From positions 706 through 64,705 of the forward strand of contig JAQVJR010000002.1 in NCBI GenBank assembly GCA_028695015.1: a DNA stretch of 64,000 nt, written 5' to 3'. This document shows, in pieces, positions 1-64,000 of this stretch. The notes beneath the pieces are model-generated. The model was not told the origin of the DNA, did not search any database, and worked only from the letters and a program-made list of their open reading frames with translations. Source of the DNA: Minisyncoccota bacterium (GTDB lineage: Bacteria; Patescibacteriota; Minisyncoccia; UBA6257). Within the stretch, counting starts at the first letter, position 1. Each line of letters begins with the position of its first letter. The position numbers and the translations under genes were made by a program.

Positions 1-1
1 A

Positions 2-280
2 ATTTATTCATTAATTAATCCAGAGATTATAAAAACTTCTGCTGAAATGAATATTATGGATGAAGGTTGTTTAAGTGTTCCTGATGTTTTTGGTGAAGTA
101 GAAAGACCAGAGAAAATTGTTATTAAAGCAACTACTCCAGAAGGCAAGAAAATTAAATTCAAAGCCTTTGGTTTATTAGCTAGGGTTTTACAACATGAAA
201 TGGATCATCTAGATGGTATTCTTTTTACAGATAAGGCTAAAACGATTAGGGAAGAATTAAACCAAGCTCCAGCTTTATAA
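2..280 (+). CDS. def: Peptide deformylase, C-terminal part (5' end lies outside the window)
   Basis: EGCLS and HEMDHLDG metal-binding motifs. The frame stays open back to position 2. It sits immediately upstream of fmt, as in the classic def-fmt operon. Confidence 0.85.
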   Translation: MYSLINPEIIKTSAEMNIMDEGCLSVPDVFGEVERPEKIVIKATTPEGKKIKFKAFGLLARVLQHEMDHLDGILFTDKAKTIREELNQAPAL

Positions 281-282
281 TT

Positions 283-1233
283 ATGAATCAATTTGTATTT
301 TTTGGCTCATCAGAATTTTCTAAAATTGTTTTGGATAAATTACTTCAGGCAAAAATGAAGCCAGTTTTAATAGTTACTAACCAACCAAAGCCAAAAGGTA
401 GAAAACAAATCCTTTCCCCTACTCCTGTTCATGTTCTGGCTTTAGAGCATAAGATTCCAGTATTATTGCCTGAAACATTAGATAAAGAATTTATAAATCA
501 AATAAAAGAGATAAAACCAGAATTTATTATACTGACAGCTTATGGAAAGATTATTCCTTCTGAATTATTAGCGATTCCATTAAAAGGGTTTATTAATTTA
601 CATCCATCTCTTTTACCAAAATGGCGAGGGGCAACTCCAATTCAATCTGTTATATTAAACGGAGACATAGAAACTGGAGTTACTTTAATTTTAATGGATG
701 AACAAGTAGATCATGGTCCAATTATTGCCCAATCTGGATTTAAAATTGATAATCTAAGATTGAATTCAGAAGAATTATCAGAAAAATTAGCTGTTATCGG
801 GGCTGAGTTAATTATTCAAACCATGCCTCAATATTTAAAAGGAGAAATTGCTCCTATTATTCAAGATCATTCTCAAGCAACTTTTTGTACAAAAATATTA
901 CCAGCAGATGAAAGAATTAACTGGCAACAAGATAATATTCAAATAGATAGACAAGTTCGTGCTCTTAATCCTGAACCAGGTGCTTATACTAAAGCTATGC
1001 ATTCTCAAAAATATGAGTTAATATTGAAAATAGTAAAAGGTTATTTGGAAAATGATAAATCATTAGAAAAACTACCAATAGGAAAAGTTTTTGATTATCA
1101 AAATAAAATGGCTGTTAAATGTAAAAAAGGTTTTTATGTTATTGAATTAATTAAACCTTCTGGTAAACAAACAATGCCCAGTGATGCTTTTCTCAGAGGT
1201 AATAATTGGATCTTAAATCAAATATTAAAATGA
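283..1233 (+). CDS. fmt: Methionyl-tRNA formyltransferase
   Basis: Fmt signature HPSLLPKWRGATPIQ. Length about 316 aa. Follows def. Ends with a TGA stop. Confidence 0.85.
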   Translation: MNQFVFFGSSEFSKIVLDKLLQAKMKPVLIVTNQPKPKGRKQILSPTPVHVLALEHKIPVLLPETLDKEFINQIKEIKPEFIILTAYGKIIPSELLAIPLKGFINLHPSLLPKWRGATPIQSVILNGDIETGVTLILMDEQVDHGPIIAQSGFKIDNLRLNSEELSEKLAVIGAELIIQTMPQYLKGEIAPIIQDHSQATFCTKILPADERINWQQDNIQIDRQVRALNPEPGAYTKAMHSQKYELILKIVKGYLENDKSLEKLPIGKVFDYQNKMAVKCKKGFYVIELIKPSGKQTMPSDAFLRGNNWILNQILK

Positions 1234-2240
1234 TTGAAACATCAAAAAAATCTTATCTTGTAATAATCTCAGCTATTTTTATAATTCTTATCCTTGCGAT
1301 AACAGTTAACCTAGGTATAAAAAGAAATGGTTCTTTAACTTCTTCGGTAATACAATTTGAACCAGAAATTATTACAGAAAATAATATTAAAAATCATCAA
1401 GAGATAAGTTTTGATATTCCCTTACATATTAATTTAACTAACTTTTATAAATCTTATGGTCAACGGCTTTTAGGTAATGATAAAGTCAGAATTATTAGCC
1501 GAGAACAATGGAAGGCTGATAATCGTTATGCTGATATGAGTTTTATAGAAAAATATTGTGAAGATAATTTTTGTTATTCAGAAGTTTATGATGCAGAAGA
1601 TAGTTTTTCTCAACAAGAATATTGGACAGCAAAAGAATTAGCCTTGAATTATAAACAGAATTTTAAATTAACTGATAGTTTTTTTCTCCAAAGCCAGGAA
1701 AAAGAAAATAAACTAAAATATCATTATCTGCCTGTGGAAGAAATAATTATTCATCATACAGCAGGTAGCTTTACTTTAGAATTTGAAGATTCAAAAAAAG
1801 AAATCCAAAGAATTTATTTAATGCAGGCAGTGCAGAGAAAATGGCAAGATATTGGCTATCATTATCTCATTGATGGTGCTGGTCGTATCTTTGAAGGTAA
1901 TTTAGGAGGTAAATATGCTATTGGTATTCATACATATGGCCATAATAATGCTACTCTTTCTATTGCTTTAATGGGTGATTTTCGTCCAAGGCATAATGAA
2001 TTTAATAATGCAATGCAAACATCTTTAATAAACCTAATACAATATTTAACAGAAGAATATCAATTTGATTTATCAAAACAAGAATTTTCTTTAAGAAAGA
2101 TAGATCTATCTGGTCGGGAAAAAACTGAAAACTTTATTAAAGGCCATCAGGAAGTAGATTTAAAACAAGAGCCAACTGAATGCCCTGGTGTTAATCCTGA
2201 ATATTTAAGAAATCTAATTTATCCTTATTTATTCCAATAA
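1206..2240 (+). CDS. Membrane-anchored N-acetylmuramoyl-L-alanine amidase / PGRP (Amidase_2) domain protein
   Basis: N-terminal TM helix. IIIHHTAG and GYHYLIDGAGRIFEG motifs typical of Amidase_2/PGRP. C-terminal Cys (ECPGVNP). Confidence 0.6.
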   Translation: MDLKSNIKMIETSKKSYLVIISAIFIILILAITVNLGIKRNGSLTSSVIQFEPEIITENNIKNHQEISFDIPLHINLTNFYKSYGQRLLGNDKVRIISREQWKADNRYADMSFIEKYCEDNFCYSEVYDAEDSFSQQEYWTAKELALNYKQNFKLTDSFFLQSQEKENKLKYHYLPVEEIIIHHTAGSFTLEFEDSKKEIQRIYLMQAVQRKWQDIGYHYLIDGAGRIFEGNLGGKYAIGIHTYGHNNATLSIALMGDFRPRHNEFNNAMQTSLINLIQYLTEEYQFDLSKQEFSLRKIDLSGREKTENFIKGHQEVDLKQEPTECPGVNPEYLRNLIYPYLFQ

Positions 2241-2250
2241 GAATATTCAG

Positions 2251-2826
2251 TTATTCTTTAAATACATTTACTTGATATTGATAAATCTCAAAATCAATAT
2301 TTTTCCAGCAACCTTCTTTCATTCCAGCTTTAGAACATAAATGTGAAAGAAATTCTTCAGGGGTTTTTAAATCTTCCCAAACTTGAGGCAAAAAGGTAGC
2401 TTGATGAGCTCCTTTTTTAATTAAGATCCCTGGTTTGTTTTTGTTTAAATGTTTAATTAAATCTTCAGTTTTTGAAAAATCTATCTTTTCTAAAGGTTCA
2501 ATAATAGAAATTTCTATCTTAATATCACTTAGTTCTTCTTTTTTAACAGGTAAAAAACGGGTATCAAATAAAGCACTAGCTAAACTGTTCTCAATTACCA
2601 TTTCAAAAATTGGCTTAATACCTTCAAGGCAACCAATGCAACCTCTTAAATCTTCATTTTTCCAAAGAGAGATAAAAACTCCTTTTTTCTCTTTTAAAGA
2701 ATCTGATAAATCATCTGTTTCTATTTGCAAAATATCCTTGTTTTTAAAATATTTCTCAAGGGTTCTTCGTGATAATTCTAAGAGATATTTTTTATCCTTT
2801 TGTTTCATAAAAGCCAATACTAGCAT
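2251..2826 (-). CDS. AMMECR1 family protein (AmmeMemoRadiSam system protein A)
   Basis: Conserved LRGCIGC motif of the AMMECR1 domain. Adjacent to Memo-like and radical SAM genes. Confidence 0.7.
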   Translation of the reverse strand: MLVLAFMKQKDKKYLLELSRRTLEKYFKNKDILQIETDDLSDSLKEKKGVFISLWKNEDLRGCIGCLEGIKPIFEMVIENSLASALFDTRFLPVKKEELSDIKIEISIIEPLEKIDFSKTEDLIKHLNKNKPGILIKKGAHQATFLPQVWEDLKTPEEFLSHLCSKAGMKEGCWKNIDFEIYQYQVNVFKE

Positions 2827-3601
2827 AACCTACAACCTGGCTTTCTTTATCTGAAAGCCCTTTAACTGTTTCATCTGAATTCATAGCACATAGTAGTTTT
2901 GGTTGCCAGTTTTTTTTAATAGCAATGTTTAATAAAATTTCAATGGGTTTTTTCCCACAAGCATTTCCAAATTCATTAAAACGATCTAAATCATTAGCTA
3001 AAATAGCATCTATCGTAACTTTATCTACCATCTTAGCTTGAGAATAAGGTAAATAATGGCTTAAATCTGAACTGATAATAAGTAGAGTTTTTTCATTAAT
3101 AATAGGCATTAATATCTCAGTTGCCTTTTTAATATCAATATCGCTAATTAATAAAGGAAAAATCTCAAAATCTTTTAAAACCACTTGCAAGAAAGGTAAT
3201 AAAACTTCTAAGCAATGTTCTGGGTGATGAATTTCTGCAGATTCAATAATTTCTTTTTTATTTTTTAATTCTGGAAAATCATTTTTAGATAAAACTTTTG
3301 TTTTGCCTAATGGTGTTTCCCAATAATCTTCTGTGGTGGCTACTAATTCTTCAAAAGCAAAATGATGACTTGGACCTAACAAGATGACTTTATTAAAAGA
3401 ATCGGGTTCTAGTATTTTTAATCCATAAGCAGCTACTGGTCCAGAATAGATATAACCAGCATGAGGTAAAATCAAAGCCCTTATTTGTTCTTTTTGTTTA
3501 CTAATAGTAGCTTTATTTAAAAATTCCTCAATCATTTGCTTGAGTTGTTCAGGATCATTTGGGTAAAATGTTCCAGCTACTATTGGTAATCGTGTTGACA
3601 T
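2792..3601 (-). CDS. MEMO1-family protein (AmmeMemoRadiSam system protein B)
   Basis: Memo-family N-terminus (TFYPNDPEQL...LILPHAGYIYSGPVAAY). Gene order matches the three-gene AmmeMemoRadiSam cluster. Confidence 0.7.
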   Translation of the reverse strand: MSTRLPIVAGTFYPNDPEQLKQMIEEFLNKATISKQKEQIRALILPHAGYIYSGPVAAYGLKILEPDSFNKVILLGPSHHFAFEELVATTEDYWETPLGKTKVLSKNDFPELKNKKEIIESAEIHHPEHCLEVLLPFLQVVLKDFEIFPLLISDIDIKKATEILMPIINEKTLLIISSDLSHYLPYSQAKMVDKVTIDAILANDLDRFNEFGNACGKKPIEILLNIAIKKNWQPKLLCAMNSDETVKGLSDKESQVVGYASIGFYETKG

Positions 3602-3611
3602 GTTATTGATT

Positions 3612-4640
3612 TTAAAAAATTCCTTTTATTTCTGTATTACATTTTGGGCATTTTCCATCTTGTATTTTATTCTCTATCATATCTAAACCCAACCTTTTAA
3701 TTAAAAGAAAATTACATTTAGGGCAATAAGTGCTTTCATATTCTGCATCTGGGGTATTGCCAATATAGACATATTTTAATCCTGCTTGTTTACCAATTTG
3801 ATAAGCTTTAATTAAGGATTCTTTTGGTGTTGAAGATATATCAACCATTTTATATCCTGGATAAAAAGCAGAAATATGCCAAGGAATATTTTCTGAAATA
3901 TTTTTTAAAAACTTAGCTATTTGTTGTAATTCTTTATCAGAATCATTAATTTTAGGAATAATTAATGTGGTTACTTCTAACCAAATACCCTTTTCATGGA
4001 TTTTTTTAATATTTTCTTTTACTGGTTCTAATCGAGCTTTACAGATATTTTTATAAAAGTCTTCAGAAAAACTTTTTAAATCTATATTAATTGCATCTAA
4101 ATAAGGACTGATTAGATTTAATGTTTCTTGACTCATAAAACCATTAGAAACCCAAATATTTTTAATCCCCTTTTCTTTAGCTAATTTCATTGTTTCATAA
4201 GCATACTCTGTCCAAATAGTTGGTTCATTATAAGTATAGGCAATCATTGGAATTTTACTTTCCAAACAATGTTGGACTATAGTTTCTGGCATCCAAGTTT
4301 CTTGTTGTCTTTCATATCCTGTTTGCCTAATAGCATCAATAGTTTTTGGTAATTGAGAAATTTCCCAATTTTGACAAAATTCACAACCAAAATTACAACC
4401 AATAGTGCCTAAAGAAAATATTTTCTCTCCAGGTAGAAAGTGGAAAAGAGGTTTTTTCTCTACAGGCTCTATATTAACGCTAATTGGCTTGTTATGAACT
4501 AATAGATATAGATCCCCTTGTTTGTTCTGTCTGACCCCACAAATGCCTGTTTGCTCTTCATTAACAATGCATTTATGTGAACAAGCAAGGCATTGGACCT
4601 TATTATCTGTTAGTTTTTTATAAAGAATGGCTTTTTTCAT
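3612..4640 (-). CDS. AmmeMemoRadiSam system radical SAM enzyme (PflA-like activase family)
   Basis: CNFGCEFCQN CxxxCxxC radical SAM motif plus an N-terminal extra Cys cluster (CLACSHKC...CGVRQN). Confidence 0.75.
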   Translation of the reverse strand: MKKAILYKKLTDNKVQCLACSHKCIVNEEQTGICGVRQNKQGDLYLLVHNKPISVNIEPVEKKPLFHFLPGEKIFSLGTIGCNFGCEFCQNWEISQLPKTIDAIRQTGYERQQETWMPETIVQHCLESKIPMIAYTYNEPTIWTEYAYETMKLAKEKGIKNIWVSNGFMSQETLNLISPYLDAINIDLKSFSEDFYKNICKARLEPVKENIKKIHEKGIWLEVTTLIIPKINDSDKELQQIAKFLKNISENIPWHISAFYPGYKMVDISSTPKESLIKAYQIGKQAGLKYVYIGNTPDAEYESTYCPKCNFLLIKRLGLDMIENKIQDGKCPKCNTEIKGIF

Positions 4641-4771
4641 AATATACTTTTATTACCTTTATTTATTATATCAAGAATAATCAAAAAGGATAATCTTGCT
4701 AGATTTCTAAAAATCTGGTATTATTACAATTAAATAGAACTTTGAAAATTTACAAAGATTAGGAGGGTAAA

Positions 4772-5116
4772 ATGAGTATTTTGTATAAGATCTTTATGCA
4801 GCCTAAGGAATCTCAACGTAAACCATTAAAAACTAAAAAGCGCAGAGTATTTTTTTATAGAACTTTTCTTTATTCTGAGACCATGGAAAAAGTAGAAGAA
4901 ATGAAAGCAATATTAAAAAAGAAAATGAATCGCACAGATTATGATTATGAAGAAGAGCAAGCAGAGATTTTTAGGAAGATAATGGGAGTGGCATACCAAG
5001 TTATAACTCATGATGTGAAAAGAAGCGGAAATACATATAATTATGTAAAATTCATAACTAAAAGGAAAAACGGGAAGAAAAAGAAAGTAATCAAAGAGTA
5101 TTGTTTAAGTAGGTAA
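4772..5116 (+). CDS. Hypothetical small basic protein
   Basis: ORF with an AGGAGGG RBS and an upstream TTGCTA-N17-TATTAT promoter-like sequence. Lys/Arg-rich. No recognisable domain. Confidence 0.4.
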   Translation: MSILYKIFMQPKESQRKPLKTKKRRVFFYRTFLYSETMEKVEEMKAILKKKMNRTDYDYEEEQAEIFRKIMGVAYQVITHDVKRSGNTYNYVKFITKRKNGKKKKVIKEYCLSR

Positions 5117-5122
5117 TAAGAA

Positions 5123-5148
5123 AAGGGCAATTAAATTGCCCTTTTTTA
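5123..5148. terminator. Bidirectional rho-independent terminator
   Basis: AAGGGCAATT-AA-ATTGCCCTT hairpin flanked by an A-run and a T-run, between convergent genes. Confidence 0.55.
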
Positions 5149-5152
5149 TTTC

Positions 5153-5647
5153 TTAATTTTTGATTTTAGAATTCCAATAAGCTCTGATGATTTTTCTTTT
5201 ATTATTATATGTCCAATGATGGATAACAGGGAAATTATGATAGGTCCATAAACTAACAGCTTTTTCTTTACCAATATAAAATCCAATATGATAATGAAAT
5301 TCTTTTTTTCTATTTTTATCTATGGATAATTCTTTTTCCCAAATAACAACACTGCCAGCAGGCATTTTAGAAGAAATCTTTATTTCTTTCCATTCTGATT
5401 CTTTAATATCTTTTTCTGTGCCTAAAACAGTAAAATGTAATCTTTGAATCAAGTCAAAGAGTTTTAAAACAGAACTGACAAAATAAGCACAAGAAACAGA
5501 GCCATTATCAAGAACATCTTGTTTTTTACCTTTTACCAGACAAAAAGCATTAGCCCACATTTTAGATCCACAGGCATTTTCTATCATTGATAAATAATTA
5601 TCTTTAAACAACAGTGTTAATTCTTTTTTATTTTTAACTGTTTTCAT
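5153..5647 (-). CDS. NlpC/P60-superfamily (papain-fold) protein, putative hydrolase
   Basis: Cys in SCAYFVSS, then GSVVIW...HYHIGFYIGKEKAVS resembling the NlpC/P60 GDLVFF...HVGIYIG His motif, then a later His. No signal peptide. Confidence 0.35.
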   Translation of the reverse strand: MKTVKNKKELTLLFKDNYLSMIENACGSKMWANAFCLVKGKKQDVLDNGSVSCAYFVSSVLKLFDLIQRLHFTVLGTEKDIKESEWKEIKISSKMPAGSVVIWEKELSIDKNRKKEFHYHIGFYIGKEKAVSLWTYHNFPVIHHWTYNNKRKIIRAYWNSKIKN

Positions 5648-5656
5648 ATTTTTAAA

Positions 5657-6076
5657 TTATTTTATATTTATCAAATGAGATTTTAAAAATTTTTCTATAC
5701 CCTCAATTACTTCTTTTTTTAATTCTGCAGGACTGGTGGTAACCCAAATAGCAAAATTATACAAAGCTTGATTATCTACTTCAACCCATTTATTATTTTT
5801 ATATAAAAAAATAAGTAAAGAAGTCATGGCTATTCTTTTATTACCATTTTGAAAAGGGTGGTTTTTAATCATTAGATAAAACAAAATAGCGGCTTTAGAA
5901 ATTAATCCGCTATAAAGATATTTGTTATTAAATTTTTGAAATGGAACGGCTAAACAACTTTCTAAAACACGAGGAAATCTTGTTTCAAATGGCGGAATCG
6001 GTTCATTGAATTCCATAAAGCTTTTAGCTAAATTATGTGCTATATATTTTACTTCAGCTAAAGTAATTATTTTCAT
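5657..6076 (-). CDS. doc: Doc (death-on-curing)/Fic-family toxin
   Basis: HPFQNGNKRIAM matches the Doc variant of the Fic motif (HxFx[DN]GNKR). About 139 aa. Directly downstream of a small HTH gene. Confidence 0.75.
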   Translation of the reverse strand: MKIITLAEVKYIAHNLAKSFMEFNEPIPPFETRFPRVLESCLAVPFQKFNNKYLYSGLISKAAILFYLMIKNHPFQNGNKRIAMTSLLIFLYKNNKWVEVDNQALYNFAIWVTTSPAELKKEVIEGIEKFLKSHLINIK

Positions 6077-6078
6077 AG

Positions 6079-6354
6079 TTATTCCTGCCCTAAGAGCTTG
6101 AGAGTTGTTTTGTATTCTGAGATTGTTTTTTTAATTCCCTTATCTAAAATTGATTTTTGTTTCTCAGTTAAAGCTTTACCTGAAATACTTTCAAATTCTT
6201 TCTTCGGAATAGCAAAATTACGACCAATTCTTGTGGCTTTTAATTGCCCTTTTTTTATTCTTTTTAAAATAGCTTCTCGGCTAATACCCAAAAGCTTGGC
6301 AACTTCACTAACAGTTAAAAACTCTTTATTTTTCATAATATTTTTGATAATCAC
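6079..6354 (-). CDS. HTH (excisionase/MerR-like) DNA-binding protein, putative antitoxin of the Doc module
   Basis: LTVSEVAKLLGISREAILKRIKKGQL helix-turn-helix. 3-bp gap to doc. Operator repeats lie immediately upstream. Confidence 0.6.
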   Translation of the reverse strand: MIIKNIMKNKEFLTVSEVAKLLGISREAILKRIKKGQLKATRIGRNFAIPKKEFESISGKALTEKQKSILDKGIKKTISEYKTTLKLLGQE

Positions 6355-6356
6355 TT

Positions 6357-6411
6357 AATAGCAGGTTATCATATGATAACCACTTTATAGCAGGTTATCA
6401 CATGGTGATTA
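6357..6411. promoter_or_regulatory. Operator: two direct copies of TAGCAGGTTATCA(T/C)ATG, the first inside a perfect 18-bp palindrome GGTTATCATATGATAACC
   Basis: Seen directly in the sequence, 3-57 bp upstream of the antitoxin start. Typical of TA autoregulation sites. Confidence 0.5.
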
Positions 6412-6424
6412 AAATATCAAGTTC

Positions 6425-6955
6425 TTAATTTAAGGACTTTTTTGCTTTTTTCTCTAAATACATTGCCTTATCTGCTATACCTATCATTTCTTGTATAGTT
6501 ATTCCTTGTTTCCTCTCACTAATACCAGCGCTTATATTAAAAGGCATATGTTTTTTAATTCTTTGTAATAATAATTCTGCTCCTTGTTTTGAAGTATAAG
6601 GAAGGGCTATTAAAAACTCATCCCCTCCCCATCTGCCAGCAATATCAGTTTTTCTTAAACCTTTCTTTATAGCTAAGGAAACTTCAATCAAAGCCTTATC
6701 CCCTTCTAAATGTCCTTTAGTATCGTTAATCATCTTTAAATCATCCATATCTATTAAAATAATACTAAAAGGAGTATTATGTCTTTCACTTTTCCATAAT
6801 TCTCTGTTTATTATTTCACTTAAAATTAAACGATTATAAAGTCCAGTTAAAGGATCTTTTAATAGACCTTTTTCTCCGTATTTTAATACAATCCCTATTA
6901 TTTTAAAAAACTCAGATATTTTTTTAAACATATTTGATATATTTTTAATTACCAA
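6425..6955 (-). CDS. Stand-alone GGDEF-domain protein (putative diguanylate cyclase)
   Basis: RWGGDEF motif. LTGLYNR and the substrate-binding region are present. No sensor domain. The start overlaps the DUF2207 stop. Confidence 0.8.
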   Translation of the reverse strand: MVIKNISNMFKKISEFFKIIGIVLKYGEKGLLKDPLTGLYNRLILSEIINRELWKSERHNTPFSIILIDMDDLKMINDTKGHLEGDKALIEVSLAIKKGLRKTDIAGRWGGDEFLIALPYTSKQGAELLLQRIKKHMPFNISAGISERKQGITIQEMIGIADKAMYLEKKAKKSLN

Positions 6956-8793
6956 CTACCACCGCCGCCACCGCCAAATCCTCCTCCACTACCACCACTA
7001 AATCCAGATTGACCACTAGCAGCTGTATGTCCAGTAGCGACAAAGCTTGAATTTAAAGCTGTATTTATAGCTTGCATTCTAGAAACCATAATAATTGAAT
7101 TAAAGCTAGTTCCTTGTGTTCCTTGATACCAATCAGGAATGGCCGCAACAATGTTTTTAAATAAATTAGCCCATTGTTTTTCCACACCAAATAAAATAGC
7201 ATAAGGAAGATATTCAGCAAATTTTTCAGGATGAGCTTCAGGAGAAAAATGGAATTTTACTCTATCACGTTCTACAGTTTTTAAGAATAACTCAAATCCT
7301 TTTATCTTTTCTTTCATTTGCATTCCTTGTTCAGTTAAGCTAGGCATGATTTTAATAAAGATAGAAAAAATTATCATATTTATTAAAAGCCCTCCAAAAG
7401 TACTAAAGATGCTTAAGAAGAAAAATTTATCAAATTTTAATAAAATAAAAGGCAATACAACAAAGCATATAGCTATATAAAAAACTATTATTATAGATTG
7501 CCAGTCTTTAAGTTTTTTAATAAGAGCAAAAGGATTTTCTGGAAATAGGTTTTTATTTGTTAAGTTTTTACCTAAAGATGTTTTAGCTTGATCTAATTCT
7601 GTTTTCATTTTTGTTTGTTTTGAAAAACTTGAAGCATTTTTAAGCTGAGATAAGAAAACTTCATTTTTGCTTTCAAAAATATTATCTAATAAATATTTCT
7701 CATATTTATTTAATACATCTTCTGGTTTTTGTTTATCAGTTTTAATAAACTTCCAATCTGTTGATTTAAAAATCAAAGTCTTTTTTTCTTCTTCTTGAAT
7801 GATAAAATAACCTCTTCGAGCTAAATCTATAAGTGTAGCTGTGGCCATTTTACCTAAATTAAGAGAAGTTTCTGTTAATATAATATGTGCTTCTGCTGGA
7901 GAAATACCTGCTGGGGCTTCATATTCAGCCATGATAGATTTTAAAGATCGTGGGTTGCGTCCTTTTTTCCACCACATAGATGAAAGAAAACCAAAGATAA
8001 GCACAGGAATAAACAATAAAGTGTATAAGAAAACAAGAATAATTTTATTTAATATTGCTGATTCTATTTTAGTTTGAGTGTATTTTTTCTCCACTTCTTG
8101 AACAAATCCCTTTGGCCAACCTATTGCAATTGTTAATCCTTCTTTAGGCTTTAAATCAGAAGTTATAAAAGAAATAACTTTAGCTGAAAGAGCTTTATCA
8201 ATTAAACAATTTTCTTCTCTAGAGCCAGAAACTCCTGTATAGCACTTAGTTTTAAAATCATCTTTAATTGATAATGTATTAAAGAAATTATCTAAAGCAA
8301 AATGAGCTTCTGCATGTTCAATTGGAATTTGCCAATCATTACCAGTGGTATTTAGGAATAATTCATCATATTCATCAAAATAATTAATAATACCCTTAAG
8401 AACATATTTGATAATATAGGTATTTTGCCCACTAATTAATTTATTAGCTGAACCAATCTTAATTACAAAATCATTTCCTTCTTTATAGACTTGATATTCA
8501 ATATTTTTACCATGCTCATCTTGGACTCTAAGAATTTCATAATCCAAAACCAGAGTTTTATCTTCCAAAGGATATTTAAAAGGAATCTGACGAAAAATTC
8601 CATGCTTTTGATTAGAGCCAAAATCATAAACAATAGTTTCTTGAATTTCCACATCAGAGCTTTCTTTAACTAGGATATTAGTTTGAAAACTACGAATGAT
8701 TTCTGTATTATCAGCCAGAACAATATTTTGTCCAATAAAAATACTTCCTGCAAAGGTTATTAAAATTAATAAATTAATTATTCTTTTTTTCAT
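6949..8793 (-). CDS. DUF2207-family membrane protein
   Basis: Signal/TM at the N-terminus, a large extracytoplasmic domain, several TM helices and a C-terminal Gly-rich tail (GGSGGGFGGGGGGSW) characteristic of DUF2207. Confidence 0.55.
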   Translation of the reverse strand: MKKRIINLLILITFAGSIFIGQNIVLADNTEIIRSFQTNILVKESSDVEIQETIVYDFGSNQKHGIFRQIPFKYPLEDKTLVLDYEILRVQDEHGKNIEYQVYKEGNDFVIKIGSANKLISGQNTYIIKYVLKGIINYFDEYDELFLNTTGNDWQIPIEHAEAHFALDNFFNTLSIKDDFKTKCYTGVSGSREENCLIDKALSAKVISFITSDLKPKEGLTIAIGWPKGFVQEVEKKYTQTKIESAILNKIILVFLYTLLFIPVLIFGFLSSMWWKKGRNPRSLKSIMAEYEAPAGISPAEAHIILTETSLNLGKMATATLIDLARRGYFIIQEEEKKTLIFKSTDWKFIKTDKQKPEDVLNKYEKYLLDNIFESKNEVFLSQLKNASSFSKQTKMKTELDQAKTSLGKNLTNKNLFPENPFALIKKLKDWQSIIIVFYIAICFVVLPFILLKFDKFFFLSIFSTFGGLLINMIIFSIFIKIMPSLTEQGMQMKEKIKGFELFLKTVERDRVKFHFSPEAHPEKFAEYLPYAILFGVEKQWANLFKNIVAAIPDWYQGTQGTSFNSIIMVSRMQAINTALNSSFVATGHTAASGQSGFSGGSGGGFGGGGGGSW

Positions 8794-8800
8794 AAAGAAT

Positions 8801-9532
8801 CTACTTTTCTAACTTTTTATCTGCAGCACGATATTGACAATATATGCATCCAGGGCTTGCTTGAGGAGCTTTATCAGAATCTAGGCATTTTTTAGCTTCT
8901 TTGATAGTAGCCTCAACCCAAGAATCATTGCCTTTATAATCAAGGATCTGAATATCAAATTCTAATATTCCATCAAATTTATCTTCACCTGTTTTCCCAT
9001 TACAATAAACAAAATAAGCAATATCTGAGATTTTAAAATTGTTTTTCCTAAATATCCATTGATATATTTCTGCTTGTCTTTTATATCCCTGACGATATTC
9101 AGAATCCATGCTTATTTCTTGAGTGGTACTAGTAGATTTGTAATCAACAATATGTAATTCATTATGAGGATTAATCCAAATATCATCAATGGCCCCAAAA
9201 ATTACAAAATTAGTTGATTTATCAAAATATTGAATACCTTTCCAATTATTACGCCAATCATCAATATTTTCATGTTGATAAGGAACAGCATCTATTTTAT
9301 ATTTTTTCATTAAAGAATGGGCTTCACCTTTTTTTCTTAAAATATCAAATTCTTTTTTTAATAAAGTATCTACAGCTTGATTTAAAGAATAAGGAAACAT
9401 TGGTGGCCTAGAAACACCTAATCGCCTATCTAAATAAAAGCATCTAGGACAGTTAACAAATAAATCTATCTTTGTACGACTTAATTTGAAAGGTTTTTTA
9501 TCTTTTGGATCATAAATATTTTTTCTAGCCAT
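8801..9532 (-). CDS. PD-(D/E)XK nuclease with Cys4 cluster (Cas4/RecB-like fold), stand-alone
   Basis: N-terminal CPRC, central GAIDD...IVDYKS (D..D.K nuclease core) and C-terminal CIYCQY, as in Cas4-like Fe-S nucleases. 7 bp upstream of the DUF2207 gene. Confidence 0.5.
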   Translation of the reverse strand: MARKNIYDPKDKKPFKLSRTKIDLFVNCPRCFYLDRRLGVSRPPMFPYSLNQAVDTLLKKEFDILRKKGEAHSLMKKYKIDAVPYQHENIDDWRNNWKGIQYFDKSTNFVIFGAIDDIWINPHNELHIVDYKSTSTTQEISMDSEYRQGYKRQAEIYQWIFRKNNFKISDIAYFVYCNGKTGEDKFDGILEFDIQILDYKGNDSWVEATIKEAKKCLDSDKAPQASPGCIYCQYRAADKKLEK

Positions 9533-9567
9533 AATTTATTTTAATTTAGGTTTTTATAAACAAACAT

Positions 9568-9663
9568 TTGACAAAATTATATAAGAGAATTAATATACAA
9601 TTAGAATTCATAGGAAGAAGCACCTCTTTAGGTTTTGTCCTCAAGCGGTGCTCTTTTATTTTA
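9568..9663 (+). ncRNA. Candidate small RNA: sigma70-like promoter followed about 60 nt later by an intrinsic terminator
   Basis: TTGACA(9568-9573)-N17-TAATAT(9591-9596), then an AGCACC...GGUGCU extended hairpin with a UUUUAUUUUA tail. No plus-strand CDS nearby. Confidence 0.25.
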
Positions 9664-9727
9664 TAAACTTTAATGCTTGTTTTCTCTTTGCTATATTTTA
9701 CATTCTTTTACTTGAATTTACAAAAAT

Positions 9728-10678
9728 TTATTTATCCCAAGGAAAATCATTACCAAAATGCCCCCATTGGCTAGTTTTGAAATAGATAGGTTTTCTTAAA
9801 TCTAGGAAATCAATAATTCCTTTAGGGGTTAAATCAAATCCTTTAATTTGTATTTCCTTATTATCTATTAGAGCACTTTTCATTAAAGGTTGTTTTTGGC
9901 CAATAGCATAAGCTAATTTAATTAAAACTTCTTTTGCCTTGTATTTTTTTAAATAACTTATGGCTATTTTCCTTGCCATATAAGCAGCACTACGATCAAC
10001 TTTTGAAGGGTCTTTGCCACTAAAGCAACCTCCACCAACAGGTATTCTTGGTCCATAACTATCAACAATAATTTTTCTTCCAGTTAAACCAGTATCAGCA
10101 TCAAACCCACCAATACTCCAATCACCACAAGGATTAATGCAATATTCTTTTGCTTTTATTAGAGATTTTACTAATTTCTCAAGATCTTTTTGAGGAACAT
10201 TTTGAAAACTAACAACTACTGTTGATATTTCTTTATTTTTTATTGTTACTTGGGTTTTGCCATCAAAGGGATATTTTTCATAAATCTTTTGACATAAATC
10301 CCTTGCTAGTTCATATTCTAAAGGCATTAAGCTTTTTGTCTCTTTAGTAGCATAACCAATCATAATCCCCTGATCTCCTGCTCCACCAATTTCTACTCCC
10401 TGGGCTATTTCTGGACTTTGTTCAACTAGATTAATACTTAAATTATAATTCTTATTAATTAAGCTATAAACAATATCTGTAATTTGTTTTTTACTAATCT
10501 TGGCTTTACTTTTAATTTCTCCAATAATGACAATTTTATTATGACCTCCGATAACTTCTATAGCTGTACGACTATCTTTATCTTTTTCAAGATAATAATC
10601 TAAAATCTTATCTGCAATTTGATCACAGGTTTTATCAGGATGTTTTGGAGAAACAAATTCTGCTGTTTTGATTTTCAT
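9728..10678 (-). CDS. metK: S-adenosylmethionine synthetase (short form)
   Basis: HPDKTCDQIAD N-terminal motif and GGGCFSGKDPSKVDRSAAYMAR signature. Preceded by a SAM-I riboswitch. Confidence 0.85.
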   Translation of the reverse strand: MKIKTAEFVSPKHPDKTCDQIADKILDYYLEKDKDSRTAIEVIGGHNKIVIIGEIKSKAKISKKQITDIVYSLINKNYNLSINLVEQSPEIAQGVEIGGAGDQGIMIGYATKETKSLMPLEYELARDLCQKIYEKYPFDGKTQVTIKNKEISTVVVSFQNVPQKDLEKLVKSLIKAKEYCINPCGDWSIGGFDADTGLTGRKIIVDSYGPRIPVGGGCFSGKDPSKVDRSAAYMARKIAISYLKKYKAKEVLIKLAYAIGQKQPLMKSALIDNKEIQIKGFDLTPKGIIDFLDLRKPIYFKTSQWGHFGNDFPWDK

Positions 10679-10690
10679 AATTCATATTGA

Positions 10691-10726
10691 TTTAAAATTA
10701 AAACTCCTTCTTTAGAGAAGGAGTTT
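10691..10726 (-). terminator. Riboswitch expression-platform terminator
   Basis: AAACUCCUUC...GAAGGAGUUU hairpin followed by a U-rich tract on the minus strand, between the aptamer and the metK start. Confidence 0.6.
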
Positions 10727-10744
10727 CTTAAATTAAAAATCGAC

Positions 10745-10856
10745 CTTATTATCCTTCCCTAAATTAGGGCTGGATTTAGCACCTTCTTTAAGAAGTCATC
10801 TTAAAGGGTTGCTGCCGGATCTCAGGACCAGTTTCCTCCCCGGACTCTTGATAACT
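10745..10856 (-). ncRNA. SAM-I (S-box) riboswitch aptamer
   Basis: Minus-strand RNA reads ...UUAUCAAGAGUCCGGGGAGGAAACUGGUCCUGAGAUCCGGCAGCAACC...AGGUGCUAAAUCCAGC...GGAAGGAUAAUAAGG. This matches the SAM-I consensus blocks (AUCAAGAG, GGAGGGACUGGCCC, GCAACC, GGUGCUAAAUCCAGC, GAUAAGA). GC-rich island upstream of metK. Confidence 0.8.
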
Positions 10857-10902
10857 AACAATATTCAATTATTTTGTATTATATCATGAGAAAAGAGTGA
10901 TT

Positions 10903-11388
10903 TCAAATTTGTTCACGCTTATTTAGCATAAATTCTTGTAACCAAATAGCATCCTTTGTAAAGAGGACAAAAGAGCTGTCAGGTGTATGTTCTGACTTTT
11001 TATTACGTATTTTTATTTGAGCTGGTGATGAAGTCCAAAAATTTATTTTTGTTAATTGCAAGAAACGCATTAATATACCTGATCTTAATTCAATATTTTG
11101 AATACTATTAGATGGTATTAATTTTGATCTTTTTACTAAAATTCCAGATTTGATAGCTATACCATCTTCTTTCACTATAAAAGAAAAGTTTAAATAATGT
11201 AAATACAAAACAAAGAAAGCAGGAATAAAGACAAAGAATATTAATCCTGGTATTAAAATAGCCCCAACTTCTAAGGCATTAAGGATAGATAAAAGAATTA
11301 AAAAGAAAATAATTAAAACAACAAAGTTCAATAAGTAATATGATAATACTTTTTTAGGCATTTTGTGAGGAATATTTAAATTTATCAT
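10903..11388 (-). CDS. Membrane protein with bacterial PH (bPH_2/YdbS-like) domain
   Basis: Two N-terminal TM helices followed by an IVKEDGIAIKSGILVKRSKLIPSNSIQNIEL pattern typical of bPH_2. Confidence 0.45.
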   Translation of the reverse strand: MINLNIPHKMPKKVLSYYLLNFVVLIIFFLILLSILNALEVGAILIPGLIFFVFIPAFFVLYLHYLNFSFIVKEDGIAIKSGILVKRSKLIPSNSIQNIELRSGILMRFLQLTKINFWTSSPAQIKIRNKKSEHTPDSSFVLFTKDAIWLQEFMLNKREQI

Positions 11389-11419
11389 AGATATTTTATT
11401 TTATTTAAATTTTAATTTA

Positions 11420-13864
11420 TTATTTCCAAAGTTTTAAAATTTTATTTTTAATCTTTTGATCAAAAAACTTAATCAACTCTTTATTAGCCTTAATAGCTTT
11501 CTGCTCCAAATCAAGCACTTCGATAATTTGTTTTTGAACTTTTATTGGTGGCAAAGGTACTTGGAGATTCTGAATATCGTTTTGGTTTATACTTGGGTAT
11601 GCTCCTCGCTCCATTCTTAAAATCATTTGATTTTGCAAGTAATCAGAGAAAAGTACGTAATATATATATTTACCAATAACATTCTTTTTTGGAGCAAGGA
11701 CGGCAAAACCTGTAGAAACTATTGTATTTTTTGGCAATTCGTTTAAATATGCGAAAGCTTTTAAATTTGGTCTAACTGTAGATAATAAAATATCTCCCTT
11801 TTGAGCAATTCTTTTTGCCCTACTTGGTGCTTCATCGCCTTTTATTTTATTCCTAAAAGAAATATTACCAGATGTGTTTTCCACAGAAGAAATATCAACA
11901 TAGTAAAATAATTTATTTCCATAAGTGCTTATAGGATCAATGGAATTTTTATTTATTTCTACAATTTCTTCTAATCTTTTTATTTCCCATTCTGGATTAA
12001 TTTCAATGATTGGTTTATAATTTTCTATTATTTGTTTCGCACCGTCTATGATTTTTTGATAATTATTAAGCTCCGCAACAATTTGTTTTTGAACTTCCAT
12101 TGGCGGGAGAGGGATTTGAATTTTCCTTAAATATTGTTTTGACAAATGCTTAAGTCCCGCTCCTCTAAAACCAGCATTAAGAACATTTATATTATTTTTA
12201 AGACAGTAATATAAGAACGTATTGTCTAAATCTTTGGTTTTACTTTTAATAACGAAAACATCAGCAGAGGTTGTAAAATTTCTTGATAAATGAACGCTCG
12301 CCATGCCTCCTGTGCCTAAAATTAAGGCTTCTTCTTTATAGTCAGCTACATTAAACCATTTATCCTGTACTTGACTTGAAGTAAAAAATGGATAATCTCC
12401 AGTAAGTTTACCATCGCCAGCTTTTCTTTTTGATTTTTGCAAGAATTCAATTAATTTTCCTAATTCCACCATTTGCCACGTCGCTTCCATTCCAATTCCT
12501 CTTTCACTGCTGGCATAATGGTTAATAGAAAGATTATATTCCCCGTCCTCGGCAATCTTTTCTTTTTTGATAACACTTGCTAATTTTTGCTCTTTTTCGC
12601 TAAGATTAAATTTTTTATCTTGCTGAACTGTTTGCTTATATTTTTTAATAATTTCTAAAGCTTTGGGTAAATCATTTTTATCTATTTCTCTCCTTTGTGC
12701 ACCTAGATCAAAACCATCATTTTCAATTTTGACAAATAGAATTTCTTTCACTTTTCGTGCTATTGGATTGCTGAAAAACAAGATACTAGTCTTGACACCA
12801 GCATAAGGATTAAATACTCCTCGTGGCAAAGAAACAACAGCCCAAAGTCCGTCTTCAACAAGTATTTTACGAAGCTGTTTATAGGCTCTACCTGATTGAA
12901 AAATTATACCTTCTGGAACAATAATACCAGCTTTTCCATTAGGAGCTAGATGCTCTACTATATAGTCTACAAACAATACCTCTGACCGTTTAGATTGTAT
13001 AAGAAAGCGATTATGAGGCTTTATACCACCTCTTGGAGTCATAAAAGGAGGATTAGCTAGTAAACAATCAAAAGCATCATCCCAACGCTCTAAACTGCTT
13101 AAAGTGTTATATTCATAGATGCCAGGTTCAGCGAAACCATGTAAATAAAGATTTACAAGTGATAAACGTACCATTTCGTGAGATATATCATAACCTACTA
13201 TATTATTCGTCAGTTTTTTTCTTTCTGTAGAAGTCAATAAAGAACCTGGCCTGCCCATTTTCTTATCTGTATTATTTTTTAATATATGTTTGTAAGCGGC
13301 AATAAGAAAACCAGCAGTACCACAAGCTGGATCTAATATCTTATCTTCTTTTTGTGGGTCAACTATTTCAACTATAAAATCAATGATATGACGTGGTGTT
13401 CTAAAATAGCCTGCTTTCTTTTGTCCAGCAACAGTTGATAAAAGATATTCAAAAGCGTTTCCTAACTCTTCGCTATGATCATATTTAAATTCATTAATTC
13501 CTTTAAGAAATAAATCTAATATGGCCGGATCTTTAAATGGTAAAATAGCACCCTTAAAAATATCCCTGAATAGCTGCGGTAGTTTATTATTCGTGCTCAT
13601 TTTTTCTAATCCTTCAGAATAAAGCAAAACTCTTTCGTGCCCAGCGAGAGAACGATCCATTATATTTTTCCAAGAATATTTTTTATATTCACCAGAAAAA
13701 AATAATTTACCGCCTAATTCCTCATTCTGTTCATCAATATCACTCATGAACTTATAAATTAAACTAAGCGTGATTTGTTCTATCTGTTGAGAAGGCACAG
13801 GAATTTTACCAACAAGCACATCACGCAAGTAATCTATTTTTCTTTTTGTTTCTGCGGTTAACAT
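11420..13864 (-). CDS. hsdMS: Type I restriction-modification system, fused methyltransferase (HsdM) + specificity (HsdS) subunit
   Basis: HsdM motifs GYFRTPRHI, DPACGTAGFL (motif I) and NPPF (motif IV) in the N-terminal 470 aa. Then two target-recognition domains separated by HsdS conserved coiled regions (PLPPMEVQKQIVAELN... and LQVPLPPIKVQKQIIEVLD...). Confidence 0.75.
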   Translation of the reverse strand: MLTAETKRKIDYLRDVLVGKIPVPSQQIEQITLSLIYKFMSDIDEQNEELGGKLFFSGEYKKYSWKNIMDRSLAGHERVLLYSEGLEKMSTNNKLPQLFRDIFKGAILPFKDPAILDLFLKGINEFKYDHSEELGNAFEYLLSTVAGQKKAGYFRTPRHIIDFIVEIVDPQKEDKILDPACGTAGFLIAAYKHILKNNTDKKMGRPGSLLTSTERKKLTNNIVGYDISHEMVRLSLVNLYLHGFAEPGIYEYNTLSSLERWDDAFDCLLANPPFMTPRGGIKPHNRFLIQSKRSEVLFVDYIVEHLAPNGKAGIIVPEGIIFQSGRAYKQLRKILVEDGLWAVVSLPRGVFNPYAGVKTSILFFSNPIARKVKEILFVKIENDGFDLGAQRREIDKNDLPKALEIIKKYKQTVQQDKKFNLSEKEQKLASVIKKEKIAEDGEYNLSINHYASSERGIGMEATWQMVELGKLIEFLQKSKRKAGDGKLTGDYPFFTSSQVQDKWFNVADYKEEALILGTGGMASVHLSRNFTTSADVFVIKSKTKDLDNTFLYYCLKNNINVLNAGFRGAGLKHLSKQYLRKIQIPLPPMEVQKQIVAELNNYQKIIDGAKQIIENYKPIIEINPEWEIKRLEEIVEINKNSIDPISTYGNKLFYYVDISSVENTSGNISFRNKIKGDEAPSRAKRIAQKGDILLSTVRPNLKAFAYLNELPKNTIVSTGFAVLAPKKNVIGKYIYYVLFSDYLQNQMILRMERGAYPSINQNDIQNLQVPLPPIKVQKQIIEVLDLEQKAIKANKELIKFFDQKIKNKILKLWK

Positions 13865-13869
13865 ATTAA

Positions 13870-16377
13870 TTAAACAAAAGCATTTAGCCTAACATTATCT
13901 TTTATATATTCAGGGATTTTAGTTAAATAATCTTCTTTGCCAAGTTTTTGTAAAACCTCTATTATTGTTGGATCTCCAGCTAATTCATTAAAACGTTTTT
14001 GATTAATTACTGTTCGGAAGTTTTCATCTACTAAATAGCTTCTAAAAAATTCACGTGCTTCGTAATACAATTCCGGCTTAATTTCTGAATTAACTAAATA
14101 CTTTTCAAATTCTTCTTGCGCTAATTCATCTTTTGATTTAAAACGTGGAATACGTCCCAAAACTTTATCCATTATTTCCCAAAAGGAAATATGACGGTCA
14201 GCTTTATATCCTTGCCTAATACGCTCTAAGGTAAAGAAATCTTCTGGTTTATTGAATATATTTTCTTTAACAAACTGCTCCATTAATTCATAATCACCAT
14301 TCTTAATAGCTTCTTTAAATTCATTATGTTTTTTAGCAGCCTCTTTAACTGTATTTTCAAACCGGCTAATATAAAGTTCTTTATCTACACGCATTATATT
14401 TCCTTCAAAAGTCATTACTTCCATCATCTTTAAAGGATCAGGGATGTTAATTGAAGTTTTATCAACTAATGGTACTGGGGCTAGCTTTTCTGTTATGCCT
14501 TTTTTTCTTGGAGGTAATTTAATAACTTGATCATAGGGATATTTCGTTTCAAAATATTCACAATTAGCAAAAAAATCAAAAAGTTTATACCCTTCCTTTG
14601 TTTTTCTCACTTCATTATCTCTATCTGAATGCTTAAAAGTATAAATACGAGTACCACGTCCTTTAATCTGAACAAAATCAGTTGGTGAAAAAATTGGTCT
14701 CATTAAACAAAGATTTAATACATCTTGGCAATCATAACCAGTTGTCATCATTCCAACAGTTACACAAACTCTTGTTTTGCTAGACTTATAACCTTCTAGA
14801 AATTTAGTAAATCCATTAAGTTTATTATTAGCAAAATTAATAGTCATTTTTTGAGCACTTGGAACATCTGAAGTAATCTGAACAGCAAAATCAGAATTGT
14901 ATTTTTCAGGAAACATTTTCATAGCAAATTCATTTAATATCTGAGTAATCTTTGAAGCGTGCTTACGACTAACACAGAACACGATTGTTTTTCCTATTTC
15001 ATTAGTTATGGGATCACGTTCAGCATTATCCATAAATGCTTTTACGAATTCAGAATTTGTTTGTTCGGAAAAGAAATTTCTTTCAAAATCACTTTGGTTA
15101 TAAATAACTTGTTCTTCTTCCCCTTCCTCTGTTTGTACCTGTACTGCATAACCTTCATCAGATAAAAGCTGAGTCGTTATTTCTGTACGACAATCTATGG
15201 CTGTTGGTAAAACCAAGAATCCATCTTTGGCACCATCAACTAGTGTATAGCGAAAAGTTGGTTCACTGCTCTCACACCCAAATGTTTTATAAGTAGATAA
15301 AAGATTGCGTCTTTCCATTTCTCTAGGATCACGTTCATTAATATCTTTCTGACTAAGATTTTTAAGATAATCTTTTGGAGTAGCAGTTAAACCTAATTTA
15401 TGGCCAATAAAATATTCAAAAATGGTGCGACTATTTCCAGAAATTGAACGATGGGCTTCATCAGAAATGATTAAATCAAAATCAGTGGGCGTAAAGATTT
15501 TAAGATATTTATTATTATGAGAAATGCTTTGGACTGTGGTAATAACAACTTCAGCTTTACGCCAATCATCTCTATTCTGTTTAAAAATAACTGTATGATA
15601 ATCTGGCTGTAAGAATTTTTTAAATGCTTTTTCAGCTTGATTTTCTAATTCCAAACGGTCAACTAAAAACAAAACACGGCGTGCATTGTTAGTTTTAAGA
15701 TAAAGCTTAATAATTGCAGAAGCAAGAACTGTTTTACCAGTACCTGTTGCCATTTCAAAGAGAAAGCGATTTTTACCCTCAGAAACAGCTCTTTGTAAAG
15801 ATTTTATAGCATCAAGTTGATATTGACGAAGAAAATGTAAGCCAGTATCAAAAATAAATGACTGCCTTTTTTGTTCATCAGGCCATCGTGGGTCTTGTTC
15901 GTAAAAAGGGTTTTGAGTTAAGGCAATATAATTTTCTTTTATTTCTTCCTTTATAATTTTATTAGTATCTGGAGTAAATTCTTTATTACCTTTTAAGCTT
16001 TGAAGGGTTGGAAATGTAGAAATTCTTGTTGGATTGCCTAATTCTTTATCCCAAAAATAATGAATATTACCATTAGAAAGAATGATAAAGCGAACATTTT
16101 GACTATTAGCATATCGGCGAGCTTGCTCCTTGCCAATTAAAGGATCTTTACTTTCAGATTTTGCTTCTAAAACACAGATTGGAAAGTTTTGATTATCTAA
16201 TAAAAGATAATCTACAAAACCTGTACTAGATTTTTGAAAATCATTTCCCAGCTCCTCTATTTCAATATTACCTTCTAGTTTTATATTTGCTTTTCCATCT
16301 TTATTATCAAAAAATCTCCAACCAGATTTTTGGAGCAAATCATTAATTTTAATCCTCGCCCTTGCTTCTTTTTCCAT
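13870..16377 (-). CDS. hsdR: Type I restriction enzyme R subunit (compact, 835 aa)
   Basis: N-terminal PD-(D/E)xK nuclease (VLEAKSES...QARRYA). SF2 ATPase motifs MATGTGKT and SDEAHRS. 5 bp upstream of hsdMS. Confidence 0.8.
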   Translation of the reverse strand: MEKEARARIKINDLLQKSGWRFFDNKDGKANIKLEGNIEIEELGNDFQKSSTGFVDYLLLDNQNFPICVLEAKSESKDPLIGKEQARRYANSQNVRFIILSNGNIHYFWDKELGNPTRISTFPTLQSLKGNKEFTPDTNKIIKEEIKENYIALTQNPFYEQDPRWPDEQKRQSFIFDTGLHFLRQYQLDAIKSLQRAVSEGKNRFLFEMATGTGKTVLASAIIKLYLKTNNARRVLFLVDRLELENQAEKAFKKFLQPDYHTVIFKQNRDDWRKAEVVITTVQSISHNNKYLKIFTPTDFDLIISDEAHRSISGNSRTIFEYFIGHKLGLTATPKDYLKNLSQKDINERDPREMERRNLLSTYKTFGCESSEPTFRYTLVDGAKDGFLVLPTAIDCRTEITTQLLSDEGYAVQVQTEEGEEEQVIYNQSDFERNFFSEQTNSEFVKAFMDNAERDPITNEIGKTIVFCVSRKHASKITQILNEFAMKMFPEKYNSDFAVQITSDVPSAQKMTINFANNKLNGFTKFLEGYKSSKTRVCVTVGMMTTGYDCQDVLNLCLMRPIFSPTDFVQIKGRGTRIYTFKHSDRDNEVRKTKEGYKLFDFFANCEYFETKYPYDQVIKLPPRKKGITEKLAPVPLVDKTSINIPDPLKMMEVMTFEGNIMRVDKELYISRFENTVKEAAKKHNEFKEAIKNGDYELMEQFVKENIFNKPEDFFTLERIRQGYKADRHISFWEIMDKVLGRIPRFKSKDELAQEEFEKYLVNSEIKPELYYEAREFFRSYLVDENFRTVINQKRFNELAGDPTIIEVLQKLGKEDYLTKIPEYIKDNVRLNAFV

Positions 16378-16490
16378 TATTTCTGAATTTTTCTATAATT
16401 CTATTTATTTAAATAAAAAACCCCCACCGTTTTTATACTATATCATTTTTTTGGAAAACAAGGAATGCTTAGGGTATAATAAGAAACATC

Positions 16491-18065
16491 ATGAAAAATC
16501 AAGAAAAATTAGCTCAAATAATAGTAGAAAGAGCTAATAAACAACAAGTATCTACTAAACAAGAGATTATTGAAATTCAAAGGGAAGTTAGTAAAGAATT
16601 TCATAATTTTTTTATTCCTTTTTCTGAATTATTAAAAAGCTATAAAAAATTAATTCAATTAAAGAAAATCCTACCTAATAAACAATTAGAAGGATTGTTA
16701 AAAAAAGCTAGAATTCGTTCTTTATCAGGCATTGTAGCTATTACTGTAATTACTAAACCTTATCCTTGTCCAGGAAATTGTTTGTATTGCCCTGATATAT
16801 CTAATATGCCTAAAAGCTATTTACCTGATGAACCAGCTTGTATGCGGGCTTTATTAAATAAGTTTGATCCATATAAGCAAATCCAAATGAGAACTCAAGC
16901 TTTAAGAGCTAATGGACACCCAACAGATAAAATAGAATTAATTGTCTTAGGAGGTACCTGGTCATATTATCCTAAAAAATACCAAAATTGGTTTATTAAG
17001 AGATGCTTTGATGGAGCTAATAATAAAACATCTAAGAGCTTAGAATTAGCTCAAAAGATTAATGAAAAAACAGATAATAGGATTATTGGTCTAACAATAG
17101 AAACTAGACCTGATTATATTAATCTAGAAGAAGTAGAAAGATTAAGAAAATTAGGTGTTACTAGAGTGGAATTAGGAATTCAAAGCCTAGAAGATGATGT
17201 TTTAGAATTTAATAAAAGAGGTCACTTAGTTGATCAAACCATAAAAGCAACAAAATTATTGAAAAATGCTGGATTTAAAATCACTTATCATATGATGCTT
17301 AATTTACCTGGTTCTGATTTAAAAAAAGATGAAAAGATGTTTGTTAAACTATTTTCTAATCCTGATTTTCAACCAGATCAATTAAAAATCTATCCTTGTG
17401 CTGTTTTAAAAACCGCACCTTTGTATAAAATGTTTTTAGATAAACAATACCAACCATATACAGAAAAACAGCTAATAAATCTTTTAATTAAAATCAAAGA
17501 GGAAATCCCTTCATATGTTAGGATTATCAGAATCATTCGTGATATTCCTGCTAATAATATTATTGCTGGGAATAAAGTTTCAAATTTAAGACAAGTAATT
17601 CAAGCTCAGATGAAAGAAGAAAACAAATCCTGTCAATGTATAAGATGTCGAGAACCTTATGATATTCCAATTGATTTTAAGAATGTTAAATTAATTCACA
17701 GAGAATATATGGCTCATAATGGTAAGGAAATCTTTCTTTCTTATGAAGATGTAAAAAACAACAAGATTTTAGCTTTTCTAAGATTGCGTTTACCAAATGA
17801 ATGGACTTTTCCTTATCTTAAAGATTCTGCTCTCATACGTGAATTACATAGTTATGGTATAGTGGCGCCTTTAAAAAAAGACAAGAAATCTAATATCCAA
17901 CATAAAGGTTTGGGTAGTAAATTAATGAAACAAGCAGAAAAGATTGTTAAAGAACATACTCAATATAATAAAATAGCCGTGATTAGCGGCATAGGAGTTA
18001 GAGAATATTATCGTAAATTAGGATATCGTTTATCTAATACTTATATGATAAAGAAACTTTTGTGA
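16491..18065 (+). CDS. elp3: Elp3-like radical SAM + GNAT acetyltransferase (tRNA uridine-34 acetyltransferase homolog)
   Basis: Elp3-type N-terminus RSLSGIVAITVITKPYPCPGNCLYCP. C-terminal GNAT region (HKGLGSKLMKQAEKI). Length 524 aa. Confidence 0.8.
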   Translation: MKNQEKLAQIIVERANKQQVSTKQEIIEIQREVSKEFHNFFIPFSELLKSYKKLIQLKKILPNKQLEGLLKKARIRSLSGIVAITVITKPYPCPGNCLYCPDISNMPKSYLPDEPACMRALLNKFDPYKQIQMRTQALRANGHPTDKIELIVLGGTWSYYPKKYQNWFIKRCFDGANNKTSKSLELAQKINEKTDNRIIGLTIETRPDYINLEEVERLRKLGVTRVELGIQSLEDDVLEFNKRGHLVDQTIKATKLLKNAGFKITYHMMLNLPGSDLKKDEKMFVKLFSNPDFQPDQLKIYPCAVLKTAPLYKMFLDKQYQPYTEKQLINLLIKIKEEIPSYVRIIRIIRDIPANNIIAGNKVSNLRQVIQAQMKEENKSCQCIRCREPYDIPIDFKNVKLIHREYMAHNGKEIFLSYEDVKNNKILAFLRLRLPNEWTFPYLKDSALIRELHSYGIVAPLKKDKKSNIQHKGLGSKLMKQAEKIVKEHTQYNKIAVISGIGVREYYRKLGYRLSNTYMIKKLL

Positions 18066-18068
18066 TTT

Positions 18069-18611
18069 TCATATTATCTTAATGTATTTTTTAGAAAAAA
18101 TATTTCCTAAGAAAAAATCTTTTTCTTTCATTTTTTTATCAAATTCTTTTTTAGCAAGTTCTATAGAATTAATTTCCCTACCGCTTAATCGTTGAATTTC
18201 TAAAAGATGTTTTTGAAGCTCAAGAGTATCAAAATCCCCAATAATTAAAAGATCTATATCGCTTTCTGGAGAAAGTTTATTATCAGCATAAGGCCCAAAA
18301 ATATAAATAGAATCAATGCCTTTTATTTTTTCCAATCTTTCTTTTAGAATTTTCTCAAACCCGATTTTTTTTAATACAATATTTCGATATTCTTTTAAAA
18401 GTGGATAATTTTTATTAATAAAAAAATAACGTTGATTTCCTTGAAATTCATCATCTAAAATCCCTTGCTCTTTAAGTTCTATAAGTTTTGTATGCACATT
18501 TTTAGGATCTTCTTTGATTATTTTGGCTATTTCATTAATATAAAACCTTTCATCCTCATTAAGGAAGAAATAATTAAGAAGTTTTTTTGTGATTTTAGAG
18601 CGTATGACCAT
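18069..18611 (-). CDS. wHTH + minimal nucleotidyltransferase (MNT/Pol-beta family) protein
   Basis: N-terminal winged HTH (YINEIAKIIKEDPKNVHTKLIELKEQGIL). NTase motif IYIFGPYADNKLSPESDIDLLIIGD (GS...DxD). No HepT partner seen. Confidence 0.6.
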   Translation of the reverse strand: MVIRSKITKKLLNYFFLNEDERFYINEIAKIIKEDPKNVHTKLIELKEQGILDDEFQGNQRYFFINKNYPLLKEYRNIVLKKIGFEKILKERLEKIKGIDSIYIFGPYADNKLSPESDIDLLIIGDFDTLELQKHLLEIQRLSGREINSIELAKKEFDKKMKEKDFFLGNIFSKKYIKII

Positions 18612-18618
18612 ATTCCCT

Positions 18619-18661
18619 TATGGTTAATTTCTACCATAATTATGGTAAATTTTTACCATAA
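18619..18661. promoter_or_regulatory. Operator-like array of ACCATAA/TTATGGT half-sites, including the 16-bp palindrome TACCATAATTATGGTA
   Basis: Seen directly, 8-50 bp upstream of the wHTH-NTase gene start. Confidence 0.35.
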
Positions 18662-18676
18662 AAGCAAGTCCAGAAT

Positions 18677-19237
18677 TTATTTTATAGAAAACTCACAACC
18701 ACAGTATTTTTGAGAATAGAGGTTGTGTTTTTTAATTAATTCTTGTTCTTTTTGATAAGCTTGAAAAGGTTCTAAATCAAAGGTTATATATTTAAGATTA
18801 TTTTGTTTAGCTATCTTAAAACCATAGTCATTAATAAACTTAATATCTTTAAAACGATTAATACTTAAAGTTGTAGCAAATTCTTTAAAACCATTTTCTT
18901 TTGCAAATTCAACTGTTTTATCTAAACGAAAAGCAAAACAATTTAAACATCTTTTATCATTTTCTAAATAAGATTCTAAAGAATGTAATAATGATTTTTT
19001 AAGATATTCAAGCCATTTATCATGCTCATATTCATCAATAATTAATTTTAGATTATAAATCTCAGAGATTTTCTTAACTTGTTCTAATCTTTTAATATAT
19101 TCTTGTTTTGGAAAAATATTAGGATTGTAAAAATACAAAACAATGTCTTTGTTTTGTATTTCATTTAATAAATATTCAATTATGGGTAAGGCACAAGGAG
19201 CGCAACAAGTATGAATAAGCATAGAATTAAATTTCAT
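18677..19237 (-). CDS. queH: Epoxyqueuosine reductase QueH (DUF208)
   Basis: HTCCAPCA N-terminal Cys motif and size (186 aa) typical of QueH. Adjacent to tgt and queA. Confidence 0.7.
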   Translation of the reverse strand: MKFNSMLIHTCCAPCALPIIEYLLNEIQNKDIVLYFYNPNIFPKQEYIKRLEQVKKISEIYNLKLIIDEYEHDKWLEYLKKSLLHSLESYLENDKRCLNCFAFRLDKTVEFAKENGFKEFATTLSINRFKDIKFINDYGFKIAKQNNLKYITFDLEPFQAYQKEQELIKKHNLYSQKYCGCEFSIK

Positions 19238-20336
19238 CTCTAAGTTTATGAATTAACCTTATCATGAATCTTAAATTATGAATAGAAGCTAATCTAAGAT
19301 AAAGAGGTTCTTTTACAGAATAAAGATGATTAAGATAAGCCCGAGAGAAATTTTGACAAGTATAGCAATCACAATTTTCTTCTATGGGCTGAATATCTTT
19401 TTTAAATTGACTATTAGAGATACGAATATTCCCCTGTGCTGTATAAAGAGAACCATGTCTGGCAGTTCTTGTTGGGGCAACACAATCAAACATATCAACT
19501 CCCCTTTTAACAACTTCAATAATATCTTGAGCTGAAGAACCTAAGCCCATAGTATATCGAGGTTTGTTTTCTGGTAATAAATCCTGAAGATAATCAAGAA
19601 TTTCTAAAGTACGAGGCATATTATAACCAATTGTTTCTCCACCTAAGGCAATACCATCAAAATCTAAACTGGTAATAAACTTAGTTGATTCTTTTCTCAA
19701 ATCTTCAAAAATACCTCCTTGGATAATACCAAAAATTAGAGGTGGTTTTTTATCTTGATTTTGATATTGTTTACTTAATTCTTGATGTTTTTTTAAAGAT
19801 CTTAAAGCCCATTTATGAGTTCTGTTCATGGATTTTTTAGCATATTCTTTATCATCATTATCAGGACTGCATTCATCAAAAGCCATAATAATATCAACGC
19901 CTAATTTATGTTGAATTTCTATTGATTTTTCAGGAGTAATAAAATGCTTAGTACCATCTATTGGTGAAGAAAATTCAATACCATCCTCTCTAATTTTAGC
20001 CATATTTTTACCACTTTTAGTCCTATTTTGACCAAAACTCCATGCTTGAAACCCCCCAGAATCGCTCAGAATAGGCCCAGACCAGTTCATAAACGAATGA
20101 ACACCTCCTAGGTCATAAATTAGGTTTTCACTTGGCTGAAGAGCTAAATGAAGAGTATTGACTAAAAGAATTTCTACACCTATTTTACTTAAATCATCAG
20201 GCCCAATAGCTTTTACACTAGCTTGAGTCCCAGGAGGCATAAAAATAGGGGTTTGAAAATCTCCATGATTTGTACAAACCTTACCTAAGCGAGCTCTATC
20301 TTTTTTAGATTTTTTTAATATTTTAAACATAGGCAT
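19227..20336 (-). CDS. tgt: Queuine tRNA-ribosyltransferase
   Basis: Tgt motifs FMPPGTQASVKA and GLGSSAQ. Zn site CDCYTCQNFSRAYLNHL. Confidence 0.85.
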   Translation of the reverse strand: MPMFKILKKSKKDRARLGKVCTNHGDFQTPIFMPPGTQASVKAIGPDDLSKIGVEILLVNTLHLALQPSENLIYDLGGVHSFMNWSGPILSDSGGFQAWSFGQNRTKSGKNMAKIREDGIEFSSPIDGTKHFITPEKSIEIQHKLGVDIIMAFDECSPDNDDKEYAKKSMNRTHKWALRSLKKHQELSKQYQNQDKKPPLIFGIIQGGIFEDLRKESTKFITSLDFDGIALGGETIGYNMPRTLEILDYLQDLLPENKPRYTMGLGSSAQDIIEVVKRGVDMFDCVAPTRTARHGSLYTAQGNIRISNSQFKKDIQPIEENCDCYTCQNFSRAYLNHLYSVKEPLYLRLASIHNLRFMIRLIHKLRDEI

Positions 20337-21379
20337 TATTGAATAAACATTGCATCACCAAAAGAAAAAAACCTGTATTTTTTATCAATAGCTTGTTGAT
20401 AAGCTTTTAAAATTAAATCTTTATTTGCAAAAGCTGAAACTAATATTAATAAGGTTGATTTTGGTAAATGAAAATTAGTAATTAAAGCATCTACAAACTT
20501 AAATTCATATCCTGGGTAAATGAATAAATTTGTCCAATCTTTTTTTGATTGTAATTTAGAATTATGTATACAAGATCCCAAAACTCTTACTGTGGTTGTT
20601 CCAATAGCAATAATTCTTTTTTTATCTTTTTTTGCTTGATTTAATCTTTTAGCAGCTTGTTCATTTAATTCAAAAAACTCTGAATGCATTTGGTGATCTT
20701 GTATATTCTGAACCTTAACTGGAAGAAAAGTTCCTAAACCAACATAAAGGGTTACATATTCTATTTGAATATTCTTTTCTTTTATTTTATCTATCAAGTC
20801 TTTTGTAAAATGAAATCCAGCTGTAGGCGCAGCAACAGAACCATATTTTTTAGCATAAATAGTTTGATATTCTTTAAAAGAGCGTTGAGTGGGTTGGGTT
20901 ATATATGGTGGCAATGGAGCTTGGCCTAGAGATAAGATTTCTTTTTTTAATTCCTCACCTGTTTTATTAAAACTAATTATTCTTTCATAATTTACTTTTT
21001 CTTTGATTTTTCCAAATAAATTATCATTGAATTTTATTCTTTGCCCTGTTTTTAATTCTGGTTTGCCAATAATTACCCAATCTGTGGGCCAAGTTATAAA
21101 ATCAAAAACTTGTTTATCTTGAGGACGAATAAGAAGAATTTCTACCTTACCCTGAGTATTTTCTTTTTTACCATAAATACGTGCTGGCACAACCTTGCTA
21201 TCATTAAAAACTAAAACATCATTTTCTGAAAGATAATCAATAATATTATAAAAGTACTCATGTTGTATTTTTTCAGTTTTTCTATCTAATATTAAAAGAC
21301 GAGAATGATCTCGCATCTCTGTTGGCTCTTGAGCTATTAATTTTTTTGGTAAATGATAATTAAATTGAGAGATATCCAT
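20336..21379 (-). CDS. queA: S-adenosylmethionine:tRNA ribosyltransferase-isomerase
   Basis: N-terminal FNYHLPKKLIAQEP, length and family-wide similarity. Confidence 0.85.
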   Translation of the reverse strand: MDISQFNYHLPKKLIAQEPTEMRDHSRLLILDRKTEKIQHEYFYNIIDYLSENDVLVFNDSKVVPARIYGKKENTQGKVEILLIRPQDKQVFDFITWPTDWVIIGKPELKTGQRIKFNDNLFGKIKEKVNYERIISFNKTGEELKKEILSLGQAPLPPYITQPTQRSFKEYQTIYAKKYGSVAAPTAGFHFTKDLIDKIKEKNIQIEYVTLYVGLGTFLPVKVQNIQDHQMHSEFFELNEQAAKRLNQAKKDKKRIIAIGTTTVRVLGSCIHNSKLQSKKDWTNLFIYPGYEFKFVDALITNFHLPKSTLLILVSAFANKDLILKAYQQAIDKKYRFFSFGDAMFIQ

Positions 21380-21409
21380 TATTAATATATCTTATAATGT
21401 TTTGACTAA

Positions 21410-21448
21410 ATAAAAAAGGGCGTTGATTAATTTTTATTATTAACGCCC
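21410..21448 (-). terminator. Rho-independent terminator
   Basis: GGGCGTT...AACGCCC hairpin followed by a U-run on the minus strand, after the 88-aa gene. Confidence 0.5.
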
Positions 21449-21715
21449 TTAATCTTTAAATAACCAATTTAAGGGTTTTTCTAATAGTAAGACAAATTTT
21501 TCTGAAATTTTCTCAACCCATTCTTCAAATTGTTCTATTTTTTGAGCAACTTTTGGCATTTTAAGCGCCCTAAACATATCAGCCAATCCTATTGTTATTA
21601 GTAAAAATAACACAAAACAGAGTAATGCCAATTCAAAAAATATAGTAACAATATCAAACAATACATTTTTTGCCTTAGTTTTAATGCTTTTTTTAGGTTT
21701 GGTCTTTTGAGTCAT
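21449..21715 (-). CDS. Small membrane protein, unknown
   Basis: 88-aa ORF with one TM helix and a Lys-rich N-terminus. Terminator downstream. Confidence 0.35.
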   Translation of the reverse strand: MTQKTKPKKSIKTKAKNVLFDIVTIFFELALLCFVLFLLITIGLADMFRALKMPKVAQKIEQFEEWVEKISEKFVLLLEKPLNWLFKD

Positions 21716-21780
21716 CTAAGACCCCTCCTTTCATCTATTTCAAACTACTAAATAGATTATACCCTAAATTAGCATAGTCG

Positions 21781-22710
21781 TCAATTAGATTCTTGTTCAG
21801 CTAACCATTTATCAGCATCTATCAAAGCCATAGCTCCCCAACTAGCAGCAGTGATTGCTTGTTTGTATTTAGCATCACAAACATCACCAGCAGCAAAAAC
21901 ACCTTGAATAGATGTTTTGGTATTTTCTGTTATTTTAATAGAATCATCTTTATTTAATTCTATTTGTCCTTTTAAAATATCTGTATTAGGTTGATAACCA
22001 ATAGATAAGAATAAACCATTTACTTCTAATAATTTCTCTTGATTGGTTTTTACATTTTTAATGTTAATACCATTTAAGAAACTATCCCCTTTTAATCCTG
22101 TTATTATTGAATCCCAAATAATCTCTATCTTTGGATGATTTAAAACTTGCTCTTGATTTCTTTTAGAAGCTCTTAAACTATCTCGACGATGAATGATAAA
22201 TACTTTTTCAGCATATTTAGTCAAAGTAATGGCATTTTTTATAGCACTATCACCACCACCAACAACAGCAACAGTTTTATTCTTAAAGAAAAAACCATCA
22301 CAAATAGCGCAAACAGAAATACCACGACCAATTAATTCTTTTTCTCTTTCCAAGCCTAGCCATTTATTAGAAGCACCAGTAGCAATGATTATGGCTTTTG
22401 ATAAATATTCTTTACCTTCATGAGTTTTTACTGTAAAAGGTCTTTTTTTAAAATCCACTGAGATAATATTTTTATCTAAAATCTCAGTTCCAAATTTCTT
22501 AGCTTGAGTAGTTATCTTTTCTAAAAGCTCAGGACCACTTAATTTTTCTGGAAATCCAGGAAAATCTTCTATGGCTTCACAAAGCATTAATTGACCCCCT
22601 GGAGGCGAGCCAGTAAATAACAAAGATTTAAGTTGAGCCCGACCAGCATAAATACCCGCAGTTAAACCAGCAGGACCACCACCAATAATAATAATATCGT
22701 ATAATTCCAT
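21781..22710 (-). CDS. trxB: Thioredoxin-disulfide reductase
   Basis: FAD motif IIIIGGGPAGLTAG. Redox-active CAICDG. NADPH GGGDSA motif. Confidence 0.85.
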   Translation of the reverse strand: MELYDIIIIGGGPAGLTAGIYAGRAQLKSLLFTGSPPGGQLMLCEAIEDFPGFPEKLSGPELLEKITTQAKKFGTEILDKNIISVDFKKRPFTVKTHEGKEYLSKAIIIATGASNKWLGLEREKELIGRGISVCAICDGFFFKNKTVAVVGGGDSAIKNAITLTKYAEKVFIIHRRDSLRASKRNQEQVLNHPKIEIIWDSIITGLKGDSFLNGINIKNVKTNQEKLLEVNGLFLSIGYQPNTDILKGQIELNKDDSIKITENTKTSIQGVFAAGDVCDAKYKQAITAASWGAMALIDADKWLAEQESN

Positions 22711-22767
22711 TAATTTATTCTACCAGTTTTAGCTTTATAATAGCAAATAAGCCTCTTATTAAATAAA

Positions 22768-22860
22768 AGAGAGATAATTTACAAAGTAAATTATCTCTCT
22801 GGTGACTCTCTTCTGCAAGCAGAAGAGAGAGCCCCACCGTTTGACGATCAAAAGATCGTC
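22768..22860 (-). promoter_or_regulatory. trxB 5' leader with three consecutive perfect hairpins; the proximal one is terminator-like (attenuator candidate)
   Basis: H1 GACGATC-AAAA-GATCGTC (22843-22860). H2 CTCTCTTCTGC/GCAGAAGAGAG (22806-22829). H3 14-bp stem AGAGAGATAATTTA/TAAATTATCTCTCT (22768-22800), followed on the minus strand by UCUUUUAUUU. Divergent TTGAC-type promoters flank H1. Confidence 0.4.
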
Positions 22861-22951
22861 AAGAATATTATGGCAAATATGATTTAAAAGTCAAGATTTT
22901 TTAAAACATAGTATTCTAAATTTAAAATTGTTAAAATATGTTTAATATATC

Positions 22952-24385
22952 ATGGAAAGTAAAAAAGAATTTATTAAAGATAAAAAGATATTAATTGTTG
23001 GCCTAGGTTCTTTAGGTGGTGGTATTGCTACTAGTCTTTGGTTTTTAAAACAAAAAGCCAATATTACCATTACAGATTTAAGAGATAAGAGAGATTTAAA
23101 ACAATCTTTAAATAAATTAAAACAATATTCCTCAAGAATAAAATTATCTCTTGGCGGCCATAATAAGAAAGATTTTAAAAACCATAATCTTATAATTATC
23201 AACCCTGGGGTTAAAATCAAAAACAATCCATATCTCCAAATAGCAAAAAAAGAGAAAAACCTAATAGAAAATGAATTAAGCTTGTTTTTGAGATTTAACC
23301 AATCTCCTTTAATAACAATTACTGGTACTAGGGGCAAAACAACAATTACTAATTGGATTGGATATTTATTAAAAGAAAAATATCCCCAAACCATTATTGG
23401 CGGTAATATACCTGAAAGTCCAGTTTTATCTTTTTTAAATAAAACCAAAACAAATGTCCCGGTTGTTTTAGAATTATCCAGTTTTCAATTAGAAATATTA
23501 AAAAACAAATATCAAGGACCTAATATAGCTATCATTACTAATTTATACCGAGATCATCTTAATCGCCATGGCAATATGAAAAACTATGCAATGGCTAAGG
23601 CTAATATATTTAAAAATCAACAAAAAACTAATTATCTAATATTAAACTATCAAGATAAATGGACTAAATTCTTTCTTTCCTTAAAACCTAAAAGTCAAAT
23701 TTATTTCATATCAAACAAACCCCTTGCTTTGAATAAGAACGGGGTTTTTAACCAAAATAATAATATATATTTCCAAGAGAATAAGAAAAAACAATTAATT
23801 TTAAATGCAAAAGGATTTTCTAAACAATGGGGAGAACATAATTTAAGTAATTTAATGTTTTCCATTTTAGCTGCTAAGTTATTTGGCTTAAGTTTTACTC
23901 AAATTAAAAAACAAATACCAAAACTACCTCAAATGACATTTCGTCAACAAATAGTATATCAATTAGATACAAGGCTCTTAATAATTAATGACAGTTGCGC
24001 CACAACTCCAGAAGCAACAATAGCTGCCTTAAAAAGGTTTTCTAATAAACAAAATAACCTTATTTTAATTACTGGGGGCACTGATAAAGATCTAAAATAT
24101 GATGAATTAGCTAAACAAATCAAAAAAACCATATCACCAAAGAATTTAATCATCCTTAATGGCTCTGCTAGTGTAAAATTAATCAAAGAATTAATTAAAA
24201 TAAAATATTCTAATAATTATTCAGTTTTTGAATCATTAAACGAATGTTTATCTTATAGTTTGTATTTAAGAAAACATAAAAAAGATATTATTCTTTTTTC
24301 TCCAGGGGCTACTAGTTTTGAAAAGTTCCTAAATGAATTTGATAGAGGGAAAACATTTAATACTTTAATCAAGGAGATAAAATAA
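22952..24385 (+). CDS. murD: UDP-N-acetylmuramoylalanine--D-glutamate ligase
   Basis: ILIVGLGSLGGG Rossmann motif and ITGTRGKTT P-loop. Mur ligase family length. Confidence 0.8.
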   Translation: MESKKEFIKDKKILIVGLGSLGGGIATSLWFLKQKANITITDLRDKRDLKQSLNKLKQYSSRIKLSLGGHNKKDFKNHNLIIINPGVKIKNNPYLQIAKKEKNLIENELSLFLRFNQSPLITITGTRGKTTITNWIGYLLKEKYPQTIIGGNIPESPVLSFLNKTKTNVPVVLELSSFQLEILKNKYQGPNIAIITNLYRDHLNRHGNMKNYAMAKANIFKNQQKTNYLILNYQDKWTKFFLSLKPKSQIYFISNKPLALNKNGVFNQNNNIYFQENKKKQLILNAKGFSKQWGEHNLSNLMFSILAAKLFGLSFTQIKKQIPKLPQMTFRQQIVYQLDTRLLIINDSCATTPEATIAALKRFSNKQNNLILITGGTDKDLKYDELAKQIKKTISPKNLIILNGSASVKLIKELIKIKYSNNYSVFESLNECLSYSLYLRKHKKDIILFSPGATSFEKFLNEFDRGKTFNTLIKEIK

Positions 24386-24420
24386 AAAAGGAGGTATGCC
24401 CTCCTTTTGTTTTTTATTTT
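24384..24420. terminator. Bidirectional terminator
   Basis: AAGGAGG-TATG-CCTCCTT hairpin with an A-run upstream and a T-run downstream. Confidence 0.55.
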
Positions 24421-24607
24421 ACCACCGAAATGATGCTATATATAGATTGTAGATAAATAATGCTACAGCGGTAAAAATAAAAAAAATAAAAAATTTCCAG
24501 CTTGTTTCCTCCTCTTTAGTTAATATGACTAAAAATGTTATTACCCCAAGGGCAATAAATAAAAAGAAAAAAAGAATTTGTTGAGGCAATAAAGTCAAAA
24601 TAAACAT
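24419..24607 (-). CDS. Micro-protein, single TM (62 aa)
   Basis: Strong RBS AGGAGGAAAAAATG. Hydrophobic core. Confidence 0.35.
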   Translation of the reverse strand: MFILTLLPQQILFFFLFIALGVITFLVILTKEEETSWKFFIFFIFTAVALFIYNLYIASFRW

Positions 24608-24734
24608 TTTTTCCTCCTTTTCAATTTTTCATTATCTTGCTTACCATCTCCTTCCTTTACTTTTAAATAGGCTTAAAAAAAGATATTTTAGAATATCGAG
24701 TATTTTATTTAGATTCATTATTAATCTCTCCTTT

Positions 24735-24908
24735 CTAATGAATTAATAATGTATAAGAAAGCAAAATTAATAATATTATACTAGCTAATAGTATGGTTAG
24801 AATAATTTTATCTCCAGTTCTGCTTTCTTTTTCGTTAATCATTTGCTGAATAGTTTTCTGAGTTAATTTCCTTTTTTCAAGAAAATACACTTTTGTGTTT
24901 AATAACAT
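24735..24908 (-). CDS. Micro-protein, single TM (57 aa), not in the supplied ORF track
   Basis: RBS GAGGGAGGTG 8 nt before ATG. Sequence MLLNTKVYFLEKRKLTQKTIQQMINEKESRTGDKIILTILLASIILLILLSYTLLIH. Confidence 0.3.
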   Translation of the reverse strand: MLLNTKVYFLEKRKLTQKTIQQMINEKESRTGDKIILTILLASIILLILLSYTLLIH

Positions 24909-24945
24909 TACTTTTCACCTCCCTCATACTTTCTTCTATTTATCT

Positions 24946-25173
24946 TTAATTTTTTTTCTTTGTGTTTCTTATATGCAATAATCCAATACTTATTGCTGAA
25001 AGTAAATAAAAAAACATAAAAAATAAATTTGGAGCAAAAAATGAGAAAATTATTAATATGGCCACAATACCTACAGCTAGAACATCACCAATTCTTCTTT
25101 TTTCCAACTCAATGAATGGGCTTTGGGCGATTCTTTTTTGTTTGTCTTTTTTTCCGAAAACGTGAAAATTCAT
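24946..25173 (-). CDS. Micro-protein, two TM (75 aa)
   Basis: RBS AGGAGGTAGAAGAAACAATG. Hydrophobic. Overlaps the 3' end of the 145-aa ORF. Confidence 0.35.
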   Translation of the reverse strand: MNFHVFGKKDKQKRIAQSPFIELEKRRIGDVLAVGIVAILIIFSFFAPNLFFMFFYLLSAISIGLLHIRNTKKKN

Positions 25174-25546
25174 TGTTTCTTCTACCTCCTTTCTGTTTAA
25201 TTAAAATCATTTCATTTAAAACTTTTTCTTTAATCTGAATCTTCAGATCTCTCTTTACTTCTTTATAAATTTTAGGGATTGTATTATTGCTAATATATAC
25301 TAATTTACATTCTTCAAATAATCTTACCACTCTTTGATTACTTACTCGGATAACTTCTAGATATCCTGCCATGCCTGGGCCATTTTTATGACCTAATTCT
25401 CCTTTACCTCTTCTGATGTATAGATAGTGTTCGAGATTGTGAGCTGATATTTCATTATTTCTAACTCCATGTAATAAAAGCAAATTAATTTTTTTCTTTT
25501 TACCATTCAAGCATCCATTAAATCTAACCAGAAAATGACGTTTCAT
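25109..25546 (-). CDS. Hypothetical basic protein (145 aa), no recognised domain
   Basis: ORF with a GAAAGGGG RBS. Own TTGACA-N17-TATTAT promoter at about 25585-25612. Very Lys/Arg-rich C-terminus. Confidence 0.4.
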   Translation of the reverse strand: MKRHFLVRFNGCLNGKKKKINLLLLHGVRNNEISAHNLEHYLYIRRGKGELGHKNGPGMAGYLEVIRVSNQRVVRLFEECKLVYISNNTIPKIYKEVKRDLKIQIKEKVLNEMILIKQKGGRRNNEFSRFRKKRQTKKNRPKPIH

Positions 25547-25621
25547 CTTTTACCCCTTTCATTTTATATTTTCAAAGTACATTTATCGTATAATAACATT
25601 GAATAAATAGATTGTCAAATC

Positions 25622-25651
25622 AAAAAATGGCCTTTTTATTAGCCATTTTTT
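25622..25651. terminator. Bidirectional terminator
   Basis: AAAAAATGGC...GCCATTTTTT hairpin after the 82-aa gene. Confidence 0.5.
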
Positions 25652-25664
25652 GTTTATCTAAGCT

Positions 25665-25913
25665 CTAATTTTCCAAATCATCTTCTTGTATTTCATAGAA
25701 TTTACCAATATCATCAACTACATCAACTCTTTCTATCTGACCTTCTATATTTACCTTGATATAGCCTTCTTCATCTGGCTCAATGCCTTTTTCTTCTAAC
25801 CATTGTTCAACTATTTCTTTTTCACCACCACCAAAAATTTCTAGAAATTCTTCATTAGTTATCAAAGGCATTTGTGTTTGTTTTTCTGGAACAGGAATAG
25901 TTTCTAAAGCCAT
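25665..25913 (-). CDS. Hypothetical acidic protein (82 aa)
   Basis: ORF rich in Glu/Asp. Sits between the tandem promoter-hairpin units and a terminator. Confidence 0.4.
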   Translation of the reverse strand: MALETIPVPEKQTQMPLITNEEFLEIFGGGEKEIVEQWLEEKGIEPDEEGYIKVNIEGQIERVDVVDDIGKFYEIQEDDLEN

Positions 25914-25949
25914 GTTTTTTATTAAAAATAATTTTAAAGCCGACCTTTT

Positions 25950-26031
25950 TATAAAAAATGCTGCTATCTATTGAAGCAAGCTTCTCTAAATAGCAGCATT
26001 CTAAGTATAGCAAATGAAAAATATTTGTCAA
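25950..26031 (-). ncRNA. Promoter-hairpin-U-tract unit A (candidate about 50-nt sRNA or attenuator)
   Basis: Minus strand: TTGACA-N16-TATACT, then AUGCUGCUAU...AUAGCAGCAU stem with apical GAAGC-UU-GCUUC sub-stem, then U6. Confidence 0.35.
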
Positions 26032-26063
26032 GAGATATAAAAGTTTATAAAGAAATAGGCTTA

Positions 26064-26147
26064 GAATAAAAAAATGCTGCCGCTTCTGGCAAGCCAAAAA
26101 CGACAGCATTATTAGTATAGCAAATCCAAAAACCTTGTCAAGTCAAT
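26064..26147 (-). ncRNA. Promoter-hairpin-U-tract unit B (paralogous copy of unit A)
   Basis: Minus strand: TTGACTTGACA-N16-TATACT with the same ATTTGCTATACT as unit A, then AUGCUGUCG...CGGCAGCAU stem with apical UGGC-UU-GCCA, then U7. Stem changes are compensatory relative to unit A. Confidence 0.35.
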
Positions 26148-26165
26148 TGTGGATAACTTAAAAGA

Positions 26166-26444
26166 TCAATGTTTAATGATTTTTATAGCTTTTCCATTAA
26201 CAAGAGCATCTGCTATTTTTTTATAAGCTGAATAAAGTATTCTCTGATAAGTACTAGTTGAGGTATGCATTTTTTCAGCAGCTTTTCTTTGTTCCAAATC
26301 ATTTAAATGCCGTAAACGATAAGCCTCTAGTTCTTCTATAGTTAATTCTGTAATTTCCAAAAATCTCATTGGTACCCCTTGAGGTTTAAAATAAGTAACA
26401 TCTGGATCAAAATTCACTTTGCGATAAAGTCTTGGTCTAGCCAT
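26166..26444 (-). CDS. DUF134 (UPF0251) putative DNA-binding protein
   Basis: KPQGVP motif and an HTH-like C-terminus (EKMHTSTSTYQRILYSAYKKIADALVNG) characteristic of DUF134. Confidence 0.65.
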   Translation of the reverse strand: MARPRLYRKVNFDPDVTYFKPQGVPMRFLEITELTIEELEAYRLRHLNDLEQRKAAEKMHTSTSTYQRILYSAYKKIADALVNGKAIKIIKH

Positions 26445-26528
26445 AAATACTAATTTAGTAACAGAATAAAGAAACTGGCCCCTTGATATATATTAATTAA
26501 TATACACGAAGAGGCCAATAATCTTTTA

Positions 26529-26798
26529 TTATTTCTGACCCTTGAGTTCGGTTAATCGTTGTTTGATATCTTTCAATTCTTCTTCAAGATCTTCAGCCTC
26601 TTCTTCGAGTATTTCCATTTCTTCTTCCTTAGTTATCCTCGTTGGATAATAAGGAGCATAATCCCAACCACGACCAAAACCTCTACCATATCCTCTACCA
26701 TATCCTCTTCCCCAGCCACGACCAGCGCCACAAGGCCCTAAGCCCCAACCAGTTCCAGGACCCATTCCCCAAGGACCAGTTCCATCAAATCTTGGCAT
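26529..26798 (-). CDS. DUF5320-like Gly/Arg/Tyr-repeat protein (start placed at the internal Met MPRFDG)
   Basis: MPRFDGTGPWGMGPGTGWGLGPCGAGRGWGRGYGRGYGRGFGRGW followed by an acidic coiled coil. DUF5320 genes commonly accompany DUF134 genes. Confidence 0.5.
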   Translation of the reverse strand: MPRFDGTGPWGMGPGTGWGLGPCGAGRGWGRGYGRGYGRGFGRGWDYAPYYPTRITKEEEMEILEEEAEDLEEELKDIKQRLTELKGQK

Positions 26799-26889
26799 AT
26801 TTTTATTTATTGTTAATATTTTAAGATTTGAGATAGCCGACTTACTATCTGTTATGAGTATATACCCATAATTAGAAAAAGTCAAGTCT

Positions 26890-27480
26890 TTAAATTTCCC
26901 TTAATTCCCCTGTTCTGATATCCTTATTTTTATTTTTTTCTTCTAATAATTCTTCTTGAGTTTTATCTTTTAAATAACCTTCTAGAAGCCATAAAGGATC
27001 TCCATGAGAAACAATTAGAATATTCTTATTTTCATATTTATTTTCTATTTCATTAAGAACAGCAACCATTCTTTCTTGGCATTGATTCCAGCTTTCGCCT
27101 TTAGGCACTCCTATTTTAAACTTTTTCATTTTATCATTATCATAATAAGCCCAAGCTTCTTTTTTATTCTTGCCACCAAAAATTCCCCAATTAATATCTC
27201 TTAATCTTTTATCATAAACAACCTTTTCTAAATCATAGCCTATTATTTTAGCTACAATTTCTACTGTTAATTTAACCCTTAAGATATCAGAGGCAAATAT
27301 ACAATCAATGTTTTTTTCTTTTAATTTCTCACTTACTAATTTAATTTGTTCTATACCTTCTTCTAGTAAATCACAAGGAGGACTATCATCAGGATATTCA
27401 TAAACAATGTCTTTTTTTTCAGCCTGATGAATGGTTTTACCATGCCTTAATAAGAAATATTTGTTTTTCAAAATTCTCAT
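26890..27480 (-). CDS. Histidine phosphatase (phosphoglycerate mutase-like) family protein
   Basis: LRHGKT catalytic RHG motif and a downstream SHG. Confidence 0.65.
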   Translation of the reverse strand: MRILKNKYFLLRHGKTIHQAEKKDIVYEYPDDSPPCDLLEEGIEQIKLVSEKLKEKNIDCIFASDILRVKLTVEIVAKIIGYDLEKVVYDKRLRDINWGIFGGKNKKEAWAYYDNDKMKKFKIGVPKGESWNQCQERMVAVLNEIENKYENKNILIVSHGDPLWLLEGYLKDKTQEELLEEKNKNKDIRTGELREI

Positions 27481-27486
27481 AATATA

Positions 27487-27741
27487 CTAAATTTTAGCTT
27501 TTTCTGATTTTAAAAGTTTTCTCTTTTTAGCTGTTCCATGCCTAAAACCACCAACTTCTCCATTGTTTCTTATCACTCGATGACAAGGAACAGTAGGATC
27601 ATCATTTTTATTTAAAACATTACCTACAGCCCGATAAGCCTTTGGTCTACCAATTAATACAGCTACTTGTTTATAGCTCAAAGTTTTACCTTTAGGAATT
27701 TTCCTAACCACCTGATAAACATTTTCTTTAAAACTTTTCAT
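27487..27741 (-). CDS. MGMT-family mini protein (methylated-DNA-protein-cysteine methyltransferase active-site/DNA-binding domain only)
   Basis: VPCHRVIRNNG active-site motif. 84 aa. Confidence 0.7.
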   Translation of the reverse strand: MKSFKENVYQVVRKIPKGKTLSYKQVAVLIGRPKAYRAVGNVLNKNDDPTVPCHRVIRNNGEVGGFRHGTAKKRKLLKSEKAKI

Positions 27742-27784
27742 ATTTAATTTTGAAGAATTACTCTTTGAAATTAATTTTTTGAAT

Positions 27785-28390
27785 TTATTTAGATTTTTCA
27801 GAAAGCCTTATATATTTAATTAATTTATAACCATCAATTAATTCAATTGGTTTATCTTCTGCGAATCTTTCAGCTTCTAAGGTAAAGTTATTTGTTGTAA
27901 TAAAAAACCCTTTAGCCTGAGCTAAATGATTAGCAATTGCGCCATAGAAATCCCTAATTTCACTAACACTTACTGTTGAAGTAATATATTTCTTACATTG
28001 GATATAATGCTTTAAACCATCTTTTTCTGCTATAACATCTATTCCTCCATCATAACCACTGCCAGTAACAGTAGTTTTATATCCTAATTTTGTAAATAAT
28101 TCAGCAATGTATTTTTCAAATTCCCATGGTTTTAATCCTTTTAACCACTTCAATAGTTCTCTATCGGTATGCCATTGACTTTGTTTATGAACTTTTGATC
28201 TTTTAATAAAGATTGCTACAATAATCAAAATTCCTAAAAAGACGATTCCCCATAATAGCATCTTCCAAAAAAAAGGTTTGTTAACCCATGCAAAAAATAA
28301 TAAAAAAATCACATAGACAATGCTTATCTCTGTTAAAATATCCCCAAGTACTTTTCTCCATTTATTTTTTCTTGACATAATTTTATTCAT
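27785..28390 (-). CDS. Membrane-anchored Mrr-type restriction endonuclease domain protein
   Basis: Two N-terminal TM helices. Mrr_cat-like GYDGGIDVIAEKDGLKHYIQCKKY (D..D/E.K). Confidence 0.6.
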   Translation of the reverse strand: MNKIMSRKNKWRKVLGDILTEISIVYVIFLLFFAWVNKPFFWKMLLWGIVFLGILIIVAIFIKRSKVHKQSQWHTDRELLKWLKGLKPWEFEKYIAELFTKLGYKTTVTGSGYDGGIDVIAEKDGLKHYIQCKKYITSTVSVSEIRDFYGAIANHLAQAKGFFITTNNFTLEAERFAEDKPIELIDGYKLIKYIRLSEKSK

Positions 28391-28479
28391 CTTTTATTTA
28401 TTTCAATTTTAACATATTTTGTACATATATCTAAAAACATAAATTGCCAAAATAACTAATTTAAAGGAAAATTAATCTT

Positions 28480-28514
28480 TTTAACCAAAAACAGAGCCTT
28501 TTAAGGCTCTGTTT
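28480..28514 (-). terminator. Terminator downstream of tRNA-Ser
   Basis: AAACAGAGCC...GGCTCTGTTT hairpin followed by a U-run on the minus strand. Confidence 0.5.
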
Positions 28515-28542
28515 TAAAGTTCTTCATGCTAGCACGATAATG

Positions 28543-28629
28543 CGGAGAGGGTGGGATTCGAACCCACGGTGCCCTTACGGACACAGCTGCTTTCCAAGCA
28601 ACCGCACTAAACCACTATGCGACCTCTCC
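28543..28629 (-). tRNA. tRNA-Ser (anticodon GGA)
   Basis: Minus-strand GGAGAGG acceptor. Anticodon stem GTTGC/GCAGC with loop TTGGAAA. Long variable arm. GTGGG-TTCGAAT-CCCAC T-arm. CCA not encoded. Confidence 0.85.
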
Positions 28630-28672
28630 ATTTCTTATCCTTGTATTTTAAAGGATAAGAAATTTATTCTGT

Positions 28673-29080
28673 TTAAAATTTAATCAAATCTGCTAAAGAA
28701 CCAATCAAAGGAAGCTTCTTAGTTTTTCCTCCAAAAACATTAATAATTCCTATAATAGCTAAAACTGCAAAACCAATATTTATTAATGTAAGAAATGAAC
28801 CAATAATACCTATTATCCCTAAAGCTGCAAAACCCATATGAGCACCTAAGAATATTCCTGTAATTATCCTAAAAATGACAGAAACAGCAACTTCAAATCC
28901 AAATAAAACTAATCCCTGTTTAGCATGAAAATATACAAAAGAATCATCTTTTTTAGTAAAAAGAGGAATTAAGCATAAAATTGAAATATAGCTTAAAATA
29001 CCAAATATTTTATTCTCATCTAATTTAGGAGAACTTTCTTGTTGTTCTGTTGTAGGTTCTTTTTGAATATCTTGTTCCAT
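28673..29080 (-). CDS. DUF4870-family membrane protein
   Basis: FGILSYISILCLIPLF...FHAKQGLVLF pattern and a Gly-rich TM region. Confidence 0.5.
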   Translation of the reverse strand: MEQDIQKEPTTEQQESSPKLDENKIFGILSYISILCLIPLFTKKDDSFVYFHAKQGLVLFGFEVAVSVIFRIITGIFLGAHMGFAALGIIGIIGSFLTLINIGFAVLAIIGIINVFGGKTKKLPLIGSLADLIKF

Positions 29081-29171
29081 ATTTTTTAATTTATTATTTA
29101 AATTACCTTATCGACCTTTAATGTATTGACCTTTAGAATATTTTAACAAATAGCTAAGGTATTTTCAATTT

Positions 29172-30053
29172 TTATACATCCATTTGCCTTAATGCTTTGA
29201 TTCTTTCTTGCACTGGTGGATGAGTCATCCAGAGCTTAGCAATATTTTCTTTTTTTAAAGGATTAGAGATAAAAAGATGATTAGTCGCGCTAGAAGCAAC
29301 TCTTAAAGGCTCTGGGTCTTGAGAAATTTTTTCTAAAGCCCTAGCTAGACCTTCAGGATAACGAGTTAATAATGCTCCAGTAGCATCTGCTAGAAATTCT
29401 CTTTTTCTTGAAACAGCTAATCTCATTAATGTAGCTGCTATTGGAGCTAAAATAGCAGCAATAATACCAATTAAAAACATTATTGCTCCTGCAGAATCCT
29501 TACTATCCCTTCTTCTGCCCCAAAAAATAGATCTCATAGTCCAATCAGATAAAATTGCAATCAATCCAGCTAAGACAACCACAGCTGAGGCTAAAAGAAT
29601 ATCTCGATTTCCAATATGGGCTAATTCATGAGCAATAACTCCCTCTAATTCAGATTTATCTAGCTTATTTAATAAACCCTGGGTAACACAAATTACTCCA
29701 TGTTTAGGATCTCTGCCAGTAGCAAATGCATTAGGGGCTGATTCATTCATAATGTAAATTCGAGGCATGGGTAAGCCAGCAGTAATAGAAAGATTTTCTA
29801 CTATTCTGTATAATTCTGGATTATCTTGTTTAGCTATTAGCTTAGCATTAGTCATTGAAAGAATAACTTTATCAGAATTCCAATAACTAATAAAACTCAT
29901 TAAAAAACTAATAAAAACAGCCACATATAGAATATATGGCGTTTCTAAGATATAGCTGAAAATCCAGCCAAGGAAAATCACTAAAACAAGAAAGACAGTG
30001 ATTAAAAACCACGTTTTCCAAATATTAGAACTAGCCTGAGTATAAAGGGTCAT
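29172..30053 (-). CDS. htpX: Zinc metalloprotease HtpX
   Basis: HELAHIGNRD HExxH motif. TM topology. Followed by lemA. Confidence 0.85.
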   Translation of the reverse strand: MTLYTQASSNIWKTWFLITVFLVLVIFLGWIFSYILETPYILYVAVFISFLMSFISYWNSDKVILSMTNAKLIAKQDNPELYRIVENLSITAGLPMPRIYIMNESAPNAFATGRDPKHGVICVTQGLLNKLDKSELEGVIAHELAHIGNRDILLASAVVVLAGLIAILSDWTMRSIFWGRRRDSKDSAGAIMFLIGIIAAILAPIAATLMRLAVSRKREFLADATGALLTRYPEGLARALEKISQDPEPLRVASSATNHLFISNPLKKENIAKLWMTHPPVQERIKALRQMDV

Positions 30054-30601
30054 TTTTGAAAATCAACCTTGACCGCTTCTCTTTCTACAGGTTCAGTGAT
30101 TTCAAATAATGCTTCTTCTTTAAAACCAAAAATACTTGCAAAGATATTTTTAGGAAAAACTTTAACTGCTGTATTCAAATCACGGACATTAGCATTGTAA
30201 AAACGACGGGCAGCTTGAATTTTATCTTCTGTGTCTACTAATTCTCTTTGTAATTCAATAAAGTTTTGATTAGCTTTAAGCTCTGGATAATTTTCAGCCA
30301 CAGCAAAAAGGGTTTTTAAAGTTTGGCCAAATTGATTCTCAGCTTCTATTTTATCTTTTGCATCAACTGCTCCCATAGCTCTAGTTCTAGCTTCTGTTAC
30401 TTTTTCAAAAACTTCTTTTTCATGAGTCATATATCCTTTAACAGATTCAACCAAATTAGGCACTAAATCATATCTTCTCTTTAATTGAACATCAATATCT
30501 GCCCAAGCTTCTTTTACCCTTATTCTTAATTTTACTAAAGAGTTATAAGTAACAATAGCAAAAGCGACTAAAGCTATTAAAACGATCCAAAAAATAGTCA
30601 T
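30050..30601 (-). CDS. lemA: LemA family protein
   Basis: N-terminal TM plus conserved LemA core. Overlaps the htpX start. Confidence 0.8.
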   Translation of the reverse strand: MTIFWIVLIALVAFAIVTYNSLVKLRIRVKEAWADIDVQLKRRYDLVPNLVESVKGYMTHEKEVFEKVTEARTRAMGAVDAKDKIEAENQFGQTLKTLFAVAENYPELKANQNFIELQRELVDTEDKIQAARRFYNANVRDLNTAVKVFPKNIFASIFGFKEEALFEITEPVEREAVKVDFQK

Positions 30602-30624
30602 GTTTTTTATTTGTTAATTGTTTT

Positions 30625-32280
<1,656 letters not shown>

Positions 32281-32310
32281 TTATTTTTATTTTTTATTTA
32301 TATAAAGATT

Positions 32311-32601
32311 TTATTCTTCAATAATTGCTAAAACATCATCTTCCTTAATAACCAAATATTCTTTTTCTTCTATTTTAATTTCATTAGGAGCATATTGGGT
32401 AAATAAAACCTTATCCCCCACTTTTATATTCAAAGGAATCAATTTTCCTTCATTGTTAATTTTTCCTGGGCCAATAGCAATCACTTTACCAACACCAGGT
32501 TTTTCTTCAGCTGATTCAGGAATAAAAATACCACCTTTAGTAGTTTTCTCTTCTTTAACAGCTTCTACGAAAATATTGTTAAATAATGGTTTAATATTCA
32601 T
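32311..32601 (-). CDS. groS: Co-chaperonin GroES
   Basis: 96 aa. Mobile loop and conserved core. Confidence 0.9.
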   Translation of the reverse strand: MNIKPLFNNIFVEAVKEEKTTKGGIFIPESAEEKPGVGKVIAIGPGKINNEGKLIPLNIKVGDKVLFTQYAPNEIKIEEKEYLVIKEDDVLAIIEE

Positions 32602-32688
32602 TGTTGTTTTACTAAATTTATTTTAAGAGAAAGATATTGCTAAAAAATCAATAAAAGCTTTTTAAAGCTTTAAGCAATATTTTTCTAT

Positions 32689-32715
32689 TTAGCAATCTTC
32701 GACTTTAATTGCTAA
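32689..32715. promoter_or_regulatory. Degenerate CIRCE-like inverted repeat upstream of groES
   Basis: TTAGCAATC-N9-AATTGCTAA versus consensus TTAGCACTC-N9-GAGTGCTAA. hrcA is present in the window. Confidence 0.5.
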
Positions 32716-32734
32716 TTACTATTTTACTTAAAAA

Positions 32735-33820
32735 TTACTCGCTGTCAATATCTACTTCTTCTGGTTCTGCCTTAGGCTTATTTAATTCTAGAATTTCAGG
32801 CTCTATTTTCTTTCCTGATATCCGATAAACATCCTTATCTATCTTGCCAAATTCTTTGTAAGCAGAATTATACATATTAACTGTAGTACCTAAATGATTA
32901 CCTAATTTCTGCATATAAGTTTCATAACTTGTCAAATGCCTTGTTAATTGTTCCACTCTTTTTTTAATCTCTTTGGCTGATTCTTCTATTTCCAAAGCTC
33001 TTAATCCCTGAAGCACTGTTTGTAAATAAGCTAAGAATGAAGTTGGGGAAACAATAATTACTTTTTTCTGACCCATAGCATATTCTATTAAATCCCGAGT
33101 GTTGGCTTTAACTGCTCCAATTTTATTAATTAATAAATCATAATAAATTGCCTCTGAAGGAATAAACATAAAAGCAAATTCCATAGTCCCCTCTTCTGGC
33201 TTAATATATTTAGCTGTTTCATCTATCCTTGCTTTCAGATCTGATTTAAAACTATCTTCTAATTTCTTCTTCTCAGCATCATCATTAGTTTCTAAAAGAC
33301 GATTGTAATTTTCTAAACTAAACTTAGAATCAATAGGAATAATTTTATCTTTTATAAAAATCACAGCATCAACAATTATGCCTTCCTTAAATCCATATTG
33401 CATTTGATAAGTCCCAGGTGGCAAAACATTTTTTAAAACTGTTTCTAAATAATATTCTCCTAAGACTCCTCTTTGTTTGGGATTTTTTAAAATATCTTGA
33501 AGGCTTTTAAGTTGATCAGCAAAATTAACTACCTGCTTATTAGTTTCATCTAGTTTAGTTAATTTTTCTGTTACCTCTCTGATAATCTTAGCGCTTTGTC
33601 CAAATTGATCTTGAATCACATTAGGAATCTCTCCTAATTTTTGATCAAGGGTTCGATTTATCTCTTGGATTTGATTTTGCAACAATAAAAGAGATTGTTC
33701 ATCTTCTTTTTTAGGTTTTACTTTTTTTATTAAGAAGAAATATAAAATTCCAGCTATCACTAAACCAATAGCTAGTCCTAAAACAACACTATTAAATATA
33801 AAATTCATAAGGGTCATCAT
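32735..33820 (-). CDS. rmuC: DNA recombination protein RmuC
   Basis: N-terminal TM, long coiled coil and C-terminal RmuC nuclease-like region. Confidence 0.7.
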   Translation of the reverse strand: MMTLMNFIFNSVVLGLAIGLVIAGILYFFLIKKVKPKKEDEQSLLLLQNQIQEINRTLDQKLGEIPNVIQDQFGQSAKIIREVTEKLTKLDETNKQVVNFADQLKSLQDILKNPKQRGVLGEYYLETVLKNVLPPGTYQMQYGFKEGIIVDAVIFIKDKIIPIDSKFSLENYNRLLETNDDAEKKKLEDSFKSDLKARIDETAKYIKPEEGTMEFAFMFIPSEAIYYDLLINKIGAVKANTRDLIEYAMGQKKVIIVSPTSFLAYLQTVLQGLRALEIEESAKEIKKRVEQLTRHLTSYETYMQKLGNHLGTTVNMYNSAYKEFGKIDKDVYRISGKKIEPEILELNKPKAEPEEVDIDSE

Positions 33821-33828
33821 CTGTTTTA

Positions 33829-34590
33829 TTATATAGAAACTTTCTCTTCAATTGAAGGAATTGTTGTTTGTATTTCTTTAGATTTCTTAAGATCGAGATA
33901 TATTAGATACATATAAATCATAGAGAAAAATGAACCAAATGCTTGCACTAAAAGAATAATAAAAGAACCAAGAAGATCAAAAAAAGGACCAGAATAATTT
34001 TCACCAAATGCATTTATTCCTATAGCTATTATGATTGTTAATATGATTAACATTAACATTCTACCAAAAACTTGCCACCAATTGCCTTTAACTAAATTCC
34101 AGCTTCTCTTTATAGCTTCCATACCTTTCTTTTTTTCATCTGCGCAAACATATAAAGAAAAAGATAGATAAATAGATAAAATTAATCCAGGAATTATTAA
34201 AAAAACAAAACCTAAAGATACAAAAATAAATACCAATACACCTATTATCAAATAATTCCAATAATTCTTCCAGGTCTCTTTAAGCACTTCTTTTAAAGAA
34301 ACCCCAACAGGCTTCATAACTAATACTAAAGAAGCTGCAAATAAATAGAAAAAACAAAACATAAATAGAAAAGGAGAAAGGAGAAAGAAATAAGTAAGAA
34401 TTTTCTGAATTATTATCACAAGAGAACTAGTTTGTCCCTTAAGCATTAAAGCACTAAATATAGAGCCAAAAATCACTAACATAAGTATGACTCCTAAAAT
34501 AATTTCCAAAAAAACAAGCAGTAATATAGGTTTTAATTTTAACTTATAAATATGGAAAGTTTCTTTAATTAAACTTGTAAAATTTTTCAT
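33829..34590 (-). CDS. Polytopic membrane protein, unknown
   Basis: Six or more hydrophobic segments. No known motif. Confidence 0.4.
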   Translation of the reverse strand: MKNFTSLIKETFHIYKLKLKPILLLVFLEIILGVILMLVIFGSIFSALMLKGQTSSLVIIIQKILTYFFLLSPFLFMFCFFYLFAASLVLVMKPVGVSLKEVLKETWKNYWNYLIIGVLVFIFVSLGFVFLIIPGLILSIYLSFSLYVCADEKKKGMEAIKRSWNLVKGNWWQVFGRMLMLIILTIIIAIGINAFGENYSGPFFDLLGSFIILLVQAFGSFFSMIYMYLIYLDLKKSKEIQTTIPSIEEKVSI

Positions 34591-34610
34591 AATATTTTTT
34601 TATTATTATT

Positions 34611-35768
34611 TTACTTTAACTCCTCCTCCAAATCTTCTAAAAGTTTTTTAACTTTAGCAGAAACTTTTTTAGGAGTTTTTATTCTTACTTTTACATAAAG
34701 GTCGCCTTGACCAGGGGCATTAAAATGCTTAATTCCTTTATTCCTTAAACGAAAGATCTCTCCTGATTCTGTGCCTGCTGGTATTTTCAATAAAACATCT
34801 TTTTTATCAAGTAATTGTATTTCTTTTTTACTACCTAAAGTTGCTTCGGTAAAAGATATTCCTAAAGATGTGTATAAATCATCTCCTTGTCTTTCAAATC
34901 TTTCATGAGGTTTAATAATTATTCTGATATATAAATCACCACTCAATCCTCCTAAGAAACCAGCCTCTCCTTCATGTCTAATTCTAATTGTTTCTCCATC
35001 TCTAATGCCTGCAGGAATATCAACCTTGATTTGCTTATTCCCATAATAACGACCATCACCACCACACTTCTTGCAAGGTTTTTCTGGAATCTTGCCTTTA
35101 CCTTTGCATTTTGGACATTCTATTATTTGAGTAATTTCTCCTAAAAATGTCCGGCGTGATTGTCTAATAGTTCCTGTACTTTTACAATTAGCGCATTCTT
35201 TTAACTTAGAGCCAGGCTCATAACCTTTTCCTTGACAATGCTCACAAGAAAGATATGTTCTAAAAGAAACATCTTTTTTAATACCAAAGGCAGCTTCTTC
35301 TAAATTAATCTCTAAACTAACTTCTATATTATTGCCTTTTTTATTAGCACTTGTTTTTTGACTCTTAGTTCTTCTAGAATCCATCCCCGCTGCTCCTCTG
35401 AAAAGATCAGCTAAGATATCATTTAAATCAATACCTCCAGCTGAAAAACCAAAAGGAGATTGAAAATCACCTCCTTGCCAATTAAAACCTGACCAATCAA
35501 ATCCACCAGCAAAACCTTCTCTAAAATCAGCACCTGGGCCTTCAAAAACCCTACCAAATTGATCATATTGAGCCCTTTTCTCTTTATTTGATAAAACTTG
35601 ATAAGCTTCATTAATTTCTTTGAATTTTTCTGCATCACCTCCTTTATCAGGATGATGTTTATGCGCTAATTTATAAAAAGCTTTTTTTATTTCTTCAGGT
35701 GTGGCATTACGACCAATACCTAAGATTTCATAATAGTCTTTCATATCAATTTCTTTATTTAAAAGCAA
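34611..35768 (-). CDS. dnaJ: Chaperone DnaJ
   Basis: J domain with HPD. Gly/Phe region. Four CxxCxGxG zinc-finger repeats. Confidence 0.9.
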
Positions 35769-36783
35769 TATTCAATTCTTGTTTTTCAACACCTATCTTT
35801 TTAATAGTCAAATACTTTATTGATAAAAGAATTTGAAGAAAAACCCAACTAAAGAAAACAAGAATAGGATAAAACACCAAATTTACAACCTTTAGAATAC
35901 TCATTAGAGAAATGAAGATTATAATCACTAAGATAAATTTCATGGGTAAAGAAATATTAAGCCAATAATTTTTTACCCAGCTTACTATTAATGAAGATAA
36001 TTTTTCTTCACCAGTTAAGGGTATATCTAGCAAATCAGAAAGATTAGCTTTCATTTCTTCCAACAAAGTCTCTTTATCCATATTACCAATCTCAATATCC
36101 TCTAAATTAATCTCTTCTGCCCCAAGGGTACTTAAATCTAATTCCCCTAAATTAATTGCCTCTTTTTCTAAATAGTTTTTTAAAATACTATCTATAGTTC
36201 CAGTTGATTCAACATTAACAATATTTTGGGCGCTTTCAATTTGAAGAATAATCGTTTCTATTAGCTTTTCTGAGCTTTCTTCTAAAAGATCTAATTTATT
36301 CTGAGAATAAACCAAACTAACAAGAACAAGCACCAAGGCCAAAAGCAAGAAGAATGAACCTCTGAAAACAATGCGTCTCAGATTAAGCTCTAATAAATTA
36401 TTACTTTCATTTTTCATATATGCCCTAGCAATCAATAATAATAGGTACACCAAGCCAATAATGACAAAGAAATAAACATTCCATTGGCCTTTAAACAAAA
36501 AAAACAAGAAAGGCGCCAAACTAATGCCTAAATTCCAGAGTAAAAAATTAAGTAAATCAAATACCAAAAAAAATATGGGCAATAAGAAAACTCCAATTGA
36601 CCATAATAAGATAGCCATTGTTAAATTAAGACTAGAAAAACTATTTAAACAATTAAGGATATAAATAGAGCCTAGCCCAAAACAAACAATAATAACAATG
36701 GCTAAAATAAATTTTTTAATCAGTAAAACTCTATCGCTATGAGCTAACTTATAAGCTTTATAGAGGTTTGATTCTTGAGACAT
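35755..36783 (-). CDS. Polytopic membrane protein, unknown, embedded between dnaK and dnaJ
   Basis: Multiple TM helices with an acidic central loop. 14-nt overlap with dnaJ. Confidence 0.4.
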
Positions 36784-36823
36784 TAATAAAATTATATCAC
36801 AGGATTAATAACAAGCAAACAGA

Positions 36824-38725
36824 TTATTCTTTTTCTTCAAAATCAGCATCTTTGGGCTTGTCTTCTGGTTCTTGTTTTTCTTGTCCTTCTTGTTCATTTG
36901 GTTTTTGTTCTGAAGATTCTTGTTGTTCTTTATAAAGATATTCTCCCATTTCTGATAAAACTTGAGAAAATTCTGTTGTTTTATTTTTTATCTCTTCTAA
37001 ATCATCTTTTGCTAAAACTTCTTTCAGCTCTTTCATTTTCTCTTCCACTTTGGTTTTCTTATCTTCTGGAATTTTATCACCTGCTTCTCTTAAGCTTTTC
37101 TCAGCACTATATAGTAAAGTTTCTGCATTATTTCTTACTTCTATTAATTCTTTCTTCTTCTCATCTTCTTCTTTATGAGCTTCAGCTTCTTGTTTTAATT
37201 TTTCTACCTCTTCTTTTGATAAACCAGAAGAGCCTTCAATCCTAATTGATTGTTCTTTATTTGTAGCTTTGTCTTTAGCTTTTACATTTAAAATTCCATT
37301 AGCATCCAAATCAAAATTAACTTCAACCTGAGGAATGCCTCGAGGGGCAGAAGGAATTCCATCTAAGATAAAACGACCTAAGGATTTATTATCTGCTGCC
37401 ATTGGTCTTTCACCTTGAAGAATATGAATTTCAACAGATGTTTGGTTATCAGTAGCTGTAGAAAACACCTGGCTCTTACTTACAGGAATAGTAGTATTTT
37501 TAGGAATTAATACCGTATCTACTCCACCTAAGGTTTCTATACCTAAAGAAAGAGGGGTAACATCTAAAAGCAAAACATCTTTCATTTCTCCACCTAAGAT
37601 TCCTGCCTGAACAGCAGCCCCTATGGCCACTACTTCATCAGGATTAATTTCTTTATTAGGTTTTTTGTCAAATAGTTTTTTTACCTCTTCTTGAATCTTA
37701 GGCATTCTTGTTTGACCCCCAACTAAAACCACTTCTTCTATCTCAGAAATCTGTAAACCACATTCTTCAATTGTTTGTTTGGTTATTTCTATTGATTTCT
37801 TAATGTATTCTTCAACTAATTCCTCTAACATCGAACGACTTAAAGAATAAGAAAGATGTTTTGGCCCAGCACTATCAGAAGTAATAAAGGGAAGGTTTAT
37901 CTCTACCTGATTAGTAAAAGAAAGTTCTTTTTTAGCTTTTTCTGAAGCTTCTTTTATTCTTTGTAAAGCTAAAGGATCTTTACTTAAATCAATGCCTTCA
38001 TCTTTTTTAAAATTCTGAATGACCCAATCCATTATCTTTTGATCAAAATCATCTCCACCTAAATGAGTATCACCCCCTGTTCCTTTAACTTCAATTGTAT
38101 CTGGTGTAACAGCGAGAACAGAAATATCAAAAGTACCACCACCAAAATCAAAAACCACTATCTCTTGGTCTTTTTTCTTTTCTAGGCCATAGGCTAAAGC
38201 TGCTGCTGTAGGTTCGTTAATTACTCTTTTAACATTAAAGCCTGCTATTTCCCCTGCCTCTTTAGTAGCTTTTCTTTGATTATCATCAAAATAAGCTGGG
38301 CAAGTAATGACCACATCAGTTATCTTTTCACCTAATTTAGCCTCAGCATCTGTTTTTAATTTTTGCAAAACCATTGCAGAAATTTCTTGAAGCTTATACC
38401 ACTGATCCCCCATTTTAATTTCCACCCCCCCATTATCATCTTCTCTAATCTCATAAGATAAAAGGTTTTTATCTCCTTGAATTATAGGGTCAGAAAACTT
38501 TCTACCAATTAATCTTTTAACTGAATAGATTGTATTTTTAGGATTGGTAATTGCTTGACGCCGAGCCATAGCTCCAACTAATCTTTCACCGCTTTTAGAA
38601 AAAGCAACTATAGAAGCTGTTGTTCTTTCACCTTCTGAGTTTTCTAAAATTTTAGGTTGACCTCCTTCTATGGTGGCCATTGCTGAAAAAGTTGTTCCTA
38701 AGTCTATTCCTAATATTTTTGCCAT
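36824..38725 (-). CDS. dnaK: Chaperone DnaK (Hsp70)
   Basis: Full-length Hsp70 signatures ([16 protein letters not shown]). Confidence 0.95.
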
Positions 38726-38753
38726 AATTGTTTAAATTAAATTTGTTAAATTA

Positions 38754-39299
38754 TTATTTTTTAATATCCTTGGCGACCAATACTCTGCAAGGACGAATTA
38801 ATTTTCCATTAAGAAGATATCCCTTTTCTAACATTTCAACAATTGCCTGAGGCTCAAAACCTTCTTTTTCCATTTCCATTATTGCCTCATGATAAGTTGG
38901 ATCGAAAACATCTTTTGGATTAGCAATGATTATCTCTACTCCTTCTTTTTGTAAAATATCTTCTAATTGACTCTGAATCAAAGTAATTCCTTTTATATAA
39001 TTTTCATTTTGTTCTTCTTGTATTTGTTTAGTAAAGCTTTGTAAGGCTAAGTTAAAACTATCTAGAATGGTAATTAAGGATTTAATCAATCTTTCATTTG
39101 AAAAATTCTTTACCTTTTTAAATCTTTCTTCTTCCCCCTTTTTATAATTACTAAAATCTGCTCTTTCTCTTTGCCATCCTTCTAAATATTCTTTTCTTTC
39201 GATTTTTAGTTTTTCTATTTCTTGAACAAACCTATCATCTTTTTTCTTAGAATCAGTTTTTTTAAAATGATCCTTGTGTCTTTTTTTAGACATATACAT
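38754..39299 (-). CDS. grpE: Nucleotide exchange factor GrpE
   Basis: GrpE C-terminal core. Position between hrcA and dnaK. Confidence 0.85.
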   Translation of the reverse strand: MYMSKKRHKDHFKKTDSKKKDDRFVQEIEKLKIERKEYLEGWQRERADFSNYKKGEEERFKKVKNFSNERLIKSLITILDSFNLALQSFTKQIQEEQNENYIKGITLIQSQLEDILQKEGVEIIIANPKDVFDPTYHEAIMEMEKEGFEPQAIVEMLEKGYLLNGKLIRPCRVLVAKDIKK

Positions 39300-40061
39300 T
39301 TATATTGTTAAATTGTTTAAAGCTCTTAAAATAGCAATATTCTTTTCATAAGGCATTCTTTTAGGACCAAGGATACCAAAGATTGCCTTAGGCTGAGAAA
39401 TTACAGTTAAAAGAGAACTAAATTGATCTGATTTGATAAATGGATTATCTTTACCAATTAATACCATAGGCGTTTCATCTATTTTGATATTTTCTAGTTT
39501 GATCTCTAATCTTTCTAAAGATTCAGCTATTTCTTGTAATAATTCCAAACTTAATAATTCCTCAGCTATCATTTCAGAGAACATATATTTCAAGCCTTGT
39601 TTAATTAATTCTTTTTCCTGAATTAAATAACAAAAACTAAAAGAATGACTTTTATCTGCTATCAGCTCCACTAGTTCTTTTATCTTTTTCTTATTTTTTT
39701 GATTTTCAATTTGTTTAAATTTAACTTTTGCTAACTGATCAGAAAACATTTTTTCCCAATGATTTAAAAAATCATCATCTTCTTGAAATATTTTTTCAAT
39801 AAAAAACTTCCAAGCTTTATCAGTTGGCACTCGGCCACTAGAGATATAAGGTTTATGTAAATAACCTTTTTCAGTTAATATCACAAAACAATTCCTAATT
39901 GTTGCTGAACTAATTCCCAATTCATATTTCTCACCCAAAACATCAGAAGCCACTGGCTCTCCAGTCTGAAGATATTCTTTAACTAAAACTTCAAGGATAA
40001 TCTCTTTTCTATTCTTATCCTTTCCTTGCCCTGTGTTTTCTATTGTAATTTTAGTAATCAT
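39300..40061 (-). CDS. hrcA: Heat-inducible repressor HrcA (short form)
   Basis: N-terminal wHTH with YLQTGEPVASDVL. CIRCE immediately upstream. hrcA-grpE-dnaK order. Confidence 0.75.
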   Translation of the reverse strand: MITKITIENTGQGKDKNRKEIILEVLVKEYLQTGEPVASDVLGEKYELGISSATIRNCFVILTEKGYLHKPYISSGRVPTDKAWKFFIEKIFQEDDDFLNHWEKMFSDQLAKVKFKQIENQKNKKKIKELVELIADKSHSFSFCYLIQEKELIKQGLKYMFSEMIAEELLSLELLQEIAESLERLEIKLENIKIDETPMVLIGKDNPFIKSDQFSSLLTVISQPKAIFGILGPKRMPYEKNIAILRALNNLTI

Positions 40062-40085
40062 TAAAACTATCCTATATTTTACTAT

Positions 40086-40112
40086 TTAGCAGTCAAAAGT
40101 CAAGAGTGCTAA
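40086..40112. promoter_or_regulatory. CIRCE operator (HrcA binding site)
   Basis: TTAGCAGTC-N9-GAGTGCTAA versus consensus TTAGCACTC-N9-GAGTGCTAA. 25 bp upstream of hrcA. Confidence 0.8.
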
Positions 40113-40234
40113 TTTAGAACCTATCTTAAATTTCTTTTTCCCATCCCCTTTCTTTCCCCGAATCAATTTGCCTGGGTTTATGCCTCATGGTAAAATTAAA
40201 AAAATAATGAATTATTCAAAAGTTTTTTAATCTA

Positions 40235-41701
40235 ATGCTTAACTTATACAACACTTTAACTAGAAAAAAAGAGGTTTTTAAGCCTTTAAAAGGAAGAAAA
40301 GTTGGTCTTTATACTTGTGGCCCAACTGTTTATTCTTATGCTCATATTGGTAATTTAAGAACATATGTTTTTGAAGACATTTTAAAAAGAACCTTGTTAT
40401 TCAATGATTATCAAGTTAATCATCTAATGAATATTACTGATGTAGGTCATTTAACATCAGATGCTGATACTGGAGAAGATAAAATTGAAAAAACCGCTAA
40501 AAAAGAAAAAAAATCTGCTTATCAAATAGCTGAATTTTATACTCAAGCTTTTTTTAAAGATTGTGAGAAATTAAACATCTTGCCTCCAAATATCATTGCC
40601 CCAGCAACAGAATATATTGAAGAAAATATTTCTTTAATTCAAGTTTTAGAAAAAAAAGGTTATACATATAAAACCAAAGATGGGATCTATTTTGATACTT
40701 CTAAATTCAAGGATTATGGAAAACTGACTAATATGGATTTTGATAAACTGAATAAAACTCTTAAAGCCGGAGCGAGGATAGAACTTTCTCCAGAAAAAAA
40801 GAACATCACTGATTTTTCCCTTTGGAAATTTTCATCTCCAGATGAAAAAAGACAAATGGAATGGCCCTCACCTTGGGGAACAGGTTTCCCAGGTTGGCAT
40901 ATAGAATGTGCGGTTATTAACTTAAAATATTTAGGTAATGCATTTAAAAATAAGACCTTTGTTCCAGAACAAGCAGAAACCATAGATATTCATGCAGGCG
41001 GCAGTGATTTAATACCTATTCATCATACTAATGAAATTGCTCAAGTAGAAGCAGCCACTGGGAAAAAATTTGTTAATTATTGGCTTCATGGAGAATTTTT
41101 GATTTTAAAAGATTTGCGCATGGGAAAATCAACTGGCAATGTAATTCTAATAGATGATTTAGAAGAAAAAGGATATTCTCCATTATCTTATCGCTATCTT
41201 GTTTTAAATGCCCATTATCGAAAACCTTTAGAATTTTCCTGGCAAGCCTTAAATAATGCTCAACAAGGATTAAATGACATTTCTAATTTTATCTATCATT
41301 GTTTGTTAAAGACTAAACCTAATTCATCTGTTAAGCTCTCTCCTGCCCTAATAGATATACAAAAAGAATTTAAAAAAGCTATTAATGATGATTTAAATAC
41401 TCCTCAGGCCCTAGCTGTTTTCTGGAAATTAATAAAAAAATATTACAAAGAAAAATTAGATCCAAGACAAACATATCAATTAGCTTTAATTTTTGATACA
41501 ATACTTGGGCTAGGTTTGGATAAAATCAAAGTCTTCCCTTTACCTAAAGAAATACAATTATTAAATGAAAAAAGAGAAAAAATGAGAAAATCAGCCAAAT
41601 GGGCAGAGGCAGATAAAATAAGAAAAGAAATAGAGGCTTTAGGGTATTTTATAAATGACACTAAAGAAGGAACAATTATTCAACCAAAAAATAAAATCTA
41701 A
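40235..41701 (+). CDS. cysS: Cysteine--tRNA ligase
   Basis: HIGN (HIGH) and RMGKSTGN (KMSKS) motifs. Zn-binding Cys. Confidence 0.9.
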
Positions 41702-41707
41702 ATATTT

Positions 41708-43093
41708 ATGGCAGAAAATAATTCAAAAATAATTCAAAACAAACTGCCTCCACAAAACATTGAGGCTGAAGAATCTGTTTTAGGAGCTTTAATGATTGAC
41801 AAAAACGCTATTGCAAAAGTAGCTGATAGTTTATATCCAGAAGATTTTTATAAACCTGAGCATCGTATAACTTATGAAGCCATTTTAGATTTATACCAAA
41901 AAAATGCACCCATAGATGTTCTTTCAGTTACTAATCGCCTTAAAGAAAAAAAGCTTTTAGAAGAAACAGGTGGTGCTAGTTTTCTAACATCTTTAGTTAA
42001 TAAAACTCCTAGTAGTGCTCATGTGAGTCATTATGGTCAAATTGTACATGAAAAAAGAGTTTTAAGAGATTTAATAGCTGCCTCATATAAGATAGCTGAG
42101 CTAGGTTGGCAAGAATCAGAAGATATTAATCAAGTACTAGATAAGGCAGAACAAATAATTTTCTCTATTTCCCAAAAATCAGTGGGTTATGATTTTATCA
42201 CTTTAAAAGAAGAATTAATTAAAGCCTTTGACCGCATAGATCAATTGCATAAAGGAGGTGATAAATTAAGAGGCGTTGGCACTGGATTCAATGACTTAGA
42301 TAATAAATTAGCTGGTTTACAAAAATCTGATTTAATCATTATTGGCGGTCGTCCTTCATTGGGAAAAACCTCTTTAGCTTTGGATATTGCTCGTTATGCT
42401 GCATTAAGAGAAAAAGCCTCGGTAGGTATCTTTAGTTTAGAAATGTCAAAAGAACAAGTGGTTGATCGTTTAATTGCTGCTGAATCAACAGTAGATTTAT
42501 GGAAGATAAGAACTGGCGCTCTTTCAACTGCTGGAGAAACAAATGATTTTACTCTTATTCAAGACGCTTTATCTCGTTTAGCTGAAGCCCCAATATTTAT
42601 TGATGACATTCCTTCACCAACTGTAATGCAAATAAGAACTATGGCTCGTCGTTTGCAAGCCCAAATTGATTTAGGAATGATTATTATAGACTACATTCAA
42701 CTTATTACTCCTACGCTTACCAGAGAAAGCACTGTCCAGCAATATAGTGAAATATCTCGTTCTCTTAAAGCCTTAGCTAGAGAATTAAATATTCCTGTGG
42801 TCGCTCTTTCTCAACTTTCTAGAGCTGTTGAACAAAGAGGCCCTCTTTGCATCCCCCGACTTTCAGATTTAAGGGAAACTGGTAGTTTAGAACAAGACGC
42901 TGATGTTGTTCTCTTTGTTTATCGAGAAGACCGATATAGGGAAGATACAGAAAAACAGAATATTGCAGAAATTAGAATTGCCAAACACCGAAACGGACCC
43001 CTAGGTGTAGCTAATCTGTATTTTAATGAACAATTAGCTAGTTTTCGTAATTTAGAAAAAGAAGAGAATATTTATCAACCAGAAGAAGAATAA
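41708..43093 (+). CDS. dnaB: Replicative DNA helicase DnaB
   Basis: Walker A GGRPSLGKTS. DnaB N-terminal domain. Confidence 0.9.
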   Translation: MAENNSKIIQNKLPPQNIEAEESVLGALMIDKNAIAKVADSLYPEDFYKPEHRITYEAILDLYQKNAPIDVLSVTNRLKEKKLLEETGGASFLTSLVNKTPSSAHVSHYGQIVHEKRVLRDLIAASYKIAELGWQESEDINQVLDKAEQIIFSISQKSVGYDFITLKEELIKAFDRIDQLHKGGDKLRGVGTGFNDLDNKLAGLQKSDLIIIGGRPSLGKTSLALDIARYAALREKASVGIFSLEMSKEQVVDRLIAAESTVDLWKIRTGALSTAGETNDFTLIQDALSRLAEAPIFIDDIPSPTVMQIRTMARRLQAQIDLGMIIIDYIQLITPTLTRESTVQQYSEISRSLKALARELNIPVVALSQLSRAVEQRGPLCIPRLSDLRETGSLEQDADVVLFVYREDRYREDTEKQNIAEIRIAKHRNGPLGVANLYFNEQLASFRNLEKEENIYQPEEE

Positions 43094-43106
43094 ATTAATT
43101 ATTGCA

Positions 43107-43733
43107 ATGGATCTTCCAAAGCCCATAAAAGATTTTGTTCAAGTTTTTAGTCAATTACCTGGCATTGGTCCTCGTCAAGCAACCCGCCTTGCCTTTTGGT
43201 TATTGCATCAGAAAAGAGAAACCCAACATGCTTTTTATCGTGCTTTTACCAATTTATTCACTAAAACCCAGATTTGCCCTAATTGTTTTTTTATCTCAGA
43301 AAAAGAATCAACTGGAAGTAAGCTATGTAAAATTTGCCGTCAAAAACAAAGAGACCAAAGCCTTATCTGTGTTGTTGAAAAAGAAACAGATCTTATTTCT
43401 ATAGAAAACACAAATAAATACCGTGGTCTTTATCATGTCTTAGGTGGTTTGATTTCTGAAATAGATGAGAGCAAGAAACAAAAACTAAATATCAACCAGC
43501 TATTAACTCGTATTAAAAAAGTTTCTAAAACCCCACAAAAAGTAAAAGAAATAATCTTAGCTCTTAACCCCTCTTCTGAAGGAAATTTAACTACTTATAC
43601 TTTAGAAAAGGCAATTAAAGAATTGAATTTAGATATTAAGATAACAAAATTAGGCAGGGGCTTGCCTCAAGGCGGAGAAGTAGAATTTGCTGATGCAGAA
43701 ACCTTAGTTAATGCCTTAGAAGGAAGAAAGTAA
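43107..43733 (+). CDS. recR: Recombination protein RecR
   Basis: HhH LPGIGPRQATRLAF. C4 zinc finger CPNC...CKIC. Toprim domain. Confidence 0.85.
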   Translation: MDLPKPIKDFVQVFSQLPGIGPRQATRLAFWLLHQKRETQHAFYRAFTNLFTKTQICPNCFFISEKESTGSKLCKICRQKQRDQSLICVVEKETDLISIENTNKYRGLYHVLGGLISEIDESKKQKLNINQLLTRIKKVSKTPQKVKEIILALNPSSEGNLTTYTLEKAIKELNLDIKITKLGRGLPQGGEVEFADAETLVNALEGRK

Positions 43734-43742
43734 AAAAGACGC

Positions 43743-44141
43743 TTAAGCGTCTTTTTTTTCCTTCAAATCCTTTTCCTTCAAATCCTTTTTTTTCAGATCT
43801 TTTTCTTCCTTTTCTTTCAGATCTTTTTCTTTTAAATCCTTTATTGATACTTTCATAAAAGGCTGTCGATGGCCTTTTTTCTTTGTGTATCTGGTTTTTG
43901 ATTTATAGCGAAACACAATTACTTTCTTAGACCTACCTTCTTCTTCACATTTAGCACTAATCTTCATACCAATAATATAAGGTTGGCCAATTTGTATTTC
44001 ACCTTTTTCATCTGCAAAAAGAAGTACTTTATCAAAGATTATTTCATCCCCTACTTGCACTCCTTTTATTTTCTCTATTTTTAATTTTTGCCCTGGAGCA
44101 ATAAGATATTGTTTACCTCCAGTTTCTACTACAGCTAACAT
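43743..44141 (-). CDS. rplU: 50S ribosomal protein L21 with Lys/Glu-repeat C-terminal extension
   Basis: L21 N-terminus MLAVVETGGKQYLIAPGQ. The C-terminus is DLKEK repeats encoded by DNA tandem repeats at 43745-43830. Confidence 0.85.
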   Translation of the reverse strand: MLAVVETGGKQYLIAPGQKLKIEKIKGVQVGDEIIFDKVLLFADEKGEIQIGQPYIIGMKISAKCEEEGRSKKVIVFRYKSKTRYTKKKGHRQPFMKVSIKDLKEKDLKEKEEKDLKKKDLKEKDLKEKKDA

Positions 44142-44165
44142 AATATAAATTTTAAATCTTATTAT

Positions 44166-44513
44166 TTATCTATTAAGAATATATATCTGAATACTGATTA
44201 AAAGAATTAAAACAGCAATACTCATATTAGCAAAAAACAGCAGCCAACTCAAGTCTTTATCTTTAGTTTTTAATAATTCAGAAAGCCAAAAATTAATACT
44301 AATAAAGATCATTCCCAAAGCTGGAATAACCCAAATTAAGTTACGATGGCCTAAAAAATTAATCCCAAATTCATTAGAACGAAAAATTACTGGAAAATTA
44401 GCAATTGTTTTATCAAAAACTAACCAATTCAAAATTAAAGAAATAATAAAACAACCTATAATTAATAGCCAATATTTTTCTCTAGTTCTATTAATAATTT
44501 TATAAAATTTCAT
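44166..44513 (-). CDS. Small membrane protein, unknown (start moved to the internal Met because the ORF 5' end overlaps a tRNA)
   Basis: Three predicted TM helices. The ORF-track N-terminus translates tRNA-Glu sequence. Confidence 0.35.
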   Translation of the reverse strand: MKFYKIINRTREKYWLLIIGCFIISLILNWLVFDKTIANFPVIFRSNEFGINFLGHRNLIWVIPALGMIFISINFWLSELLKTKDKDLSWLLFFANMSIAVLILLISIQIYILNR

Positions 44514-44525
44514 TCTTTTATTTAG

Positions 44526-44598
44526 TGCCCTCAACCGGATTCGAACCGGTGTTACCAGAATGAGAATCTGGCGTCCTAAGCCACTAGACGATGAGGGC
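44526..44598 (-). tRNA. tRNA-Glu (anticodon CUC)
   Basis: Minus-strand GCCCTCA acceptor. CCAGA-TTCTCAT-TCTGG anticodon arm. GGTTCGAATCC T-loop. 73 nt. Confidence 0.8.
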
Positions 44599-44652
44599 AA
44601 TATTAAAAATATACCATAACCAATACGTATTATCCAGAAAACTTAAAAACCT

Positions 44653-45891
44653 TTAATTGTTCTCTAATTTAATTTCTTGAGTTATTTTCTCCATCTGCAT
44701 AGCTCGAGAGCCTTTAATTAAAATCAAATCCCCTTTTTGCAATATTCCTTTAATGGTTTCTCTAGCTTGTTCACTGTTTTTAAACCAAAAAGTTTGTATT
44801 TTAGGATTTTTTTTCAAAGCAGATTCTCTTGCTTTAATCATTTCTTCACCAATACCAATAAAAACATCAATATTCTTTTCTGCTATTGCCAAACCAATCA
44901 GCTGATGTGCTTGTTCAGATAAATTACTTAATTCTTTCATAGCCCCTAGAGCCACAATCCTCCTTTTAGCAGGAGCTGATTCTATTAGATCCAGAGATGC
45001 TAAAACTGAATCAGGGCTGGCATTATATGCATCATCTAAAATCCAAGTATTATTAATTCCAGGCATAAACTTAGTCCTCCCTTCAGGTATTTGATGATCT
45101 TTTATTGCTTCAGCTATTTCTACTAAATTCATCCCTAGAGATAAACCAACAGCAGCTCCAGCAGCTAAGGCATAAGCTTGGGGTTTTCCAAAAACATTTT
45201 TTACTCTTACAGGCACAAAACTGCCTTTGTATTCTAATCTAAAACTCATCCCTGTTTTACTCAAATCTTTACCTGAGAAGATTAACTTATAATTACTCAC
45301 TTTTACATCAGCTTTTTCATCAAAACCATAGAAAATAGTTTTGGCCATGGTTTTTTCTCTTAACCCAACAACTGGTTCATTATCTGCATTAAGAATTAAA
45401 GTATCTTTTAATAATAACCTCTGGGGTAAATAACTTATTTCTTCAATAAAATGACTGGTATTTTTAAAATGCTCTAAATGAACTGGGGGTGAGCCAATAA
45501 AAGTAATAATACCAATTGTTGGTTGAGCTAAATCAACTAAATACTTAATTACTCCTGGAGCATCTTCAGACATTTCTAAAATTAAAACCTCAGGATAATT
45601 TTTGCTTTTAAAGATAAAAAGCCTTAAGGCATGAAGAAAATTATAAAACCAAAGCAATACATTTCTTTTTGCATCCTTGCCTTGAATAATTGTTAAAGGC
45701 AATCCAATCTCAGTATTTAAATTAAAAATATTTCTTGCTGTTCTGTATTTTTTATTAAGAATAGTAAAAATCGCCTCTTTAGTAGAGGTTTTACCCACGC
45801 TTCCAGTAACCCCAATAACTAATGGCTTATAGCGCCATAAAATTAGTTTGGCTAAAAATTTTAATTTGTATTGAATTAATTTTCTTTTCAT
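44653..45891 (-). CDS. murF: UDP-N-acetylmuramoyl-tripeptide--D-alanyl-D-alanine ligase
   Basis: VIGVTGSVGKTSTKE P-loop. Mur ligase C-terminal domain. Confidence 0.8.
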   Translation of the reverse strand: MKRKLIQYKLKFLAKLILWRYKPLVIGVTGSVGKTSTKEAIFTILNKKYRTARNIFNLNTEIGLPLTIIQGKDAKRNVLLWFYNFLHALRLFIFKSKNYPEVLILEMSEDAPGVIKYLVDLAQPTIGIITFIGSPPVHLEHFKNTSHFIEEISYLPQRLLLKDTLILNADNEPVVGLREKTMAKTIFYGFDEKADVKVSNYKLIFSGKDLSKTGMSFRLEYKGSFVPVRVKNVFGKPQAYALAAGAAVGLSLGMNLVEIAEAIKDHQIPEGRTKFMPGINNTWILDDAYNASPDSVLASLDLIESAPAKRRIVALGAMKELSNLSEQAHQLIGLAIAEKNIDVFIGIGEEMIKARESALKKNPKIQTFWFKNSEQARETIKGILQKGDLILIKGSRAMQMEKITQEIKLENN

Positions 45892-45903
45892 CTTGTATTA
45901 ACT

Positions 45904-47703
45904 TTATTCTAATTGATCTGGAGGGATATTGTAATAATTGATTAAGAAACTTTCAACTTCTCTAAAAGCCAAAGTAACTGTTTGACTAGCAGCTCCTTCC
46001 CCCCATTGAGGTTGATCCATTTTTACTAAAATAATATATTCTGGATCTGAAGCTGGGAAAAATCCCACAAAAGTATGAATTTCTTCTTCAGTATACCCTG
46101 CCTTATCTTTTAAAGGAACAAAGGCCGTACCAGTTTTTCCTGCTAAACTATACCCTTTTACCTTAGCATTACCCCCAAATCCATTTTCAATAACTCCTAC
46201 TAGCATTGAGGTTAAAGTTTCTGCTGATTCTGCATTAACAATTTGCTGGGCACTATCAGTAGAATCAGGGATACTTAAAGCTATGCTTTTACCTGCGCTA
46301 TCTCTGGTGCTTTCTACAAGATAAGGAGTTACTGCCTTGCCTTTATTAGCAATAATGGCAAAAGCACGTATAAGAGCCATCGGAGTAGTAGAAATTCCTA
46401 CACCATAAGAAGCCGTGGCAGAATAACTAGGGTTTACCTTTGGATATTCTAAATTAGATAAATCACCAACAACCTCATTAGGTAAATCAATTCCAGCTAT
46501 TTCAGCAAATCCAAATTTGGTAAAATAGTTTCTTAAGGCTTCACTGCCTATTTCTTCTGCAACAAAAATAGCTCCCGTATTAATAGAGAATTCTAAAACC
46601 TTGCGCATTGTTGATTCACCATAAACCCGTCCTTCATAATTAATAATATGATAACCGCCAACATCATAATATCCTTTGTCAATATACGTTGTATCTGGAG
46701 TTACTTTTCCTGTGTCTATACCAGCAAACATAGTAAAAGGCTTAATCACTGAGCCAGGCTCATATCTTTCTTCAACTGCATAATTCCTATAAATGGAATA
46801 ATCTTTTATCTCTGAAAATTCATTTAGATTAAATGTTGGCCAATTAGCTAAAGCCAGAATCTTTCCTGTTTTAACTTCCATCACAATAATTGTTCCTTTA
46901 GATGCTTTTCTAGTTTCCACTAAATCCTCTAAAGCTTTCTGGGTTGTAAATTGAACATTTTTATCTATGGTTGTCTCTATGGAAACACCTTCAATCTCTT
47001 TTTTTTCTTGAGATGAATTAGAGCGCACTAATCTATTAAAAGCATCTTTAATACCCTGGAAAACACCTGTTTGCCCTGCAAGGATTTTTTCATAATAAGA
47101 TTCTAGGCCATAACGACCTTTCTTTGTTTCATCTTCTTCTTGTTCAGCAACAAAACCTATTGTTTGAGCAGCAAAAGATTCAAAAGGATAATAACGTTCA
47201 TATTTTTCTTCAAAATCAATACCTTTTAATTCTAATTCCCTTATTTCTTTAATTAAATCCTCATCTTCTACTTTTTTTAATAATAATTCATAAGGATCAT
47301 CAGGCTTGCTCAATCTTTCAAAAATTGCATCAAAAGATAAAGGAATTATTTCTGCCAGAGTTTCACTCACTTCTTTTGGATTTTCTATATCTTTGGGTAC
47401 AGCAAACAAGGAAAGATATTTTTTATTAATAGCTACTGGAATATGATCTTTATCCTTATCTTGGCAATAAATTAAACCTCTTTTAGGAGTCAAGACTTGG
47501 GTTGTCTGGTGAGTTGATTCTGCTCTTTGAGAATATTCAAAATGCTCCTTGACTTGTAAAATATATAACTTGCCTAATAATCCTAAAAAAATAGCAAAGA
47601 TAGCAAAGTAAATAAAATAAATTCTTCCTTGGGAAGAATATTCTTTTCTTTTATTTTTTTGATAAAAACTTCTGTATTTTGAATATTTTTTTTTCCTAGC
47701 CAT
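45904..47703 (-). CDS. ftsI: Penicillin-binding protein (class B transpeptidase, FtsI/PBP2-like)
   Basis: N-terminal TM. SVIKP (SxxK), SxN and KTGTA motifs. Confidence 0.8.
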   Translation of the reverse strand: MARKKKYSKYRSFYQKNKRKEYSSQGRIYFIYFAIFAIFLGLLGKLYILQVKEHFEYSQRAESTHQTTQVLTPKRGLIYCQDKDKDHIPVAINKKYLSLFAVPKDIENPKEVSETLAEIIPLSFDAIFERLSKPDDPYELLLKKVEDEDLIKEIRELELKGIDFEEKYERYYPFESFAAQTIGFVAEQEEDETKKGRYGLESYYEKILAGQTGVFQGIKDAFNRLVRSNSSQEKKEIEGVSIETTIDKNVQFTTQKALEDLVETRKASKGTIIVMEVKTGKILALANWPTFNLNEFSEIKDYSIYRNYAVEERYEPGSVIKPFTMFAGIDTGKVTPDTTYIDKGYYDVGGYHIINYEGRVYGESTMRKVLEFSINTGAIFVAEEIGSEALRNYFTKFGFAEIAGIDLPNEVVGDLSNLEYPKVNPSYSATASYGVGISTTPMALIRAFAIIANKGKAVTPYLVESTRDSAGKSIALSIPDSTDSAQQIVNAESAETLTSMLVGVIENGFGGNAKVKGYSLAGKTGTAFVPLKDKAGYTEEEIHTFVGFFPASDPEYIILVKMDQPQWGEGAASQTVTLAFREVESFLINYYNIPPDQLE

Positions 47704-47715
47704 TATAAATTTCCC

Positions 47716-48123
47716 CTATCTTTGAGCTAAGTTTTTATTTCCCATATCTAAGTAAGAAATTGCCTGCGCCTTAACAAAATTATTTAATTCTGCCCATTCA
47801 GTTACTTTTTCTCTAGAAACAATTATTGCACTTTGTTCATTCAAATAATTAATATTATCTTCTATTTGATTTAATTCTTGTTTCAAGCTAATAATTTTGT
47901 AATCAGCTGAGATATTCTGCCCAAATAAAACAAGCCAAAAACCACTAATAATTACTATTGGCATTGCAAATAAAAAGACTAATTTAATATGCCCCAAATA
48001 TTGACCAGCATCATTAACAAAACATCGCCATTTTCTTTTATTATTTCGCGTTAATCTCTTTTTGGAATTCAAAATCATTGCTTGTCTGCCTTTGTTTTTA
48101 GTTGAATTATAGATAATGGTCAT
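47716..48123 (-). CDS. ftsL: FtsL-like cell division protein
   Basis: Single TM plus coiled coil. Located between rsmH and ftsI, as in dcw clusters. Confidence 0.5.
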   Translation of the reverse strand: MTIIYNSTKNKGRQAMILNSKKRLTRNNKRKWRCFVNDAGQYLGHIKLVFLFAMPIVIISGFWLVLFGQNISADYKIISLKQELNQIEDNINYLNEQSAIIVSREKVTEWAELNNFVKAQAISYLDMGNKNLAQR

Positions 48124-48151
48124 GGTAAATATTTAATTTTAAAATTTTGAA

Positions 48152-49069
48152 TTAATTTATTTGGGCTGCTCTTAATTTAGCTGAACGCGAACGAGAATTT
48201 TTTAATATTTCCTCTTTGGTGGGAACAATTGGTTTTTTTGTTAAAATTTGTAATTTATTAATTTCAGATTGTTCTTTAAAAAAGTTTTTTACAATTCTGT
48301 CTTCTAAAGAATGAAAAGAAATTACTACTATCCGGCCATTGGTCTCTAGAATATTTATTGCCTGCTCTAGGCCCTTTCTAATATTTTCCAATTCATTATT
48401 AACAGCAATGCGCAAAGCTTGAAAAACTCGGGTGGCAAAATGAATTCTTCTCTGATCATAATTTTTTGGTAAAGTTCTTGCTAATAAATCTACTAGTTGC
48501 TGAGTGCTAATAATTCTTTCTTTTTTTCTTGCTTCTTTGATAGCTAAGGCTATACGTTGAGAATATCTTTCTTCTCCAAATTCTCTTAGTATTTTCTCAA
48601 TTTCTTCTATTTCCCAAAAATTTACAATCTCAGCTGCAGTTAAATCTTGCTTTGAATCAAATCGCATATCTAAGGGCTCATCTTTTTGATAAGAAAAACC
48701 CTTTCCTGATGACTCTAAATGCCAAGAGCACATACCTAAATCAAATAAGATTCCTTGAATTGGCTTAATATCATTCTCTTTAACTATCTTTTCTAAATGG
48801 ATATAAGAACCATTAACTAAAACTAATCTATCTCCTAAACTCTTATCTGTACTTTTTAATTCAGTAGCTCTTTTTAAAGCCTCGAGTGAAAGATCAATGC
48901 CTAATAGCTTACCTTTTGGCCCTGTTAGCTCTAATATTTCCAATGAGTGTCCTGCTTCACCAACAGTAGCGTCAATGAAATTTTCATTAGGTTTTGGATT
49001 TAGGTAATAAATTACTTCTTTTAAAAGAACTGGAACATGCATAATGCTAAAATCAAATTCCGAGGTCAC
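48152..49069 (-). CDS. rsmH: 16S rRNA (cytosine1402-N4)-methyltransferase
   Basis: HVPVLL N-terminus. SAM-binding motifs. Confidence 0.9.
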   Translation of the reverse strand: MTSEFDFSIMHVPVLLKEVIYYLNPKPNENFIDATVGEAGHSLEILELTGPKGKLLGIDLSLEALKRATELKSTDKSLGDRLVLVNGSYIHLEKIVKENDIKPIQGILFDLGMCSWHLESSGKGFSYQKDEPLDMRFDSKQDLTAAEIVNFWEIEEIEKILREFGEERYSQRIALAIKEARKKERIISTQQLVDLLARTLPKNYDQRRIHFATRVFQALRIAVNNELENIRKGLEQAINILETNGRIVVISFHSLEDRIVKNFFKEQSEINKLQILTKKPIVPTKEEILKNSRSRSAKLRAAQIN

Positions 49070-49484
49070 CTAATTTTTCCGCAATGCTACCTGATTCTTT
49101 TTCTGTCTTCTGTTTGTATTTTTCCCATTCTTTTTGATCCCAAACTTCTAAACGATTATAAACACCTGCTAAGACTATTTTTTTTCCTAAGCCAGCATAT
49201 TTTCTTAAATAATCAGGTATTAAAATTCTGCCTTGGTTATCTAATTTCACATCCATAGCTCCAGCTAACATCAATCGAGCAAAAGCTCGAGAATTAGCCT
49301 GACTCAAAGGAAGACTTTTTATTTTCTCTGCCATTTGTTGCCAATCTTTTGAAGAAAAAATAAAAAGACAATTATCTAATCCCCTAGTTAAAACAGCATT
49401 AGGTAAAAGCTGTTTTCGTAATTTAGAAGGAATAGCGACTCTTCCTTTTGGGTCTATGGTATATGAATATTCACCAATGAACAT
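49053..49484 (-). CDS. mraZ: Transcriptional regulator MraZ
   Basis: MFIGEYSYTIDPKGRVAIPSKLR and a second DxxxR repeat. 143 aa. Confidence 0.9.
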   Translation of the reverse strand: MFIGEYSYTIDPKGRVAIPSKLRKQLLPNAVLTRGLDNCLFIFSSKDWQQMAEKIKSLPLSQANSRAFARLMLAGAMDVKLDNQGRILIPDYLRKYAGLGKKIVLAGVYNRLEVWDQKEWEKYKQKTEKESGSIAEKLGDLGI

Positions 49485-49533
49485 AATAAAATAATTTAAA
49501 ATTCAAATTCCTTATCTTAATTAATATTTTAGT

Positions 49534-49611
49534 TATCCCCAAAAAACATACTTTTCCCCACTGTTATCCACATCTATCCACTTTACCCCATTTTACTCTT
49601 TTCAACCCCAC
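49534..49611 (-). promoter_or_regulatory. Phased MraZ-binding repeats (GTGG[G/A] on the mraZ coding strand)
   Basis: CCCAC/TCCAC pentamers at a 10-bp period (CCAC cores at 49558, 49568, 49578, ~49587 and 49608), 70-130 bp upstream of mraZ. Confidence 0.55.
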
Positions 49612-49745
49612 TAAGTCAAGCCTTAAATATCTTTAAAAAACACTTATAAATTCAATTAAAATTTAAGATACTTTTCGCTTAAATAAAGGTTTAATCCTTT
49701 TTTTATCATTTCCCCACTTATATAATATCCCCATATTATCCACAA

Positions 49746-49782
49746 ATAAAAAAAGAGCTCATTTAAGAGCTCTTTTCTTTTT
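49746..49782. terminator. Bidirectional terminator
   Basis: AAGAGCTC...GAGCTCTT hairpin with an A-run and a T-run. Confidence 0.55.
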
Positions 49783-49793
49783 AAGAAAAACTT

Positions 49794-50054
49794 TTAAAAG
49801 GTTTTCTTCATTGGCCTAGCTTCATCTACGATAAGAGTTCTTCCATCTAATTCTTTTCCATTTAATGACTCTGCGGCTTTTTTAGCCTCTTCTTCTGAAG
49901 ACATTTCTACAAAACCAAATCCTTTGGATCTGCCTGACATTTTATCAGTAATAATAACTGCAGAAGTAACGGTTCCAGCCTGAGAGAAAAATTCTCTAAG
50001 ACCATCTTCGTTTGTATCGTAAGAAAGACTGCCTACATAAAGCTTATTGCTCAT
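49794..50054 (-). CDS. RRM-type RNA-binding protein
   Basis: RNP2 LYVGSL and RNP1 KGFGFVEM motifs. 86 aa. Confidence 0.8.
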   Translation of the reverse strand: MSNKLYVGSLSYDTNEDGLREFFSQAGTVTSAVIITDKMSGRSKGFGFVEMSSEEEAKKAAESLNGKELDGRTLIVDEARPMKKTF

Positions 50055-50262
50055 CTTTTACGTTTACCCGTTAAATTAACTTAACGAAATTATTTAATTT
50101 ACGACCTACCCCCTTAACTATAGCCTGACAGTATCTTTCTTACCGCTTAGTACTTAATTATAGGATAAGAGAGTTAAGCTCCCTTTTTCTTATTATTTAA
50201 GAAAAAAGCTTATGGATATATACTACTCGCCTAAAAGCTATTTGTCAAATAGAAAAATCCAA

Positions 50263-51018
50263 TTAAAATATTTCTATTCCTACTGGACAATGATCAGAAC
50301 CCATTATTTTATCAAGAATAAAAGCATTTTTTATCTCTGAAGCCAAAGGTTCTGAGATAAAGATATAATCTATTCTCCAGCCTAGGTTTCTTTCCCTGGC
50401 TTTGGCAAAATAGGGCCACCAAGTATAATTATTTCCTTGTTTATGAAAGATTCTAAAACTATCTTTAAAACCTAATTGAATAATCTTATCTATTTGTTTT
50501 CTTTCATCTTCTGTGAACATAATACTATTCTTGTTTTCTTCTGGTCTAGCTAAATCAATTTCCTGATGAGCAATATTAAAATCTCCGGTCAGAATAACTT
50601 TTTTATTTTTAATTGTTTTCAAGAGTTTTAAAAGATGATTATAAGCTTTTAATTTATATTCTAAATTTTCTTTTTGTCTGCCACCATGAGGTAAATAAAG
50701 ATTGATTAAAATAAAATCAGAATATTCTAATTTTAAAATTCTACCTTCTTGATCAAATTGCTTAAATCCTAATTTAAAATCAACTTGCTTAGGCTTTTCT
50801 TTAGAATAAACACCAACACCAGCATAACCCTTCTTTTCAGCTGGATTAAGATAAAAAGTATAATCATCAACCTCAGTTAATTCTATTGGTAACTCTTCTC
50901 TTAGCACTCTTGTTTCTTGTAAACAAACAATATCTGCATCAGCCATTTCTAGCCATTGCAAAAAGCCTTTTTTATGAATAGCTCTTAAGCCATTAACATT
51001 CCAACAAAGAATTCTCAT
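50263..51018 (-). CDS. xth: Exodeoxyribonuclease III
   Basis: MRILCWNVNGLRA N-terminus. EEP family catalytic residues. Confidence 0.85.
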   Translation of the reverse strand: MRILCWNVNGLRAIHKKGFLQWLEMADADIVCLQETRVLREELPIELTEVDDYTFYLNPAEKKGYAGVGVYSKEKPKQVDFKLGFKQFDQEGRILKLEYSDFILINLYLPHGGRQKENLEYKLKAYNHLLKLLKTIKNKKVILTGDFNIAHQEIDLARPEENKNSIMFTEDERKQIDKIIQLGFKDSFRIFHKQGNNYTWWPYFAKARERNLGWRIDYIFISEPLASEIKNAFILDKIMGSDHCPVGIEIF

Positions 51019-51042
51019 AATTAAAAAGTTAATAAGTTTTCA

Positions 51043-51064
51043 AAAACCGCTCAAAAGCGGTTTT
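51043..51064. terminator. Bidirectional terminator
   Basis: AAAACCGC-TCAAAA-GCGGTTTT hairpin. Confidence 0.5.
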
Positions 51065-51071
51065 ATAATAA

Positions 51072-51932
51072 TCATTTCCCCTTTACCTGATGAACAACTA
51101 CCTGAGGCAAAGGAATCTTTATTTTTTCTTTATCAAAAGCAATTTTAATTCTCTTTCTTAATTCTCCAGTAACTGACCATTGTTTTAAGCTTCTTGTCTC
51201 TCCAACTATCTTAATTATAATTCCAGATTCTCCAAAATTATTCACTCGTAAAAATTGAGGTGTTTTTAAGATATTATCTGCCCACTCTGGGTCCTTAGCT
51301 AAATCTTCACCAACCTTATTAATAACTTTGATAACTTTTTCAAGATTACAGTCATAAGACACTCGAATATCTAAATTAATCCTAGCAAAATACTTAGAAC
51401 GATTTGAAACTTTTTTTATTTCCCCATGAGGAATATGGTGCACTACCCCGTCTAGGTCTCTTAAAGTAGTCATGCGCATAGATATGTCTTCTACACTTCC
51501 GCAAGTACCATCAAAGCAAACCACATCTCCAATTCTGTATTGATTTTCCGCAATAATAAAAAATCCAGTAATTAAATCCCGGATAAGATATTGACCACCA
51601 AATCCCAAAGCTAGTCCTGCTATTCCTGCTGCTGCTAATAAAGGACCAATAGCAATACCTATTTCTTCTAAAACAACAGCCACTGCAACAACAAAAACTA
51701 AGGCATCTAGTAATGAAGAAAAAACACGAATTAAAGTATCTTCTCTTTTCTTCTCTGATTCTTTTTCTTTTTTAGAAACAGAATCAATAACAATAACCCT
51801 TCTAATAATCCTTGCCATGAGAATTTTTCCAAATTTCCTAAAAATCAAGGCGAGAATAATTGTCGCTAAGATATTTGGCCCATGGCTAACAATCCAAGGG
51901 ATAATAATATTGTGTATAATTTCTGTTAACAT
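51072..51932 (-). CDS. Mechanosensitive channel, MscS family
   Basis: Three TM helices plus the conserved MscS beta-domain. Confidence 0.8.
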   Translation of the reverse strand: MLTEIIHNIIIPWIVSHGPNILATIILALIFRKFGKILMARIIRRVIVIDSVSKKEKESEKKREDTLIRVFSSLLDALVFVVAVAVVLEEIGIAIGPLLAAAGIAGLALGFGGQYLIRDLITGFFIIAENQYRIGDVVCFDGTCGSVEDISMRMTTLRDLDGVVHHIPHGEIKKVSNRSKYFARINLDIRVSYDCNLEKVIKVINKVGEDLAKDPEWADNILKTPQFLRVNNFGESGIIIKIVGETRSLKQWSVTGELRKRIKIAFDKEKIKIPLPQVVVHQVKGK

Positions 51933-51983
51933 AATATTTATTTAATTTATTATAACAAAAGAATTATTAAAATCAAAAAAGAC

Positions 51984-53186
51984 CTAGGCTTCACAATAAT
52001 ACTCACCAAACATGTTTTTAACTTTCCAAGGCTTTCCTTCTTTAATAAACAACTTAGCCACCCTGGCTTTATCAGTATAATGCAAGATTTCTTCTCCTAT
52101 GGTATTTAATTTTTCACCAATATCTTCTATTGCTATCTTAAACTTTTTGGGTGCTTGCGCTCCCCAAAGAATTACTTCATCCCCTATCTTCACTTGATTA
52201 ATATTAGTAATATCAACCATTAATTGATCCATACAAACCCTACCTATAATTGGCGCTAATTTACCTTTAATTAGCACCTGGCCTGAGTTAGATAATAATC
52301 GTGAATATCCATCTGCATATCCCACAGGTAGAGTAGCAACAATAATGTCTTTTTTTGCTTGATAAGTATTGCCATATCCAATAAAACTACCTGCTTTAAC
52401 TTTTTTAATAAAAAACACTTGGGTTTTAAAAGTTAATGCTGGAATTAAATTGATTTTTTTATTAACATCTGCTGAAGGATATAAGCCATATAAAATACAC
52501 CCTGGGCGCACCATATCTAGCCAAGTTTCTGGTAAATCTAATATGGCACCACTATTAGCTATATGAGAACAAAATGCACTAGGATGATAAACCTTGTTAA
52601 ATAAATCCTTAACTTCTTTAAAGAGTTTAGATTGATAAAATGAATAATCTTTATTACTTTCATCAGCTGTTGAAAAATGGGTAAATATTCCTGTGATTTC
52701 AATATTGTGCAAATTTTTTAATTTAGAAAAAAAAGCTTTTGCCTCAGAAGGTTTTATACCTAAGCGCCCCATCCCTGTATCTATTTTCAAATGTGCTTTT
52801 ATTCTTTTATTAAACTTCTTAGCAATTTCATTAACTTTATAAGCAGTATCAATATCACCAATCGTGGCCATTATTTCATAATTTAAATATAGCTTAACAT
52901 GCTCTTCTAAAATTACTCCTAAGACTAATATTGGGGCCTTGATGCTATTTTCTCTTAACATAATTGCCTCTTCTATTCTAGCAACTCCTAGCTGATCAAC
53001 ACCATTTTCTAAGATTAATCTTGATACCTCAGTAGCATCATGCCCATAACCATTGCCTTTAACAATACCCATAACTTTTACTTGTTTTCCAACTAATTTC
53101 TTTATGCTTTGTGCATTATGTTTTATTGCATCCAAATCTATTTCCAGCCATGAAAACCCTAATGTTTTTATCGTCTTTTGATTCAT
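51984..53186 (-). CDS. alr: Alanine racemase
   Basis: PLP lysine motif VKGNGYGHD. C-terminal beta domain. Confidence 0.85.
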   Translation of the reverse strand: MNQKTIKTLGFSWLEIDLDAIKHNAQSIKKLVGKQVKVMGIVKGNGYGHDATEVSRLILENGVDQLGVARIEEAIMLRENSIKAPILVLGVILEEHVKLYLNYEIMATIGDIDTAYKVNEIAKKFNKRIKAHLKIDTGMGRLGIKPSEAKAFFSKLKNLHNIEITGIFTHFSTADESNKDYSFYQSKLFKEVKDLFNKVYHPSAFCSHIANSGAILDLPETWLDMVRPGCILYGLYPSADVNKKINLIPALTFKTQVFFIKKVKAGSFIGYGNTYQAKKDIIVATLPVGYADGYSRLLSNSGQVLIKGKLAPIIGRVCMDQLMVDITNINQVKIGDEVILWGAQAPKKFKIAIEDIGEKLNTIGEEILHYTDKARVAKLFIKEGKPWKVKNMFGEYYCEA

Positions 53187-53261
53187 TTTATCTATGAAAA
53201 GTTAGGTTTGTATTTATTATTATAACTTACCTAATTCTTTATATCAAAATTGAATTTTAAA

Positions 53262-53290
53262 AGGCGCTATATTTTAGCGCCTGTTTTTTA
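53262..53290. terminator. Hairpin terminator after the sigma factor gene
   Basis: AGGCGCTA...TAGCGCCT hairpin with a T-run. Confidence 0.4.
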
Positions 53291-53303
53291 ATTTGCCCTC
53301 CTT

Positions 53304-54230
53304 TTAAAATAAGTCAAAGTATAATTTTAGATTTTTTTTACAACAAACTCTATAAAGCTTTTTTAGAATCTCTTCTTGGATTTGACGGATTCTTTCTCGA
53401 GTCAATTTAAAATAATCTCCAATTTCTTGAAGGGTATAAATTCTCCCTTCAAAAAATCCACACCTGGCCATAATTATAATTCTTTCTTTTTTAGTTAAAT
53501 ATGTATTAAATATTCTCCTTATCTCTTCTCTTAATTCTTTTTCTTCTATCTGTGCGGCCACAGATTGGTTTTGTTCCGCTATAACATCTAATAGCCCTTC
53601 TCTGTCTCTTAGCTTTAGATCTTGTTCTAAAGAAGGATTATAAAACCCAATATCAAAAGATCTTATTAACGCAGAACTAACTCCATCCTTTCCTTTCTTA
53701 ATTGTATGCATCTCTCTATGACTCAATCCCATCATCCTTCCTACTTCCTGATCAGTAGGAATATACCCCTCTGAATGAATAATTTCTTCTTTTTTCTTAT
53801 TAAGCTTCATGATTTTCTCTCTTAAAGAAAGAGGGATTCTGATTGTTTGAGAACTATTACCTATGCCTCTTAAAATATAGTGCCTAATCCACCAAGTAGC
53901 ATAGGTAGAAAAAGTAAACCCTTTTTGCCATTTATAACGGTTTATAGCTTCTTCCAAGCCTAATAACCCTTCTTGAACTAAGTCCTCATAATCTAGGCTT
54001 CCTAAAAGATTTCTGGGACAAATAATTGTGAAACGACTAGCTGTTTTAAAAACAAGCCTCCTGTTCATTTCCCAGAGATAATTCCTTATTTCTGCTGCTT
54101 CTCTTTTATTTCTTTTTTCTAATTCCTCCTTTTTCTGAAATAATTCTAGAGTTTCCTTGTGAGTTAGAATTTTGTAATCCTTAGAGTAAAAACTACCTTG
54201 ACTTTTGTTTTGTAAAAGAGCCGTCTTCAT
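53304..54230 (-). CDS. Sigma-70 family RNA polymerase sigma factor (short RpoD-like)
   Basis: Region 2 (DLVQEGLLGLEEAINRY...YATWWIRHYI) and region 4 HTH (YTLQEIGDYFKLTRERIRQIQ). RBS AGGAGGAATATTCTAATG. Confidence 0.8.
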   Translation of the reverse strand: MKTALLQNKSQGSFYSKDYKILTHKETLELFQKKEELEKRNKREAAEIRNYLWEMNRRLVFKTASRFTIICPRNLLGSLDYEDLVQEGLLGLEEAINRYKWQKGFTFSTYATWWIRHYILRGIGNSSQTIRIPLSLREKIMKLNKKKEEIIHSEGYIPTDQEVGRMMGLSHREMHTIKKGKDGVSSALIRSFDIGFYNPSLEQDLKLRDREGLLDVIAEQNQSVAAQIEEKELREEIRRIFNTYLTKKERIIIMARCGFFEGRIYTLQEIGDYFKLTRERIRQIQEEILKKLYRVCCKKNLKLYFDLF

Positions 54231-54402
54231 TAGAATATTCCTCCTTTTTATTTCTAATGATTTATTTTAATAATAATAACATCTTTAATTAAAAGTGTAA
54301 AGAGTTTCAAAATAATAAACTATTATCTTTTCTATTTAAATACTTAAATCACAAAACATAAATGCTATATTATTCTAATATTAAAACCAATGACCATAAA
54401 AC

Positions 54403-54430
54403 AAAACGAGCTTAGGTTAAGCTCGTTTTT
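54403..54430. terminator. Bidirectional terminator
   Basis: AAACGAGC...GCTCGTTT hairpin followed by a T-run. Confidence 0.5.
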
Positions 54431-54443
54431 ATTCTCATTGCTT

Positions 54444-55148
54444 TTATTTGCCTAGCTTTTTATAACATAACCACCAATCATAACATTCAAATTCTCCTTT
54501 TTTACTTTTTTCTAATCTTTCTTTTGCTGTTTTAACATCAGTTGCTGGAGGAATAATTACCTGATCATCAATAATTTCATTTTCTGGCCAATTAGCTGGA
54601 ATAGCTACTTTGTGTTTATCAGCTATTTGCATAGCCTTAACCACACGAACAATCTCATCCATATTACGACCTAGTTCTTGAGGGTAATATAGTATTATTC
54701 TAATCCTACTCTCACCATCTACCACAAAGACTGCTCTCACTGTATTGGTGCCCTTTCCAGGATGAACTAAACCTAATTTACTAGCTACTTGCCCAGTATC
54801 AGCAATAATGGGAAAAGTAATTTCCACATCTAATTTTTCCTGAATCCATTCTTCCCATTTGATATGAGAAAAAACCTGATCCACACTCATGCCTATTAAT
54901 TCACAATTTAATTCTTTAAATTGGTCATATCTTTTTTGAAAAGCCACAAATTCTGTTGTGCAAACAGGCGTAAAATCTGCTGGATGGCTAAAAAGAACAA
55001 ACCATTTACCAGAAAGATCGTGAGGCAATTTCATTATACCTCTAGTAGTGACCACTTCCATTTCTGGAAATTTATCACCTAATAAAGGCATGCTTTGTTG
55101 TTTTTCTAAGTTATTATCCATTTTTAATTTAAAATTAATGTTTAACAA
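54444..55148 (-). CDS. Peroxiredoxin (1-Cys/Prx6-like); true start possibly the internal MPLLGD
   Basis: FTPVCTTE peroxidatic Cys motif. Confidence 0.85.
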
Positions 55149-55253
55149 CGACCTTTATCGATAAATACCAATAATACTTAATAAGAATACCAGAAATCAT
55201 TTTTTTATCAAGCTATTTATTCTGTTTTCTAAGTTGCGTTTTTCAAATAATTC

Positions 55254-55607
55254 TTGTATGATCTTAGTAAAGAATATTTAACTAAATTTATGTTTAAATC
55301 TGGTTTTGAAAATATACCTGAAAAAAGAATAGCTGTAAATAATAGCGAACAAGAAGCACCAATAAATCCAGAAATAGATAAAATATCAGAAACAGAGCAA
55401 CAATTAGAAAATCAAATAAATCTTATTAATTTAAATATTGGTGATGAATTTTTAATCCCTGAGACAGACATTGAATACAAAGTTTTAGTAAAATACGCAA
55501 AAGACAGAATCACCGCTAGAGAAAAAGGAACACCTAATATCATTACTTTTAACGGAGAATTAAAAGTAATTCCTGTTTCAACAAAAAAACAAGAAAAACC
55601 TGAATAA
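55254..55607 (+). CDS. Hypothetical protein
   Basis: ORF followed by a terminator. No motif recognised. Confidence 0.35.
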   Translation: MYDLSKEYLTKFMFKSGFENIPEKRIAVNNSEQEAPINPEIDKISETEQQLENQINLINLNIGDEFLIPETDIEYKVLVKYAKDRITAREKGTPNIITFNGELKVIPVSTKKQEKPE

Positions 55608-55630
55608 TAGATTTCAATTATTTATTATTA

Positions 55631-55651
55631 AAAACCGCCTAAGGCGGTTTT
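55631..55651. terminator. Bidirectional terminator
   Basis: AAAACCGCC-TAA-GGCGGTTTT hairpin. Confidence 0.55.
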
Positions 55652-55660
55652 AATTTTTAT

Positions 55661-55960
55661 CTAACCTTTCTTATCAAGCTTGTCTAGTTTCAACCATTTA
55701 AACCCAAAATATACAACAAGAGCAATTATGAGAAAATCTATAATCACACTAATAAAGTCTCCATATAGAATTTGAGCTGAACCAAGATTAAAACTTGCTG
55801 CTTTTAAGCCTTCAGCTGCACCAAGAACTAGACCAAGAATTGGATTAATAATATCAGTAACTAGAGCTGAAACAACCTTAGAAACCGCACCACCAAGGAT
55901 AAACCCTATTGCTAATCCAATAACCCCTTGTTTACGAATAAAATCTATAAATCCTTCCAT
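55661..55960 (-). CDS. mscL: Large-conductance mechanosensitive channel
   Basis: 99 aa, two TM helices. GVIGLAIGFILGGA motif. Confidence 0.8.
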   Translation of the reverse strand: MEGFIDFIRKQGVIGLAIGFILGGAVSKVVSALVTDIINPILGLVLGAAEGLKAASFNLGSAQILYGDFISVIIDFLIIALVVYFGFKWLKLDKLDKKG

Positions 55961-58656
55961 GTTTTTAATTTTTTAATTACGACCTTTTGATTATTAGTTA
56001 TAAAATATTTCTGTTTGTAAAACTCAATTAATAAAATTTCTATAAAGCTAAAGCATAATATTGTCACCCAAGCACTAATGCCTAAAGGTTGAGTCGCTAA
56101 GATTTTCTGTAAAGGTGGAAGATAAACAGCAACTAAGATCAAAAAGAGAGCAATGATTACAGCACCAGTTAAATACCAATTAGAAAATATATCTCTTCTA
56201 AACATGGTTTTCTTTAAAGAACGGATACTAAAAACAAGAACTAAAGGATCTAAGCATAATAAAACAAAAGTCATTGTTTGAGCCAAACCTAAATCTCCAG
56301 TAAATTTCCACAAAACAAAGAAAAAGAAAAAAGCAGCCAAACCAGAAATAAAAAACAATGATGTCATCCATTTTTTCATTGGTTTGTTTAACATAGATTC
56401 TTTTGGATCTCTTGGTTTTTCCTCCATCATTCCTTCAATCTCCTGCTCTGCTGTTAAGGCAATATCTGGAAAACCATTAACTACTAAATTAATCCAAAGG
56501 ATTTGAGCTGGGATTAAAGGCAAAGGTGATCCCACTACCATACAACCTAAAAATAGAACCAATTCAGCAAAATCATCTGAGACCATATAAATAAAAAGCT
56601 TGCGAATATTTTCAAAAATCACTCTACCCTGTTCAATAGCTTTTAAAATAGTTTTAAAATTATCATCAATTAAAACTAAATCAGCGACTTCTTTTGCCAC
56701 ATCAGTACCTGAGCCAACAGCAACCCCAATATCTGCTGTTTTTAATGCTGGAGCATCATTTACTCCATCGCCAAACATAGCCACTACCTCGTCATTGTAT
56801 TGCAAAGCCCTAACAATACGAAGCTTATGATAAGGTGAAACCCGAGCATAAATAGTTACATATTTAGATTTTTCTCTTAATTCTTCATCACTCATTATTT
56901 CTAATTCTTTTCCTTCTATTATCTTATCTTTAGTAGCAGCAATACCTATCTCTTCAGCAATGGTTTTAGCTGTTAATTTATGATCCCCTGTTACAATTAC
57001 TGTCCGAATACCTGCTTTTTTGGTAGTCAGAATAGATTCTTTTGCATCTTGGCGAAGAGGGTCTTTTAGAGCTATAAAACCAACTAAAGACAAGCCATCA
57101 ACTAAATCTATTAAGTTTTTGTATTCTGTTTGAGCATCATAATTTCTATAAGCGCAAGCAAGTACTCGCAATCCTTTTTTAGTTAAAACTTCTAATTTAT
57201 CAATTAATTTATTAGCCTCTTCTGTGCCTAATCTTACCTTTCTCCCATCAATATCTAAATTAACTGAACGAGCAATAATCTCCTCTGGAGCACCAACAAC
57301 ATAAAGAGCACTTTTATTCTTTTCTATCCTATGAAAAGTAGCGGTAAATTTATTTTCTGATTCAAAACTAATTCTGTCTAATATTGGATATTGTTTTTCA
57401 AGTTTCTTTTTATTCAAACCCAAATGCATTCCTGCTAATAGCAAAGCCGTTTCTGTTGACCTGCCTCTAACTATCCATTGCTCTAATTCCTCTTCTGGGT
57501 TTTCCACATAAGAATCATTGGCTAAGGTGGCAATTTTTAAAGCTAAGATATAAGATTCAGCCCCTTCAATATTTTCATCTTTAATAAATCCATCAAAATC
57601 ATTGCCCATTAATTCCTTAGTGCTAGTTAAAACATGACTCACTTGCATCTTACCCTCAGTTAAAGTTCCTGTTTTATCAGTACAAATAACTGTTACCCCA
57701 CCCAAGGTTTCAGCGGCTACTAGCCTTTTAACTAAACCATTTTGATTAAATATCCGTCTCATTCCTAAAACCAAGACCACTGTGATTGCTGGGGGTAATC
57801 CTTCTGGTATTGCTGAAACTGCTAAAGCTAGAGCAGTTACAAATATATCAGTAAAAGGTTTTCCAGTTAAGGTACCTACAACAACAATCACAAAAATAAC
57901 TGAAAGAATGAATAAACCAGCTATCTTTGCCAGTGAATTAATCTGTCGTTGAAAAGGTGTATTTCGTTCTTTAGTTTCTTTTAAAAGAGCTACTATCTTA
58001 CCCATTTCTGTATCAATACCAGTAGCTACAATTACCACTAAAGCCCTCCCTTCTTCCACTATAGTGCCCATAAAGACCATATTGGTTCTTTCTGAAATAG
58101 GAGCATTCTTATGTAAATTATCGACTGCTTGCTTATCAACTGCTTGTGATTCACCAGTTAAACTAGCCTCATTCATTTTCAATCTCTTTGATTTTATTAT
58201 CCGCCCATCAGCAGGCACCCTATCCCCTGTTCTAAGAATAATCACATCACCAACCACTAGTCTTTCACTATTAATTTCCCTCTCATTGCTATTTCTGAAA
58301 ACTCTAGCCTTAATTTTCATCATCTTTTTCAAAAGAGATAATGATTCATTAGCCCTGTATTCTTGATAAAAACCAATCGTGGTGTTAATCATCAAAACAA
58401 TGATAATAAAGATAGAATCAAAGTAGTGTTTTAAAACAAAAGAAATCAAAACTATAATCAACAAGAAATATATTAAAGGATTATTAAACTGGCTAAAAAA
58501 TAACTGTATTTTTGAATAAGGTTTTTCTTGAGGTAAAAGATTAGGCCCGTCTTTTTTAAGTCGACGAGCAGCTTCTTTTTTCGTTAATCCTATTTCCTTG
58601 CTTCTAGTTTCGAAAAAAACATCAGCAATAGGTTTTGAATGCCATTTTTTACTCAT
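55945..58656 (-). CDS. Cation-transporting P-type ATPase (type II, Ca2+/cation)
   Basis: DKTGTLT phosphorylation site. TGES and GDGVNDAPAL motifs. 10 TM segments. Confidence 0.85.
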   Translation of the reverse strand: MSKKWHSKPIADVFFETRSKEIGLTKKEAARRLKKDGPNLLPQEKPYSKIQLFFSQFNNPLIYFLLIIVLISFVLKHYFDSIFIIIVLMINTTIGFYQEYRANESLSLLKKMMKIKARVFRNSNEREINSERLVVGDVIILRTGDRVPADGRIIKSKRLKMNEASLTGESQAVDKQAVDNLHKNAPISERTNMVFMGTIVEEGRALVVIVATGIDTEMGKIVALLKETKERNTPFQRQINSLAKIAGLFILSVIFVIVVVGTLTGKPFTDIFVTALALAVSAIPEGLPPAITVVLVLGMRRIFNQNGLVKRLVAAETLGGVTVICTDKTGTLTEGKMQVSHVLTSTKELMGNDFDGFIKDENIEGAESYILALKIATLANDSYVENPEEELEQWIVRGRSTETALLLAGMHLGLNKKKLEKQYPILDRISFESENKFTATFHRIEKNKSALYVVGAPEEIIARSVNLDIDGRKVRLGTEEANKLIDKLEVLTKKGLRVLACAYRNYDAQTEYKNLIDLVDGLSLVGFIALKDPLRQDAKESILTTKKAGIRTVIVTGDHKLTAKTIAEEIGIAATKDKIIEGKELEIMSDEELREKSKYVTIYARVSPYHKLRIVRALQYNDEVVAMFGDGVNDAPALKTADIGVAVGSGTDVAKEVADLVLIDDNFKTILKAIEQGRVIFENIRKLFIYMVSDDFAELVLFLGCMVVGSPLPLIPAQILWINLVVNGFPDIALTAEQEIEGMMEEKPRDPKESMLNKPMKKWMTSLFFISGLAAFFFFFVLWKFTGDLGLAQTMTFVLLCLDPLVLVFSIRSLKKTMFRRDIFSNWYLTGAVIIALFLILVAVYLPPLQKILATQPLGISAWVTILCFSFIEILLIEFYKQKYFITNNQKVVIKKLKTWKDL

Positions 58657-58819
58657 GAATCTATTTTATCAAAAAATCATTCTTTTATAAAATTAATCAA
58701 CAGCAAATAACTCATTTTCTCTAATAGAAGACTCTAAAAGACTTTTTATAAAAGGATTTTTAAATTGACTTTGGTATATTCTTAAAGCTTTTTCCTTGTT
58801 TTCTTTAATATTTCTCTCA

Positions 58820-59164
58820 TTATAATCCTAATATTTTCTTTAAAGCTACAGCATTATTATGCTTAATATCACTAGCTGAATACAATAAAGTTACTTTTTT
58901 CTTTTTTTTAATAATCTCTTTTAATTCATTAACGATTTCCTTTTTCAATTTTAACTCTTCTTTGTACCTTTTTTGAAATTCTATCCATTTCTTTGGATCG
59001 TGATTAAACCATTGACGTAATTCATTACTAGGTGATATTTCTTTAAACCATACATCTATCTTAGCTTTTTCCTTAGATATTCCCCTGGGCCAGAGATGAT
59101 CTATTAATATCCGATACCCATCATCTTTCTCTAATTTCTCATAAATTCTTTTAATTTTAATCAT
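58820..59164 (-). CDS. DUF488 family protein
   Basis: [25 protein letters not shown]...LRQWFNHDP pattern of DUF488. Confidence 0.55.
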
Positions 59165-59248
59165 ATTTTAAAAGTTTTATTAAACTTTGGTGTAATTCTA
59201 TCAAAAAATCACCAAAAAGGCGATTTTTATTATTAAAGGATTTGAGGT

Positions 59249-60109
59249 TTATTTTATGTTTTCTATTACTTTCTTAAGATATTCTTCATCAATTTGCTTA
59301 TTATTATCCACATATTGTTTTGCAATTTTGTATAACTCATAAGCAATAAATTTTCTCCATTCTAATACATTCTTAGGTTTTGATTTAAAAGAAATAACTT
59401 TTGTTTTAAAATGTTTTTCACCTAAATAGCCTTCTGGAATAAATGAACTAATCAATAATTCTTCAAAAAACATTCTACCTAGCATATTCTTTTCTAATTT
59501 TATTAATAATTTATTGTTTTCCTTAGCTATCTTTTTAATTTTTAAAAACAAATCTTCATTCTTTCTTAACATTAAATGAAAAAATTCATGGGCTAAAACT
59601 GCTAAAGGAAAAAAATCCTTAGGGATTTGAAGATTAAAAGGAATTTCAACTACAATAAAACTATTTTTTGGTTCCCAAGAAAACCAAGCATTTATCTCTT
59701 TATTTTTGCTTGTTAAATCAGAAACAAGATAAACAGGTATTTTGGAAATTGAAAAACTTTTTATTCCACTTAATTTTTCTATTTCAAAGATTACTTTTTG
59801 AAATAAAGATTCATTTTCTAGAAAATATTGTTGCCATGAAAGTAAATGCTTATATGCCTTATGCCAATGTATATTAAATTTTTGATCTAGTAAACCAATA
59901 GAATTTTGTATTTCTTTTACTTTTTCTTTCCCAACATTCTTTTCAATCTGTTTCCATATTTTATCATCACTTTTTCCATAAAAAGACAAACTGACTTTTT
60001 CATCTAGTAAATATTTTTGCAAACCAGATTTGATAAATCCTACTTTATTTGATTTTTGTATAAAAAATAAGGTGTTACACAAACGAGAAATTTTAATTGA
60101 TAAATCCAT
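59249..60109 (-). CDS. Hypothetical protein with HExxH motif (putative gluzincin-type metallopeptidase)
   Basis: LAVLAHEFFHL followed about 35 aa later by EELL (possible third ligand). No other similarity recognised. Confidence 0.3.
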   Translation of the reverse strand: MDLSIKISRLCNTLFFIQKSNKVGFIKSGLQKYLLDEKVSLSFYGKSDDKIWKQIEKNVGKEKVKEIQNSIGLLDQKFNIHWHKAYKHLLSWQQYFLENESLFQKVIFEIEKLSGIKSFSISKIPVYLVSDLTSKNKEINAWFSWEPKNSFIVVEIPFNLQIPKDFFPLAVLAHEFFHLMLRKNEDLFLKIKKIAKENNKLLIKLEKNMLGRMFFEELLISSFIPEGYLGEKHFKTKVISFKSKPKNVLEWRKFIAYELYKIAKQYVDNNKQIDEEYLKKVIENIK

Positions 60110-60163
60110 ATAAGCTATTATAATGACTGAAAAGGAAATTATATATTTTTTTAATGCATAAAT

Positions 60164-61189
60164 CTAACAATAGGGATTAAAATCTGGATGTTTTATTAAA
60201 TAATCTTTCAAGTAATTTAATGCTTTATCATTGTATTTCGGCAAACCATTGCCGGAACGGCTAATTTTAATTTTAGTACAATAGTCAAGATCTTCAATTA
60301 TATTTAATTTTCTTACCATTCTTGATATAAAAGACCTATTTTTATTTAACTTTTCAGATAAGTCGGTCGTAAAATATGGATAATCAATATTTAGATCCGT
60401 CTTTTTTATCAAAACAGGAGCCAAAGGATCTTTTGTTTTTTTAATTTCTATTTCGGGCTTATACCCTCGTGCTACGACAACAGGTATAAATCTTATATCC
60501 TCTTGCTTCATTATATAATCATAAATGCTCAAATGACGACTAATTCTAGATTTTCGAGGCAATTTCCTTATGCTTTCCTTCCACTTATCATAACTTTTCA
60601 TTCTCCCACTTGTTTTCTTTTCACTAAATTCACAAGCCCTATCAAGCAAATATAATAGTTTATTATTTTTATTTCCTAATAGTTTTGAATTAGATAAAAG
60701 CTTAGACACTTTATGTGAATAAAAAGTAAATTCCTTAAAAGAAATCGCCAAAAAATTTTTATCAAAATCTGAAAAATATGTTTTAAATTTTTCTTTCAAA
60801 ATTCTATGAAAAGTATATAGCGAAAAATACAAAAGATGAATAATAATTTCTTGATCTATCTTTGGTAAAATTCCATGCAACGCTTCATTTCTCAATGAAA
60901 TAGTTTGTTGCATTGTTTTATTTTCTTCTAAACTCAGTAATTTTAATTGGTGAAATAATTTATTAACTGCCTTTTCTACTGTTATCGTAGTTCCATCACT
61001 ATTGTAGATATTGATTTTATTTCGTATCAACAATCCTTTTGCTAATAACTCCCAAGATTGTGAATTAAAAATTAAAGCTGCTTGGTTAGAATGCTCTGAA
61101 TCAATTCGATTAAACATTTCAATGCTTAATTTAGCAGCTTTTATTGAAGTTAGGACATGATAGCGATACTTTGGGACAGGATTTACCAT
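60164..61189 (-). CDS. Hypothetical protein with HEPN-like Rx4H motif (Abi-like candidate RNase)
   Basis: SLRNEALHG (R-N-x3-H) about 100 aa from the N-terminus in a predicted helical region. C-terminal half unknown with a possible HTH. Confidence 0.3.
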   Translation of the reverse strand: MVNPVPKYRYHVLTSIKAAKLSIEMFNRIDSEHSNQAALIFNSQSWELLAKGLLIRNKINIYNSDGTTITVEKAVNKLFHQLKLLSLEENKTMQQTISLRNEALHGILPKIDQEIIIHLLYFSLYTFHRILKEKFKTYFSDFDKNFLAISFKEFTFYSHKVSKLLSNSKLLGNKNNKLLYLLDRACEFSEKKTSGRMKSYDKWKESIRKLPRKSRISRHLSIYDYIMKQEDIRFIPVVVARGYKPEIEIKKTKDPLAPVLIKKTDLNIDYPYFTTDLSEKLNKNRSFISRMVRKLNIIEDLDYCTKIKISRSGNGLPKYNDKALNYLKDYLIKHPDFNPYC

Positions 61190-61259
61190 AAAACTATTTT
61201 TTGAAAATCAAAATATTAAAATTCTAAATTAAATAATAATTATATCAAATTAGTTTTAT

Positions 61260-61799
61260 TTAATTACTTTCAATCACGGTTTTTAAAAGTGCTTTATTAT
61301 ATAAATTACCTTTTTGAATTTCATTAATTATTGACTGGTCCAATAAAAGATCAACGACTGCGAATTGAAGATCAGAGTTAAATTGATCTATAAGCCGAAT
61401 GGTTTCCTTCATATCATCTATTGATGCCGAATCTGAGTCTAATTTTAAATATGATTGACCTAATAAAATAGAATCTTTAGCTAGTTTATTTAATTGTTCC
61501 ATGCCTTCGTGGCATGATAAAGTAGACGACTTCCATTTATGCCCATAGTTTATACAATTTATTTCAGAAATATCATTAATTATTTTTTGGCCAAAATTAA
61601 TCATTTCATCCCCTATTTCACTCAAAGAACCCAATACTTCTTTTTCTATTGTGTCTATATAGTGCTCAGCTTGTTGTTGAGTTAATCCTGTTTCTTTTGC
61701 AAAATTCTTAATAATATCTTGCTGGTTAATTGTATAAACAGCCCCACCAATGATTATTGTAACAATTGTTCCAATTATAGCTCCTTTTACATTGTTCAT
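61260..61799 (-). CDS. Membrane-anchored hypothetical protein
   Basis: Single N-terminal TM plus a 150-aa soluble domain. No motif. Confidence 0.3.
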   Translation of the reverse strand: MNNVKGAIIGTIVTIIIGGAVYTINQQDIIKNFAKETGLTQQQAEHYIDTIEKEVLGSLSEIGDEMINFGQKIINDISEINCINYGHKWKSSTLSCHEGMEQLNKLAKDSILLGQSYLKLDSDSASIDDMKETIRLIDQFNSDLQFAVVDLLLDQSIINEIQKGNLYNKALLKTVIESN

Positions 61800-62021
61800 A
61801 ATATTCTTTATTAATTATTTAATTTTACTATATATTCAATTATATCATAATCCCATAACCCTCAGAATTAAAAAATAACTCTGTTTTTAACTTTACTATG
61901 GCTCAATTTAAAAATTAAAACATATTAGAGCCTTATTTTATAGATAAATAATTTCTATAAGAAGGAATGATAACTAAAGTTTTGAACTTTAGCTATCTAT
62001 TTAATTTAATACAGACACTAA

Positions 62022-62350
62022 TTACGCACTATTTTTAAGTTTTTTATCTCTTTCTTTCTTTTTTCCGTAACTGTGAGAGCTATCATCTAATTCTATTACT
62101 AATAAAAACTTTAAATTTTCCTTTTCTGTTAAAACAAAATCAACAAATTTTCTGTCTATTTTATTTCGGTATTTATAGTATTTTCTTTTTTTTGCTTTAA
62201 CAAAAAATAAATCAGACAAACTAACCTGAGAAAAAATGTAATATTTATCCTCTATTGCTTTTTCTAAGGCTCTGAAAAAATCTATTTCCGCTCTAGTTAA
62301 AAAATAATCCTTTTTAGTATATGGTAACTTTTTCTCTGCCTCACCTTCAT
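62022..62350 (-). pseudogene. DUF2726 (NERD-like nuclease-related) gene disrupted by a frameshift in an A5 homopolymer
   Basis: C-terminal ORF carries the DUF2726 core (LTRAEIDFFRALEKAIEDKYY...KFVDFVLTEKENLKFLLVIELDDSSH) but has no in-frame ATG/GTG. The only ATG (62348-62350) is in the +1 frame and runs 17 codons across an A5 tract (plus T5 at 62329-62333). Confidence 0.4.
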
Positions 62351-62424
62351 TTTGAATGTTGGCAGAATTTATATCGATTAAAAACTGATGTGCCGCTTTA
62401 AGCCAAAAGAATGGTCAGGCATGA

Positions 62425-64000
62425 TTAATCTTCTGCTATAATCAATTTATATCCCTCAAAATCTTTTGACTTTTCGTACTTGAATCGTTCAAAAATCTGA
62501 ATACGAACATGTTCACTCAGGTGCTCGCGTTGTTTCTGTTTATCCCCTATCTTTTTTAACCATTCTGGCGGTTTTTTAATAAATTCCTGCATCAATTCTT
62601 CATTTTCGGAAAAGGCCTGAATATTCATATAGAAAATATCCTCAATAGATTCTTCTTTCTCATTTGTATTGAGCGGAGATAGTTGAATAAGTTTTCCTAT
62701 TTTAGATTTATTCAAAATCAAAATCTGTTTATCAACCTTTCCATGGTATGTTTCGAAAACAGGAATTAATTTTTTATTAAATTCATACCAACCACTAAAT
62801 CCTTTTATATTAAGTTGCTCAACACTTTTTTTCCATTTCGGCTTGAAATTTTTTGAGCCTTCAAAAAACCGCCAGAGTGCAATATTTGTTGCGAAAATTA
62901 CTATATTATTTATATCTTCCATTCTCCTTAATATTGGCCCTAATTTCTCTTTGGTGATTTCTTTACAATTTTTTGCTATGTCATCGAGTAAATAGGAATC
63001 TTCACCAGAGGCAAGGCTATGTCCGTAATTTTCACCCCAACCAATATAATGAACATGCCAATCGTCAAAAAACAAAGCTTTATCATCAACAACATGAATC
63101 CCAAATCGATCTTTTTTGTCGGTTTTCTTTTTTGTTTTATCTTCATAAATAACGAAATACTTTTTAAAAATATCACGTAAATTTGCATCTTCATAAAAAG
63201 CCTTTACCACCTCTGTTTTAAATTCTTGAACTCGTTGTTGGGATATAACTTGTTTTTGTTTATATTTTGTTTCTTCTTGTTCTTGTGCTTTTTTTGCTTT
63301 AATAAGTAATTCTTTAAATATATTGGCTTTATTTATAGCATCATCATTCAAGATAAATCGCCAATTTTCAAAGCTTATTGTAATGTCTTCAAGAGTTTTT
63401 AATAAATTACTTTCGCTTTTTATTAAATCAGCTAAATTCCTTGAATGTGGTAATTTGATTTTTTTAACTTCTTTATCATCTTTCTCTGATAATAAAGAAA
63501 GCGATTTGACTGCGTAAAATTTTTCCAACTTCTCAAAAATTTGTATTAAGTGCACCTGCCCCATTCCTTTCTCAAATATTTCCCAATCAGCCCAGCCCCA
63601 AAAATCCTTCACCTCAAAGTTGTGTACGCAAGAAAATACATCGGTAAGTCGTTCTATTCTTGAAGGAATAGAGATTTGAATGATATTGTAAAATTCCTTA
63701 AGTAATATATCATCCTTGTTCTGTGATAATTTATAAAAAATCCAGCTTGCAAGACCAAAAAACATTTCATCTTTTTTATCCTTTAGAAAATCTGCAATTT
63801 TTTCTGCCTCTTTACTCTTATAGCGATTCATAATATCTAAATTCCTAAAAAGTTTTCCGGTGGTTGATAAATATGTCTTAAAACTTTCAATATCTCTTTC
63901 ATCAAATGAAACCTTGAGCAATCCTTGGAATATCTTTAGAATCGCACACGCAAAACTACGCACTTCTTCCTCTGGGTAATCTTCTTCTTTTTTTAGTTTT
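62425..64000 (-). CDS. Large hypothetical protein (more than 512 aa, N-terminus outside the window)
   Basis: Continuous ORF to the window edge. No recognisable motif. Confidence 0.4.
   Translation of the reverse strand, partial: KLKKEEDYPEEEVRSFACAILKIFQGLLKVSFDERDIESFKTYLSTTGKLFRNLDIMNRYKSKEAEKIADFLKDKKDEMFFGLASWIFYKLSQNKDDILLKEFYNIIQISIPSRIERLTDVFSCVHNFEVKDFWGWADWEIFEKGMGQVHLIQIFEKLEKFYAVKSLSLLSEKDDKEVKKIKLPHSRNLADLIKSESNLLKTLEDITISFENWRFILNDDAINKANIFKELLIKAKKAQEQEETKYKQKQVISQQRVQEFKTEVVKAFYEDANLRDIFKKYFVIYEDKTKKKTDKKDRFGIHVVDDKALFFDDWHVHYIGWGENYGHSLASGEDSYLLDDIAKNCKEITKEKLGPILRRMEDINNIVIFATNIALWRFFEGSKNFKPKWKKSVEQLNIKGFSGWYEFNKKLIPVFETYHGKVDKQILILNKSKIGKLIQLSPLNTNEKEESIEDIFYMNIQAFSENEELMQEFIKKPPEWLKKIGDKQKQREHLSEHVRIQIFERFKYEKSKDFEGYKLIIAED

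Follow-up and report, generated by a model that had tools for sequence, protein, structure and literature searches.

Adjoining genes for a Cas4-like nuclease, DUF2207 membrane protein and minimal GGDEF cyclase lie in a compact Patescibacteria genome and are probably functionally independent

Three adjoining genes in a 64-kb stretch of DNA (hereafter the window) raise the question of whether a nuclease, a membrane protein and a nucleotide cyclase belong to one functional system. The window comes from a MAG of Ca. Pacebacteria (Patescibacteria), a groundwater bacterium with a tiny genome. A previous sequence-only reading likened the three genes to cyclic-nucleotide defence modules such as CBASS, as a speculation, with envelope or c-di-GMP housekeeping as the fallback; it proposed to survey gene neighbourhoods for conserved co-occurrence and held that the idea would fall if the genes were not syntenic in any relatives. 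We consider it likely that the trio consists of functionally independent members of three known families. Their proximity, and probably also co-transcription, would reflect no more than a Patescibacteria genome that is compact and largely co-oriented. The features discussed are as follows.

8801..9532, minus strand: PD-(D/E)XK nuclease, 243 aa, stand-alone and Cas4/RecB-like, with a putative CxxC...CxxC metal/Fe-S site (Pfam, alignment, AF2 model, Foldseek)
6949..8793, minus strand: DUF2207 membrane protein, 614 aa (Pfam, hydropathy, AF2 model)
6425..6931, minus strand: predicted minimal diguanylate cyclase, 168 aa, ATG at 6931 (Pfam GGDEF, TIGR00254)
6425-6955, minus strand: the same GGDEF ORF with an alternative TTG start at 6955, 176 aa
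9533..9727, minus strand: AT-rich intergenic region of 195 bp, from metK to the nuclease gene (sequence read)

Open reading frames and Pfam matches confirm the three minus-strand genes with their nuclease, DUF2207 and GGDEF domains. The nuclease and DUF2207 genes are separated by the 7 bp originally described (8794-8800); the overlap described for the second junction, however, exists only with the TTG at 6955 (7 bp), whereas the ATG at 6931, the start used in public gene calls, leaves a 17-bp gap. Because the terminator scan found no terminator-like site within the trio and the junctions measure 7 and 17 bp, the genes are probably carried on one transcript, as was first suggested, and there is therefore room for co-regulation. 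Such tight junctions are no more than the default of this genome, since 90% of the window is coding, 58 of its 67 genes are carried by the minus strand and gaps of 20 bp or less account for 40% of same-strand neighbour pairs. The promoter of the transcription unit likely lies in the intergenic region 9533..9727, where neither a convincing sigma-70 consensus nor a terminator was called. A promoter scan returned 52 matches against 38 expected in a region of 28% GC; it is therefore uninformative and no promoter is claimed from it. A hairpin seen by eye 3' of metK (~9618-9654) was dropped, having a 22-nt loop and not being called by the terminator scan. In the sibling genome, two additional genes occupy the metK-nuclease intergenic position. 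The neighbourhood also holds a type I-like restriction-modification (R-M) system and a Doc toxin-antitoxin pair. The Rfam scan returned a SAM riboswitch and two tRNAs and nothing else, c-di-GMP riboswitches included; the search for c-di-GMP receptors covered these 64 kb of the genome. The 64 kb contain no CRISPR array and, in the Pfam annotation, no cas genes, in agreement with the earlier statement.

The nuclease matches Pfam PDDEXK_1 (PF12705) above the cutoff (1.6e-12). In a 22-sequence alignment, four cysteines (C28, C31, C229 and C232) and the core residues D116/D117, D130-Y-K132 and Q153..Y157 are invariant, which bears out the Cys4 cluster and D..D.K core reported previously. Foldseek with the AF2 model (pLDDT 90.5) retrieved the AdnA/AdnB nuclease domains, RecE, lambda exonuclease, Cas4 (4r5q, 4ic1) and Exo5, with probability 1.0; a PDB sequence search with the nuclease profile found no relative (best E 0.24). 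Both motifs of RecB-family PD-(D/E)XK nucleases, D...(D/E)-x-K and QxxxY, are thus present, as is their restriction-endonuclease-like fold. Scores against Cas4 itself are low: 26.5 bits for TIGR00372 cas4, where the equivalog cutoff is 65, and 2.8e-09 to 6e-04 at best for the PADLOC Cas4 models. Canonical Cas4 has a 1+3 cysteine layout (C...CxxCx5C), whereas the layout here is 2+2 (CxxC...CxxC) and the third C-terminal Cys of Cas4 is missing. The model secondary structure contains no N-terminal transmembrane or signal helix. We infer a cytoplasmic, stand-alone enzyme of the RecB/Cas4 fold, whose N- and C-terminal helices would be pinned by a four-Cys metal/Fe-S site and whose most likely task is to process DNA ends or flaps for repair or recombination. 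Clustered at 90% identity, the family forms more than 7,500 groups across Patescibacteria, with ~60% as the typical identity to the query; at 50% identity and E<=1e-30 there are only 284 representatives. The gene is near-universal, strongly conserved and of single-copy type, and its product ranks among the most conserved proteins of the phylum. Viral contigs carrying it number 10 among 2.9 million and could be misclassified host fragments.

The membrane protein carries both domains of the DUF2207 family, the N-terminal one (PF09972) at 1.7e-23 and 84.1 bits against a gathering score of 24.4, and the C-terminal one (PF20990) at 8.3e-40 and 137.5 bits against 33. Hydropathy marks segments 3-28, 243-275, 428-464 and 457-487; a stretch rich in Lys/Arg follows TM1. 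In the AF2 model (pLDDT 87), the chain is predicted to run from a signal/anchor helix through a beta-sandwich ectodomain and a TM helix to a cytoplasmic winged-helix-like domain, followed by two TM helices and, again in the cytoplasm, a C-terminal region carrying a Gly-rich tail. The ectodomain is similar to the beta-sandwich at the N terminus of M1 aminopeptidases and to chains of the human oligosaccharyltransferase (OST) complex. Experimental links for the family are only to stress tolerance and biofilm formation, through S. mutans SMU.243 (PMC10457818). By analogy with SMU.243, the only studied member, the window protein, an envelope protein bearing a beta-sandwich ectodomain, would have a part in stress tolerance or surface behaviour.

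The third protein matches Pfam GGDEF (2.4e-36, 125 bits against a cutoff of 23.8) and TIGR00254 (4.3e-36), and aligns to the GGDEF domains of WspR and 7e6g. The GGDEF motif is G102-G-D-E-F106, and D61/D63, N69 and D78 are likewise invariant or nearly so in 12 family members; the full set of family-invariant positions is D61, D63, K66, N69, D70, G73-H74, G77-D78, R93xxD96, R100-W-G-G-(D)-E-(F) and K161. An I-site, R93-K-T-D96, is followed by I-A-G-R-W and then by the GGDEF motif, with R93 and D96 invariant in the same 12 members. Both the catalytic residues and the RxxD I-site, singled out previously as points to check, are present and conserved. The protein is a predicted diguanylate cyclase on account of its active-site hairpin, metal-binding Asp and guanine-binding Asn/Asp. 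An identity as a Hypr-GGDEF (cGAMP) enzyme was rejected: the Asp of GHxxGD separates Hypr-GGDEF from GGDEF enzymes, and here that residue (D78) is invariant. Described earlier as a bare GGDEF domain, the protein is indeed sensor-less, but a conserved N-terminal helix of ~24 residues precedes the domain, and beyond helix alpha3 the protein falls ~14 residues short of the Pfam model. With its motifs intact, it would be a minimal diguanylate cyclase that dimerises, probably via this helix, to make c-di-GMP from GTP, and that is probably feedback-inhibited at the RxxD I-site. Its subfamily is a small one, numbering about a dozen clusters at >=40% identity.

The nuclease keeps no fixed company in other genomes. 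At least 577 matches were found in species-representative genomes, and neighbourhoods were studied in the best 80 loci, 63 of which have at least 2.5 kb of downstream sequence. DUF2207 lies within 8 kb of the nuclease in two of these 80 loci (1.6-3.7 kb away, never adjacent) and GGDEF in one. The commonest neighbour family, RmuC, occurs at only five of the 80 loci, followed by ExoVII-L/HRDC at four and by GIY-YIG, MGMT-DBD and SNase at three each. This amounts to a faint excess of DNA-metabolism genes, too weak for assignment to a pathway, and the recurrent neighbour clusters of the 80 loci include no cas gene family.

Relatives at 60-75% identity are permutations of one ancestral neighbourhood. 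Apart from the window's own MAG, the uninterrupted trio occurs only in a sibling at 88-95% identity (same or sibling species). One lineage (L084 and L120) keeps the order at 61-74% identity with an MFS gene inserted, as nuclease-MFS-DUF2207-GGDEF-hyp164, where hyp164 is an orphan downstream of GGDEF with no match in Pfam, NCBIfam or PDB. Elsewhere, the nuclease is replaced by a cyclophilin-like gene (HIT-MFS-cyclophilin-like-DUF2207-GGDEF; L113-115), GGDEF is missing (SNase-Pyr_excise-nuclease-DUF2207-small TM protein; L086), the nuclease/DUF2207 order is reversed with 0.4-2.8 kb between the two (L093, L095 and L100), or DUF2207 stands without either partner in the available sequence (L092, L096 and L097, with flanks of only ~1 kb in the last two). 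While the trio undergoes insertions, replacements, losses and inversions in close relatives, unrelated flanking genes stay collinear, and the flank rSAM-Memo-AMMECR1-amidase-Fmt-Def-PriA is conserved at least as well as the trio. The order of the three genes is not conserved beyond the background synteny of the lineage. Synteny in relatives is strictly speaking not absent, given the one lineage that keeps the order, but it extends no further than that of the flanks. The coupled CBASS-like module suggested by the sequence-only reading is not supported by this comparison: the nuclease has no conserved partner in 80 genomes, and outside one species and its sibling the trio is never uninterrupted.

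Among the alternatives, the one that fares best, though we regard it as unlikely, is that DUF2207 and the minimal cyclase, possibly with hyp164, form a lineage-specific two-component-like pair for envelope signalling, the nuclease being a bystander. The DUF2207 ectodomain would sense a surface cue, and its cytoplasmic domain would recruit or dimerise the cyclase, thereby switching c-di-GMP synthesis. GGDEF cyclases need dimerisation and this one has no sensor domain of its own, while DUF2207, according to its model, would offer a ~150-aa cytoplasmic domain at residues 273-428 and the cytoplasmic C-terminal region at 488-614 for docking. GGDEF directly follows DUF2207, at a distance of 15-18 bp, in four lineages spanning a GGDEF identity of 61-100% (the window, L110-112, L113-115 and L120). 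A DUF2207 mutant of S. mutans shows a biofilm phenotype (PMC10457818), and biofilm formation is a classic output of c-di-GMP. However, orthologous cyclases are encoded after an alpha/beta-hydrolase (63% identity) or a GT4 glycosyltransferase (42-46%), and the N-terminal helix is kept whichever gene adjoins. In addition, no GGDEF accompanies DUF2207 orthologues of 50-65% identity (L092, L086, L093, L095 and L097), none of the 120 DUF2207 homologues among the matches listed is fused to GGDEF, and unrelated backbone genes keep their adjacency at least as well. A lineage-restricted pairing of DUF2207 with GGDEF is a weak possibility. More speculatively, and in our estimate rather improbably, DUF2207 would be the missing sensor for the downstream sensor-less cyclase in one Pacebacteria sub-clade and, separately, Patescibacteria could rely on the nuclease as their main DNA-end-processing enzyme. 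If DUF2207 were such a sensor, this would be its first mechanistic role, as an envelope receptor gating c-di-GMP synthesis, and c-di-GMP signalling would be documented in ultra-small episymbiotic bacteria.

A functional link between the nuclease and DUF2207, such as DNA handling at the membrane during uptake or repair, with GGDEF inserted later, is very unlikely. The two genes are adjacent or less than 3 kb apart in about six related lineages, in either order (the window, L084, L086/087, L093, L095 and L100), a closeness that could reflect weak selection for proximity, and they lie 1.6-3.7 kb apart in two of 80 distant genomes. Such closeness is, however, lacking in the other 78, and L101-103, where DUF2207 is 36-40% identical and the flanks span 6 kb, have no such nuclease. 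The absence of an N-terminal transmembrane or signal helix from the nuclease model also argues against the link, as do the occasional neighbours of the nuclease, which are soluble DNA-metabolism genes (RmuC, ExoVII-L, GIY-YIG, MGMT-like and Pyr_excise).

We give next to no credence to a cyclic-nucleotide anti-phage module like CBASS or Panoptes, in which the signal of the cyclase would control one or two abortive-infection effectors, namely the membrane protein, the nuclease or both. The combination of cyclase, membrane protein and nuclease is a superficial match in architecture, and the R-M system and Doc pair stand in the neighbourhood. There is also a precedent in Panoptes, which pairs a GGDEF-fold cyclase, mCpol, with a membrane effector (PMC12657218), so the earlier remark that no GGDEF-based defence system is established is outdated. 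PADLOC models of 2023, which are older than Panoptes, were run on six proteins and gave Cas4-fold matches for the nuclease and PDC-S23/Doc matches for the neighbouring toxin; no CD-NTase or CBASS effector model matched any of the six, and no system model matched GGDEF. A SLATT-like match to the TM hairpin of DUF2207, a 2-TM segment, was marginal (E 0.0016) and was rejected as spurious. Pfam matches were limited to the GGDEF, DUF2207 and PDDEXK_1 families and one sub-threshold PDDEXK-like match, DUF3799. SAVED, CARF, STING and S-2TMbeta were not detected by Pfam or PADLOC in DUF2207 or the nuclease, neither of which has a known nucleotide-sensor domain. Rather than an mCpol or CD-NTase, the cyclase is a canonical GGDEF protein that has an I-site and the Asn specifying guanine. 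Defence genes are patchily distributed, quite unlike this near-universal nuclease without fixed partners. Viral contigs rarely carry the nuclease (10 of 2.9 million), and the R-M island is missing from the sibling genome, which retains the trio. Gene distribution has already largely refuted the defence reading.

Independent membership of three known families remains the preferred explanation, and the housekeeping fallback offered at the outset comes close to it. Because comparison with relatives supports neither a shared system nor an anti-phage module, the locus counts as ordinary, a piece of a streamlined genome. The finding matters little as it stands, and listing the locus among candidate defence systems would be unwarranted. 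Two side results are of modest value. Orphan 'cas4' calls in Patescibacteria probably represent a distinct, highly conserved stand-alone nuclease family with 2+2 cysteines and no fixed partners, which is worth biochemical characterisation. Some Patescibacteria hold a small family of predicted minimal I-site diguanylate cyclases, encoded repeatedly after DUF2207 in one sub-clade.

Compared with known systems, the locus resembles Panoptes in encoding a small nucleotide cyclase of the GGDEF/Cas10 palm superfamily beside a membrane protein, and lacks the features that define Panoptes. There, mCpol largely lacks the GGDEF motif, is adenine-specific and makes 2',3'-c-di-AMP, and the effector, with a 2-TM segment plus a sensor that is a beta-barrel, CARF or SAVED, is encoded in a conserved operon (PMC12657218). 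The window cyclase, in contrast, has an intact GGDEF motif and the guanine-specifying Asn69, its membrane partner is DUF2207 rather than S-2TMbeta, CARF-TM or SAVED-TM, and the DUF2207-GGDEF pairing is missing in many orthologues. With the canonical I-site GGDEF cyclases WspR, PleD and DgcZ it shares the catalytic and guanine-binding residues and an RxxD at the same 5-residue spacing; unlike them, it has no receiver, PAS, GAF, CZB or transmembrane sensor domain. The membrane protein shares both Pfam domains and the overall membrane architecture with the DUF2207 family, of which SMU.243 is an example. LemA commonly neighbours DUF2207, whereas in the window it lies 21 kb away, paired with an M48 peptidase, and the uppP/mecA context is absent. 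The nuclease has the same fold and the same D...D-x-K and QxxxY motifs as the 'iron-staple' nucleases Cas4, AddB, AdnAB and Exo5, and the conserved cysteines on its N- and C-terminal helices would staple the domain in the same way. It differs from Cas4 in its cysteine arrangement (2+2, not C...CxxCx5C), its score far under the equivalog cutoff and its setting without cas genes or a CRISPR array; it has no helicase partner, and it forms a compact, phylum-wide family of its own.

Three adjacent minus-strand genes at 6425-9532, encoding a nuclease, a DUF2207 protein and a GGDEF protein (hereafter the trio), were confirmed as the sequence-only reading described them, and its domain calls are backed by Pfam. 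The best explanation, which we consider likely, is that three independent genes share a transcription unit in a compact genome. The trio and its neighbours are as follows:

5153-5647, minus: hyp164, orphan gene for a 164-aa protein
5657-6076, minus: Doc/Fic toxin
6079-6354, minus: excisionase-type HTH antitoxin
6425-6955, minus: GGDEF ORF, 176 aa from a TTG start (Pfam GGDEF, 2.4e-36)
6949-8793, minus: DUF2207 ORF, 614 aa (Pfam DUF2207 N-terminal, 1.7e-23; C-terminal, 8.3e-40)
8801-9532, minus: nuclease ORF, 243 aa (Pfam PDDEXK_1, 1.6e-12)
10746-10857, minus: SAM-I riboswitch (RF00162, 75.8 bits against a gathering score of 44.4) with a terminator-like hairpin at 10727-10700
11420-16377, minus: type I-like restriction-modification (R-M) pair, upstream of the trio

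The 7-bp junction between the nuclease and DUF2207 genes was read correctly; the overlap before GGDEF (7 bp) holds with the TTG start only, and the ATG at 6931 used in public gene calls (168 aa) leaves a 17-bp gap. Co-transcription remains plausible, as no terminator-like site was found within the trio. The only three nearby minus-strand terminator-like hairpins lie at 10727-10700 (riboswitch platform) and 11277-11261 (inside a bPH gene), both upstream of metK, and at 5119-5147 (bidirectional); the transcript may therefore continue through the HTH-Doc toxin-antitoxin pair and hyp164 as far as 5153. The tight spacing itself carries little weight in this genome: 40% of adjacent same-strand genes in the window lie no more than 20 bp apart. 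The window (GC 26-33%), which belongs to contig JAQULI010000001.1 of the Candidatus Pacebacteria (Patescibacteria/CPR) MAG GCA_028718665.1, is 90% coding, with 58 of its 67 genes on the minus strand.

Downstream of the riboswitch lies the gene for a short MetK (9728-10678, 316 aa), an arrangement by which SAM synthetase is classically feedback-controlled, here in a CPR genome. Two 29-bp direct repeats just upstream of the HTH-Doc pair (6345-6402), each containing the palindrome TGATAACC/GGTTATCA, are its probable operator. The pair looks mobile because its position differs: in locus L065 it immediately follows the nuclease, in L097 DUF2207. Hyp164 had no Pfam, NCBIfam or PDB match; its Cys (SCAYF) and His (HYHIGFY) motifs recall hydrolases of the papain-like/NlpC type. 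In L113-115, where it is split into two ORFs (L113, 4757-5312), and in L120 it comes immediately after GGDEF.

Synteny was surveyed from the nuclease in the 80 best loci of species-representative genomes, with flanks of up to 8 kb (at least 2.5 kb downstream in 63/80). DUF2207 was found near the nuclease in two loci, at 1.6 and 3.7 kb and never adjacent, and GGDEF in one. When neighbours within 3 kb were clustered, the most frequent family reached only 5 of the 80 loci; recurrent neighbours were RmuC (5), ExoVII-L/HRDC (4), GIY-YIG (3), MGMT-like (3) and SNase (3). Anchoring on DUF2207 and GGDEF instead, the uninterrupted trio was confined to the species of the window itself and to one sibling, at 88-95% identity (L090, L110-112). 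Relatives showed other arrangements:

L084 and L120 (overlapping at 100% over 1,051 bp; 61-74% identity): nuclease-MFS-DUF2207-GGDEF-hyp164
L113-115: HIT-MFS-cyclophilin-like-DUF2207-GGDEF-hyp164
L086/087: SNase-Pyr_excise-nuclease-DUF2207-small TM protein-DNA_alkylation
L092: Pyr_excise-DUF2207-small TM-DNA_alkylation-MFS-...-hyp164
L093, L095, L100: DUF2207 first, nuclease 0.4-2.8 kb downstream
L097: DUF2207-HTH-Doc

All of them permute a single ancestral neighbourhood. At 63% identity, GGDEF orthologues come after an alpha/beta-hydrolase gene and precede MazG and NUDIX genes; those at 42-46% follow a GT4 glycosyltransferase gene (before a Zincin_1 gene in two of three lineages). Conservation of the trio does not exceed that of the unrelated downstream backbone, rSAM-Memo-AMMECR1-amidase-Fmt-Def-PriA. 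The sole residue of interest is the lineage-restricted DUF2207-to-GGDEF adjacency, which recurs in the first two arrangements; that it marks a functional pairing we regard as improbable. The ancestral neighbourhood has a flavour of DNA repair, since in close relatives (L086, 28-1772; L092, 2746-3174) the surroundings of the nuclease and DUF2207 include genes for SNase (thermonuclease), a DNA_alkylation repair protein and Pyr_excise, a pyrimidine-dimer glycosylase of T4-endonuclease-V type.

As one of three independent genes, the nuclease would be a stand-alone RecB-fold enzyme of repair/recombination type. A search of 5.8 billion proteins returned over 7,500 clusters, typically about 60% identical to the query and nearly all of 240-260 aa; matches with source names were from Patescibacteria. 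Clustering at 50% reduces the family to 284 representatives (E<=1e-30). It is compact and strongly constrained. The Cys4 cluster and D..D.K core noted earlier proved invariant in an alignment of 22 sequences (C28, C31, C229, C232; D116/D117, D130-Y-K132), as did the RecB-type motif Q153..Y157. Sequence search found no PDB relative; the AF2 model (pLDDT 90.5, pTM 0.88) matches the nuclease domains of AdnA/AdnB, RecE, lambda exonuclease, Cas4 (4r5q, 4ic1), Exo5 and ACE1. The protein is Cas4-like only: identity as Cas4 was rejected at 26.5 bits against a TIGR00372 cutoff of 65, and its putative Cys ligands are arranged 2+2, whereas those of canonical Cas4 are 1+3. As first read, no cas gene or CRISPR array lies nearby, or anywhere in the 64 kb. 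Separately, a Saccharibacteria-labelled genome carries two tandem paralogues (L020, 7953-9405), the second with PDDEXK_1 at 3.5e-09 and a GGDEF gene 1.6 kb further downstream. A Patescibacteria-type copy, 60% identical, occurs on a non-CPR, 3.5-Mb 'Spirochaetota' chromosome (L041, CP070841.1, 8001-8705), and other matches are labelled Omnitrophota, Gammaproteobacteria and further phyla; such copies could reflect horizontal transfer or mis-binning.

The GGDEF protein, which aligns to the GGDEF domains of WspR and 7e6g, would be a minimal, product-inhibited diguanylate cyclase. Its catalytic and guanine-recognition residues are complete and, like the RxxD I-site (R93-K-T-D96, exactly five residues upstream of GGDEF), invariant across the 12 aligned members of a small family; by these residues it is predicted to be a canonical diguanylate cyclase, and a Hypr-type enzyme, mCpol or CD-NTase was rejected. 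Described as a bare GGDEF domain, it is indeed sensor-less, as are its family members, but carries a conserved N-terminal helix (KKIxxFFxxxxLVLKYGEE). PilZ, EAL and HD-GYP genes and c-di-GMP riboswitches were absent from the 64 kb.

The DUF2207 protein would be an envelope protein. Hydropathy and an AF2 model (pLDDT 87) predict a signal/anchor helix, a beta-sandwich ectodomain (residues 29-242), a TM helix, a cytoplasmic winged-helix-like domain, a TM hairpin and a cytoplasmic C-terminal region with a Gly-rich tail. For the ectodomain, the best PDB matches are chains of the human oligosaccharyltransferase (OST) complex (8b6l_O, 8pn9_E and 6s7t_E; E 8e-8 to 9e-6), which we take to be ribophorin-like, and the beta-sandwich at the N-terminus of M1 aminopeptidases/LTA4H. 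Partial alignment of the protein keeps the TM-scores low, at about 0.2; the modelled likeness may be a remote architectural link. LemA is a frequent DUF2207 neighbour in other bacteria; here a LemA and M48 (HtpX-like) peptidase pair lies 21 kb away (29172-30601, minus), just downstream of GroES/GroEL. In the family's only experimental study, S. mutans SMU.243 was tied to stress tolerance and biofilm formation rather than envelope biogenesis (PMC10457818).

The speculation that the trio forms a coupled, CBASS-like defence system found no support. The nuclease is near-universal, strongly conserved and has no fixed partner, the reverse of what marks a defence gene. PADLOC gave no match for the cyclase and a marginal one for DUF2207, on a TM hairpin. 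The R-M pair comprises an HsdR-like helicase/nuclease (835 aa; EcoAI-family match 1.2e-74, below cutoff) and a fused methyltransferase and specificity subunit (814 aa; weak MADS2/MADS5 similarity). The region looks like a variable island because the sibling (L110) has DUF6804 and DUF5655 genes in its place; that genome retains the trio, so the 'defence island' flavour of the locus is incidental. CBASS requires a CD-NTase and a sensor-bearing effector, and the trio has neither. The earlier statement that no GGDEF-based defence system is established is outdated: in Panoptes, a membrane effector is paired with mCpol, an enzyme of the GGDEF/Cas10 fold (PMC12657218). In mCpol the GGDEF motif is largely missing, the product is 2',3'-c-di-AMP and the partner is an S-2TMbeta, CARF-TM or SAVED-TM protein (PMC12657218); the trio shows none of these features.

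Follow-up and report, generated by a model that had tools for sequence, protein, structure and literature searches.

The window, the whole 64-kb stretch of DNA analysed here, holds a compact type I restriction-modification (R-M) locus of two genes on the minus strand: hsdR and, directly downstream of it, a single long open reading frame (ORF), hsdMS, in which the modification (M) and specificity (S) subunits are joined (Table 1). Both ORFs, described by the first-pass annotation as lying 5 bp apart, were confirmed, and with more than 800 codons each in DNA of 29–32% GC, together with the domain E-values given below, they are far beyond what chance would produce. The boundary between them reads TAA ttaat ATG. 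In 38 of 70 homologous loci at most 30 nt, stop codon included, separate the last aligned HsdR residue from the start codon of hsdMS. The two genes form an operon and are probably coupled in translation, and the promoter is presumed to lie in the divergent intergenic region. An HTH_17 regulator gene, present at the homologous loci L002 and L003, is absent from this locus. The bPH_2 gene at 10903-11388 was considered as a component of the system and rejected, because the downstream neighbours are not constant between homologous loci. Searched by tblastn with each of the three parts (M, S and R), the 64-kb window yielded no other M, S or R sequence, hence no second hsdM, spare hsdS cassette or shufflon, and no second M copy was found within ±6 kb at 80 homologous loci.

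Table 1. Features of the hsdR-hsdMS locus, with positions in the window and residue numbers (aa) of the encoded proteins.
Feature	Position	Strand	Description
Divergent intergenic region	16378..16490	.	Between hsdR and the Elp3-like gene; presumed promoter, consensus-level promoter-like matches only
hsdR	13870..16377	-	835 aa; restriction and translocase subunit, EcoAI/type IB-like lineage
HsdR nuclease domain, PD-(D/E)xK	15898..16377	-	aa ~1-160; D56, E71xK73, Q85xxxY89
HsdR SF2 motor	14638..15831	-	aa ~183-580; GTGKT212, DEAH306, TATP331, QxxGRGTR570
HsdR C-terminal region	13873..14637	-	aa 581-835; no Pfam match; clade-conserved
hsdR-hsdMS spacer	13865..13869	-	5 nt between hsdR stop and hsdMS start codons
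hsdMS	11420..13864	-	814 aa; fused modification-specificity subunit
M part, N-terminal helical domain	13475..13864	-	aa 1-130; AF2 helices; 50-93% identity across family
M part, gamma-class N6-adenine MTase catalytic domain	12530..13474	-	aa 131-445; ends with NLSxxHY motif
Flexible M-S linker	12482..12529	-	aa 446-461, ~16 residues; AF2 pLDDT <50
TRD1	12125..12481	-	aa 462-580; 11-78% identity across family
CR1, central conserved helix	12005..12124	-	aa 581-620; PLPPMEVQKQI at 585; AF2 helix 589-615
TRD2	11561..12004	-	aa 621-768; 13-57% identity across family
CR2, distal conserved helix	11423..11560	-	aa 769-814; PLPPIKVQKQI at 770; AF2 helix 774-813

HsdR combines the PD-(D/E)xK nuclease and the SF2 translocase by which a type I R subunit is recognised. 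It matches the Pfam families HSDR_N, ResIII (residues 183-335) and Helicase_C (459-578), and on inspection of the sequence the nuclease and helicase motifs are all intact, those of the nuclease corresponding to the motifs described for HsdR_Vv and EcoAI (PMC2777439). The best NCBIfam match was the EcoAI/FtnUII model NF046051, which aligned residues 10-580 with 252.1 bits and did not reach its equivalog cutoff of 550 bits; HsdR is related to EcoAI, yet it is no EcoAI equivalog. In the PDB the best match was 3H1T, the 817-aa HsdR of V. vulnificus, and the two proteins are alike in being EcoAI-like and ~820-835 aa long (PMC2777439). The length of 835 aa, noted at first as shorter than that of classical HsdR proteins, is therefore normal for the EcoAI/type IB-like lineage to which the NCBIfam and PDB matches belong. 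Type IB systems (EcoAI) have a similar HsdR length and domain order and the gene order R, M, S; they differ in that M and S are separate proteins, and the EcoAI model leaves the C-terminal 250 aa of the HsdR described here uncovered. Residues 581-835 are presumed to be the methyltransferase-binding domain, and HsdR homologues align to residue ~835 in fused and unfused sister loci alike (tblastn).

The product of hsdMS, hereafter M~S, begins with a gamma-class N6-adenine methyltransferase (MTase) of the HsdM family. Residues 132-454 match Pfam N6_Mtase (E 2.9e-52), the PADLOC model MTase_I PDLC03021 aligns residues 1-454 with positions 2-455 of 491 (E 7.5e-96), and HsdM structures are among both the best PDB sequence matches and the fold matches. 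From residue 462 two Pfam Methylase_S matches follow (the first at 462-614, E 1.6e-34), and the S part is a specificity module with two target recognition domains (TRDs) and two conserved regions (CRs). The motifs on which the first-pass annotation had relied were all found, with FRTPR154, DPACGTAGF178 and NPPF271 in the M part, and the repeated PLPP..VQKQI helices at 585 and 770 in the S part; Pfam and motifs thus agree with its reading of the locus as a type I system with a natural HsdM-HsdS fusion. M and S form one polypeptide, in place of the separate subunits of an R2M2S1 enzyme, and neither the window nor the surroundings of the homologues hold a separate hsdM or hsdS. For TRD2 the closest match in a solved structure is TRD1 of T. 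tengcongensis HsdS (5YBB_D / 3OKG), with 89-91 bits over ~170 residues, too distant for a prediction of the recognition sequence.

The M/S junction, previously placed at 12400-12500, proved to be real, although it sits slightly to the right of that interval, at residues ~446-464 (nt ~12473-12529). In the AF2 model no tail helix follows the M part and residues 446-461 form a disordered linker, the inter-domain geometry of the chain being uncertain (pTM 0.52). This linker is the least conserved segment of the protein, with 0-33% identity.

The fused architecture is conserved well beyond this genome. More than 120 full-length M~S homologues, with 43-68% identity and 790-860 aa, have an identical Pfam architecture, and a genome scan recovered relatives in at least 596 species-representative genomes. 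The best 80 of these at least 596 relatives all match residues 1-813 and are distributed over more than 15 phyla, one archaeon included. Wherever the contig has enough upstream DNA, an HsdR homologue (47-86% identity) is encoded directly upstream on the same strand: R and M~S co-occur strictly. To describe the M-S fusion as architecturally unusual was therefore an overstatement, for it is a minority architecture but a widespread one, already named and with one crystal structure (7EEW) solved. The locus shares its two-gene M-S-fused design with hundreds of other microbial species and is thus a rather ordinary representative of a family that has been little studied.

Within this family TRD1 and TRD2 each change independently of the M backbone, which keeps 56-93% identity. 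Comparison of TRDs across positions (position 1 against position 2) gave 9 pairs with at least 60% identity and 59 pairs with 40-60%. [quoted passage not shown] Single-TRD members are found within the same clade, with a near-identical HsdR (85% identity), and such forms arise via CR1-CR2 recombination.

Two unfused sister loci, L101 and L102, indicate how the fusion may have originated. Their R proteins have 48-50% identity and their M proteins 51-52% identity (477 and 484 aa) to those described here, and a separate gene comes next. At L101 the gene after hsdM is hsdS (Pfam Methylase_S), with a 4-nt overlap (ATGA), and at L102 the ORF downstream of hsdM is without a Pfam match. In both loci HsdM ends in a tail of ~30 aa that has no counterpart in the fused clade, where the M-S linker takes its place. 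The ancestor of the fusion would have been a three-gene system in which hsdM and hsdS overlapped by ATGA, and the loss of the stop codon or of the frameshift, together with the deletion of the ~30-aa HsdM tail, would have created M~S. The deleted tail is assumed to be the helix by which M is normally attached to the coiled coil of HsdS, so that the covalent M-S tether would stand in place of this anchor.

The arrangement has a precedent in the laboratory. "Type IMS" was engineered and named by Roberts and others with the EcoKI MSFusion, and it is defined by an HsdM fused to an HsdS with one or two TRDs and by a separate HsdR (Roberts et al., 2012; PMC3510504). This is what is found in the window, where HsdR is adjacent to the M-S fusion, as it is at the homologous loci. 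Bower and others described the S. aureus fusions CC398-1 MSfus and M1/2Sfus (Bower et al., 2018; PMC6158711), and together with HsdR the engineered M-S fusions of EcoKI and CC398-1 carry out both restriction and modification (PMC3510504; PMC6158711). The purified EcoKI fusion required added free HsdM in vitro (PMC3510504), and a clipped M fragment was purified along with the CC398-1 fusion (PMC6158711). Like M~S, the engineered proteins carry HsdM in frame at the N-terminus of HsdS, work with a separate HsdR and raise the question of how a single M serves two TRDs. However, they are laboratory constructs with a complete HsdM, including the C-terminal tail that the natural M~S is without, and they come from type IA and staphylococcal backgrounds, whereas M~S is paired with a type IB-like HsdR.

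Another example is the M1S1/2 protein of V. vulnificus YJ016 (7EEW), the top Foldseek match of M~S (E 2.9e-27) and likewise a fusion found in nature, with HsdM joined to HsdS sequence. The two are collinear in sequence, query residues 110-596 aligning with 118-599 of the chain (94 bits), and since the identity is only ~19% 7EEW is of a different lineage. The V. vulnificus M1S1/2 reportedly keeps the M-tail helix in the 2022 account of Seo and others. According to PMC12429846, where it is cited, 7EEW contains a single TRD and a single CR and forms the dimer (M1S1/2)2. The V. vulnificus structures 3H1T and 7EEW were matched separately, by HsdR and by M~S. In a literature search with most subscription journals and REBASE outside its range, no natural two-TRD M-S fusion was found, only the engineered fusions and V. 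vulnificus M1S1/2. The Zymomonas "hsdMS" was rejected as a natural precedent, being actually a fusion of the R nuclease to M.

Two other classes of enzymes combine similar modules. In the single-chain type IIB enzymes AloI and CjeI a gamma-MTase is followed by TRD-CR-TRD-CR in one chain, with the same 1:2 ratio of catalytic module to TRDs as in M~S, and residues 442-811 of M~S align with the C-terminus of the PADLOC type IIG model (870-1266 of 1271, E 2.7e-42). However, AloI and CjeI have an N-terminal nuclease in the chain and no ATP-dependent motor, and they cleave on either side of the site at fixed distances. The locus stands apart from types IIB and IIG, because the N-terminus of M~S is an HsdM N-domain and the nuclease sits on a separate partner subunit, an SF2 motor. 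Type ISP enzymes (LlaGI, LlaBIII) share with the locus the covalent joining of MTase and TRD and the presence of an SF2 translocase and a nuclease in the system. They are single polypeptides with an Mrr-like nuclease and one TRD, which recognise continuous asymmetric sites and methylate one strand (PMC3874165), whereas here there are two ORFs, an HSDR_N-type nuclease and two TRDs. The resemblance to type ISP that had been suggested is thus weak. In sequence and fold M~S is best matched by HsdM and HsdS subunits of the classical kind and by 7EEW, and a type ISP affinity was rejected, as type ISP entries were absent from the PDB sequence matches (E<=1e-5) and from the top 50 Foldseek matches.

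Taken together, the locus is probably an intact two-gene type I R-M system, a natural Type IMS, most likely acting with two M~S chains per site, and it is apparently a functional and ordinary defence locus in a low-GC, probably Patescibacteria-like genome. HsdR would serve as a type IB-like nuclease and dsDNA translocase, and the hsdMS chain would supply the whole MTase core, from the N-terminal and catalytic domains of HsdM through the linker to TRD1-CR1-TRD2-CR2. The two TRDs would read a bipartite, probably asymmetric, target, at which the M domain is predicted to methylate adenine (m6A). HsdR presumably docks on the M domain and, at unmethylated sites, would translocate DNA with ATP and cleave at a distance. 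Since each pair of TRDs comes with a single M and free hsdM is absent, we infer that the likeliest active form has two M~S chains at one site, one of the S modules being idle. By analogy, this arrangement would match the proposal made for the engineered MS fusions and the one implied for the single-chain type IIB enzymes. Since EcoKI needs free HsdM and CC398-1 comes with the clipped M fragment, a mechanism purely of the (M~S)2 type is conjectural even for the engineered enzymes, and the tail loss, which removes the classical anchor for a second M, speaks against the two-chain reading.

The same ratio of one M to two TRDs, free hsdM being absent both from the window and from ±6 kb around the 80 loci, would also agree with a complex that holds one M only. 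A single M~S would then sit on the bipartite site, methylate only the TRD1 half-site, on one strand, and recruit one HsdR, and restriction would follow from the collision of converging enzymes, in the manner of a split type ISP or of type III with bipartite recognition. The HsdM tail, kept by the unfused sisters and lost in the fused clade, is in line with this reading, for its loss leaves no obvious anchor for a second M. However, the TRD types are interchangeable between positions 1 and 2, which suggests that the two positions are equivalent; the single-TRD members of the clade, with their HsdR of 85% identity, should form symmetric M2(S1/2)2 dimers; and the engineered CC398-1 MSfus methylated both strands (PMC6158711). 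We regard the one-M complex as unlikely. If it were true, self-protection and cleavage would follow type III/type ISP logic (site orientation, motor collision), not that of classical type I, and the widespread family would be a class with a mechanism of its own, a bridge between types I and ISP.

Less likely still is that free M is made after translation, for instance by proteolysis of the linker, or by occasional termination or frameshifting at the junction, which would give a core of M plus M~S, or M2S1, in line with the proposal for the engineered EcoKI fusion. The predicted disorder of residues 446-461 would suit such processing, as would the requirement of the EcoKI MSFusion for free HsdM in vitro and the clipped M-containing fragment that co-purified with CC398-1 MSfus. 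Against it, the released M would be without the tail needed for binding to the HsdS coiled coil, and the poor conservation of the linker leaves no conserved signal for recoding or cleavage; an internal start at the junction likewise found no support, Met459 not being conserved in the consensus. As for the feared sequencing error, in which the spurious removal of a stop codon or frameshift would have joined separate hsdM and hsdS genes, unfused sisters with overlapping genes do exist, and one indel could in principle fuse such a pair. Yet the continuous frame recurs in more than 80 independent genomes, and the same frame and tail-less junction are seen in more than 120 protein clusters and the 80 best genome matches, from many laboratories and phyla; fused and unfused clades differ, moreover, by a deletion of ~30 aa, not by one base. 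This conservation excludes an artefact of assembly or sequencing, and the natural fusion is taken as genuine. The two-chain Type IMS system remains the preferred reading.

For the 64-kb window itself these results have little consequence; their modest value lies at the level of the family. Homologues are annotated merely as "N-6 DNA methylase" or "type I M protein", and defence finders whose rules call for three genes may under-count M-S-fused systems as a result. The loss of the HsdM tail in natural fusions sharpens the question of one MTase with two TRDs, which is common to AloI and CjeI. Cultured carriers, among them Thermotomaculum hydrothermale and Thiobacillus denitrificans RG, are possible test systems. 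With unfused, two-TRD fused and one-TRD fused forms in one clade, the evolutionary steps, namely the loss of the frameshift at the overlap and CR-CR recombination, are readable from the sequences. Type IMS, built by Dryden's group as a hypothetical evolutionary intermediate, exists naturally and abundantly.

The two genes of the restriction-modification locus lie head to tail, 5 nt apart (TAA-ttaat-ATG); in this co-oriented, tightly linked pair, every catalytic and recognition module of a type I system is present and intact. The hsdR product is matched in Pfam by HSDR_N, ResIII and Helicase_C, with all expected motifs intact (D56, E71-x-K73, Q85xxxY89, GTGKT212, DEAH306, TATP331 and QxxGRGTR570). 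In the hsdMS product, N6_Mtase covers residues 132-454 (E 2.9e-52), directly followed from residue 462 by two Methylase_S stretches (E 1.6e-34), and FRTPR154, DPACGTAGF178, NPPF271 and PLPP..VQKQI (at 585 and 770) are present. In PADLOC, a type I methyltransferase model matches residues 1-454 (E 7.5e-96), and the remainder is covered by many models of type I specificity subunits. The AlphaFold2 model (mean pLDDT 83.4, pTM 0.52) shows confident domains, a disordered M-S linker at 446-461 and conserved-region helices at 589-615 and 774-813. By tblastn with the M, S and R parts, no further such sequence was found in the 64-kb window. The first-pass annotation had described both ORFs accurately, as ORF calls, Pfam, motifs and PADLOC agree, and its reading of an HsdR beside a real HsdM-HsdS fusion was right.

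Coordinates of the features discussed (L numbers, homologous loci; L103 and L105 lie on IMG/VR contigs)
Feature	Sequence	Position	Strand	Remark
hsdR	window	13870-16377	-	835 aa; ORF call
hsdMS	window	11420-13864	-	814 aa; ORF call
MetK	window	9728-10678	-	316 aa
bPH_2 gene	window	10903-11388	-	
Elp3-type gene	window	16491-18065	+	
HTH_17/MerR-type gene	L002	5278-5481		
HTH_17/MerR-type gene	L003	5264-5482		
M~S with C-terminal extension	L034	6001-10540		1513 aa
hsdMS with premature stop	L047	6001-8520		stop at codon 677
hsdR remnant	L071	5038-5520		N-terminal part
M fused to one TRD	L103	4001-6106		701 aa
M fused to one TRD	L105	4001-5902		634 aa

The gene flanking the operon 31 nt downstream encodes a small membrane protein bearing a bacterial PH domain (bPH_2); it is not conserved downstream of the hsdMS homologues in the gene calls of L001-L003. 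Beyond it, about 740 nt downstream of this SAM-dependent operon, lies an unusually short S-adenosylmethionine synthetase, whose alignment to TIGR01034 spans positions 3-366 of 377 and has internal deletions; its score of 275.7 bits is below the curated cutoff of 309.4. On the other side, divergent from hsdR, is a full-length Elp3-type radical-SAM/GNAT tRNA-modification enzyme (TIGR01211, 565 bits); Elp3 is uncommon in bacteria.

An artificial fusion created by sequencing error, raised in the first-pass annotation, is ruled out by full-length homologues in many genomes. In a large protein collection, over 120 clusters, 790-860 aa long and 43-68% identical, match 100% of the query length and have its Pfam architecture; their sources include Patescibacteria, Aureabacteria, Marinimicrobia, a Methanosarcinales archaeon and Thermotomaculum hydrothermale, which is cultured. 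When one genome per GTDB species was scanned, relatives numbered at least 596, and the best 80 of these all match residues 1-813 in a single frame and span more than 15 phyla, Thiobacillus denitrificans RG among them; IMG/VR contigs add about 20 full-length copies.

The architecture, which had been considered unusual, is thus that of a large natural family, and it already has a name. Removal of the frameshift between EcoKI hsdM and hsdS gave a working system, and the name given to the architecture, "Type IMS", is explicit that HsdR is separate and that there may be one TRD or two; once purified, the EcoKI fusion required added HsdM in vitro (Roberts et al., 2012; PMC3510504). With HsdR, the S. 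aureus CC398-1 fusions MSfus and M1/2Sfus both showed activity; MSfus methylated both strands, was purified together with a clipped fragment that contains M, and may assemble as (MSfus)2 (Bower et al., 2018; PMC6158711). As cited in PMC12429846, V. vulnificus YJ016 has a natural M-S1/2 fusion with a crystal structure, 7EEW, which is the top Foldseek match of our model and a collinear sequence match at only about 19% identity. No description of a natural two-TRD M-S family was found in the literature, within incomplete coverage. The suggested resemblance to type ISP enzymes is weak, none being among the significant PDB sequence matches or top Foldseek matches of M~S; the single-chain type IIB enzymes AloI and CjeI share its 1:2 ratio of catalytic module to TRD. 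Nor is HsdR anomalously short: among PDB entries it is matched best by 3H1T, the EcoAI-like V. vulnificus HsdR of 817 aa, and in NCBIfam by EcoAI/FtnUII, below cutoff, so that about 830 aa is normal for the EcoAI-like lineage.

Across the homologous loci, hsdR and hsdMS are conserved as a module. In three homologues, gene calls place an HSDR_N/ResIII protein of about 836-840 aa directly upstream of M~S, and tblastn of all 83 loci with the window HsdR as query found a full-length HsdR homologue (47-86% identity), upstream and on the same strand, wherever enough upstream DNA was available; no second M copy was found within 6 kb on either side. Between the end of the HsdR alignment and the M~S start there are at most 30 nt in 38 of the 70 loci compared; in 24 the gap exceeds 300 nt and holds at least one cargo gene (loci including L001, L008, L016, L033, L037, L042, L047, L048, L056, L063 and L065): Fic/DOC, IS200-like Y1 transposase, ORF6N, KilA-N, PDDEXK_3, a 23S-rRNA-IVP-like four-helix protein, DUF3800, DUF4062 with HATPase_c_4, Schlafen/AlbA_2, PemK/MazF toxin and others. 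The window locus has none. In the close relatives L002 and L003, a small HTH_17/MerR-type gene immediately precedes hsdR, adjoined in L003 by a serine recombinase; it may encode a controller protein or mark a mobile element, and it is absent at the window locus, where hsdR abuts the Elp3-like gene. Signs of decay are seen in places: similarity runs on past the premature stop in L047, and only a remnant of hsdR is left in L071.

Among 43 aligned homologues, the M part retains 56-93% identity to the window protein, while TRD1 (11-78%) and TRD2 (13-57%) each vary independently of the backbone, a mosaic pattern as in specificity subunits that work; the window locus is thus evolving in the way that is typical of active type I systems. 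TRD types are interchanged between positions 1 and 2 (9 pairs at 60% identity or more, 59 at 40-60%), which suggests that TRDs work at either position and that the two are equivalent in geometry. In L075, from a Cloacimonadota MAG, the two TRDs of one protein are 84% identical, which suggests recent duplication and predicts a near-palindromic bipartite target. Shorter clade members (630-660 aa, 66-76% identity) comprise M, TRD1 and a hybrid helix joining the start of the central conserved region to the end of the distal one; they are deletion products of recombination between these regions and, by analogy with the V. vulnificus enzyme, should dimerise. The M~S of L034 (Owenweeksia sp. MAG) is about 700 aa longer, and its extension, not seen in other loci, ends in many TPR-like repeats.

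Unfused sisters were found in L101 and L102, where HsdR (48-50% identity) is followed by an HsdM of 477 or 484 aa (51-52%) and a separate gene, identified by Pfam as hsdS in L101 (ATGA overlap with hsdM) and without a Pfam match in L102. Their HsdM carries a tail of about 30 residues beyond the conserved (N/S)LS..(K/H)Y motif, which the fused clade has lost, a variable linker of about 12-16 residues standing in its place. In L103 and L105, more distant relatives in the R/M clade, M is joined to just one TRD, a different one of Methylase_S type, which suggests that fusion happened more than once.

M~S would use its two TRDs to recognise a bipartite target and would methylate adenine, and HsdR, conserved at full length in fused and unfused sisters, would bind through the M domain, then translocate and cleave unmodified DNA. 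The uncertain step is how a methyltransferase comes to serve the TRD2 half-site. Our preferred reading has two M~S chains at each site and one idle S module, since the TRD positions appear equivalent, the dimeric one-TRD relatives employ the same HsdR and the engineered MSfus methylates both strands. Without the HsdM tail, a second M lacks its classical anchor, which leaves two other readings: a true one-M complex methylating one strand, which we consider unlikely, and release of M by proteolysis, which seems more improbable still. The remaining interest of the system lies in a question of stoichiometry at the level of the family, and not in this particular locus.

Follow-up and report, generated by a model that had tools for sequence, protein, structure and literature searches.

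The 241-bp gap between trxB and the divergent murD gene contains three hairpins in tandem, and this arrangement raises the question of whether they form a conditional leader of trxB, a DNA-level control site for the neighbouring promoters, or an RNA gene in its own right. A preliminary description of this DNA took the hairpins for a structured trxB leader with an antiterminator/terminator switch, and also proposed that the first palindrome could be a repressor operator. The window, that is the whole 64-kb stretch that was analysed, is identical to contig JAQULI010000001.1 of MAG GCA_028718665.1, and its close relatives carry the label Candidatus Paceibacterota (also Pacebacteria or Parcubacteria), a CPR lineage. 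To our knowledge, the regulatory RNAs of CPR bacteria (Patescibacteria) have hardly been explored, since these bacteria have not been cultured and their tiny genomes contain few known regulators.

The locus and its hairpins

The gene trxB, which encodes a thioredoxin-disulfide reductase, is followed on its 3′ side by an 88-aa ORF, queA, tgt and queH, in that order (18069-21379, minus strand). A further tRNA-modification gene, an Elp3-like ORF with radical SAM and GNAT domains, lies near the queA-tgt-queH cluster at 16491-18065 on the plus strand. Elsewhere in the window there is a SAM-I riboswitch (10746-10857, minus strand; 75.8 bits, E = 5.5e-16) upstream of a 316-aa ORF (9728-10678, minus strand), and a symmetric hairpin, AAAAGGAGG-loop-CCTCCTTTT, at 24386-24408, which is called a terminator on both strands and is located directly 3′ of murD, ahead of a convergent small ORF. 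The features of the trxB-murD region are collected in Table 1.

Table 1. Features of the trxB-murD region and of one related locus, with the basis of each assignment
Feature	Position	Strand	Basis
trxB (thioredoxin-disulfide reductase)	21781-22710	-	ORF list; Pfam families and gene order; homologues named thioredoxin reductase
Separate trxB promoter, outside the sRNA (TTGCTA, 18 nt, TGGTAGAAT), predicted	22717..22746	-	promoter scan
Hairpin 3, intrinsic terminator, predicted sRNA 3′ end	22761..22800	-	terminator scan; compensatory changes
UCACC, 3′ strand of P2a, partner of GGUGG	22801..22805	-	alignment
Hairpin 2 distal stem (P2b), CUCUCUUCUGC-UU-GCAGAAGAGAG	22806..22829	-	inverted repeat; two-sided changes
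GGCU, 4-nt bulge	22833-22830	-	RNAalifold prediction
GGUGG, strand of base helix P2a	22838-22834	-	RNAalifold prediction
Invariant core: linker AA(A), then ACGGUGGGGCU	22830..22842	-	alignment columns 23-33 invariant
Hairpin 1 (P1), GACGAUC-UUUU-GAUCGUC	22843..22860	-	inverted repeat; 100% paired in 22 sequences
sRNA promoter, predicted	22867..22894	-	promoter scan, 10/12 with TG; conserved in 26 distinct copies
Likely murD promoter -10, TGTTAAAAT	22929..22937	+	sequence; extended -10 scan
murD	22952-24385	+	ORF list; identity from Pfam
sRNA region AAACGGUGGGGCU			
tRNA-Asn locus behind the element in L115	L115 2806-2880	-	

The three perfect inverted repeats of 18, 24 and 33 nt that had been described in the gap were all found exactly as claimed. 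The arms of hairpin 1 lie at 22841-22849 and 22854-22862, with a 7-bp core of GACGATC/GATCGTC that spans 18 nt including the loop; those of hairpin 2 lie at 22806-22816 and 22819-22829 (11 + 2 + 11 = 24 nt), and those of hairpin 3 at 22768-22782 and 22786-22800 (15 + 3 + 15 = 33 nt). Hairpin 3 had been called a canonical intrinsic terminator with a 14-bp stem, and it is indeed called as a terminator, with a stem that counts 15 bp (22800-22768; 4 G-C pairs, about -19 kcal/mol) and is followed on the minus strand by the U-run UUUAUUU (22767-22761). The distance from the end of this stem to the trxB ATG (22710) is the 57 nt given earlier.

The minus-strand RNA of 22700-22870 folds at -59.1 kcal/mol, as compared with -31.7 +/- 3.6 kcal/mol for dinucleotide shuffles (z = -7.6), and 0 of 200 shuffles folded equally well. 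The element is single-copy in the 64-kb window, where a covariance model built on it scores 114.6 bits at this site and 22 bits at the next best; a repeat or mobile element was rejected as its identity, given that the hairpin 3 arm and the covariance model each match one copy in 64 kb.

Conservation of structure and sequence among relatives

Comparison with related genomes, which had been named as a way to check the hairpins for covariation, was carried out with 22 distinct element sequences from approximately nine lineages, in which TrxB is 57-96% and MurD 60-97% identical to the window proteins. Seven other assemblies with an identical TrxB were uninformative, because their intergenic regions are identical to the window as well. 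A second source of relatives was contigs encoding TrxB at 63-96% identity, and a third was metagenome contigs scanned with a pattern composed of the hairpin 1 3′ arm plus the junction, which yielded 23 loci, including one false positive in GC-rich coding sequence. The collection pattern required both the hairpin 1 arm and ACGGUGGGGCU, so the apparent invariance of these two segments is inflated where loci came from metagenomes; the loci obtained by way of the TrxB protein, which were aligned separately, are free of this bias. The same pattern scan of viral contigs gave 5 chance matches only, four of which scored 12 bits.

The hairpins are kept in all 22 sequences. The RNAalifold consensus contains hairpin 1, a long hairpin 2 whose base is GGUGG/UCACC with a GGCU bulge, and hairpin 3; of its 37 pairs, 21 have changed on both sides in a compensatory manner, and 99.5% of the 813 pair cells in the alignment are paired. 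None of 500 shuffles reached any of these measures, and slid controls were only 43-55% paired. Approximately 87 cells are G-U pairs that would be A-C mismatches if the plus strand were read, so the RNA is a minus-strand transcript. The strand assigned to the element in the preliminary description is thereby upheld, since the U-run, the promoter and the G-U pairs all fit the minus strand.

Conservation is uneven along the element. Hairpin 1 is 100% paired in the 22 sequences, with C-G changes to U-A and G-U, and its loop varies among GNRA, UUCG and UUUU. In the core, 11 nt (columns 23-33) are invariant in all 22 sequences across the nine or so lineages. The base helix P2a is paired in 100% of cells, yet it lacks two-sided changes: in its UCACC strand the U, C and A are invariant and the CC nearly so, the sole changes being C to U in L015 and L115, which give G-U pairs. 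Thus the hairpin 1 stem and ACGGUGGGGCU...UCA(C/U)C show invariance or wobble-only changes, while the distal part of hairpin 2 and the whole of hairpin 3 vary freely in sequence. In P2b, 9 of the 10 aligned pairs changed on both sides, and both the sequence and the loop differ freely across lineages; in hairpin 3, 11 of the 15 pairs show compensatory changes, and no trxB-linked copy has lost the U-run.

These substitutions bear directly on the proposal that the palindromes work as DNA, either as dimeric-repressor operators for the murD and trxB promoters or as remnants of mobile elements. That proposal draws on the perfect symmetry of the repeats and on the TTGACG within hairpin 1, which resembles a murD -35, and we regard it as extremely improbable. 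The G-U substitutions preserve RNA pairing, and in one orientation only, while they break the symmetry of the DNA (columns 8-15, for example, are U-G in 8 of 22 sequences); the arms of hairpins 2 and 3 change completely with pairing kept; the window contains a single copy of the element and no repeat family; and both hairpin 1 and the element as a whole are conserved in lineages where murD is not adjacent (L015, L098 and L100). The operator reading of hairpin 1 therefore fails, because its substitutions fit a minus-strand RNA only and it persists away from murD.

Other identities were also considered for the element. A leader peptide or small ORF was rejected because the reading frame is not conserved and its ends differ by lineage: the 40-aa GUG ORF at 22715-22837 stops after 15-18 codons in other lineages, and the indels of 2 + 2 nt in hairpin 2 are not multiples of 3. 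The element had no match in Rfam 15, even at E = 10, in searches of the region, of the entire window and of four related loci; the best sub-threshold score for it was that of STnc300 (28 bits, threshold 80), and E exceeded 0.1 for every other hit. T-box, preQ1 (I/II/III) and SAM riboswitches gave no model hits to the element, and the T-box and preQ1 architectures differ from it. SRP (4.5S) RNA was likewise rejected, as there was no Rfam hit and the element has three successive hairpins with variable, non-GNAR hairpin 2 loops; SRP RNA forms a single long hairpin in which the 5′ and 3′ ends pair, and it carries a GNAR tetraloop as well as conserved symmetric and asymmetric loops. Apparent likenesses to 16S rRNA helix 11 (GGUGGGG...CUCACC), to the acceptor 5′ strand of tRNA-Ala or tmRNA (GGGGCU) and to the T-box bulge are at odds with the conserved pairing, and we make no claim from them.

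Promoters, gene context and the transcription unit

The predicted sRNA promoter of the window is of the extended -10 type, with a -35 of TTGACT (22894-22889), a 16-nt spacer ending in TGC and a -10 of CATAAT (22872-22867). The same architecture is common to 26 of 26 distinct copies, which share TTGAC or TTGAT (TTTGCT in L115), a spacing of 16-18 nt, TGn and TATAAT; in every one of these copies 5-7 nt separate the end of the -10 from the G of GACGAUC. On the basis of this spacing the RNA is predicted to start at the first base of hairpin 1, G 22860 +/- 2 nt. At the other end, all trxB-linked copies finish in a hairpin plus U-run. Both ends of the sRNA, as well as the sRNA and trxB promoters, are thus predictions from consensus and conservation.

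Between the terminator and trxB lies another promoter. In the window its extended -10 (22717-22725) ends 6 nt before the trxB ATG, and in 24 of 24 scored distinct trxB-linked copies TGnTAnAAT occurs in the stretch from the terminator to trxB, at a distance of 6-36 nt from the ATG (L119 was left out of this scoring on account of an insertion). The sequence around this conserved motif diverges between copies. Because a conserved extended -10 precedes its ATG, trxB appears to have its own short-leader promoter, like other genes here, and its mRNA is predicted to be leaderless or nearly so. One clade also contains a short repeat family, TCGAGCAAAGCGAGAAA..GGTTCT.., both dispersed and in tandem with a period of ~56 (L112 883-935 and 2967-3070; L122 2087-2250; L119 ~3679-3735, minus strand). 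In L119 a 54-nt copy of this repeat lies in frame near the trxB start and adds 18 codons after residue 6, and in L112 a copy is situated between the sRNA terminator and the trxB promoter.

The region had also been described as carrying divergent trxB and murD promoters, with the murD -35 inside hairpin 1. A minus-strand promoter does stand back-to-back with the murD side, although the placement of the murD -35 is superseded by a better candidate, the likely -10 TGTTAAAAT, 14 nt before the murD ATG (22952). Such motifs are common in this window: 12 of the 54 long ORFs have an extended -10 in the 60 nt ahead of them, where the background rate would be 0.03 per 60 nt (~8x enrichment), and the motif lies 6-16 nt from the ATG in six ORFs, namely trxB, murD and those at 28390, 36783, 51932 and 58656. 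Shine-Dalgarno-like motifs are nearly absent. The genome thus seems to use mostly extended -10 promoters near start codons and leaderless or very short-leader mRNAs, a habit that, with the missing Shine-Dalgarno sequences, bears on how its genes and intergenic regions are annotated. With such mRNAs as the norm, there is no need for a leader upstream of trxB.

The genes that flank the element differ among lineages on both sides. In most lineages the upstream neighbour is the divergent murD, but rplJ-rplL, a tRNA and a small ORF lie between the element and the murD side in L015/L124 and L100, and GGDEF and small ORFs are upstream in L098. Downstream, trxB adjoins the element in about eight of nine lineages, even with the upstream neighbour changed, and separation from trxB was seen in one lineage only, represented by one contig (L115). 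There the element (67 bits) has an intact core and its own promoter and adjoins murD, and it is followed by TTGACA-N17-TATACT, tRNA-Asn(GUU) and then unrelated genes, on a contig without trxB. The RNA is therefore tied to neither neighbour, as its context changes both upstream (murD, rplJL or GGDEF) and downstream (trxB or tRNA-Asn). Conversely, in more distant Paceibacterota/Minisyncoccia trxB sits inside operons, 5 nt after the preceding gene and without the element, and among the matches listed the element was upstream of trxB in 0 of 79 further bacterial and archaeal loci, including other Patescibacteria, which are mostly distant TrxB loci at 46-56% identity with L018 the informative one. 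The element is restricted to one clade of Candidatus Paceibacterota.

With a promoter in all 26 distinct copies and a unit that stays intact while its neighbours change on both sides, we conclude that 22760-22860 (minus strand) is probably an independently transcribed non-coding sRNA gene of ~100 nt, with its own predicted promoter and terminator. A strong sigma-70-type promoter (-35 plus extended -10) would make the first G of hairpin 1 the start site. From 5′ to 3′, the RNA would then consist of this hairpin, a short linker, the long helix that has the invariant GGUGG/UCACC base and GGCU bulge, and the 15-bp terminator as its 3′ end. Transcription of trxB would begin anew from its own extended -10 just past the terminator, giving a leaderless or short-leader mRNA. 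The sRNA is probably highly expressed.

In the rival reading that follows the preliminary description, the element is instead the 5′ leader of trxB(-queA-tgt-queH), with hairpin 3 as a conditional terminator; a ligand, a redox signal or a protein would decide the outcome by way of the alternative pairing between the 5′ arms of hairpins 2 and 3. This proposal accommodates several observations: the terminator and trxB share a strand and are 57 nt apart, the element stays with trxB while upstream genes change, an invariant structured core beside a terminator resembles an aptamer with its expression platform, a 7-nt alternative pairing exists in the window, and matched A:C duplexes are slightly more stable than mismatched ones (-8.0 versus -6.8 kcal/mol; permutation p = 0.026, with relatedness ignored). 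The CUCUCU/AGAGAG pairing on which the switch depends is thus present in the window; however, it is weak here (-9.3 kcal/mol) and not conserved. Across homologues its energy ranges from -3 to -12 kcal/mol, as compared with -15 to -25 for hairpin 2 and -19 to -24 for hairpin 3, and it falls 10-20 kcal/mol short of either hairpin that would need to be displaced. In lowest-energy folds of the RNA truncated at the terminator loop, the 5′ arm of the terminator is free of upstream sequence in 22 of 22 homologues, forming a weak internal stem of 4-5 bp in 6 of them, and the antiterminator never appears in these co-transcriptional folds. On the alignment, the antiterminator pairing is present in 70% of cells, not clearly above slid controls at 47-62%, and its three central pairs are broken in 12-18 of the 22 sequences. 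Energies, co-transcriptional folds and pair counts therefore all contradict a switch. A trxB attenuator is unlikely for further reasons: it would serve a gene without a promoter of its own and would always lie upstream of that gene, whereas a conserved promoter stands between the terminator and trxB, the RNA has a conserved promoter and terminator of its own, the L115 copy precedes tRNA-Asn on a contig that lacks trxB, other Paceibacterota trxB genes have no leader of any kind, and no riboswitch family matches.

An intermediate possibility is that the RNA is a separate unit, yet its transcription tunes trxB, either because the core brings a factor to RNA polymerase (processive antitermination, like put or EAR) or because the trxB promoter is occluded. 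The tight tandem layout would suit such a dual or protein-dependent cis role, as would the terminator U-run of the L102-L127 clade, which reaches the -35 region of the trxB promoter, and the sequence conservation of the core, which exceeds what folding explains. We consider this role very unlikely, since no factor has been identified, L115 has the same RNA ahead of a tRNA gene, and nothing in the data demands it. A minor cis role at trxB is nevertheless thinkable, because the element lies beside trxB in approximately eight of nine lineages despite the upstream changes; read-through of the terminator or promoter interference at trxB may have a small effect on trxB-queA-tgt-queH.

Function of the core and comparison with known systems

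For the independently transcribed sRNA, it is the invariant core that suggests a function. The RNA would act in trans through hairpin 1, the AAAC and the bulged helix as a recognition site, and the variable helices would serve as structural scaffolding and terminator. The core is probably a binding site, and a protein or other defined partner is likelier than a linear pairing seed, because the P2a strands and the hairpin 1 stem keep their sequence, in contrast to the freely varying distal helices. More specifically, the core could be an aptamer or protein site that modulates terminator read-through, or could act in trans on redox or queuosine functions, which we regard as quite unlikely; if true, a sensing or recruiting core of this kind would represent a new class of riboregulator specific to CPR bacteria. 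The gene that follows the sRNA in L115, tRNA-Asn(GUU), encodes a queuosine-modified tRNA that is a substrate of Tgt, and the queuosine-related neighbours of the sRNA at both kinds of locus may point to a connection with queuosine or may be coincidental.

A search of the 64-kb window for complements of the core returned one site with 1 mismatch and two with 2 mismatches, the latter two antisense to ORFs; no target or partner of the sRNA was found in this search. The 1-mismatch site (16420-16430) is a same-sense motif on the minus strand, where AAAACGGTGGGGGTTTT at 16417-16433 repeats the core. This word, rare and G-rich in an AT-rich genome, occupies the -35 position ahead of an HsdR-like helicase ORF of 835 aa (13870-16377), from which it is ~45 nt away, and its likeness to the core is probably due to chance.

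In the literature no description was found of the motif sequence, nor of such an sRNA in CPR bacteria. With its covariation, conserved promoter and terminator, invariant 11-nt core and absence from Rfam 15, the locus is a well-supported candidate for a bacterial sRNA, a kind of RNA not yet described from this lineage, and at ~100 nt the RNA is short enough to be synthesised for pull-downs or in-line probing. At the same time an attractive reading, a redox riboswitch for thioredoxin reductase, is judged to be wrong.

Three kinds of known RNA invite comparison with the element. Terminator-type riboswitches, such as the SAM-I riboswitch in the window and the terminator-embedded HMP-PP thiS riboswitch (PMC6478431), also have a structured domain 5′ of a terminator, upstream of a metabolic gene and on the same strand. 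Unlike them, the element has no conserved alternative pairing that links the domain to the terminator, is parted from the gene by a conserved promoter, precedes a tRNA gene in its L115 copy and matches no riboswitch model.

Protein-binding regulatory or scaffold RNAs with a conserved bulged helix are exemplified by the asymmetric loop in helix 8 of SRP RNA. A possible lead is that this RNA shares with the element an invariant asymmetric bulge (4-5 nt on the 5′ side versus 0-1 on the 3′ side), a length of ~100 nt and a strong-looking promoter. The element differs in that it has neither the GNAR tetraloop nor the symmetric loop, its 5′ and 3′ ends do not pair with each other, and it has no Rfam SRP hit.

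The RoxS/RsaE-type sRNAs of Firmicutes are independently transcribed RNAs that begin with a hairpin, end in a Rho-independent terminator and have a conserved region in between. In contrast to these RNAs, the element is found in a CPR host, it has no known target or chaperone and no sequence or Rfam similarity to any described sRNA, and its invariant region is G-rich and partly within a bulged helix rather than being an open C-rich seed. What the two share is their overall organisation: a length of ~100 nt, a sigma-70-type promoter of their own, a stable 5′ hairpin, an intrinsic terminator as the 3′ end, one invariant region flanked by helices in which only structure is conserved, and an intergenic position between divergent or tandem genes.

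Follow-up and report, generated by a model that had tools for sequence, protein, structure and literature searches.

Small RNAs encoded by sibling genes are well known in bacteria, and include the tandem PrrF1 and PrrF2 of Pseudomonas, LhrC1-5 of Listeria and Qrr1-5 of Vibrio. These RNAs occur in several paralogous copies per genome, which can lie in tandem at intervals of about 100 nt, and each copy has its own sigma-70-type promoter and its own end formed by a hairpin and a U-tract; they are about 90-150 nt long and carry a single-stranded seed before the terminator. A terminator between promoter and gene is the hallmark of promoter-proximal attenuators, such as riboswitch expression platforms, leader-peptide attenuators and the pyrG-type start-site attenuator, and short, multi-copy, intergenic hairpins are typical of dispersed palindromic repeats, such as REP/BIME and the Correia elements of Neisseria, which can terminate transcripts and, in the case of Correia, can carry promoters. 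The Patescibacteria (CPR) represent a large share of bacterial diversity and possess tiny genomes, and to our knowledge almost nothing is known about their non-coding RNAs and transcription control. A repeated system that does occur in CPR bacteria, and in phages, is the TIGR array, in which 5-15 tandem units by a Nop-domain Tas gene yield one precursor with dual spacers that are mutually non-complementary (PMC12045711).

In the 64-kb stretch of patescibacterial DNA analyzed here (the window), two tandem units of about 85 bp each are found on the minus strand, with all their features where an earlier note on this DNA had located them. Each consists of TTGACA-N16-TGcTATACT, a 6-nt gap, a 16-17-bp hairpin with a G-CUUG-C cap and, finally, A-U6/7. 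The putative promoter of unit B (26114..26141) comprises a TTGACA -35 (26141-26136) and a TATACT -10 (26119-26114), matching the consensus in 11 of 12 positions, with the TG of an extended -10 in the 16-nt spacer, and the same agreement, TG included, is displayed by unit A (26004..26031; -35 at 26031-26026, -10 at 26009-26004); by sequence match both are sigma-70-type promoters (TTGACA/TATAAT, 16-18 bp apart). A 12-mer said to be identical in both promoters, ATTTGCTATACT, does occur in the two units and exactly twice in the entire window. Unit B is a short form whose hairpin (26108-26075; 16-17 bp, CUUG loop) reads GCUGUCGUUUUUGG-CUUG-CCAGAAGCGGCAGC, followed by A and U7 (26074-26068), with a calculated energy of -24.9 kcal/mol (z = -6.2, none of 200 shuffles as good), and was detected by a terminator scan as 17 pairs, 7 of them G-C, plus a T-run. 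Unit A is a long form (25998-25959; z = -5.3) composed of 12 bp (11 bp when counted from the predicted +1), a 2x2 internal loop (GA/AA), 4 bp and the CUUG loop, followed by A and U6 (25958-25953); owing to the internal loop it was missed by the terminator scan, and it was identified by its fold (-24.5 kcal/mol) and the U6.

The two hairpins differ in sequence and nevertheless keep their pairing, as previously noticed, with CUA/UAG in unit A against UCG/CGG in unit B, and their plus-strand folds are far weaker (-12.8 and -19.1 kcal/mol). The copies are indeed close to each other, although the start-to-start distance is 110 nt and not about 115 nt, and the gap between promoter and hairpin is short, but measures 6 nt from the -10 to the conserved stem instead of about 7. 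Given this gap, the predicted +1 is the first G of GCUG, which leads to expected transcripts of about 38-45 nt: about 38-40 nt for unit B (26068..26107, +1 at G 26107) and about 43-45 nt for unit A (25953..25997, +1 at G 25997), both ends being predicted. The terminator-defined transcript would consequently be somewhat shorter than the 45-50 nt of the earlier estimate.

Both units display the features of an intrinsic terminator, a G/C stem-loop followed by at least five U within about 2 nt, and they share with canonical Rho-independent terminators a stem base rich in G/C, a stable tetraloop and a U-tract that follows within 1 nt. Unlike the clear terminators found in the window at 28491, 53283 and 49777 (7-10 bp, -10 to -14 kcal/mol), however, the units of the family described below have stems of 16-19 bp with about -22 kcal/mol, a fixed G-CUUG-C cap, a consensus promoter always ahead and a +1 that coincides with the first stem base. 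In fact, units A and B rank first and second among 89 hairpin-plus-T-run sites of the window (-23.5 and -21.6 kcal/mol, against a median of -8.0), which argues for a role beyond that of a terminator, and the motif ATGCTG-N15-40-CAGCAT occurs twice in the window where 0.07 occurrences are expected. The simplest explanation, two ordinary terminators behind promoter-like sequence arising by chance, is compatible with an A/T-rich genome and with the 13 promoter-like sites of the region, a number not above the 14.7 of shuffled sequence, but it is effectively refuted by what the sequences display: both sites match in 11 of 12 positions plus TG and share the 12-mer, over 130 distinct units from many samples have the same arrangement with constant spacing, and the units are more conserved than synonymous sites. 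A function as a DNA-uptake sequence was also considered, and rejected because the stem-base motif occurs only 2 times in 64 kb.

Sequence comparison places units A and B in a multi-copy family, hitherto uncatalogued, of well over a hundred units in Paceibacteria-like Patescibacteria, a taxonomic range defined by the metagenome contigs sampled. A pattern restricted to the promoter and the 5' half of the hairpin (GCUG and loop) matched at least 119 metagenome contigs and, among the matches listed, the complementary 3' arm and a tract of U5-9 are present in all 132 complete distinct ones, the U-tracts ranging from 5 to 9 with a mode of 7-8. Family hairpins have 14-19 bp, or about 26 bp in the long forms, closed by the G-CUUG-C tetraloop. 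Rather than a local duplicated pair, for which they had been taken, the two units are one short and one long member of a family that is dispersed and, in related organisms, reaches many copies in each genome. The collection was seeded by a pattern requiring the promoter, GCUG and GCUUGC, so the invariance of these parts is partly circular, a circularity which is mitigated, not removed, by about 20 extra copies that match the hairpin model only and retain a near-consensus promoter. These extra copies show compensated changes even at the stem base, for instance GCCG/CGGC and GCUAC/GUAGC. Another loop is found in five relatives that lack a promoter and are located directly after stop codons, as plain terminators.

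The hairpin of unit B is found unchanged at nine other loci (L001, L012, L109, L128, L143, L144, L146, L160 and L164), and the structure survives every change that separates unit A from its counterparts in L012 and L001 (U-A to U-G, and one change in the internal loop). With the covariance model, unit A scores 62.8 bits (E = 2e-10) and unit B 60.3 bits (E = 7e-10); a search of the window with filters off returned no copy beyond these two, the next, unrelated match scoring 14 bits. Copy number per contig is variable in the family, and the copy density in the 64-kb window of this genome is low, with 2 copies, both at one locus.

The covariation first seen between the two copies holds over 65 distinct hairpins, in which the collection procedure itself had fixed the loop, GCUG and some of the 3' base: 93% of the cells are paired, 8 of 18 pairs have changes on both sides, and the covariation score is 0.362 against 0.241 in shuffles, with 0 of 500 reaching 0.362 and slid controls pairing at 36-77%. 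Likewise, the structure favors one strand, as the same 65 hairpins contain 183 G-U pairs in the sense strand and 14 in the antisense strand, and every one of the 65 folds better in the sense than in the antisense orientation (mean energies -21.1 and -12.0 kcal/mol). In pairs outside GCUG/CAGC no compensation is observed, the 5 nt after the -10 are variable, and sequence conservation begins at a Y-G step that corresponds to the predicted start site, a G located 7 nt past the -10 and preceded by a pyrimidine. Compensatory changes and strand specificity are those of a structured RNA under selection; conservation and covariation in related genomes, on which the earlier note had staked its proposal beforehand, were looked for and found, and its paired small RNAs would correspond to selected, strand-specific RNA-level structures behind their own putative promoters.

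Comparison with the orthologous locus L012 points to selection on the units. Their identity to L012 is 92-97% (97% for the promoter of unit B), above that of the third codon positions of the flanking genes (81-89%) and of the spacer between the units (56%). This spacer (26032..26067) is poorly conserved and is a site of gene-cassette insertion in related strains, three insertion/deletion states being found in close relatives: it holds one gene in L144 and a peptide plus radical-SAM cassette in L001, L002 and L160. A pairing of the spacer after unit B with the start region of the downstream gene, seen in a 213-nt fold, was treated as chance because the spacer is not conserved in L012.

An insertion hot spot between the two copies might suggest that the units act as DNA, namely as a mobile or recombinogenic palindrome of the REP, MITE or integron attC kind, whose single-stranded hairpin would mark cassette boundaries and for which promoter and T-run would be incidental cargo. 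The units do resemble REP/BIME and Correia elements in being short, multi-copy, intergenic and hairpin-forming, their number varies between contigs, and, while stem sequences differ between copies on one contig, such copies nevertheless resemble each other; moreover, the stems keep structure over sequence, and attC sites likewise conserve the structure of their stems rather than the sequence. This view is nonetheless very improbable. The G-U pairs favor the transcribed strand, and a promoter leading into the hairpin and a T-run at fixed spacing are present in essentially every copy, a strand-specific design that sets the units apart from REP/BIME and Correia elements. Neither target-site duplications at the unit borders nor terminal inverted repeats that span a unit were found, the ends are (U)GCUG/CAGC(A) and not the R''/R' cores of attC (RYYYAAC/GTTRRRY), and the eight ORFs scanned between 24419 and 27480 gave no Pfam match to an integrase or transposase. 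In addition, orthologous units stay in place across species (L103, L154, L176), and matches are absent from the viral, phage and plasmid collections, with 0 in a pattern scan of viral contigs and none by blastn in phage and plasmid collections.

Similarity to TIGR arrays is also limited. The units occur in Patescibacteria and are repeated and hairpin-like, with conserved edges and loop and variable middles, but each has its own promoter and terminator, the variable segments pair with each other, only two units are present at the locus, and no Nop-domain family was matched in Pfam by the same eight ORFs. Among known RNA families the claim that none matches was borne out by both a whole-window and a permissive scan: with Rfam 15 at gathering thresholds the window yields only a SAM riboswitch and two tRNAs, and in the permissive scan of 25600-26500 the best hit reached 18 bits where thresholds are 42-229. 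We found no match to the units in Rfam, in the phage and plasmid collections or in the literature, where full-text searches covering CPR, Patescibacteria and Parcubacteria gave nothing comparable.

Based on these observations, we hypothesize, with a probability of about 0.58, that the units are autonomous mini-genes for a hairpin RNA of 38-46 nt, and that they would at the same time act as terminators of the upstream operon. The sigma-70 promoter, near-consensus and with an extended -10, appears to be placed so that transcription would start at the first base of the hairpin, and the very stable hairpin followed by A and U6-9 would act as a strong intrinsic terminator. The combination of promoter, start-site hairpin and U-tract implies a 5'-triphosphate RNA of about 38-46 nt consisting of hairpin and U tail alone, and most likely each unit makes such a hairpin RNA of about 40 nt. 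Like the sibling small RNAs, the units have their own sigma-70-type promoters and hairpin/U-tract ends, and lie in several copies per genome that may be in tandem at roughly 100 nt; unlike them, the product would be the terminator hairpin alone, about 40 nt and seedless, with stems free to vary inside a single genome. Between +1 and the U tail all bases of the predicted RNA are paired, except those of the 4-nt loop and, in the long form, of the 2x2 internal loop, and the conserved single-stranded seed of base-pairing small RNAs is absent. As the stems drift with compensation and offer no such seed, any action in trans would depend on shape and not on base pairing: the RNA might serve as ligand or decoy for a protein, or persist as a species resistant to nucleases. 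What weighs against the mini-gene reading is that a transcript consisting of a closed hairpin alone offers no evident means of action.

The position of the units relative to upstream genes bears on the same question. Among 81 close co-oriented upstream genes, 65 have no terminator other than the hairpin, a feature that the units share with canonical terminators, and a median of 24 nt separates the stop codon from the -35. About 80% of the units lie exactly where a terminator is needed, so the selected role of the hairpin could be termination alone, in which case the promoter would have another purpose. At the locus studied, the upstream neighbor is a gene encoding a DUF134 protein (26444-26166, minus strand; Pfam PF02001, E = 8e-20), as the earlier note had placed it, together with the 82-aa acidic ORF on the other side. 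From the stop codon of the DUF134 gene to the -35 of unit B there are 24 nt, no other terminator was found between that stop and the unit, and the hairpin of unit B is the sole terminator after the DUF5320-DUF134 operon, whose transcription it would end. A link to DUF134 itself, as suggested earlier, is not borne out in other genomes: among 80 DUF134 loci from diverse other Patescibacteria, a unit is found only in L012 and L065, and directly after the DUF134 gene only in L012. Binding or regulation of the hairpin by DUF134 was set aside as unsupported on these grounds.

Downstream contexts favor autonomy. Of 116 units with a scorable downstream gene, 25 face the 3' end of a convergent gene, including orthologous positions kept in several genomes (L103, L154, L176, L146), and six units have a divergent gene upstream as well as a convergent gene downstream. 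These units also bear on a cis-acting device that we consider unlikely, in which the hairpin would shield the region against read-through from upstream while the promoter captures RNA polymerase; the polymerase would terminate after about 40 nt, probably with sigma still bound, and slide on to re-initiate at the gene promoter some tens of bp downstream, the RNA being a by-product. In single-molecule studies, RNA polymerase usually remained bound to the DNA and diffused once intrinsic termination had occurred, and it could re-initiate at promoters close by if sigma was retained (PMC6978380; PMC11364550). Consistent with such a hand-off, units are often located 13-80 bp upstream of a promoter matching 12 of 12 positions, spacings of 26-27 nt recur, the spacer to the downstream promoter is A/T-rich and UP-element-like, and clusters of units are found in genomic islands whose genes encode cell-surface and secreted proteins, each gene having a strong promoter. 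Nevertheless, roughly a fifth of the units, those facing convergent genes, lack any promoter further on that could be fed; unit B of the window would feed only unit A, and no promoter follows unit A. Furthermore, the hand-off leaves unexplained the conserved CUUG cap and stems far beyond the needs of termination. Downstream of many units elsewhere a 5'-UTR motif, RYUUGAAAAYU, is present, but the window contains 1 match against 3 expected, that is, no enrichment.

A genome below 1 Mb that spends nucleotides on many promoters leading into immediate terminators implies a function. We tentatively propose, as a possibility less probable than the mini-gene itself, a new class of RNA genes in Paceibacteria-like episymbionts: ultra-short, "shape-only" 5'-triphosphate hairpins, with a CUUG cap and a U tail and made from many consensus promoters, which, as an abundant ligand or decoy of a protein, may coordinate through it the islands of surface and secreted-protein genes where the units cluster. 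The partner could be a nuclease, a regulator binding terminator hairpins or 5'-UTRs, or RNA polymerase itself; in a more radical version, the units would hand polymerase on and thereby boost the promoter that follows. Provided that the RNA exists, it would probably rank among the most abundant transcripts of these cells, in a family absent from Rfam. The covariance model (R1) is ready for use, the mini-gene reading predicts discrete RNAs of 38-46 nt with defined ends, and the units offer compact natural promoters and terminators of predicted very high strength.

The earlier note had alternatively suggested an attenuator gating the 82-aa acidic protein gene, and the region after unit A does lend itself to this idea. 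The gene (25913-25665, minus strand) starts 39 nt past the U6, and its 39-nt leader (25914..25952) contains no promoter and no Shine-Dalgarno sequence, but a conserved GGUCGGC (25945-25939); a promoter scan revealed no acceptable -10 or -35 inside or after the hairpin of unit A. Being promoterless behind the U-tract, the gene must be fed by read-through, and leak-through of unit A would be the only visible route to its transcription in this lineage. The same arrangement is found in L004-L011, L012, L065, L140 and L166. In general terms, the unit would then be the real promoter of the downstream gene, and the hairpin a conditional or leaky terminator or an mRNA-stabilizing 5' stem-loop. A stem that begins at the predicted +1 is reminiscent of known 5' stabilizer hairpins, such as those of the ompA and aprE leaders, although the invariant U6-9 tract would then be unneeded. 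A terminator between promoter and gene is shared with attenuators in the case of unit A, and 78% of the downstream genes have the orientation of the unit; however, this matches the 81% of upstream genes and reflects a general strand bias.

For the family as a whole we regard an attenuator or leader function as doubtful. With the predicted +1 at the first stem base no RNA would precede the hairpin, which leaves no possible place for an antiterminator, an aptamer or a leader peptide, and no +1 homopolymer for reiterative transcription of the pyrG type is present. A dependent gene lies directly downstream in unit A and its close relatives, but not in most family members: of 85 downstream genes in the orientation of the unit, 57 are preceded by a promoter of their own (10-12 of 12 positions), located between unit and gene, other units aim at a convergent gene end, and a back-up terminator lies within 75 nt of 25 of 122 units. 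In the unit preceding a 23S rRNA gene, a second terminator comes next and then a separate promoter. The gating originally suggested therefore holds for unit A in a weak sense, that of a promoterless gene 39 nt away, and does not account for the family at large.

Distant homologues of the 82-aa gene also argue against the attenuator, as they possess their own promoter, TTGAC(C/T)-17-TATGAT, followed by GGUCGAU, which indicates that the arrangement at this locus is derived. Under the mini-gene reading, the gene has lost the promoter that is still present in those homologues and would now depend on leak-through from unit A. The protein is an orphan, with no match in Pfam or NCBIfam and only hits with E >= 0.08, offering no functional lead, in a profile search of PDB sequences. 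ORF callers stretch the gene into the hairpin of unit A, giving a 101-aa call (P0001), an over-extension of which annotators should be aware.

On the minus strand of the window, two tandem units, B and A, each consist of a promoter running into a hairpin and a U-tract. In unit B, a -35 TTGACA (26141-26136), a 16-nt spacer with an internal TG and a -10 TATACT (26119-26114) are followed, after 6 nt, by the hairpin GCUGUCGUUUUUGG-CUUG-CCAGAAGCGGCAGC, an A and a U7 (26074-26068). Past an inter-unit spacer of 36 nt (26032-26067), unit A displays a -35 TTGACA (26031-26026), a -10 TATACT (26009-26004), again 6 nt, the hairpin GCUGCUAUUUA-GA-GAAG-CUUG-CUUC-AA-UAGAUAGCAGC, an A and a U6 (25958-25953). 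The DUF134 gene (26444-26166, minus; Pfam PF02001, E = 8e-20), preceded by a DUF5320 gene (26885-26529), ends 24 nt ahead of unit B, and an acidic ORF of 82 aa has its ATG at 25913 (minus), 39 nt past the U6 of unit A. The pair proposed in the earlier note is confirmed, since a promoter scan scores each promoter at 11 of the 12 consensus positions and finds an extended -10 TG in both, the hairpins fold at -24.9 kcal/mol (B, z = -6.2) and -24.5 kcal/mol (A, z = -5.3), and the motif ATGCTG-N15-40-CAGCAT occurs twice in the window against 0.07 expected; the 12-mer reported as identical in both units likewise has exactly two occurrences in the window. Folds of the opposite strand are weaker (-12.8 and -19.1 kcal/mol). 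By sequence the units qualify as intrinsic terminators, but they are far stronger by fold than the neighboring ones and each has a promoter in front: among the 89 hairpin and T-run sites of the window they rank as the most stable (-23.5 and -21.6 kcal/mol; median -8.0), and the comparison sites at 28491, 53283 and 49777 are clear terminators of 8-10 bp.

The reading we favor, with a probability of about 0.58, is that each unit is an autonomous mini-gene for a hairpin RNA which also ends the upstream operon, and this fits all units. Transcription from the strong predicted promoter would begin precisely at the base of a highly stable terminator hairpin, yielding an RNA of ~38-46 nt made solely of hairpin and U tail, and the same hairpin would terminate the upstream operon. 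The short transcript of the earlier note is thus retained, its length of 45-50 nt being revised to a predicted ~38-45 nt with the start at the first stem G.

The units are not a local pair. A pattern comprising only the promoter, YGCUG and GCUUGC, with the 3' arm left free, matched at least 119 metagenome contigs, and the matches listed hold at least 168 units, of which at least 132 are distinct; L109 carries five in 11.5 kb, L148 five, and L124, L158 and L194 three each. A complementary 3' arm (at least 12 bp) and a U5-9 tract are present in all 132 complete distinct matches listed, tract lengths of 7 and 8 being the commonest. An alignment of 65 distinct hairpin cores reveals one fold in two forms, short (as in unit B) and long (as in unit A), with 93% of cells paired and both-sided changes at 8 of 18 pairs, so that the compensated pairing noticed in the two copies holds for the family. 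Covariation scores 0.362, compared with 0.241 for shuffled alignments (0 of 500 as high), and sliding the 3' partner lowers pairing to 36-77%; a chance arrangement is excluded. Part of the invariance of the promoter, of GCUG, of the loop and of some of the 3' base comes from the way of collecting the sequences, which held these elements constant. G-U pairs number 183 in the sense and 14 in the antisense orientation of the 65 hairpins, and the sense fold is the more stable in 65 of 65 (mean -21.1 versus -12.0 kcal/mol); the structure belongs to the strand predicted to be transcribed. Five variable nt separate the -10 from Y-G, where conservation sets in; transcription initiating at this G, after a pyrimidine at -1, would fit.

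The earlier note had suggested a covariance model as a check, and one built from hairpin and U-tract alone, leaving out the promoter, finds 183 matches across the collected related loci; in the window it detects only the two units (62.8 and 60.3 bits), the next, unrelated match scoring 14 bits. About 20 matches missed by the pattern retain a near-consensus promoter that deviates by one base or one position, and these missed matches show compensation at the stem base (GCCG/CGGC, GCUAC/GUAGC) and include long forms of 59-63 nt with the CUUG cap still at the end. Five relatives, directly after stop codons, have no promoter and another loop (CAUUAG); promoter-less relatives at L158 13684-13730, L184 4969-5015, L156 689-734 and L148 9967-10013, likewise directly after stop codons, share the family base UGCUGUU...AGCAGCA and U6 with a CAUUAG or GUUUG loop. 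These are, by all appearances, ordinary terminators, so the CUUG-capped hairpin goes with the promoter.

The 82-aa protein has few homologues, whose contigs fall into three arrangements. Tandem B and A occur as in the window in L012 (a Candidatus Paceibacterota MAG) and L143. A single 252-aa gene on the opposite strand lies between them in L144 (353-1224), and a RiPP-like cassette with its own promoter in L001, L002 and L160 (L001 2521-4947), comprising a 49-aa Cys-rich peptide ending QCCKPGPCWPKR, a 406-aa radical SAM/SPASM enzyme and, on the other strand, a 251-aa gene. L004-L011 have one unit only, with a different stem sequence but pairing kept, and an 82-aa homologue 62% identical. The B-A spacer, empty in the window, L012 and L143, is an insertion/deletion hot spot. 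This hints at a DNA-level mobile or recombination element, but several observations make such an element improbable: the G-U asymmetry, a promoter and T-run kept throughout, and the absence of terminal repeats, of integrase or transposase among the Pfam-scanned neighboring genes and of matches in viral or plasmid collections. Compared with L012, the window's unit B is 97% and its unit A 92% identical, against 56% for the inter-unit spacer and 81-89% for third codon positions of the flanking genes, so the units are under purifying selection; the changes in hairpin A (one U-A to U-G, one in the internal loop) keep the structure. We consider structure and selection solid and the family large, the RNA product being predicted.

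Genomic context was counted on ORF calls of at least 70 aa made in this analysis. Among the matches listed, 91 units are followed by a co-oriented gene and 25 by a convergent one, the corresponding upstream figures being 91 and 21; these similar counts point to a general strand bias and not to a tie with the downstream gene. The convergent cases are real and conserved: a 577-581-aa gene abuts the U-tract in L103, L154 and L176 and in L146 lies at 67 nt, the gene of a 225-aa membrane protein abuts it in five contigs, and six units lie between a divergent upstream and a convergent downstream gene. A separate promoter (10-12 of 12 positions) is found in 57 of 85 distinct spacers before co-oriented genes, and a second terminator-like hairpin within 75 nt of the unit in 25 of 122; in L104 and L195, 23S rRNA has a TTGACT-17-TATAAT promoter of its own, with a second terminator between it and the unit. 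With this context, and no room for an antiterminator, the units are unlikely to act generally as attenuators or leaders. No other terminator was seen for 65 of 81 close co-oriented upstream genes, and stop codon and -35 are separated by a median of 24 nt; hence the hairpin would double as the upstream gene's terminator, and in the window it is the predicted DUF134 terminator. An insulator that hands RNA polymerase on to the next gene would agree with the strong promoter frequently found 13-80 bp downstream of units and with single-molecule studies in which polymerase, once intrinsic termination had occurred, diffused and initiated again (PMC6978380, PMC11364550), but it fits neither the units facing convergent genes nor unit A, and we consider it quite unlikely. 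Unit-rich islands encode cell-surface functions, such as the GT2 glycosyltransferase, polysaccharide deacetylase, peptidoglycan-binding-domain protein and orphan secreted proteins of L109.

For the autonomous hairpin RNA, the closest working likeness is to sibling small RNA genes, in which each copy also has its own promoter and terminator. Sibling RNAs are defined by a seed, whereas the RNA predicted here lacks a single-stranded seed and its stems drift with compensation even inside one contig, so that only its shape could serve a role in trans. The units are neither integron attC sites nor TIGR arrays, match no Rfam family, and full-text literature searches turned up no prior description. 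As to REP- or MITE-type mobile repeats, the sequences compared show neither inverted repeats across a unit nor target duplications at its borders. They would represent a small RNA or terminator module of unusual, hairpin-only architecture, multi-copy in CPR bacteria. Across the window, Rfam matches are confined to a SAM riboswitch (10746-10857, minus, 75.8 bits) and two tRNA genes (28543-28629 and 44526-44598, both minus).

Attenuation, as proposed in the earlier note, would hold in a weak sense for unit A and the 82-aa gene, for which no other promoter is seen, while failing as a general reading. The homologues of the 82-aa protein recovered by a profile search form 41 unannotated sequence clusters, exclusively of 'Pacebacteria' or metagenome origin, with conserved synteny to MurD, a TrxB-like gene, QueA and TGT. 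L213 and L215, two distant loci, have a long-form unit ~0.7 kb upstream, ahead of a 183-aa gene, and a separate promoter for the homologue; L211 has no unit and a TTGACC-17-TATGAT promoter for the homologue. In the window lineage that promoter is gone, with the U-tract of unit A in place, and no alternative fits inside or past hairpin A. Read-through of units A and B is the only visible source of 82-aa transcription, a derived state that would amount to attenuation at this locus only. Public gene calls give the homologue in L001 (5009-5314, P0001) as 101 aa, starting at an ATG within the 3' arm of hairpin A, and the ATG conserved as start lies downstream of it (MALETIP...). The 82-aa gene has no Shine-Dalgarno sequence, and a conserved GGUCGRY stands ~25-35 nt before its AUG (window 25939-25945; L004 3375-3381, L098, L106, L211 9960-9966, L215 9958-9964). 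AAAGGUCGAWAU also precedes other genes without a Shine-Dalgarno sequence (for instance the 'MNSKNIWIIIAVI...' family in L119, L148, L156, L158 and L188), and may be an unrecognized translation-initiation or leader element.

The DUF134 protein (92 aa; window 26166-26444) weakly matches sigma-70 region 4 and keeps 68-93% identity among widely differing Patescibacteria lineages (L012-L091). Conservation of this degree is unusual in a small protein without known function, and its loci were therefore fetched as comparison. Only two of 80 such loci from diverse Patescibacteria (L012, L065) carry a unit, directly after DUF134 only in L012, and the suggestion that DUF134 binds the element finds no comparative support.

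Genes behind units frequently have 12/12 promoters (TTGACA-17-TATAAT; L148, L122, L123, L126, L158, L171, L194, L202, L205; L001 2650-2665), and their 5' UTRs share (U)GUAGCUUGAAAAUUUAAA ~20 nt ahead of a AAAGGAGG Shine-Dalgarno sequence; this motif has GCUUG in common with the hairpin cap and is not enriched within the window. On the minus strand of L210, ~25 nt past a unit ending at reverse-complement position 103, lies a second kind of unit, TTGACA-16-TATACT with an unrelated hairpin (GUGGCCGCUUGAGUC...GACCAAGUGGCC) and U5, so the promoter-into-terminator design may exceed the CUUG family. A palindromic hairpin, UUAACGACGUSSGACGUCGUUAA, recurs 10-40 nt past units in L146, L123, L126, L148, L155, L200 and L205. 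Finally, in L148 (1-4350), ~4.3 kb downstream of a unit show no Rfam match and no ORF exceeding 72 aa; what appears to be the matching region in L174 holds a secreted-protein ORF of 398 aa. Gene decay or poor sequence quality could explain this.
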